Shown piece by piece: positions 1 to 64,000 of a stretch of DNA of 64,000 bases. Origin of the DNA: Malacoraja senta (lineage: Eukaryota); assembly GCA_038087875.1 (NCBI GenBank), contig CM075987.1, positions 28,274,001 to 28,338,000 on the forward strand. The letters are read 5' to 3'. The translations under genes and the position numbers were made by a program. Numbering within the stretch: the stretch's first letter is position 1; every line of letters starts with the position of its first letter. Under the pieces are notes generated by a model, which was given only the letters and a program-made list of their open reading frames with translations, had not been told where the DNA came from and did no database searches.

Positions 1-1825
1 GTTGAGTTTACACAGGCTTTTTCACAGGCTGGGATTATCACGTCCCACGTGATGGGAAATGATACGTGTGGAGAAGATTGTGACTGCTTCCAGATTACAT
101 GCAGCACTACAACGTCACCTCCATCTAATCCAGCCTGTCCTGCCTGCCCATGGACTGTTTCTGTTGATGATTTTGTGTCACCCAGGACACTACATTCACA
201 GCAACCTTCTAATCAATGACCTGTCATATTCCTCTGACCTCTGGATACTAGTGCTCTGAGGATTGCCCCTCCAGCGAGTCACTGGTCCAAAATGGCTGCT
301 GCCCCCTGCCAGACGATGTAGGTGGTTCCTGTGTGCCATGCCCCTTTCTAACTGGCACTTTCCCAGTGCTGCCAAGATCTGAGCTGGCGCCTCATGAAGT
401 CAAGCGTGCGATACAATATTCTGCTGTTCATTGTCATTCTGCCATTGTCACCTTGCTTCTTCCGCTCCTCTGTTCAGGTGGGATTGGGGGTGGGGAAACC
501 TATCAATAATTGCAAAGAAAAAAATTGCAGATGCTGGAAATCCCAAAACCATCTAACCTGTTCTTGTCCCTCGTAATTTTCCACACCAGCCTCCATTGCA
601 TTTTTTGTCCATCTTACCATTTGAGCAGGATCTTTCTGTCACCTAAGCCTATGGTCATCATCAACAACACCACTATTTGTTTAGCTAAACACAGTGTACT
701 GGAGTAACTCAGAGGGTCAGGCAGCAGGGAATAGATTGGTGATCTGAGAGAGTGAGAATCAGGGCCATGGGGAGGAGGGTAAAAGAGCATGAAAACTGAG
801 ACCCAGTGAGTTAACACGCAGCCTGAGATGCATCACCAAGTGAGTGAACGCCAAAACCGTCAGGATTTGTGAATAATCAAAAAGCAGATGATAGGAATGT
901 TACTGTATTGCCTTTATAATAGTGAAAACACTTTAAAAGGGACAGGAACGCCGCATATAATACAATAGGAAAAAGATATAGCCAAAGTTGGCTGCAACCT
1001 GATCACACATTTAAGAAATTTGTGGATGGAGTGTTAGTAGATGAGAAGTTTGAGAAGACAAGTTGCTTTAGTGAACAGAAGCTATTCTGTTTCCTCTCCC
1101 CTTTTGTATTTGTGTATGGTACGATTACACTATTGGATGGAATGATCTGTCTGGATAGTGTACAAAACAAAGTTTTTCACCATCTGGGTAAATGTGACAA
1201 TATACCAACAGCGATTGAGTGTTTAAATTAGACCCCAAGAAGACCAACTGTAAAGGAATTGATGGGTTTGGGGGAACTGGAGATTATAGCCATCGCTATC
1301 TGTTTTGCCTCTCTCCAATTGGACATTGAGATCTGAGGAATGATGGAAGGAGGCCAGTTTTTGAAGAATAATCTGAGTAAGAGAATGATAGAATATGTAG
1401 GTAGTAATGATGGGGTTTGTGTAGACTGAGAATGGGTTGAATGTTTAAGAAGTTAAAGGTGGCTTGGTGCTATGTGTGACCTGAGCAAACACACATTTAT
1501 ATTTAGCATTACTCTGAGGGCAGCATTTCCCATTGTCTGATATGAAACTCTCAGGGTTCACTGTGTAGTTGCATGAAGAAAGGGCAGCAACTTTAACATT
1601 TCTGTGGATGCTTAGTTTAATATGGGAATGCCAGAGTTACTGTCAGCGGTGCAGTGCTCTGCTGGCAGTAGGTTATCCAGTCTGCTGCAACTAAAGAACA
1701 CGTTCAAATTGACTAAAGCATTTATGAACTTGTATTATTGCAAAATATCCCGCAAGTGCTGTGCTTTCTGATGTGGTCTAATTGATCTTTTAATAACATG
1801 TCACAATTTAATAACATGACACAAT

Positions 1826-2083
1826 TTAGAACGGAGACGAGGAAACACTTTTTCTCACAGAGAGTGGCGAGTCTGTGGAATTCTCTGCGGGCGGTGGAGG
1901 CAGGTTCTCTGGATGCTTTCAAGAAAGAGCTAGATAGGGCTCTTAAAAATAGCGGAGTCAGGTGATATGGGGAGAAGGCAGGAATGGGGTACAGATTGGG
2001 GATGATCAGCCATGATCACATTGAATGGCAGTGCTGGCTCGAAGGGCCGAATGGCCTACTCTTGCACCTACTGTCTATTGTCT
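1826..2083 (+). mobile_element. CR1 LINE 3' end fragment
   Basis: End of CR1 ORF2 (FRTETRKHFFSQRVASLWNSL) and the 3' UTR GGCTCGAAGGGCCGAATGGCCTACT...CTATTGTCT, similar to 17930-18190. Confidence 0.85.
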
Positions 2084-3829
2084 AATTATCTGACGTAATT
2101 CTAAAGTTACAAATTTGGTTTGCCTTACATGTTTCAAGCTACATTGGCTTTTTAAATGTTTTGATTTGTGTGTTTTAATATTCTATCTTTTATTTTAATT
2201 TTGTATGTATTCAAATCTTTTGGTTTTTCTGTTAACTATGAGATAAAAATTGTGGTTTCTCTTTGCAATTTGATGTGAGACTTTCTTGTGATTTTCTGCT
2301 CAACCATCGGGGAGGCATCGCACTTGTACAAGTGACTGAGCTGACACAAGCTGCTGTTGGAACAGACAAGGCTAATGTCATGGAAAGTATCTTTGTGAAT
2401 GGCTCACCTCCGGGAAGATGGGATCCACTGATTATATCACACACCCTGGACAGCGTCAAGTTAGAACAAAGATGACAAGTTCTTGTGCATTGCAATTCTG
2501 TTTAATCTCTGTTCCATTCGCTTTCTGACCGATCAGTCTGGCCTCTGCACGATTCCAGTGAGGCCCAATGCAAGTTTGGGGAAAATCTGAATGGGTTGCA
2601 GCTTTTGGGGTTAATATCTAATTCAACAATTTCAGATAACGTGCTTTTGCTACCAGGACTGATCAATTCTACTGTAAGGTTATCATTACTGTAAGGTTAT
2701 CATGTAATATTAACTTTATTTTTCCTGCCCATACACACTGCCTGGTCTGCTGGCGATTTGTGGAACTCTCCTGTAGCTGCCAACTCTCACAATTACAAAG
2801 TTCACAGGCTCCCTTGTTCTCATGCCCTCTCACGGACTTCATGAATCTATTAATACAACGGCTCATTAATAGTGGCTTATTCTCTGTCTTGAACATCCCT
2901 CTCGACATCCATTCTGCAACTTTAAACCAACTGATTTTCTTCCTTGGTTCTAACAAAGTGTCTTTGACCTGAAACCTTTTCTTTTGCAGATGCTACCTGA
3001 CCTACGAAGCATTTCTGGCACTTTCCATTCTACTTATGTATTAAATGATGGTTAAATTGTACCAACCTTTATTTTGTATCTTTTTATATTTTTGTCTAAC
3101 AAAAATTCAGCCATCTTAATTTTTAAAGATCCAATATTGTGAGGTAAAGGGTGTGAGAGCCTCGCACTAATAAACAGCTCCACCTGACAGAATGTGATCA
3201 GGTGGAACTCTCCACCTCACTGAGTGGGTGTTTGGCTGCCTCTGCCACATGCTGTGTAGATACAGCATGACGTGCTGGCAATGAATGTATCTGATAATCT
3301 CACTCACCATGCTGCAAACTTGAATTGCTTATTTTCAGTAAGGAATGATCTTTGCAACATCTTCAACAGCAGTCCATGTGTGTGAAGCTGACTGTGGTGC
3401 AGAAGTCTGCTTGGTGAAATAGCTGTGTTTGCAGTGGAGAATGAGCCACTGATGGAATCCATCACGTTGCATGTCTTCAATCTTACCTCATTGTGTGTCA
3501 CACAGCTGGAGCTGTGGTTTGATGTAATAATTCAGGTCGCATTATATTCTTCATCAGTATGTAGATCCCAATGTAGTCCAGTGTCTGAATTTGGCTTCCT
3601 GGCTGAGTGGGAAATTCAGGGCTCCGACAGAGACGGTGCATTCCTTTATGTCAGAAGGAATCAATTACTTCAATCTGTTTTAGAACAAATTTCAAGGCTG
3701 GAGTTTGAAGTGGCCAGTGAATATTTTTGCACAAAGTAACTAGTTTGTTCACAGCCAATGGCCTACCCCTGCGCAATGGCAATTCTGCTTGGCTTCTGAA
3801 GTGAGAGTGATTTTTATCCCGAGCTCAGG

Positions 3830-4185
3830 TGATGCATTGGGCTTCCTTGGTGAAGGGACACTGCGAACACACATGACAATGCCACAACGTGGGGCGTATG
3901 ATGATCATTGGGCTTCCTTGGTGAAGGGACACCGCGAACACATACACGACAGTGCCACAAGGTTGGGGCGTATGATGATCATTGGGCCTCCTCGGTGAAG
4001 GGACACCGCGAACACACACACACGACAGTGCCACAAGGTGGGGCGTATGATGATCATTGGGCTTACACTGCGAACACACACGCGACAATGCCACAACATG
4101 GGGCTTATGATGATCATTGGACTTGGTGAAGGGACACTGCGAACAAACGCATGACAATGCCACAAGGTGGGGCGTATGATGATCC
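3830..4185. repeat. Minisatellite, about 5 copies of a ~70-bp unit
   Basis: Repeated GATCATTGGGCTTCCTTGGTGAAGGGACACYGCGAACACAC...GACARTGCCACAAGGTGGGGCGTATGAT. Confidence 0.9.
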
Positions 4186-6522
4186 GTGAGTGGCCAACTA
4201 TGGAGGCTGGAGAATAACATTTTCTATAAGGGGACAGTGTGTTCCAATCTTTTGTTTCAGTTTTAATTCAGTGGAAAATGGAGAACTTATTTGATCTAGC
4301 AAACGGTTGAAAGAATAGCTGGGTTGTAAGAATATTCACAATGTTTGTCAGCTTTCAAACGTAAGATAAAGAGCGCTGAAAAACTGGGTAAGATGCAACC
4401 ATGAAGAAGCAATGGTACTATTCTCCCAGTCTGAGGTTGCCGTAAGGCAACATGACACTACTGGTAGCAAAAGGAACTCCGGATTTGATCAGCATGTTCA
4501 ATAAAGAATGAAATAAAAGTCAGTTTACAGAAGTATTCAATAGACAATAGGTGCAGGAGTAGGCCATTCGACCCTTCGAGCCAGCACCACCATTCAATGT
4601 GATCATGGCTGATCATCCCTAATCAGTACCCCGTTCCTGCCTTCTCCCTATATCCCCTGACTCCACTATTCCTGGGAGTGGGTGGCCAATATGTGGAAAA
4701 TGTTATGATAGGAAATAGAAGCGATTTATATTGATTCCTCCATGAGCATGTTTGAGTTGCCCCAATGTAGGCTTGCAAATGGGGTACCCTCCATTCACAT
4801 GATAGCATTTCAGTTAAGAATCTAATTATAAAGCCTGTACCCATAAAACTATGGAACTTTGAGATGACATTAAAAACAGAACTGATTCAGTTAGATTTAG
4901 AGAGTAAAAGCTGCCCCACACGTGACTCAGCAACACAGTTGACTAAGCAGCAATTACACTGTCAATACCAAGCTGCAGGACAGACGGTAAATGCTGGCCT
5001 TGCTAGCGAAGACAGTGTAATGAGTGTTGGAATGTATTTGGGTCTTGACTGGGAGTCCTGCTCTCTTAGTTCTTCACTAACTAGAATTATAGAGTTCAAA
5101 AGTGTTGAAGATAATGTTATGGAGTTAATGTGTAAGATAATATTCAACGGTTTTTGAACCCTATGTGAACATAGAAACTTAGGATCTCTTGACTTGGAAG
5201 GAAGTAAAATCAAAACAGAAAATGCTGAAAGCACTCAGTAGCTGAAGGCAGCACCTGTGGGAACAGAAACAGTTTTCTGTTTTAGGCCAAAGAACTTTCT
5301 TCAGAATTGGGAAAGAGAGAAGCAAGTTAGTGTGAAGTTGCCGAGAGGGTTGGGGAAGGACCTTGTCAGCAGTTTAAATCTTTCATTACTTGACTCTTCA
5401 TGATTGGTGTCTTTATACTTTTTTTCCATTTACCATGTTGCGTTGCATCGGGCAAACATAGTTGTAGTGCAACCTTTTGAACTGGAAATTTACAATTTAC
5501 CTCAGAACATAACCTTTGCTGAATAGCTGAAACAACCCAGTGGTGTCCAGTAATTAGAGTTCAACTCTGCATTGCAATATTTGTGTATGTATTCTCATTG
5601 GACATCTTTTGAAATAAATTAACCTCTTCATAAATAACAATTCCTGCAGAGTGTAATTATTTGACTGACTAGCCCATAATCATCAGCCAATCATCATTCT
5701 GACTGAATGCTGAAAGGCGATTGCTAAAGCAACTTAAGGTAACTGTATACAGGATGTTGCCCTCAACCATATCCATGTGTTGTAATGACTGGTCAACAGC
5801 TCATGACCTTCCCCAATTCCATTACATTTGGTTCTTTGGCCCTCAGTTGTACTGAGGTGGGGAACAGAAGGTGGGCAGACTGCTGGAGAGTAAATGAGAA
5901 GAGATGTGTCATAGAATCACACAGCATGGAAACGGGCCGTTCAGCCCACTGAATCCATGCTTCATCATGGACCCATCCACATCGAGTGTACTCTGACCCA
6001 CTCATTTAAGTGGAATTTTATAATTTACCCTTGGAGAGAAAGTGACTTTTTAGTTGCTCTTGCCTGTTATTGCAAAGGTGAGAACATTGTTGTACAGTGT
6101 TACTTGCTGAGTGTTTAATGAAGAAAGCTTTTTGATCTTTATCTTTCCCAATTCCATGTTTATTTTTTTAAAGCTATTTCCTTAACGAGTCCAGCGTTCT
6201 GGTCTCAATCCCCCGATCAGAAATTCTGGCTGGAATGGGCAATACTTAGTGGTATACTGACCAAACTGTATCTCCACCATATTTAGCATATGCTGCATTA
6301 GTTGGTCTTAGAAAATTGAAGAATACTCAGATTGTTTCATTCGTTCAAGTGGGCTCTATTAAGAATGTACCATTTTAAAAGAGTAAAATTGCTCAGGGGT
6401 CTGGAATGAAAGTACAGTGTGTCCAATTAATTAATGATGGTGCCCATGCATACTAGATCTAGTCCTCTTAAATGTGTATTAGTTATTTATATTTGTTAAT
6501 GTTGACTTTATACTTTTTTTAG

Positions 6523-28308
<21,786 letters not shown>

Positions 28309-28510
28309 GATATATATTGTGCATTTTATCTATTGCCATTCTGCACTTTTTTGTTTTCATATCAAATGCTACTTTTAAAAGGAATAAATTTAAATAATTG
28401 CAGTACAGTTTTGTTTGAAGTGTTGTTTACAAAGTTAATACCTGCGTTGTGCTATTTAATGGGAAACCCTCAATCCCCAAATGATAATCAGTGGCCAAAT
28501 TGGACATTTC

Positions 28511-28516
28511 AATAAA
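28511..28516 (+). promoter_or_regulatory. Candidate polyadenylation signal of beta-tubulin copy A
   Basis: AATAAA about 200 nt after the stop; another AATAAA at 28383. Confidence 0.5.
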
Positions 28517-30077
28517 ATGTAAGAAAGCTTCATGAAGTATTTAATTATATATAAAATTTGGTGCTCATCTAACATAAACAAGATAATCTGTTTTACTTTT
28601 AAACCATGTTGCTCATGTAACCCATCAGTGGGCCATTATGTAGTCTAGCCACTGAATTACTTTCCCACAAATCTTTCCAAACATTTTCTAGATATTTTTC
28701 CTGATATTATTGGACCAGCTCTACTTAAAATCAAAGGTCAATAAAATGTGAACTGTAGCTGAGGTTTTGTTCAATGGATTGGGGGTGCCATTGCATGCAG
28801 CCAGCATTAACAATGGCAGCTTCTCAAACAGGTGAAGTAGCTTCCTCATGGTGTAGTCAACTACATTACTCCAATAATTATCTTATGTCAGTAAGTCGTG
28901 TATGATTATGGTCTTGAGTATTTCTCTGTTGGGTCAGGGTTAATTCGAAATTGTTTTCCAAGTGGTGGTGAGCCATTGCCTTGACGTTTTGCACTCTATA
29001 TGTTGCATTGCCGGGTGGGGAGTTTATTCAGCCAGTTGTTACCAGTGGCACTGCTGAGCCATTTTTAGTTTTCCACCCAGAGTACATTTTGTGCCCGTGC
29101 TACTCTGTTTATTCTGGCTTGATCAAGATGAGGAGCACTGATTCATCAGCTAGGGAAGGAAGGAAAGTGGTAAACAGGAGGATGTATCCTGGTTCATTTG
29201 ATCTGTGGAGGAAGTCATGGTCAGGAGTTAGAACGTAGAACAGTGCAGCACAGGAATGGCCCCTTCGGCCCACAATGTTTATGCCGCCTAACATGATGGC
29301 TATTTAAACTGATCTCATCTGCCTGTACATGATCCATATCCCTCTATTCCCTGCACCTCCATGTGCCTGTCTAAAAGCCTCTTAAATGGCACTAACATAT
29401 TTTCATAGTTAAACTGATCTCATCTGCCTGTACATGATCCATATCCCTCTATTCCCTGCACTTCTATGTGCCTGTCTAAAAGTCTCTTAAACGGCACTAG
29501 CATATTTTCATCCACCACCACTGGCACTTGCCCCACACATCTCCGTTAAACTTCCCCCCTCTCACTTTATAGCTAATGTTGGACATTTTCACCCTGAGAA
29601 AAAGGCTGACTGTCCGCCTATGCATCTCATAATTTTATATACTATTGTTGATGTTAAGGAATAACAGAGCAACTCCCTTTGGTCTTGACTGCCACCTCTG
29701 AACCAAAATACACCCAGGGGCTGTGATTTTTTTTTTAAACTAAGATTTTATTAAAATAAATTAATTTGAACAGTATAAGTGTCATGGTCACAGTGATGGC
29801 TTGTTTGTTAGTCCACTAGATTACTGGTTTGGTATTTGGTAATTGACGGACTTGCACCAACAGTCCTTCTGGGTAACATGTTGCCAGTTCAACCTGAATG
29901 CCATTGCTTCACAAATCTTCCGACTTTAGACTCTTGACCAGATTCAAATCTTCTAACTTTGGATTCTTCTACAACCCTACCAGAGACTGATATAGTGTCT
30001 GCATATGACAGATATCTGATGGATTGTTTTCCAGGCCCGTGAAGACAGCAGAGCGATGGTTTGGATGTGTAAGAAGA

Positions 30078-30282
30078 ACCTGCAGATGCTGGTTTACACC
30101 GAAGATACACAAAATGCTGGAGTAACTCAGTGGGTCAGGCAGCATCTCTGGAGAGAAGGAATATGTGACATTCCGGTTCAAGACCCTTCTTCAAACAGAG
30201 TCAGGGAGAGTGAAACTTAAAGGAAACCTCTAGTCTGAAGAAAGGTCTCGACCCAAAACGGCACCTATTCCCTTTCTCCCGA
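30078..30282. repeat. Penelope-associated inverted repeat pair
   Basis: ...GCTGGAGTAACTCAG..GGTCAGGCAGCATCTCTGGAG...GACCCTTCTTCA faces TCTGAAGAAAGGTCTCGACCCAAAACG; related copies near 11410, 40505, 51225, 55570, 58845, 60745. Confidence 0.6.
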
Positions 30283-30769
30283 GAATGATGGGATGCTTGA
30301 TACGGTTGTTGGATTACCGTTGTACAAATGGCAATTAAGACATCCATAGATCACAGATTATTTGTTAACAATGTGGGTTTGCATTCATAAATGAGCCATT
30401 GCCCCGCAAACATATCCCATATAGGTGTGTGTATATGCCATGGTGCTATATTTCTGTCAGTTCGCACTCATTGACACCTTTGCTGCCTGAAGCAGATTTG
30501 AGGAAGCCTAGAGATAAGTACTGTGCGTTTTACCATAGAAATCTGGTGGGATTTCATTTCACGCACAATAGGAACAAGTGCAAAATAAGTTTATAATAAT
30601 TAGGTAATGGTTTGTGAATTAAAAGCAGGAAAGTCTGGAAATGTCAACAGGATAAGCAATATTTAAGGGGAGGGAGGCAGATTTAGCAGTGTACACTAGC
30701 TCTCTCTTGATGCTGCCTGTATTTTTGGAGTTTAATTGCAGCAATTATACGTGCCAATTCGCATTGTAC

Positions 30770-31095
30770 ACAGGCCAGACGCCATCGGCATCGAACGGAG
30801 GCTGTTGTCCGGAGGCCGTCGGGCGGGCGACACCGCCACAGCGTTCCCGCCAAACTCCCGCCCAGCACATGGTGCGGCTGGAACGCACGCGCCTAGCCGG
30901 GTTCAACCAATGAGGGCACAGCTTCCCCGCAGTGGGCGGGCGTTTCCTTTGATTAACACGGGGCTACACCAATTGTAGTCTGGCAAGTGGGCCCGCCCAC
31001 CGCCCGGGCGGCGGTGACGCGCGGGTATATAAATGGCGGCGCGGACAGCGGCGCTCAGACTGGCCGTGCTTCTGCAGAGGATTGTCGTTAGCAGC
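30770..31095 (+). promoter_or_regulatory. CpG-island promoter of beta-tubulin copy B
   Basis: CpG-rich; CCAAT at 30907 and 30969, GGGCGG GC boxes, TGACG half-site near 31015, TATATAAA at 31026-31033, ATG at 31096. Confidence 0.85.
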
Positions 31096-39550
<8,455 letters not shown>

Positions 39551-39681
39551 ACAGCATTGTATATTATGAACTTCTAAACCTGTTTTCTTTGTTACATTAA
39601 GACCTGTTTCTGAAGTTTGTCTTTTTTCTTGTAGTTTCATATATTTTCTGTTTTATATTGACTCATGGTTTGAAAATTTTA

Positions 39682-39687
39682 AATAAA
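39682..39687 (+). promoter_or_regulatory. Candidate polyadenylation signal of tubulin copy B
   Basis: AATAAA about 130 nt after the TAA, followed by GT/T-rich sequence. Confidence 0.65.
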
Positions 39688-40925
39688 AATGGTTGCTAAT
39701 TTAATTGTAGATGTTTCTATCTTGACAAGCCTTCATTTCTGCATCGGGAAATTCTGAAATGAATTTGGAGCTGGACTTGTCCAATATAAAAGACTATTGG
39801 ACAAGTCCAGTTAAGAGTTGGCAGCAGCATCCCACTCGTTCAGGAATGGGACGCTGAAGCCTTAGGTGTTCACATTTTATCAAATGCTTTTGGACGTGGA
39901 GATAAGTGTAGGAAGATCTAACGCTATGCGGCCATGTTAAGTATGAGGAGAATGCAGAGAAGATTTAACACAGCCTAAAAATAAAGGATCGGCCATTCAG
40001 GACCAACGAGAATGTCTTCCCCCAGATGATATGAATCTTTGGAATTTTCTCCTCAAAGGGGGAGTGGAGGGCCCATAACAGTATATTCATGACTGAGTTG
40101 ATAAATTTATAAATATCATGGAAATTGAATACTATGGGATAAATGGTGGAAAATAGTATAATGTTGAAGACCATGAATTTACTAAACAGCAGAGCAGGTA
40201 TGGGGTGCCAAATGACCTCTTATTTCTGTTCTTACTACATTCTCGCACAGAGAGTTTGGTGTGGCTTCCCCACCAGATCCATGGAACAGAAAGATAACGC
40301 AGGGCCAGAAAAGATCTGGAAGGTTGTCAGTGTATTTAATAAAGTTCTGCTCCCTTTATCAGCCTTTAATACATTTGGGCCACCTCACTGCTGAGGCACC
40401 CCAATCTCTGCAGCATATGACTCTCAAACAGTTTCAAATCAACCACTTACTCAGTGATCTCTGTATCTTCAACTGTCCAACATTCTCTATTACATATAGG
40501 TAATGAGTCTGAAGAAGGGTCTCGACCCAAAATGTCACCCATTCCTTCCAGAGATGCTGCCTGTCCCGCTGAGTTACTCCAGCATTTTGTGTACCATTCT
40601 CTATTACCTTCCCAGCCAGCTAAGATTATCCTTCAGCTTGGTCCATTATAAATGTATTGGTATCAATGTGAGCTTTGATACTGTCAGAATTATCTTTGGC
40701 AGTCATTAGTTGTTTTTGTGTTGTTAGTGTATTTAATAAAATATACTGACAACACTAGAGTCAAGAAGTAATATGTATAGATTGTTCAGAACCATCCTTT
40801 ATCAAATTCAAGCCTATTTTAACAATGCCTTTCTTTGTTACTTTTCTGTTTTTTTCTGCTTGAATTACAACTGCTTGACATATATCAATAATATAAACCA
40901 TTACAGATTGTACACTGGGCTTAAA

Positions 40926-43900
40926 TCAGAGACAATGGATTTGTTTAGAAGCAATCCTGGAATTCTTTCCGAATGTTGATTCAATATCAAACTTCGCTCC
41001 TGTAAAACACAAGACGATGAAGCATTGAGAGATAGTCAAGCAAAATTTTTGAGCATAAGAAACGGGAGCAGGAATAAATTAGTTGGCCCCGTGAACCCGT
41101 GCTGCTATTCAATTATATCATGACTGTTTGCAGTCTTGATCTCTGCATTACTCACTCGTTTTCCATTTGCTTGGAATCCCTTGTAGTTCAAAAAACGTTA
41201 AATCCCTGCCTTCAATATAATTCTATGACCCTGTATCCACAACACTCAATTCTCATTGTCATCTTAAATGGCAACCTCGTTCTGAGATTATGCTCCTAGT
41301 TCTAAATAACCTTCCCTAGGAGAAACATCCTCTTAGCATCCACCATGCCAACCCACTGGCCTTCCCACACCCACTCCCAGCAGTACAGCACAGGAACAGT
41401 CCTTTTGGACCACCATGTTTAAGTACGGTCGTCCTTCAATTTAACTTGAGTGAACATAGGCTCAATCATCATGTCAATTCACTCATTCTCCAGAAGTAAC
41501 TGAAAAAAGCTATTTGTCCCAATGTGCATGACAAATGATTAAGAGCACCCCAGCTAATTCTATTTTCCAGCTCTTTGTCTTGGCCTTGTACATATAACAC
41601 CAAGTGTGTACTCTGCAATCGTTTTGAGCTATATGTTCCAGATACCCAATATTTCCAGATGAATATACTATTTTAGCACCCTCTAATACTCCTTCAAATT
41701 ATCTGAAAATATAAGATTTCAGTTAACATCCCTGCCAAGGAAAATAGCTCTTTACATGTCAAACATGTTGCTATAATTAATGTAAACTACATCAAGAGTT
41801 AATCTCATTACACTTTTATCATCTTAAAAAAATATATGTAGGCATATATATGCAGTCAGACATGCCCTCTTAAGAAATCCATGTTGCTGCCCTTATTAAT
41901 CCATGCCTATTTAAATGAAAATTAACTCGTGCATTAGAGCATGGAAAATGAATGGAAAAATAATCTAATTTGAGATTTTTGGATGATTATCAGATAGGTT
42001 GAGATAATGGGTTAGGAAGTGAGAACTCTCCCTTGTTGGGGAAGACCAGAACATGTGTAATATTAAATCTGGGACTTTCAGGATTTTACAAAAATGACTA
42101 AGGAGATCTAGAGCTCCCTCAAAAGGTTTTGGAGGTTGGATCAATCAAAATGTTTGCAATTGTAATTGAGAAATATTAGGGAAATTGTCTCAAAATGGCT
42201 AAAGTTAAGAGGCAGATCAGGTGTGACAGATGGATCAGAAGCCAAATGGCCTGCTGCAGTTCCAATTTTCTTTAGTTTCTTCAAGCTGTTGGGCAAGATG
42301 ATCTCATCAAATGGTGCCAAACAACGAACTTAAATTTAGTTTTATATGAGCATGGCTGAAGACCCGTGTTCAGCTTCAAGATGTCGGCACAATAGATCTA
42401 TCAATGGCACACCCGCTCTGATCTTTGATCATTCCTTCATTTACTTGGAAAACGTCCATCAATCGGATAAAATTCAGCAAATATACATTCATCCTCAGTA
42501 AATGTTCCATGAGAAGTCAGGAAGCCATGAATACATCTGCATAGTATTTGGGCTGCTTGCAGAGCACGGGTACAGTCATAAACAAAACATACCTGGCAGG
42601 TGACCTCCGTAGTTGGGAACCATCGGTTTGTTAATGTAAATTTTACTATTAGGTTGAGGATCATCTTCACGGTAACCTCTTAGCTTGTTCCTCACAAAGT
42701 ACTGAAAAGAAAACAAAAATCATAATTGGGGCAAACTTTTCATGGCTTGAGTCACAATTCAGGCCATGATGGCACACAAAAGCTTTTTACATGACAATAA
42801 ACTACACTATTCCTATTATTGGCATGTTCTTGTACCCATCAAGGGGTATAGTAGAGGCTGCCCATGAAGGGTGTTTAGTTACTTATTGGGAGACCACTGG
42901 TGTCAAAAGAGCTGCAGAGAAGCTGGGATGTAATTGAACCCGAGAGGAGCTGAAATTCAGCCTCTTCAGCTCCATTACCATCGGACATTTAGGTTATTGG
43001 AGACCAGTGGAGGAGCGCTGGAACCAGCAGGCTTCTCAAACGAGGGAGGAGTAGTGGGTCTCCTCAGTTTTAGCCTGTGCTTTTCTGACCATGTCTCTAG
43101 ATGTAGGAAAATATCAGGTTGTGTCTCATCAGATTATGTATGTTACTTTTACTTCCTTCTCTAACTTCTTTTCTAAGGGGCTTTCTTTTCCCAACACTCT
43201 TGCACTTCACGACTCTTGCGCACTTTCTTTACTTTTCTTACTTCTATCTTTCTCTTAAAGCTCATAAAAATGTATTAAGATATAAGTGTTGTGTATTACT
43301 GTAATTTACCGTACTTCTAATAAAAATAATTTAAAAAATAAAAATAAAATAAAAAAAAGATTATGTATGTTATTGTACCGAGCTTCCAAGCCTGTGCTTC
43401 TAACAGTTCATGTGCCATCTGGCACAGGTTGAGTTTCTCATGGACATGCAACCATTATACCCAGGCTTTGCATAACAAAGTTATGGCAACCTGGCACCCC
43501 TGTGGACTGCAGGATCTAGATGCTGGTACCTTTACCCCTACTGAGCCAAATTAATCATTGGGAACTCATAAAAAATATGGAAAACCCCAACTTCCTGCCA
43601 CTGTCTCCAAGCTCACACCTGTGCTTTGGAGATGAGACTTGCAAAAAGTCTTATAGGAAACTGAAACAATATCTATTTTTAAAGCCAATGTAGGGTCAGA
43701 ATTTCAAAGACAATGTGCCCAATCATCTTTTGAGATTAGACAAGTTTAAGATGGTGAAAGGTTACTGCAGGTTGACTGCAATGCAAAGTTGAGGTTACAG
43801 AGGACCAGCCATGATGTGAAGAAATAGCAGAGCAGATTTGACGGTCTGAGTGTACTACACCAGCTCCCAATTAACATGTTTAAAGACATTGCCAGAAATT

Positions 43901-46900
43901 GCAGAGACCTGTTTGCGCTGAAACTTGTCCATGGCACTCTTCGCCCGTTCTTGGTAAGGATGTGCAAATTCGTTGGCAATACGTGGAATAAATCCAGTGT
44001 AACCTACAACAAGCAAAAAAAAGGAAAGGTTGTAACTGAACTATGTCATGAGCTGCCACTTATACTGTCCTCCTGTCCATTACAGAGGAGTTGATACTAC
44101 CAAGCACTCTGGCTGTTGTATTGTAGTTATGCACTCAGTTTGTTGGTACCTTGCTGGCCCTCCATATGGATAACATTCTGTACCCTCCTCAAATGTATTA
44201 GATATCTTGTCTGTTCCCTGTGGATTACCTTTCCTGCAAATTACCTTTCCTGGTTAATCTATGGACGATAGTCCACGGTCGCTCTCCAGTAGATGAGTCT
44301 CACTGATGATAACATTTTGCATTAAGACTATAATTTCTTTCTTGGGACATTGTAAAACAACCTAAGATTCATCTTAAATATGTAACTCAGCTATTGATGC
44401 TCAAAATAAGTAATTAACTTTTATTAGGCCTTCAAATTCAACAAAATCCCACTCTCCAAGCCACAGCCCTCCTATCTACGTCAGTCCAAAGCCCCTCATA
44501 CCCACTTCCCATCCACAGCCCTTTGTAACCTCCATCCATCCCACTGTCCCTTCTACCACCTTAACCATCCTACAATCCCTCCAATCTTCCCTCCTCCATC
44601 CAATAGCCCCTCACCATGTCCCTCAAACATACTTTATTTTGTAATACCCTCAACATCACGCAACAACTACATGCCAAAACTTCAAGGACTTCACCCATCT
44701 CTAACACTATCCTTTAAACCTGGTTATCACTGTTGAATTTCTTCTGTCATAAGAAACAGCTAATTACCCTATACTTTTTTCCTTTTCTCCATTCTGCTTT
44801 CCTTCCTAAGAAATAATTCTACTGGTCCACTTTGGGTGAAAATGTTCCTCAGACATCTTTCAACATCTGAATTAAATCACAATGTACTGGACTGAAATCA
44901 TGCAATGTGATTTGGTCATGTTTAATAGACAGATGATTGGACAAAAGGCAGAAATGAAAAAAAAAGTAAGTCAAAAGGTTTGAAGAGTTGCAAATTGTGA
45001 CGCGAGAGGAAGGAACGTAAGTGGGGTGTTTGTGTTTGGCCTCACTCTGGCAATGGAGGAGGCCCAAGACAGAAACGTCAGTATGGGAAGGGGAGTTAAA
45101 ATGTTTAGCCACCAGGAGATTCAGGAATATGTTTTGGTTAATTTGGACTTTGTCGCCTCTCTGTCTCACCGTTTTTTCAAGATTGCTTGTCACCTACCTG
45201 CGATACCTCTTCTCTGCAGTTCAGGAGGTTGGGTGGTAAAAAGGTGCTTGTCCTTATACAGATGAGTCCAGGTTATTGGATCCACATTTGCAGCTACAGG
45301 TTTCAGTGGCCTGTTCTCATTGACGGATACCAGCTAAAGATGGGCAAAAGTCACCATATGAGGCAGAGTTAATTTCACATTTATATTGCTGATGAGAGTA
45401 TCAGCACACTCTTCCTCTGTACACTGTAAATGGATCGATTGTAATTGTATTGTCGTTCTGCTGACTGGTTAGCACGCAACATAAGCTTTTCACTGTACCT
45501 CGATACACATGACAATAAACTAAACTAATTCCTGAGGTTGCCTGTAGATGGAATTGATCACTCCTTTTCTATGGCACCTCTCTCTGTTCTACTATCCAAT
45601 GTCAGCATTTCATGGCATCGGGTGTGAATGTTAACCATACAAAATTTTCAAGGGTTTATTGAGGTGGATATATGGAGGATATATATTTAAGAGGGAGTTA
45701 GATGTGGCCCTTGTGGCTAAAGGTATGGAGAGAAGGCAGGTACGGGATACTGAGTTGGATGATCATATCGAATGGCCTACTCCTGCACCTATTTTCTATG
45801 TCTATGTTTATATCTTCCCTGGCTCAGGAATTTAGAATTAGGGATCACAGTTTCAGAATAAGCAGTAGATCATTTAGGTTCTTACATGTTCCCTTGTATG
45901 GAATATTGCATAGCCAATGTTTTCATATCAGAATATTTATCCATTACTGTAATACATTATCCAATGAGCTTTAATGCTAATCTCTAATCTTGAATGCTAC
46001 TGCATGAATAGGACAGGTTTGGGTGGGACATGTTGGCAAGTGGGTCAAAGTGCGTGTTTACACACTCTTGACTATAATCTGGGTGAGACATTGGGGGAAT
46101 GCACCATCTTCTGATTTTAGCCACCCTGTGTCATCCTCAATTGTATCTAGGTTAGGTAAAGACTGCATAACTACAGCCTAAAGTTTAGTTACCCCAACAG
46201 TGGCCCATAGCCCCAATCTTTGAAGAGCTGCTTCTTTCTCCTTAGAGTTTGGCAATGAATCCTGCATTGTTGGCCCTGTCCAGCTACAAGTAAACTGGTT
46301 GCCTAAACTCACTTCATCTTTAACTCCTCCAGATAATAGGTATTGATCCCATTATTCACGGGTCTCTTCCTACATCCCCATAATATAAATATTTCCTCCA
46401 ATTTGGCCCATCAAGTCGACACCATTCAATCATGGCTGATCTATCTTTCCCTCTCAAACACCATTCTCCTGCTTTCTCCGTGTGTACGGACACACGTACG
46501 AAACACTAAACATACTAATCAAGAATCTCAGTCTCCGTGTTCAAAATATCCAATGACTTGGCCTCCACAGCCGCCTGTGGTAATGAATTCCACAGATTCA
46601 CCACCCTCTGACGAAAGAAATTCCTCCTCATCACATTTCTAAAGGTACTGTTTTATTCGGAGGCTATAGCCAGCCTCTGGTTCTAGACTCTCCCACTAGT
46701 GAAAAATTCCTCTCCACATCCATTCTATCCAGGCCTTTCACTATTTGGTAAGTAGCTTAAGTTGAATGTAAATTTTCTCCACAGTATATTGTAAAAGGTC
46801 AAGGACAAAGCATTTCTTTCCCAGTCATTTTTGTGGTGCTGCTGGCAAAGTGAGTTGAGGTTTAGTTTTGCAACTTCCCTCAACATCCCACAGTGATACC

Positions 46901-49900
46901 TTTCTTCTCCCATCCACATAGGTGATGAGCTCAGGCTCTTTCATTTTCTGTATGTATTCCATCTGGCGTCTTCGCAAGTCCAGACCTGACTCCAGGGCCT
47001 CCTTGTAGTAGCTCCCACCATATTTGAATAACTTTTGAGGGATGTAGCCTGTAAAAAGACATTGAGGGATGAGAAAACTGAGTGGTCATCTCTGCTCTAT
47101 CCTTTGCATGGGGTAGTCTTCCTTCAACTTAAGGAGAGTGAAGTACAAAGGGCTATAAATTATGTTACTGCTGTGTAAGGATCTGATTGGACCCTGTTCA
47201 AGACAGTTTTCAGTGTTGGGCACTTCCTCAGGAAGGCTTTAAAGGGTCACTGCATGAATCCACCAATATGTATCCCTTATGTATCTATGCACTGTAAATG
47301 GATCGATTGTAATCATGTATTATCTTTGTGCTGACTGGTTAGCACTCAAAAGCTTTTCACTGTACCTTGGTACACGTGACACTAAACTAAACATGCTACT
47401 GGTCAGGAAACAAGAGTGTTTAATTGTCATGCACCGGATATGAACTAGAACAATTACATTCTAATAGATAGATGGGGGAGTAGGTAGGTAGATATGCAAT
47501 GGGGTATTAATTATTCTAACTAAACTAGATATTCTTGAGCCATGATAGTTAAAAAAAAGCTATAGTCGTGCAAAGTCCGCAGTGGATCGGTGCTGAGGTA
47601 GAGTTGTGCTTAGGGTTGTACAGTGTGGTTCAAGAACCTGATGGTGGATGGAAAGAAGTTGTTCTTGACCTTAAAAGGTAATGGTTCTCAGACTTCTGTA
47701 CCTGTTTCCCAATGGTAGCAGTGAGATGATAGCATAGTGATGTGGTATGGGACTTTGATGGCATTAGCTGCCTTCACCTCCACCCTGTACACCACCTACA
47801 CCCTGGACACTTCTCCCTCAAGCTCTGCACACCTTCAATTCCATCCGTCTCCACTTTCACTTCCACCTTTATAAACCTTTCTCATCAGACTAGAAAGAAG
47901 ACTTTCAGAATGGCAGGCAGAGACTGCAAGGCTCAGTGCTGGGACTGCCGCTACTTACAATATACATTAATGATTTAGATGAAGGGATTAAGAGTAACAT
48001 TAGCAAATTTGCAGATGACACAAAGCTGGGTGGCAGTGTGAACTGTGAGGAGGATGCAGGGTGACGGACAGGTTGGGTGAGTGGGCAGATGCATGGCAGA
48101 TGCAATTTAATGTGGATAAATGTAAGGTTATCCACTTTGGTGGCAAGAACAGGAAGGCAGATTATTATCTGAATGGTGTCATGTTAGGAAAAGGGGAAGT
48201 ACAACGTGATCTGGGTGTCCTTGTGCATCAGTCACTGAAAGTAAGCATGCAGGTACAGCAGGCAGTGAAGAAAGCTAATGGCATGTTGGCCTTCATAACA
48301 AGGAGTTGAGTATAGGAGCAAAGACGTCCTTCTACAGTTGTATAGGGCCCTAGTGAGACCACGCCTGAAGTATTGTGTGCAGTTTTAGTCTCCAAATTTG
48401 AGGAAGGTCATTCTTGCTATTGAGGGAGTGCAGCGTAGGTTCACAAGGTTAATTCCCAGGATAGCGGGACAGTCATATGTTGAAAGAATGGAGCGACTGG
48501 GCTTGTATACACTGGAATTTAGAAGGATGAGGGGATCTTATTGAAACATAAGATTATTGAGGGATTGGAAATGCTGGAGGCAGAAAAAATGTTCCCGATG
48601 TTGGGGGAGTCCAGAACCAGGGACCACAGTTTAAGAATAAGGGGTAGGCCATTTAGGATGGAGATGAGAAAAAATGTTTTCACCCAGAGAGTTGTGAATC
48701 TGCCGAATTCTCCGCCTCAGAAGGCAGTGGAGGCCAATTTTCTGGATACTTTCAAGAGAGAGTTAGATAGAGCTCTTAAAGATAGCGGAGTCAAGGGACA
48801 AGGTGAGAAGGCAGGAATGGAGTACTGATTGTGGATGATCAGCCATGATCACGGTGAAAGTAGCGGTGCTGCCTCGAAGGGCCGAATGGCCTACTCTTGC
48901 GTCTATTGTCTATCCCGTTTCTCGATCAAGGGAAAGGCCATTTGTCGTCCCAATCTCCTGCTGCACTTGTATGCTGGGTCTCAATGACTTGTGTACAAGA
49001 ACCCCTAATTTCCCTTGAACACCTTCAGGATGAATGGAGGTGAATGTGAGCAATGTACATGTCAACAGGTTGATGAGTTGAGTGTATACAGGGCAATGTT
49101 TACTGAGTGAATCTGTACAAGATGTCCATGTACAAGGTGAGCATGTACAAAGTGACGAGGTGTATATGTGCAGCATATGCATATACAGGTGAGTGCAGAT
49201 ACAGGTATGTCCACACAGGGTGAGTGTACGGTAAGTTATTGTAAGTAATTATGTAAAGTGTTACTGGATGAATATGTGCAAGACAAATGCGTAAAGTGCA
49301 AGTCTGTCACAACTAGAGGATAGTTAAGGGAATGTGTACGGGGCTGAGTATGTCCAGGACAAGTGTGCACAGTGTTAATGTGTAAAAGGTGACTGAGTAC
49401 GAGTGGATGTAAGAGTACAATGTTTGTGTGTACAGGTGAGTGTAAAGAGTAAGCATATAGAAGGTGACTGTTCAGAGTGAGTGGAGATGAGTTTACACAG
49501 GCTGCCTATGTACAAAGTAATATGTACGTGGTGAATGTATGGGCAATGACCATAGAGTTGTACAGCACAGAAACTGCCTCTTCGGCCCATTACATTCACG
49601 CTGACTTCTTTACTCACTAATCTAATCCCATATTCCAAACAGTGATTGTATCTGATCCTGCTACCTCCTTTGGCAATGATGTGTACAGGGCAAGTGTGTG
49701 CGGTGGTGGTTGGGGGGGGGGGGGGGGGGTAGTAATACAGAAATACTTATGGCTTTAGAGCCAGGATGGATCGCGTTTCAGCTTGTTGAACTATCGGCCC
49801 TATCCATTACTCTGCCTGCCGCACCAGGCTTGATATTTTTGCTCCAGTCTATCAAGCATGTTTTTTTTTGTTGTATAGTTTGCCACCTATTATGTAACTG

Positions 49901-52900
49901 CTTGCATTTAGGGAAGGAGGGCATGGGGGCAATTGTTTATCTTTGCTTAACAGAGAAGAGGCGATGGGGCTATTGATGAAGAAAGCATGTGGAACATTGT
50001 AAGCATTGCCCCTCTGTCCTGTCAATTCTGCTTACCAGTATAACCAGGAACAAGTTTCTGTGGGTGGATCTGGTCAGACACATCAGGCATACAGTATTCC
50101 TCATCTTCTGGAAAACACTGTTCTGGAGGTTGTGTCGTTGGCCACAGGATCGATTGGCCGGCTCTTGACTTTTTGGGATCCTTCAGGATATCATGAGTAG
50201 TCCTTCCATAGGTCTTGCCAAACCGGAATGGGAATGTCTGGGAGTATCCTCCATATCTGCATGGGGGCAAAAGTAAATGTAATTTCACAAGCAGCTTACG
50301 GACAGTAACGCTGAACTACAGAATTAAATGGCAAATAAACAGGCGATTCGGCCCACCGTGTTCATGCCGACCATCTATTCTAATTCCATTTACCAGCACC
50401 TGGTCTGTGGCCTTCTGTGCCGTGACAATTCAAGTGCTGGTCAGGATACTCGGAATGTTGTTGGGGTACCAGCCAATCAGGCATGAAAAACTTCCAATCT
50501 CTAAACCACCTACCCCTTACCCTGAAGCTATGCCTTCATATTTCAGATACTTCTGCTTTGGGGAAATGTTTGCCATTAGCGATCAATCTTATCTTCATGA
50601 TTTTGTATACTTTAATCAAGTCCCCCACGCAGCCTCCTGCACTTGAACAAAAACAAACCCAGCGCATTCAATCTCCCCCAATCACCCAAAGCAACTAATT
50701 CCAACGTAGGTTAGGCTGCACTTGCAGTATTGTAGTTGGGCTGCACTTGCAGTATTGTGTGCGGTCCTGATCACCACATTACAGGAAAAATGTGATTAAG
50801 CTAGAGATGGTGCAATAAAGATTCACAGGGATGTTGTCTGGATTGGAGGCTTGAGTATAAGAAGAGGTTAAAATAGCTGGGTCTGTTTTCCCTGGAGCAA
50901 AGAGCCTGAGTGGCAATGTGATAGAAGTATACACAATTATGACAGGCATAGATAGGATGGATTATCAGTCTAAAAAGGACATAAATGCTGGAGTAACTCA
51001 ACAGTTCAGGAAGCATCTCTGGATGGCAGACTGCGTGTAATGTGGGGTTATCCACATTGGTAGGAAGAAGAAGGAATAGTGAGAGGTTGCAAGATGCTGT
51101 TGTACAGAGGGAGTGGTGGGTGTTTTTATTGTGAAATGATGTGTGACTACTGAAGGCTCTAATGGCCTGGAAAAGGTTTTCTTCAAGGTCATGGTGATAT
51201 TTTCCAGCATCATTCACATTTCAGAAAAAGATACTGGAGTAATTCAGCAGGTCAGGCAGCATCTCTCGACAACATGGATAGGTGACGTTTTGTGTTGTGA
51301 CCCTTCTTAGTTGAGAGAGGAAGCTGGGAGAGGGGAGGCATAGGACAAAGTCTAGCGAGTGATGGGTGGATACAGGTGAGGGATGTTTTTGATAGACATG
51401 GTTGAACAAAGGCCAAAAATGACAAAAGGTTGAGATAAGGACAAAATTGGATTTCTCGGCAACTATCTCTGTTGGATAAAGTGAATAGTGCACATGGGCA
51501 GTGATAGCTACATACAGGGTTAAATGTAACCCTGTTCAGTCTAGCCTCGTACAGCTACTGCTGAGCCTGACAGCTGTAGTTTGTATCAAGGCCGGTTTTG
51601 TGCAACCCAGGGCTAAAATATGTTAATCTCACCATTAACAAAATTGGTGTCATAAACACCAGCACCATCACAATGACCCTGAGCCCCTTCACTTTCCTCT
51701 CAAAAAGTTAAGTTTATCTTCCTCAAAGATCTGGATATCAATCTCGTCCCCTGCAACAATGCCAAATGCTGTGATCCCTCCTCAGCATTGGTGTTCACAC
51801 CACCCTGCCTGGTTTCCTTCCACTCCAGGGCAGCTGGATGGACCATACAGGCACCATTCATAGCAGTCGGAGCCCAAGAGGCTCACCCCAAAGTATCACC
51901 CAAGCGCCCGTGCTCCCATCCCCTTTAATTCATCACTGGAACATCAGTGGAGGTGGCACACTGTTCCACATCACACAGCTCCCAGCTATCTCCAACTTGC
52001 CTGCCACACACAGGCCGGTAAATCTACTCATGCAATGTTACACACTCTATCAGGTCAGTAATTATACTGATCAGTGCACATAAATACGAACAGAACTCAC
52101 TCAATGATACACACACACTCGGTAAATGCACAGTATGCATAATAGTTATATATATTCAATAACACAAACTATTTAAAACCTGTACATGTTGAGAAGAATG
52201 GGCAATTTCTGGTCCTAATGCTTCCTGAATGAGATGGAAGGAAGCGAGCAATCTGCCACAAAGTCTCGGCACTGAGGTGTTGGTAACTTGAAATGCAGAG
52301 AGGAACATTCCAGCAATTTCTCACGGAATCAGAATGGAAGAAAAATGGACAGCCATCCAGAGAAAACATTGGGAGTGAGGATGGGTGACCATAATCTGAA
52401 CCAAAGGTGTGTGTGTGTTGAGGAGGAGGCAAAGAAAGCAAGGGAATTGAGCTCAACACCTAAACCCTGACAAAGGCATGGTGTGAGCAAGTGAAAAGAC
52501 AGGGTGAGGGGTGAAGATAGGACTGAGGTGGGGAGGAAGGAGCCCATGAAGAGATACAAACTGTGGTGTCAGGTGAGGGAGTTATGCCAGTTGGGTGGGT
52601 GCAGAATAGAACACGGGCTGCAGACTGCAGGCGGGATGTAACAGGAGGCTGCCTGAGGATATCAATCATCGTCTGCAGGAGGCAACCGGAGGGTGCCCCA
52701 GCAGTAAAATGACCCAAAACAGGAGCAGAGACAGGCAATGTTACTAAGCTGGTGAGTTTGAGTTTTATTTATTGTCACGCGTACCGAGGCACAGTGAAAA
52801 GCTTTTGTTGCATGCTAAGCAGTCAGCGGAAAGACGATACATAATTACAATCGAGCCATTCACAGTGTACAGATACATGATAACATGAATAACATTTAGT

Positions 52901-53664
52901 GCAAGGTAAAGTCAGATCAAAGATTGATGGTTTCCAATGAGATAGATAGTAGCTCAGGACTGCTCTCTGGTTGTGGTAACTTGGTTCAGTTGCCTGATAA
53001 CAGTTGGGAAAAAATTGTCCCTGAATCTGGAGGTATGCATTTTCACACTTCTATACTTTTTGCCCGATAGGAGAGGGGGGAAGAGGGAGTTGCCAGGGTG
53101 TGACTCATCCTTGATTATGCTGCTGGCCTTGCCGAGGCAGCGTGAGGTATAAATTGAATCAATGGAAGGGAGGTTGGATTGTGTGATGATCTGGCTGCAT
53201 CCATAATTCTCTGCAATTTCTTGCAGTCTTGGATGGAGCTGGTCCCAAACCATGCTATGATGCATCCTGATAAAAATTATTTGTATGGCGCATCTAGAAA
53301 TTGGTGAGTTGTTGGGGACATGCTGAACTTCATAAACTTTCCTAAGAGGGGGTGAATGGGGCAGCGATGGGCAATGTTATTGAGCTGGTGAGGGGGTGAA
53401 TAGGCAAGACCTCAAAGAATGTTTGCTGCTCATCCTCAACAACTACTGAATGCAATGATGGCAAAACACGGTAGTTGTTGGAATCTTGGATGCCCAGCAG
53501 CTCCGGAAGCTTTGCTGGGCTGACTCAGTGTAAAGGAGTAATGAACGCTATAGTCCATTGTTTTATTCAACAAAGAAATGCTTCTATTCATAACCTGAGA
53601 GAGCTACTTACCCAGGTATATGATGTGGTTCTGGAGTGAAAAGATGGTGTTTCTTTGCAGCCAT
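40926..53664 (-). CDS. CIMIP2A: Ciliary microtubule inner protein 2A (FAM166A), complete 7 exons: 53664-53612, 50256-50036, 47048-46900, 45333-45198, 44003-43909, 42701-42593, 40999-40926; 278 aa
   Basis: Spliced product [38 protein letters not shown]...[16 protein letters not shown].../...[15 protein letters not shown]...[14 protein letters not shown]...[26 protein letters not shown]...CL*. All introns GT-AG, phases consistent, total 837 nt. LFTPEPHxxPGY start and GYxGxxP repeats are FAM166 hallmarks. Confidence 0.9.
45020..45112 (-). mobile_element. Penelope-like GIY-YIG C-terminal fragment
   Basis: [25 protein letters not shown]. Confidence 0.6.
47905..48912 (+). mobile_element. CR1 LINE, 5'-truncated, decayed
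   Basis: [30 protein letters not shown] motifs and CR1 3' UTR. Confidence 0.92.
52762..53340 (-). mobile_element. Rex1/Babar or L2-type LINE 3' fragment
   Basis: Minus strand [27 protein letters not shown]...RFRDNFFP. Confidence 0.75.
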
Positions 53665-53854
53665 GCTCCTAATCCAGGTATGTTATTAACTCTTGACATT
53701 TAGGAGACTTGGGGCACAACCCCTTTCCTACTGTCAATGTCAAGTAGTTACTAAGCAACCAGCTGACAGTGCCCATGACAACAGCATTGGCAGCACCGCC
53801 AGTGAGCAGGTCCTCAACTTGCTGCTTGCCATCGAAGAACATTGGGCAGGAAAA
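53665..53854. promoter_or_regulatory. Putative bidirectional promoter with RFX X-box motifs
   Basis: GTTACTAAGCAAC (53747-53759) and GTGCCCATGACAAC (53769-53782) lie between the CIMIP2A ATG (53664, -) and the ORF ATG (53855, +). Confidence 0.65.
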
Positions 53855-55048
53855 ATGATGGGCTCTTCGATCCCCTTCCGCTCCCACTGGCCAAAGATAG
53901 GTGTGGACAGCCATGGGCGATTCCTCAAACCAACAGCGGTAAACATCGGCCTGTGTGATGGCACGCGATGCCACAGGGGTCCCTGCAGCAAAAAAACTCG
54001 CACCCATCCAACCCACCGCCGCTTCATGAAGGAGAAGTACATCCCGCACGGCAGCCAGGCTTTCCTAACCCTTCTCGCTCACTACGAGGCACGGGCGATG
54101 GCACAAGCTGGCTTGGAATGCGTGGGAACGCACATCCCAACCCCAGAGGAGCAGCGCGCTCTGAAGGAAGTCCTCCAGGAAATCGAACAGGGGCCGTCAA
54201 CAGCAGCTGACCAGGCCCAGGCCGGCCAGAGTGGTCAGGAGGAGACTCGGCAGGACAGCCAAGGAACAGCCATTGCCCAGGCCCCTGTAGAGCAGCAGAT
54301 AGCACCCACCCAGGCCCCAGACTACTGCATGACACGCGATCTAAGGCATTGCATGCGAGCAACCACAGCAGGGGTGGGCTCATCAGTTTGCCCCGACACT
54401 ACCAGGTCTCCAATACCAGGGTTTCAGCCGCAGTGTCCATGTGAGATGATCACTTTGACCTATTGCCCTTGTAAGCTCATGCAGGAAGGTGAAATGGCTG
54501 GAGCTCCACAACAGATGCCACAAGATCAGCAGGAAACAGAGCCCACAGAACTAGCAGAGCAAACTTCCGCAGAACCAACAGAGGACACCAATACCGGCCC
54601 CACGCAACCAGCAGAGCCAGAAGATACAGCTCCCACAGAAGCAGCAGAAGAGGGGGAGGGTGTGGCTTCCCCTGAGCCAGCAGAAGCTGCTGATGTGGTC
54701 ACTCCTGAACCAACTGAGGAGGCAGATATGGTTTCCCCAACCACAGCAGAAGAGGCTGATGAAGCCCCTGCACCAGCAGAAGAGGCTGATGAGGCCCTTG
54801 CAGATGTGGTCTCCCCTGAATCAGCAGAAGAGGCAGATGTGATCTCCCCTGAACCAGCAGAAGAGACAGATGTGATCTCCCCTGAACCAGCAGAAGAGGC
54901 AGATGTGATCTCCCCTGAACCAGCAGAAGAGGAAGATGTGTCCACTGAACCAGCAGAGGAGACAGATATGTCCCCTGAACCAACGGAGGATGATACAGCT
55001 CTCGCAGAGACGATGGAAACACCTATCAACGAACAAGCAGAGAAGTGA
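53855..55048 (+). CDS. Uncharacterised protein, ~397 aa from the first in-frame ATG; Cys-rich segments and acidic EPAEEADVISP repeats
   Basis: Frame open from 53693 to 55048; no recognisable TE motif; about 260 non-repetitive codons; repeat length variants keep the frame. Confidence 0.6.
   Translation: MMGSSIPFRSHWPKIGVDSHGRFLKPTAVNIGLCDGTRCHRGPCSKKTRTHPTHRRFMKEKYIPHGSQAFLTLLAHYEARAMAQAGLECVGTHIPTPEEQRALKEVLQEIEQGPSTAADQAQAGQSGQEETRQDSQGTAIAQAPVEQQIAPTQAPDYCMTRDLRHCMRATTAGVGSSVCPDTTRSPIPGFQPQCPCEMITLTYCPCKLMQEGEMAGAPQQMPQDQQETEPTELAEQTSAEPTEDTNTGPTQPAEPEDTAPTEAAEEGEGVASPEPAEAADVVTPEPTEEADMVSPTTAEEADEAPAPAEEADEALADVVSPESAEEADVISPEPAEETDVISPEPAEEADVISPEPAEEEDVSTEPAEETDMSPEPTEDDTALAETMETPINEQAEK
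54640..54995 (+). repeat. Coding tandem repeat, ~33-bp unit
   Basis: GAACCAGCAGAAGAGGCAGATGTGATCTCCCCT, about 10 degenerate copies. Confidence 0.9.
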
Positions 55049-55569
55049 ACTGTGATCACCAGGTAAACATTGACACCTTGGCAGAAAAATTACTCCTTTA
55101 AAAAGAAGTGCAAGTCTTAGAAGTTATTGTCTATGTTTCAATAATTGTGATATTGAGTGCATAGAATCTGAAATTTGCATAGAATTACTGCATAGAATCT
55201 GAATTGTGTAGCCTCTGACCTGATGCACAATGATCCTCCATCCCTTCTGGCTGAAGTTCACCGGTGGTATAACACATCTCCCAGGCATTGCACTTCCACA
55301 ACTATCTAATATTAGGGCACGCAATCAGTAGAAGGGGCTCTTGGTCAGTCCCTCTGCCTCAGTGCCAGGTTTCACACGATTCTGGTAATGAGTAGCTGTA
55401 CTGTGTGCACAGTGAGGGTCGGGCATGGTTCCCAACCACTTGGCCCAGTTAGACCACTGAGGGCCATCTCACACCATGGTGGTGGATGTTTTATGACATC
55501 ACATGGAAGCAAGTAAAGTGAATGTGATGTATCAAAGAGGACATCACGTCGGCTCAAAGAGTGAAATGT

Positions 55570-55845
55570 AGAAACAAGGACCTGCAGATGCTGGTTTACA
55601 AACAAAGACACAAAGTTCTGGAGTAACTCATCAGGTCAGGCAGTATTTCTGGAAAACATGTATAGGTGACGATTTGGGTCGGGTCTCTGCTTCAGACTGA
55701 AGAAGAGTCTCAACCTGAAACTTCACCTATCCATATTCTCTCGGGATGCTGGCTGACCTGTTGAGTTACTCCAGCACTTTGTGAAATGTTGCCTATCCAT
55801 GTTCTCCAGAGATGCTGGCTGACCTGCTGTGTTACTCCAGCACTG
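55570..55845. repeat. Penelope-associated palindromic repeat with a duplicated right arm
   Basis: CTGGAGTAACTCA..AGGTCAG...CTTCAGA/CTGAAGAAG...CTGACCTGTTGAGTTACTCCAGCAC; right arm repeated at 55795-55843. Confidence 0.6.
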
Positions 55846-56847
55846 GGTGTTGTCTAGCTCAAGCGGCAGAGTGTACCAGGCGGCCCCTGGATCGGCTGGG
55901 CTCCCAGAGCCAGTGTGCGCTCAAAGTTGCCCCTTGCCCATGTTTGGCTGCAGGAGGCCAGGGTGTGGGTGCCCTCTCTGCTATACTGGGGCCCTGTCTG
56001 CTGCACTGGGGCCATATCCTTGTTGCACGGGTGGGGTCGCCACGATGCTGTCATCCTGGAATGGGCTACAATGCAAACTGCCTGTGAGCATTGCTTAGCC
56101 CAGCAGTGCAGCTTGCAGTTTTTGACTCCTCTTGAGGCCAATAATACAAAAATAAAAACCCAAGAGAGCAGGAGTGGGCCATTTGGTCCCTTAAGGCTAC
56201 CCCATCATTTAACATATCACCACTGTTCTCCCCAGGCCCCTGTCAATCTTCCACTTCACTAATTGATCCAGGCTGCAGGCTCTGCATCCTGCCCGAATCA
56301 GTAGAGAGGGCAGCTTCTTGCTGATTGTATCTGGATTGATGGTGTACAGGAACGTGAGGGCTGTGGGGAGTGGGAGGAAGATGCAGCTGAGGCCAAATCA
56401 GCTGAGTCATGTCCTTGCTGAATGGTGCAGAAGCTGATCGGGCGGAATGGCCCTTGAGCCAGTGCTGCTTCTTGTGGATTACGTTCCATTGGCAGCCCAG
56501 TGACCAGCCCCGTAGAGCTGCAGATCTCTCAACCTCAGGGCCTGACTGAATTATTGACCCACCCATCCTCCACATACTTTTCTCTAAAGAACCACTGATG
56601 GGCCCTTTAGCTGAGTCCAAACCCCTGACACAACAAGATATGACCTTCTCCACACCCCACAGAAGGGACTGTGCCTGAACTCTGACCCACCTGAGACCAT
56701 AGACGGCTCACCCCTGACCAGTGCTCCTGCTCTGGAGGCAAGGTTTGGTCCGCTAACTCACACATGCCGGCCAGGACAGTATCTGTCCGACTGAAGCACT
56801 TGATAGCACCCCATCTCCCACTGTGACCCACTGCTCCACAGACCTGG

Positions 56848-57125
56848 TGTTTAGTTTGGAGATACAGCGTGGAAACTAATCCTTCGGCCCACCAAGTCCA
56901 CACCAACCAGCAATCCCTGCACATTAACACTATCCTACTCTAGGGACAATTTTTTACATTTACAATGCTAATTAACCTGGAGTGTGGGAGGAAACCGAAG
57001 TTCTCGGAGAAAACCCACGCAGGTCACGGGGAGAACGTACAAACTCCGTACAGAAAAGCATCCGTAGACAGGATCGAACTGTAAGCGCTGTAAAGCAGCA
57101 ACTGTACCGCTGCGCCACCGTGCCG
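56848..57125 (-). mobile_element. tRNA-derived HE1-type SINE
   Basis: Same family as 26278-26559; B-box-like GTTCGATCC on the minus strand near 57071-57079. Confidence 0.78.
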
Positions 57126-57144
57126 GGGCACTGCCTGAACCACC

Positions 57145-57282
57145 GACCCAGTATTGGGACACTGACCCACCCGACCCAGTATTGGGGCACTGACCCACAG
57201 ACCCAGTATTGAGGCACTGACCCACAGACCCAGTATTCGGACACTGACCCACAGACCCTGTATAGGGACACTGCCTGACCCA
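57145..57282. repeat. Minisatellite, ~27-bp unit, about 5 copies
   Basis: GACCCAGTATTGGGGCACTGACCCACA repeated. Confidence 0.85.
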
Positions 57283-57609
57283 CCGGGAAAGTATCCAGTG
57301 GTGAGAGTATCTGACCTAGTACTGTGATTTGTGCATCATTTTATCTTTGACTTTCTGACAAGCCCAATAATGATCTCTTTGTTTCTTGGCAAGCCACCCC
57401 GAGTCATCATGCCCCTCTCGGGTATTTCTGCCCAACACTTTTTCCTGCTTGCAACAACAACAACAACAACAAGGGAATCTGGGATACAGGTAAGTCTTGA
57501 TGCTTTCATTAACTGTGTTGCCACCATAACATGTCCAAAATGAGAATGTGGAGATATGGCATTAAAAAAAACATAGGACATGTTCTAGCCCCCTATATGG
57601 TTGTGGCTT

Positions 57610-58056
57610 GCTGTGGTCATAGGAATCCAGCTGTGGCCACATGAATCCAGCTGTGGCCATAGGAATCCAGCTGTGGCCATTGGAACCCAGCTGTGGCCAC
57701 TGGAATCCAGCTGTGGTCTTAGGAATTCAGCTGTGGTTTTAGGAATTCAGCTGTGGCCATAGGAATCCAGCTGTGGCCATGGGAATCCAGCTGTGGTCAT
57801 AGGAAACCAGCTGTGGCCATAGGAATCCAGCTGTGTTCATAGGAAACCAGCAGTGGCCATTGGAATCCAGCTGTGGTCTTAGGAATTCAGCTGTGGTCTT
57901 AGGAATTCAGCTGTGGCCATGGTAATCCAGCTGTGGTCATAGGAATCCAGCTGTGGCCATAGGAATCCAGCTGTGGCCATAGGAATCCAGCTGTGGCCAT
58001 AGGAAACCAGCAGTGGCCATTGGAATCCAGCTGTGATGGTAATTCAGCTGTGGCCA
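57610..58056. repeat. 20-bp minisatellite, about 22 copies
   Basis: ATAGGAATCCAGCTGTGGCC repeated with variants. Confidence 0.95.
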
Positions 58057-58539
58057 TCGGCTACAGAGTGTTACTGGAGCTTAGAGTCAGCGAGATGAGA
58101 GCCTGCAGGAGTATGAACTCGTGTCCCTGGGACTTGAGAGCCCCCGTTCCACTCTCATGGTCAGTCATGCTGTATAGACTGCAGTTAACTGACTTACTGC
58201 AGGTGGTAACAGGTAACCTTTGTGCATTCTTTCAGGAAGTCAACATGGACACTGCCACCAACTGCTGGCGGTTGGGGTGTGGTGCGGACACTATCCTTGC
58301 CGACAGTCACTCTCCCTGACCATCACAGGAGAGGCAATAAAGAGCAGCAGCAGCCAGACTTAGTTCTCCCTGGCATTTTTCCCTTTGGTTAGTTACGAGA
58401 TAGTGTGGTCAGTGCCTGTTATTTATCCACACAGAACGGCAACAAAGGTCAATTCCAGTGCCATTGATATGTTGGTGAGTGGAATTTATTAGAAAATATG
58501 TTTTGCGGTGACATCTATGCAATTGGTTAAACTTACAAT

Positions 58540-58930
58540 TCTCCTTCCAATTCCTACACAGACCCTTCTGTCCTCATTTGCTAAATGCAAATTGGAGGAA
58601 CAGTATCTCATATATTGCTTGGGCAGCTTACAGCCCAGTGGTATGAATATTGATTTCTCACACTTCAGGTAGCCCCGGCATTCCCTCTCTATCCCTCCCC
58701 TACCCAAGTCGCACTAGCTTCTCATTTTCACCCTACAAACAGCTAATGATGGCGTGTTTCCTTTATCATCGTTACTTTTTTGCATATCTTTTATTCATTG
58801 TTCCTTATCATCTATATCTCTCGTTTCCCTTATTCCTAACCAGTCTGAAGAAGGGTCTCGACCCGAAGCATCACCCATTCATCTCGAGATGCTGCCTGTC
58901 CTGCTGAGTTACTCCAGCTTTTTGTGTCTA
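58540..58930 (+). mobile_element. Penelope-like element 3' fragment
   Basis: KCKLEEQYLIYCLGSLQPSGMNIDFS (GIY-YIG ORF end) followed by the CTGAAGAAGGGTCTCGACCCGAA terminal repeat. Confidence 0.7.
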
Positions 58931-60917
58931 TTTTCACGATTATTATTAGTTTATTTTGGTTTAAATGACATTGCCAGCATATCCCAGATTACAAAACACA
59001 ATTGGGTGAATTGGTACAGTCGCTGTTCTCCTGGGCCGACAGTAATGGAGTGAGGGACAACCTTACACATGGAGGTGGACAAGGTCCACAGTATCTCACG
59101 GATGCCCAGTTCTGAGTCTGACCCACTTAGCACAACCGTAGTGTCATCCAGTTCTCCACAAGGCCTGTGCAGTGATCCCTTGCACAATCTGTCACGGGTA
59201 GCTGAGTGAGGAAGAGGAAGTTTATTTCTGGTGCTGGTTCACACACCACCTGCTGCAAAAACAATCCTTCAGTACCTGGCCAGCCCAGACAATGGTAATG
59301 CTAACACGCCACTTTGGGTCATGCACATGCAAGTATCCCAGCCAGAATTTATTCAGTGCCCTGGTTACTCCTAGTGCTACTTCCATATGTTATTCCGCAT
59401 GGACATTAATTCATCAGTTGAAGGAGTCGAGAGGTGGAAATCACTTTCCTTGCCCATGTGTGATCCAATACCATGAGACATCATGTGGAGCTCTGTCCTG
59501 TTGGGGACAGCACTGAACCAGGGCATGTGAGTGGGAAGACTGGCACCTTCTCCATAAGGTCAGATCCTGTAAGACTCAGGCCTATGCTTCACTGCTCTGT
59601 GGATCAGGTCTCCTAATTTGCACCAGTCCCTAGACATTTGTTGGCCACACTTCGCAAGATCAACTGGCAAAGGGCAACTTCTCCATGTCCAATTTTGGTG
59701 GCAGTTTGATGCCGGGCATTTTTCCAGTGTAATTCTTCATTGGTGCATCAGTTTTAGTCAAAGTGAGTGGATGTCTCAGCCTCTTCAGAGGACAGTTAAT
59801 GATCGACGACATTGCTGCAGGTATCGAGTCACATAAAGACCAGGGTATGATTGGAACATTCATCCTCCCAAAAGACTGATCCATGTGCTGCAATTACACT
59901 CGAGTGTTCTACACTCTCCCGGGCTGCCGAATGGACCCACTCTGAGTGATATAGACTGGGTGGTTCTAATCAGGAAACTATATACATGAACACGTGAGGA
60001 GATGGTTGGCCAAAGATGATAGTTTACAGAAAAACATGCAAAGCCCACTAATGCTCTCAGATACCTGAAAAGGTGTCAGGGAGGGTCAAACATCAGTTCC
60101 AGGGCAGCCCAGCATGATGGGTGGGACCTCGGAAAGAGAACTGACCACCGAATAGGGAAATGCACCTGAGAAAATCAGCCGTGAACATTTCACACAATTA
60201 ACAGGGATTTCACCAGATGTGAGCCAGTGGAAATAGCATTAATGAAAGCTGAGGTAGTCCATCATGAAGGCAACTATCCCAGTGAGAGAGTAGGAATAGT
60301 ATAGAGAACTGCCACTTATTCACGTGTTAAATGGAACACAAATAATGGAACTTGGGGAAAACGGTCTTCATGTGATTTAGGATGCGTCTGCAAGGGGATT
60401 GGACAGGCACTTTGCACAGACCCAGTCAGGTCTCCCGTAGAGTTCACAACCATGAAGTATCTGTGTAGTTAGAGCATGACCATGCACAGGGAGATGGGGG
60501 ACAGACAGACAGCTCACTGCAGGGCAAGAGCTGAAACTACACCTACAGTTCAGTTACAGTTCTCCAAACAATGCATGCTAGTTTGTAGGATAACGCTATC
60601 TTTAATATGCTTGTGCTATTTTAGTTCATATTCTATTGTATTCACTTTATTTGCAGCATTTACTTTAATAAACATTTCAAGTTCTGGGCTGTGGTTCCTT
60701 AAGTAAAACTCATATTACCTAACCTGCACACTTCCCACTGACTCTGTCTGAAGAAGGGTCTCAACCTGAAACGTCACCTATTCCTTTTCTCCAGAAATGC
60801 TGCCTGACCCTTACTCCAAGACATTGTGTCTAACTGAGGTTATGGAGTTTATCACCAAGGGCTTTGACACGCAATCCTCACACAGTACACTCAGACACAA
60901 AGTCCAAAGGCTTAAAC

Positions 60918-60923
60918 TTTATT
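60918..60923 (-). promoter_or_regulatory. Candidate EDF1 polyadenylation signal
   Basis: TTTATT on + (AATAAA on -) about 315 nt after the EDF1 stop. Confidence 0.6.
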
Positions 60924-61237
60924 TCTACAGAAAGTTAGAGGAAAAGTGAGAGGAAATCATAAGCACCTCCCTGGAGGTGGCAGTTGGGGAAATGAAAATT
61001 TAGCACAAATAAAGTTTTCACACTTCTGTCCTGGTTAGAGATTAATTGCATTCAAAACCATGCCTGGGAATCAGAGAGCAAGCTTTTCTTTTCTTTGGGT
61101 GAAGTACAATGCCAGCAGATGGATTGGTTACTCAGGCAAGTCAGCCCAGAATTAGCTTGGCAACAATGTCATTCTGACTTGTGGAAAAGCCAGGGGAGAC
61201 CAGTTCAAAAGAAAGAACTGATTTCGAGGCTTTGTTC

Positions 61238-63205
61238 TCATTTTTTCTTGGGGCCCTTCTCCAGCGGTTGTCCAATATCCTTACCACGCAACCGGAGGCC
61301 TTTTAAATGAAACAAAAAGTTTACTTAACACCAAGCAAGTTCACACGGGACAATCACACTTGCTGGCTAAACGCAGTGCAATGGAGGATGGTTAATGTAT
61401 GCCACAGCTCGGCCACCATTCACTGCACCCTCCTCGATCTACAGCCCTGTGAAACAAAAGCCCTCTCGCTCAGCATCCCCCAGTTACGGACATCCAACAT
61501 TTTGACCAAACAGCAATGAACATGAAGCAGATTTCTAAATCTGGATGCCATGGCATCTGTAAGCGAACTTGAGAGTGGTGACAGTCCCTCCCATGTGGCA
61601 TGTTTGTGGGGCAATGGTACGGAGCACAGGAGTGTCCACGATGATGGATAGAGTAATGGACGAGCTGCAAATGGCGAGAACCTTCCAGTTGGAGTATCCT
61701 GTGATGAGAATACCTTGGAGTAAGTGACAAGATTAGATTGTCTTGGTGGAGAAAAACCCTACTTCCATCTAAAACTAAGCAGATCTTGCTGTACATGGAA
61801 CTGTGATCTGAACAGTCTATTCATTGACAAATGTGTTCCCTGCTGAACCTATGTTGGGGGTGACATTGCTGAACTGGAAAACTTTGGGTCCCGGACACTA
61901 TCCTGACAAACTCCTACAGTGATCTGTAGGATAAGAAGTTGAATCTTTAACCATGGAATGCCTCCTCAATTGTTCTCAGCTATCCAGGTCAGTCGCACTC
62001 ACCCCCAGCTGATGCTCATGGTGCAGTTGGACAGGGCATGGCCAGGGGCATGCTGGTGAGTTAAGTGGAGCTCGATCAAAGCTTCCATCCATCATTTTGC
62101 TGATGATTAAAAGTAGACAATGGGCTACACTGGGTCTGTCTCTAACTGGCTACTGTAACTGGTATTCTGTATGACTCCACTGTTGTGTACACAAGGTGAT
62201 GCTTACATGGGGTTGGTCTATGTCATCGTTCAAGATACTGCAGTTGGATAGCTGTTGACACCCACCACCTGTGCAGTAACAGGAGTTTTCAAACACTTGT
62301 ATTCACATGGAGTGAATCAATGTGCATCAGAGTAAAGCAATGGTGTGGATGGTTCCCTCACAAGGAAACACAGATGGATTGTGCACTTCAGACTGGAGGA
62401 TTGTGAACCTTTCAGCCTTGCTTTCACTTTGAGCTCTGGTCTGGATGCTCCTTGCCACCCTGGTAGGAGTTTGTGGACTTACCGAGCACTCTTTCCACCT
62501 TGCCAAGAACCTGGTTGTTGGGAATGGCTTTCCCACACTCGTAGTCGGCAATGACTTGGGGCTTCTCACTGATCTTCTGTGAAGAAAGCACATGCCAAGG
62601 CATGGATCACCGCTGTGATCAATCTCCCCTCACCCTCACATCCACGTGATGCAGAAGGGTTGCTCACTCCACCAGCCCACCCTATACGGTGTTGCCCAAG
62701 GTACCCGTCCTGCCCCCACCCCACACGGTGCTGCCATTTACCCGTCCTAGCCCTCTCCACCGCTAGCTCTCCGTTATCAGTGCCACCCATGTTACCCGCC
62801 CCCACCATCCCACCCTACACAGTGCCACCATTTTACCCACCCCGCCCCCACCATCCCACCCTATACAGTGCCACCATTTGACCCGCCCTGCCCCCCACCA
62901 TCCCACCCTACACAGTGCCACCATTTGACCCGCCCTGCCCCCCACCAGTCCACCCTACACAGTGCCACCCATGTTACCCGCCCTGCCTTCCTCCACACGA
63001 CACAGAAGAGACAACTTCAGATGTTGGTCGGCCCGTTTACTTACGGTGGCCAAGTCCTTTTGATTCATCCCCATGTTTTGTCGGCCCTGCTGGATTAGTT
63101 TGCCGACAGTGAGCGACACTCGCTCGTGGTGCAGCTCCTCCGTTTCCCGGTCTAGCTTTGCAGTGTTCTTGGTTATTGTGTGTTGCTTATTTTGTCCCGC
63201 AGACC
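61238..63205 (-). CDS. EDF1: Endothelial differentiation-related factor 1 (MBF1), last three coding exons: 63205-63045, 62576-62483, 61299-61238
   Basis: (W)[104 protein letters not shown]; exons of 161, 94 and 62 nt, GT-AG, phases consistent; 5' exons lie beyond the window. Confidence 0.95.
62675..62990. repeat. C-rich intronic minisatellite in EDF1, ~44-46-bp unit
   Basis: CCCACCCTACACAGTGCCACCATTTGACCCGCCCTGCCCCCACCAT repeated. Confidence 0.85.
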
Positions 63206-64000
63206 CTGACAAAACACAAAGCAGAGATCTCCTTCAGCCAGTCATAGCATCAAGCGAACAGGGACATCCATCTACTAAAGACCAATTCCTCACGGTGGAC
63301 AAGGCCCAATTAAGGTTGAGGCTCCGTCTGCAGCGTCCCAACTGTGCTCCAGGGCAAATATAGTGAGGATCTGACACAGCAAAGTTCCTTTTGCATTCTC
63401 CATTAAAATCGTTGCAGGCACGGATAGCCAGAGCTTAGTGGCATGCTGCTGAGATGACAAGCTCTCCCTCAATGTCAGCAAGGTGCTAGCCATCAACCTC
63501 ATGCGGGGTGGAGCACATACTCCAGTCTGCATCAATGGTGCTAAGGAGATGATCAAAGCTTCAAGTTCCAAGGTCAAGAAAGCACATCAACACTTCTCGA
63601 GAAAGCCGCCAAGAACCATTGGTTATTCTCTCCCCTCTTCCATCATGCAGAAGGAAAAAAATTAAAGCATATACTACTAGGTTCAAGAACAGATTCTTCC
63701 CCGCTGTTAGACTCTGAATGGACCTCAAATGCTAAAGATGAATTGCTGACCTTCCAATCTACCTCTTTGCAGCCCTTGCACTTTTTTGAATCTACACTTT
63801 CTCTAACTGCAACACTATTCTCTGCATTGTTTCCTTTATCCTCCCGCACCACCTATTTTACTCATGTGCAGTATGATTGCACTCAAATATGGCGTGATCT
63901 GCCTGGATCGCAAGCAATGCAAAGCCGTAGCCTGATAATAACAAACACATGAAGTGCAAATGCTGGAAGCCAGAAATAAAACATTAATTTTATATATTAT

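Follow-up and report, generated by a model that had tools for sequence, protein, structure and literature searches.

The two genes on either side of a 190-bp spacer in the skate genome are best explained, we propose, by an RFX-driven bidirectional germ-cell promoter serving FAM166A in one direction and a shark-and-ray gene in the other, a reading to which we assign a probability of about 0.55. The window analyzed is a stretch of 64,000 nucleotides from Malacoraja senta (contig CM075987.1, positions 28,274,001 to 28,338,000 of the forward strand), and all coordinates below refer to it. In the mechanism that we propose, the spacer would be a compact, CpG-poor promoter used in male germ cells, where an RFX dimer (RFX2/RFX3 type) would bind one or both of two X-boxes and turn on divergent transcription, so that the two genes would be expressed together in the testis. 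The sequence-only reading that preceded this analysis had inferred that one RFX module drives both genes, and this receives partial support from the identity of the CIMIP2A gene, a real partner gene, a long-kept adjacency and motif scores above chance. The minus direction would yield FAM166A/CIMIP2A, one of the microtubule inner proteins in the sperm axoneme. The plus direction would yield the product of an intronless gene, predicted to be mostly disordered and Cys- and Glu/Pro-rich; its most likely role is a structural one in the sperm tail or the spermatid. Box 1 would be the likelier long-lived site and box 2 an accessory that may sit at or just within the 5' end of the plus-strand transcript. 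We are quite confident that RFX acts on FAM166A through at least one of the boxes, and consider it likely that both genes start within the spacer; that both boxes work is possible, at a little under even odds. The elements of the spacer are as follows.

53665..53854, no strand assigned: spacer, candidate bidirectional promoter (48% GC, 2 CpG in its 190 bp, no TATA match)
53747..53759, no strand assigned: X-box 1, GTTACTAAGCAAC, a 13-bp near-palindrome (10/13 positions) with a 1-nt spacer, 83 bp from the FAM166A ATG
53760..53765, no strand assigned: palindromic E-box CAGCTG, abutting box 1 and unchanged in the two fully listed relatives (X3 and X7, below)
53769..53782, plus strand: X-box 2, GTGCCCATGACAAC, 14 bp with an AT spacer and mismatches at positions 3, 4 and 10

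The spacer is bounded by the ATG of the minus-strand gene (53664) and that of the plus-strand gene (53855), occurs in one copy only in the 64-kb window, and contains no tandem repeat. The sequence-only reading had described two RFX motifs near the midpoint of the spacer: both are present, 9 bp apart, and the center of the module they form (53764.5) is 5 bp off the center of the spacer (53759.5). By its base composition the spacer is not a CpG island, a feature that is usual for mammalian housekeeping gene pairs and not required of bidirectional promoters. Measured on start codons, the 5' ends of the two opposite-strand genes are less than 1 kb apart, both frames are intact and both have homologues, which makes the pair head to head; such an arrangement is found in about 10% of genes (PMC4089025, excerpt). 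The E-box beside box 1 may be a chance occurrence. A splice-donor-like CAG/GTATGT on the plus strand (53675-53684, near 53679) could give the partner gene a spliced leader and is probably due to chance.

The minus-strand gene consists of seven coding exons.

53612..53664, minus strand: FAM166A/CIMIP2A coding exon 1, with the start codon at 53664
50036..50256, minus strand: exon 2, matching PF10629 at 25.7 bits (cutoff 21.6)
46900..47048, minus strand: exon 3
45198..45333, minus strand: exon 4
43909..44003, minus strand: exon 5
42593..42701, minus strand: exon 6
40926..40999, minus strand: exon 7, to the stop

Together these exons, which run from 53664 to 40926, give an intact frame of 278 aa, free of internal stops and with AG/GT at the splice sites; exon 2 is 100% identical to a Leucoraja model. 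The start Met is common to seven of eight aligned FAM166A orthologues (the remaining one has one extra Met), and inspection by eye for traces of the spacer in N-terminally longer FAM166A models found that 0/8 models map to it. Membership of the FAM166/CIMIP2 family follows from the PF10629 match above cutoff and from three PGY/AGY-type motifs and one PNYGG; a family of PYG-repeat proteins has been described (PMC10973386, excerpt). Exon 2 aligns with residues 20-63 of mammalian FAM166A PDB chains, and because the best PDB match is a chain named FAM166B, the PDB search alone does not decide between FAM166A and FAM166B. Neighborhood and annotation assign the gene to FAM166A: all eight representatives are named FAM166A or CIMIP2A-like (two cluster members are named 2B-like), and two tandem beta-tubulin genes precede it (6523-28308 and 31096-39550, both on the plus strand). 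The intact frame, the domain, the orthologue names and the beta-tubulin neighborhood thus agree with the earlier identification of this gene as CIMIP2A. In mammalian sperm, FAM166B is replaced by FAM166A as a doublet inner protein (bioRxiv 2022.09.29.510157, excerpt). The first beta-tubulin gene has about 20 kb rich in retrotransposon remnants between the early exons found and its last exon, and X-box-like sites lie at 4922 and 5720, near its 5' part.

On the other side of the spacer is an open reading frame that the sequence-only reading had left as unknown.

53855..55048, plus strand: partner ORF, single exon, 397 aa, with a conserved N-terminal block, a Cys motif and an acidic repeat tail
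53855..54184, plus strand: conserved N-terminal 110 residues with invariant blocks, 55-65% identical to four shark/ray proteins
54434..54472, plus strand: Cys-rich motif (residues 194-206) with four invariant Cys
54800..54982, plus strand: 33-bp coding tandem repeat, 5.7 copies, in the Glu/Pro/Ala-rich tail

This ORF is a real gene, with homologues in shark and ray species, indels that keep the frame, and a long-kept adjacency to FAM166A. The homologues are from Narcine (57% identity), Scyliorhinus (44%) and Chiloscyllium (42%), and the shark models start at the same Met-Met. Among the indels seen in four related species, all four inside the ORF keep the frame, as against 0/4 outside it; the pN/pS ratio is 0.52 over 22 listed sites, and constraint on the protein is therefore modest. 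In the sequences searched, the family is found only in sharks and rays. A further homologue search gave three matches among 7,860 candidates, all within the same shark/ray species, and a profile search of 1.84 billion representatives returned two true relatives together with five weak matches, which were dropped as unrelated repeat proteins. No Pfam family, PDB chain or usable ESM Atlas relative of the partner ORF was found, and no mammalian relative appeared in the Pfam and homologue searches. Descent as a diverged FAM166 copy was considered and rejected (hhalign probability against FAM166A 0.1%). An AlphaFold model built on a four-row alignment (mean pLDDT 41.6, pTM 0.17) is unusable. Public models of the partner gene were found in four species and of FAM166A in at least 14; no partner model was found for skates and several sharks with an annotated FAM166A, which suggests an annotation gap.

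The two genes are also adjacent elsewhere. Their accessions are consecutive in S. torazame (XP_072343870/871), S. canicula (XP_038637393/394) and C. punctatum (GCC20186/20187), and in Narcine they are near each other, on a contig of the same length for both, and not consecutive (that is, consecutive in three of four species); accession order is evidence of neighborhood and says nothing on the orientation or distance of the pair. It is therefore probable that FAM166A and the partner gene have lain side by side ever since the shark-ray split, more than 250 million years ago.

The two motifs differ in how they resemble an X-box. The sequence-only reading had treated them as twin GTTRCY-N-RGYAAC boxes: this holds for box 1, the sole consensus site in the 64 kb, and fails for box 2, which does not match. 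Box 1 fits the Emery consensus with a 1-nt spacer on both strands, and box 2 fails even the relaxed Emery consensus. A scan with RFX matrices, which had been suggested as a check, gives the opposite order: with JASPAR RFX2 MA0600.1, box 2 ranks first among 127,964 strand-positions of the window (14.9 bits, relative score 0.872), while box 1 ranks 74th with a relative score of 0.772, below the usual threshold of 80% (PMC5838959, whose supplement supplied the JASPAR count matrices). Consensus and matrix favor different boxes, and each box fails the other's test. Given this first rank, box 2 is not read here as a merely degenerate X-box. With a 13-bp matrix derived in this analysis by removing one spacer column from the 14-bp RFX2 matrix, box 1 ranks second among 127,976 positions at 14.2 bits (third if the other spacer column is removed), and with the RFX5 half-site matrix it ranks tenth among 127,972. 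Among validated human X-boxes (PMC5838959 Table S5), that of IL5RA has a 1-nt spacer, that of COL1A2 lies downstream of the start, at +8, and MAP1A has two close together, at +38 and +80.

The geometry of the module is compact. The box centers are 22.5 bp apart, about two helical turns, a distance that may have some meaning for RFX, and each box is at most about 120 bp from both start codons; the end of box 2 is 72 bases before the partner ATG, and its own center is an ATG. RFX2 sites concentrate near start sites (PMC4498915, excerpt), and the two boxes would lie within 500 bp of transcription start if there is no upstream non-coding exon.

Against a null model of 20,000 dinucleotide shuffles of the 190-bp spacer, the score of box 2 is attained in 151/20,000, that of box 1 in 153/20,000 and both together in 0/20,000, and at least 12 bits are reached by one site in 869/20,000 and by two sites in 14/20,000; since these thresholds were post hoc and the spacer was picked because its motifs had been noticed, with the choice of motif and place uncorrected, true significance lies below these figures. 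The real 64-kb window has 10 sites of at least 12 bits, and the sole other pair within 190 bp sits in a 20-bp tandem repeat. The top 13-bp X-box-like site of the window (52989-53001, 16.8 bits) scores above box 1 and is located in intron 1 of FAM166A within a retrotransposon-like coding remnant (the family resemblance was judged by eye), so high X-box scores also occur without a promoter role; if this remnant is common, it would scatter X-box look-alikes across the genome. The units of two tandem repeats, at 31700-31980 (within intron 1 of the second beta-tubulin gene) and at 57610-58057, score as weak RFX sites.

The frequency of single sites in the shuffles bears on a rival explanation, in which one site works: box 1 (or box 2) would be the RFX element of FAM166A, the other box would be a chance or decaying match, and the partner gene would be transcribed from the same open region without an X-box of its own. 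A single site of 12 bits or more arises in the 869 shuffles given above, and in mouse ependymal cells most co-occupied promoters have one site (PMC7498320, excerpt); against this, box 2 is the top RFX2 match of the entire window and no shuffle reproduced both scores together. We consider this explanation rather unlikely, and comparison with other species provides evidence on both of its sides.

Contigs of four related species (X3, X7, X11 and X18), from four of 24 listed runs, were aligned over 53400-54600, with 22-33 substitutions in 1.2 kb, and the 36-bp module (53747-53782) has no change among the listed substitutions, which place all 22 in X3 and all 24 in X7 and leave 2/27 unplaced in X11 and 11/33 in X18. 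Neither box is altered in X3 or X7, the two fully listed relatives, which argues against a decaying second site; this is a weak test, as the FAM166A intron, with 11 changed sites in 211 bp, predicts just 1.4-1.9 changes for the module, and finding none therefore has a P of 0.15-0.25. Across the whole spacer, 4 sites changed in 190 bp as compared with the intron's 11 in 211 bp (Fisher p 0.12). Conservation of the boxes among close relatives is thus compatible with constraint and too low in power to show it.

A more distant comparison, with Narcine, speaks against box 2. In the Narcine partner model the protein is extended N-terminally by 27 residues, and this extension aligns with the window from the central ATG of box 2 onward if one base is skipped; 19/28 residues are identical, and the first 10 residues fit this place best among 127,940. 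The third residue of the extension is Lys, where the window reads Thr; as the Lys codon covers the last two bases of box 2 in Narcine, the final C of the box, a near-invariant base, is A there, a change that alone takes the score from 13.8 to 6.0 bits (a cost of 7.8 bits). The ATG of box 2 is in frame in the Narcine model, of which it is the annotated start, and out of frame in skates, where it opens a short reading frame.

53775..53858, plus strand: upstream ORF of 27 codons, out of frame, with its ATG in box 2, its TGA overlapping the main ATG, and a weak Kozak context

If one site works and that site is box 1, box 2 could be a by-product of this upstream ATG (CC-ATG context) in the 5' leader of the partner. 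An opposite-strand X-box of up to 15.6 bits is possible at the position of box 2 in Narcine, depending on the bases of its 5' half. The upstream ORF is of consequence only for an mRNA whose 5' end lies upstream of 53775. That the 1-nt leader difference from Narcine is an assembly error was rejected, as there is no indel at this point in 4/4 related species. More speculatively, the intronless orphan gene may have arisen beside FAM166A in the shark/ray ancestor, captured the far side of the RFX promoter and stayed, encoding an elasmobranch sperm-tail structural protein, and the ATG of box 2 could switch translation, serving as an in-frame start in Narcine and opening an overlapping upstream ORF that inhibits the main frame in skates; we regard this history in full as doubtful.

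Evidence on the RFX dependence of FAM166A comes from mouse. Loss of Rfx2 lowers Fam166a about 2.5-fold in P30 testis (logFC -1.30, p 3.1e-6; PMC4498915 Table S1). The supplement of the same study lists no RFX2 ChIP peak for it at P21 and lists one for Tubb4b, so the Rfx2 dependence of Fam166a may be indirect. Fam166b is down in RFX-deficient ependymal cells and present in the promoter-peak table (PMC7498320 supplement, excerpt). Our search of Creative Commons PMC papers and bioRxiv found no title on this locus and no paper on FAM166A with RFX2; one probable bidirectional promoter, for Cep290, is mentioned in bioRxiv 085571 (excerpt).

The missing mouse peak counts in favor of a reading in which the boxes are not the drivers, with the genes starting elsewhere or responding to other germ-cell factors (CREM, A-MYB or SOX30 types) and RFX acting indirectly, and the donor-like CAG/GTATGT near 53679 would permit a spliced partner leader. 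We find this improbable. The two-site shuffle statistics count against it, a search of 53601-53900 with short sequence patterns turned up neither an exact CRE half-site nor a MYB or SOX core, a forkhead site or a GC box, and reading the spacer by eye we saw no clear pyrimidine-rich acceptor ahead of either ATG.

Likewise improbable is a division of labor, with one box per direction, or one box activating while the other represses or tunes, such that the two genes would share DNA and not a module. Each gene does have its own nearest box, box 1 at 83 bp from FAM166A and box 2 at 72 bp from the partner, and in the C. elegans gene F25B4.2 the proximal X-box activates and the distal one represses (PMC3245922, excerpt); in the skate, however, just 9 bp separate the boxes, and neither is more than about 120 bp from either start codon.

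The name given to the Narcine homologue of the partner, fibrous sheath CABYR-binding protein (FSCB), offers a first comparison with known systems. FSCB has a long Glu/Pro/Ala-rich repeat tail, and so does the partner; no FSCB sequence was among the matches to the N-terminal part of the partner in three homologue searches, and the label probably reflects low-complexity similarity. Human STPG3, which we take to be head to head with FAM166A, provides a second. The order of genes at human 9q34.3 is TUBB4B, FAM166A, C9orf173 (STPG3) and COBRA1 (PMC4074351): beta-tubulin genes followed by FAM166A are found in the skate window as well, but where STPG3 comes next in human, the next gene in the skate is the partner ORF, which gave no mammalian match in the Pfam and homologue searches.

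With respect to regulation, the spacer, as a candidate RFX target, resembles the direct RFX2/RFX3 targets of cilia and spermatids (PMC4498915, PMC7498320, PMC5838959): a site that scores well on the matrix lies no more than about 120 bp from the ATG of a ciliary or flagellar gene, and the mouse orthologue of this gene depends on Rfx2. It differs from them in that mouse Fam166a is not listed as bound, while Fam166b is in a promoter-peak table. Two close X-boxes in one promoter are also found in MAP1A (PMC5838959) and in F25B4.2 (double X-box; PMC3245922, excerpt), whereas the skate boxes, 13 and 14 bp long and 9 bp apart, stand between two divergent genes. A likeness in arrangement is seen in the PLCZ1/CAPZA3 promoter, a testis bidirectional promoter of back-to-back genes, one of which may, by the authors' proposal, be a retrogene that inserted there; an RFX-family site is predicted in the region that the two share (PMC4834118, excerpt). 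That pair consists of other genes, its RFX4 site is a software prediction, and the skate partner has no known family.

RFX control of ciliary and sperm-tail genes, paired X-boxes and testis bidirectional promoters are all already known, and the skate promoter would therefore extend a known rule to cartilaginous fish; the newer part is the unnamed partner gene. The promoter marks this uncharacterized shark-and-ray gene as a candidate sperm protein, and its family is the part worth following: if the proposed reading is true, it would illustrate cleanly how a gene restricted to one lineage can come to be expressed from an old promoter.

Follow-up and report, generated by a model that had tools for sequence, protein, structure and literature searches.

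An apparently elasmobranch-restricted gene head-to-head with CIMIP2A in Malacoraja senta and its possible role in the sperm flagellum

The locus and its open reading frame

The window, by which we mean the whole 64,000-nucleotide stretch of Malacoraja senta DNA that was analysed, carries two beta-tubulin genes (+), CIMIP2A (-), a 397-residue open reading frame (ORF; 53855-55048, +) and EDF1 (-), in that order. CIMIP2A (FAM166A-type) was recognized by sequence reading: its first coding exon, the divergent partner of the ORF, occupies 53612-53664 (-) and ends in a GT donor, and its second exon, within 50022-50315, gave a Pfam match to PF10629 (CMI2B-like) over the cut-off (E = 1e-5). The ORF translates without a stop, as a preliminary description of this DNA had reported, and all of the motifs quoted there are present. 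The stop-free run around it comprises 452 codons, a length exceeded within the window only by a LINE reverse transcriptase frame. At the local composition, the chance of 215 stop-free codons is 3.5e-4 and that of 397 is 4e-7. Translation and alignment place the start of the uninterrupted frame at a Met-Met pair common to all homologues, the second ATG (53858) having a stronger Kozak context than the first. The frame is collinear with all homologues and strong donor consensus is absent inside it; the gene is predicted to have a single coding exon.

Searches of the skate's own genome with the protein and with the DNA returned one match each, a second genomic match appearing only at E = 3, as expected by chance. 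No Pfam domain and no multiple genomic copies were found for the ORF. Because it is single-copy by both searches it is not a transposable element (TE), and the earlier statement that it lacks TE motifs holds, its homologues being elasmobranch only. The opposite strand of its repeat also carries an open frame. Conservation across species establishes the ORF as coding: it is an intact, single-copy, real gene.

In the human order we take STPG3 to adjoin FAM166A, between FAM166A and NELFB (9q34.3 region), and the ORF had been placed at the position of STPG3. This stands on the CIMIP2A side and fails on the other, where the far neighbour is EDF1; NELFB was located at 0.91 Mb of the same 28.5-Mb contig, approximately 27 Mb from the ORF (locus at about 28.33 Mb). 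The accompanying remark that the ORF has no PGP repeats was correct, since a SHIPPO/PGP regular expression matched neither the five proteins (5/5 blank) nor the six frames of the window. Pfam gave no PF07004 (P-G-P-x-x-Y repeats) for the protein or the four aligned proteins. A genome search for PF07004 was also blank but, by its own control, uninformative, and no convincing SHIPPO motif was seen in the approximately 50 kb up to the NELFB 5' end or in 40 kb beyond the window.

Several further features of the locus were recorded. NELFB and the TUBB-CIMIP2A block, presumably adjacent in human, are found here at the two ends of the contig, which suggests an intrachromosomal rearrangement with a breakpoint beside the ORF. 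The last exons of the two tandem beta-tubulin genes (27223-28308 and 38462-39550, +) encode different acidic C-tails; the human locus presumably has one beta-tubulin gene (TUBB4B) there. A GC-rich tandem array of 23/29/64-bp units (31458-31993) lies between the tubulin genes, carries long minus-strand open frames and is probably a CpG-island repeat. LINE-type reverse transcriptase/endonuclease frames, interrupted so that they fall into several ORFs, were found at 15139-18101, 19622-20827 and 24270-26223. A 15-bp X-box-like palindrome is located in the EDF1 gene region just past the window end (L003:848-862), and a non-repetitive, coding-exon-like open frame of 246 codons (+) lies upstream of NELFB at about 892.8 kb (L010:2800 onward).

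Homologues, conserved blocks and the acidic tail

A search with residues 1-215, in which 375 candidates were scored, returned three clusters containing five database proteins from four species. These database predictions are XP_069790913.1 of the electric ray Narcine bancroftii (NCBI name 'FSCB-like'), XP_072343870.1 and GCB81483.1 (two records) of the catshark Scyliorhinus torazame, XP_038637393.1 of the catshark S. canicula and GCC20186.1 of the bamboo shark Chiloscyllium punctatum. Their database names are uncharacterized, hypothetical or FSCB-like, the last most likely reflecting low-complexity similarity. Full-length identities to the three cluster representatives are 57, 40 and 41%. All of the database homologues carry three conserved blocks and an acidic Glu/Pro tail, and have no Pfam assignment. 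The shark proteins have Ser-Pro-rich tails, and the Narcine model has 27 extra N-terminal residues relative to the ORF.

A five-sequence profile of the head was run against 1,835,955,588 protein representatives and gave three matches at E ≤ 0.001, of which two are elasmobranch. The third (E = 2.7e-7) is a bacterial-type lipoprotein whose score sums seven weak repeats; it was rejected at an hhalign probability of 6.6%. A word-index profile search recovered the same three clusters among 3104 candidates of similar length and none among 8000 scored candidates of 392-2000 residues, the latter being a weak search. Pfam assigned no family to the protein; single-member matches among the four aligned proteins (Mitofilin, E = 0.009; RH1, E = 0.032) were dismissed as composition noise. 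A profile search of PDB sequences gave no chain at E ≤ 10, and the ESM Atlas gave no feature match for the head or for the shark protein; Atlas structure neighbours at a TM score of about 0.2 are meaningless, the source model having a pLDDT of 0.38. No match was found in 35 viral contigs or 89 prokaryote genomes (0/35 and 0/89). One of 75 metagenome stretches (L002) gave a 27-residue match on the strand opposite a 199-residue microbial ORF, which was attributed to chance. None of the Pfam, PDB and profile searches gave a credible match to a known gene or TE; a clear match of that kind was what the preliminary description had singled out as contrary to its reading.

The literature search found no published paper naming any of the six accessions or locus tags and no description of the gene family. 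The preliminary description had recognized no family, and the homologues are uncharacterized predictions of no known family; its suggestion of a lineage-specific gene agrees with homologues confined to elasmobranchs among the proteins searched. As far as predicted proteins show, the family is apparently elasmobranch-restricted; animal genome DNA was searched in the window's own genome, and unannotated or more diverged orthologues may occur in chimaeras or bony vertebrates.

Conservation, counted over four aligned proteins, falls in three blocks. Block 1 (residues 1-18; 53855-53908, +) has 15/18 invariant positions. Block 2 (residues 57-103; 54023-54163, +) has 29/47, including Cys89, and helix prediction places an amphipathic helix at residues 68-83 and the start of another at 97-111 in this region. 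Residues 188-213 have 13/26 and include a Cys-Pro motif, CPC-x7-CPC (54434-54475, +), in which C194, C196, C204 and C206 are invariant. The linkers retain 4/38 (residues 19-56) and 7/84 (residues 104-187) positions and the tail 12/184, a pattern suggesting that purifying selection is concentrated in the blocks. Against shuffled targets, alignment of the head scored z = 55-110 and that of the tail only 3.5-10.5. The split between sharks and rays is more than 200 million years old, so that the blocks have been under long constraint. Five of the 11 cysteines are invariant (C89 and the four of the Cys-Pro motif); C34, C39, C44, C158 and C166 occur in M. senta alone among the four aligned proteins, one of which also lacks C179. 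The cysteine clusters stressed in the preliminary description are thus largely peculiarities of this species, only C89 and CPC-x7-CPC being shared by all.

The head is basic (9-14 Lys/Arg versus 3-4 Asp/Glu), and the whole protein has a pI of 4.15 (4.15-4.49 across the five homologues). No transmembrane or signal-like stretch was seen, the maximum Kyte-Doolittle value of any 19-mer being 0.46-0.93. Outside the conserved blocks the chain is predicted to be disordered. An AF2 model from the five-sequence head alignment had a mean pLDDT of 39.7 and a pTM of 0.19, with pLDDT of 50-70 only at about residues 67-81 and 96-111; a small fold is neither shown nor excluded by it, and its low confidence may come from the five-sequence alignment and not from disorder. 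The Atlas model of the shark protein also has a pLDDT of 0.38. Consensus patterns for Mn, SHIPPO, AKAP and PKA sites were used for motif tests. An AKAP-type RII-binding helix consensus matched the protein of this species only (0/4 homologues), the PKA consensus [RK][RK]x[ST] was absent from all five proteins (0 in 5/5), and an IQ motif was absent or not conserved. PYG, SNYG, NWE, Mn-like and SHIPPO motifs were likewise missing from 5/5; the PYG, SNYG and NWE patterns were taken from a source according to which Mn units escape simple searches (PMC10973386), so the Mn part of this test is weak.

The tail (residues 216-397; 54500-55045, +) is acidic and predicted to be disordered, with 60 Asp/Glu and one Lys in 182 residues. 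Nine degenerate units of 10-16 residues span residues 274-375, and TRF reported 5.7 copies of a 33-nt unit at 54800-54982. The preliminary description had counted about ten EPAEEADVISP repeats: the repeat is real, with the exact unit occurring once and three units matching at 10/11 or better. Unit lengths of 33, 30 and 48 nt do keep the frame, as had been noted; as a sign of selection this is weak alone, because the repeat has a codon periodicity and shows only three or four length changes. A comparison of five 33-nt units gave a pN/pS of 0.35, the pairs not being independent. Every homologue has a tail with 25-33% Asp/Glu and 14-18% Pro, and the repeat sequence differs: rays have 11-residue units, and their repeats and C-terminal ends differ from those of sharks. 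The Ser-Pro count is 13-15 in sharks, seven in this species and zero in Narcine. The alignments suggest that what is conserved is the presence of an acidic Glu/Pro tail and not its exact sequence. Mimicry of tubulin C-tails, proposed earlier, finds no support in a tail with 14-18% Pro, 12/184 invariant positions and a repeat and C-terminus that differ between rays and sharks.

The gap shared with CIMIP2A

The ATG of the ORF and that of CIMIP2A (53664, -) are separated by exactly 190 bp, as stated in the preliminary description. Midway in this gap, pattern matching predicted a 13-bp palindromic X-box-like (RFX) site at 53747-53759; its distance to the ATG is 82 bp for CIMIP2A and 95 bp for the ORF, a closeness to the gene start expected of a putative RFX target. 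The window was scanned with four X-box patterns of falling strictness, which found one, two, two and ten sites, respectively; 53747-53759 was found by all four. For the strict pattern it was the sole match in 64 kb (one palindromic site, both strands counted, versus 0.21 expected), and five of 100 shuffled sequences reached two matches. The chance of a match within the 190-bp gap was 0.0006-0.027 over the four patterns, figures that flatter the site because the patterns were chosen after it was seen. The first six letters of the site are shared with the X-boxes of DCDC2 and DYX1C1 tested by EMSA (PMC5024701), and human X-boxes cluster less than 500 bp from the transcription start site (TSS; PMC5838959). 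The sites through which RFX2 drives spermiogenesis genes are 14 bp long and close to the TSS (PMC4498915), compared with 13 bp here; Fam166a is not named in the main text of that source. FAM166A is described as replacing FAM166B in mammalian sperm doublets (bioRxiv 2022.09.29.510157).

The gap shared with CIMIP2A and the X-box in it are the best evidence, though indirect, for the predicted expression of the gene in spermatids, and they render plausible the relation to sperm or cilia proposed earlier. The X-box could serve CIMIP2A alone. Two pairs of other sites flank the X-box in the gap: CCAAT boxes (-) at 53786-53790 and 53841-53845 and TALE-type TGACAG sites at 53731-53736 and 53764-53769. 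An origin of the ORF by inverted duplication of CIMIP2A was considered and is unsupported for exon 2, with which there is no similarity (probability 1.6%).

Upstream of the ORF, sequence reading identified an out-of-frame ATG that opens a 27-codon uORF (53775-53858, +), the stop codon of which overlaps the start of the ORF. In the Narcine model the corresponding ATG is in frame and supplies the 27 additional residues. The first ten residues of the Narcine extension match the uORF frame (6/10) and the last 13 match the main frame (10/13). Since the extension aligns to the upstream DNA of the window with a one-base shift, we take this stretch to be a conserved leader or promoter and not coding; an N-terminal extension of the ORF by 27 residues was rejected for the same shift between species. 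The ATG of the uORF also occurs in Narcine, shifted by one base; if included in the transcript, the uORF could dampen translation or set its timing. N-myristoylation of the Gly after the second Met is disfavoured by Pro at position 5, as judged from the N-myristoylation consensus.

Possible function and competing explanations

The tail of the ORF resembles the acidic Pro/Glu/Ala repeats that we take mammalian FSCB to carry. FSCB is also a one-coding-exon gene in mouse, with expression in testis and spermatids and a flagellar location (PMC7401351; bioRxiv 2024.11.26.625329). It differs in that the head profile of the ORF retrieves no FSCB, as known here from the profile search and not from a direct pairwise alignment, and in that the five elasmobranch proteins all lack the PKA consensus. 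STPG3, a testis-enriched gene of mammals (PMC7401030), is unlike the ORF, which has no SHIPPO/PGP motif, has a single frame and is followed by EDF1 and not NELFB. The sequences thus appear to place the family outside the FSCB, STPG, ODF1, AKAP and MIP modules. ODF1 (HSPB10) has a long C-x-P array, whereas the ORF has only two CPC units, adds a long acidic tail and has no alpha-crystallin domain (Pfam blank). With ODF1 and the Cys/Pro-rich accessory-fibre proteins the ORF shares Cys-Pro motifs suited to zinc or disulfides, and Pro/Cys-rich proteins stabilized by disulfides and zinc build the outer dense fibres (ODFs) and fibrous sheath (PMC8471410).

Our preferred reading, to which we give a probability of about 0.45, is that the gene encodes a largely disordered flagellar accessory protein expressed in spermatids from an RFX-driven promoter shared with CIMIP2A. 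An RFX factor (RFX2 in mouse spermatids) would bind the central X-box and fire transcription in both directions. The conserved basic head (residues 1-18 and the helical block 57-103) would fold upon binding a flagellar partner, and CPC-x7-CPC would bind zinc or form disulfides that cross-link copies of the protein in an insoluble matrix around the axoneme, as Cys/Pro-rich ODF1 does in mammals. The acidic Glu/Pro tail would act by charge and length, as a spacer or a low-affinity cation sink, and its exact repeat would therefore be free to turn over. Such a protein would work like FSCB or ODF1 without homology to them; the zinc, disulfide and Ca2+ chemistry is drawn from analogy. This unnamed, conserved and apparently lineage-restricted family probably works like acidic or Cys-rich sperm accessory proteins.

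Among the competing explanations, it is doubtful, if worth serious attention, that the X-box serves only CIMIP2A and that the gene is non-flagellar, perhaps encoding a Cys-cross-linked or scaffold protein of somatic or epithelial tissue. Proximity alone is no proof of co-regulation, and the locus is rearranged relative to the human order as we assume it, NELFB being 27 Mb away; against this, both starts are less than 100 bp from the X-box, so the two promoters must overlap, and an architecture of one coding exon with acidic repeats resembles that of testis genes like Fscb (PMC7401351). We consider it unlikely that the protein is instead an axonemal microtubule-associated or inner protein (MIP) of motile cilia and flagella, in which the blocks would bind tubulin or MIPs and the tail would lie either within the lumen or outside it. 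The divergent MIP gene with its central X-box and the basic head (9-14 Lys/Arg versus 3-4 Asp/Glu) would suit such a protein, as would the frequent MIP design of short conserved stretches within a disordered chain (PMC10973386), yet no tested MIP motif is present, CIMIP2A exon 2 is not similar (probability 1.6%), no PDB chain was matched at E ≤ 10 and a strongly acidic tail of 130-190 residues should repel tubulin. A spermatid nuclear role, in which the tail would serve as a chaperone for histones or protamines as the long helical head condenses and the Cys motif would exchange zinc or disulfides with Cys-rich protamines, appears distinctly improbable: the acidic residues are interrupted by Pro and form no poly-acid tracts, Pfam gives no nucleoplasmin or NAP-type domain, and the promoter partner is flagellar. 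In its favour are the chaperone-like charge pattern of a basic head and long acidic tail and the presence of Cys in elasmobranch protamines.

Two further explanations carry little weight. One is orthology to a known vertebrate gene (STPG3, another 9q34.3 gene or FSCB) after so much divergence that the sequence no longer shows it. In its favour are the side and orientation relative to CIMIP2A, which are those we assume for human STPG3, and the FSCB-like name given by NCBI to the Narcine protein; in addition, an STPG3 candidate was not located elsewhere, the PF07004 search being uninformative by its own control. We hold this to be very improbable, as the SHIPPO motif is absent from the five proteins, the frame is uninterrupted and the head profile retrieves no bony-vertebrate protein. 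That the frame is non-functional, whether a chance, repeat-inflated or TE-derived one, is scarcely credible and largely refuted by block conservation across rays and two shark orders, by the single copy and by the pN/pS of 0.35 among five repeat units (pairs not independent), even with the opposite strand of the repeat open too.

A more specific form of the preferred reading concerns the elasmobranch sperm tail, in which two accessory longitudinal columns are twisted round the axoneme and are tied to corkscrew swimming (PMC11856307); cartilaginous fish are the earliest group in which structures associated with doublets 3 and 8 are seen (PMC11276731). Together these would give such a protein a natural location. 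It is a long shot, and we think it rather unlikely, that the protein is a building block of these two helical columns, which are peculiar to elasmobranchs. It would then be an independently invented, Cys-cross-linked analogue of the fibrous sheath that arose on the RFX promoter of CIMIP2A and converged on the design of FSCB and ODF1, with the ray and shark tail repeats tuning the mechanics of the columns. The literature looked at, which was not a full survey, assigned no protein to the columns, and a conserved, clade-restricted gene with a predicted RFX promoter shared with a sperm doublet protein offers a concrete candidate. If correct, this would be an old case in which a lineage-specific gene came to sit on a tissue-specific bidirectional promoter and was retained. 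The X-box match in the gap shared with CIMIP2A is new, and the family was previously represented only by uncharacterized database predictions. The effect of the gene may be modest, as comparable mouse genes (Fscb, Cabs1 and Stpg3) are each dispensable for fertility (PMC7401351, PMC7401030).
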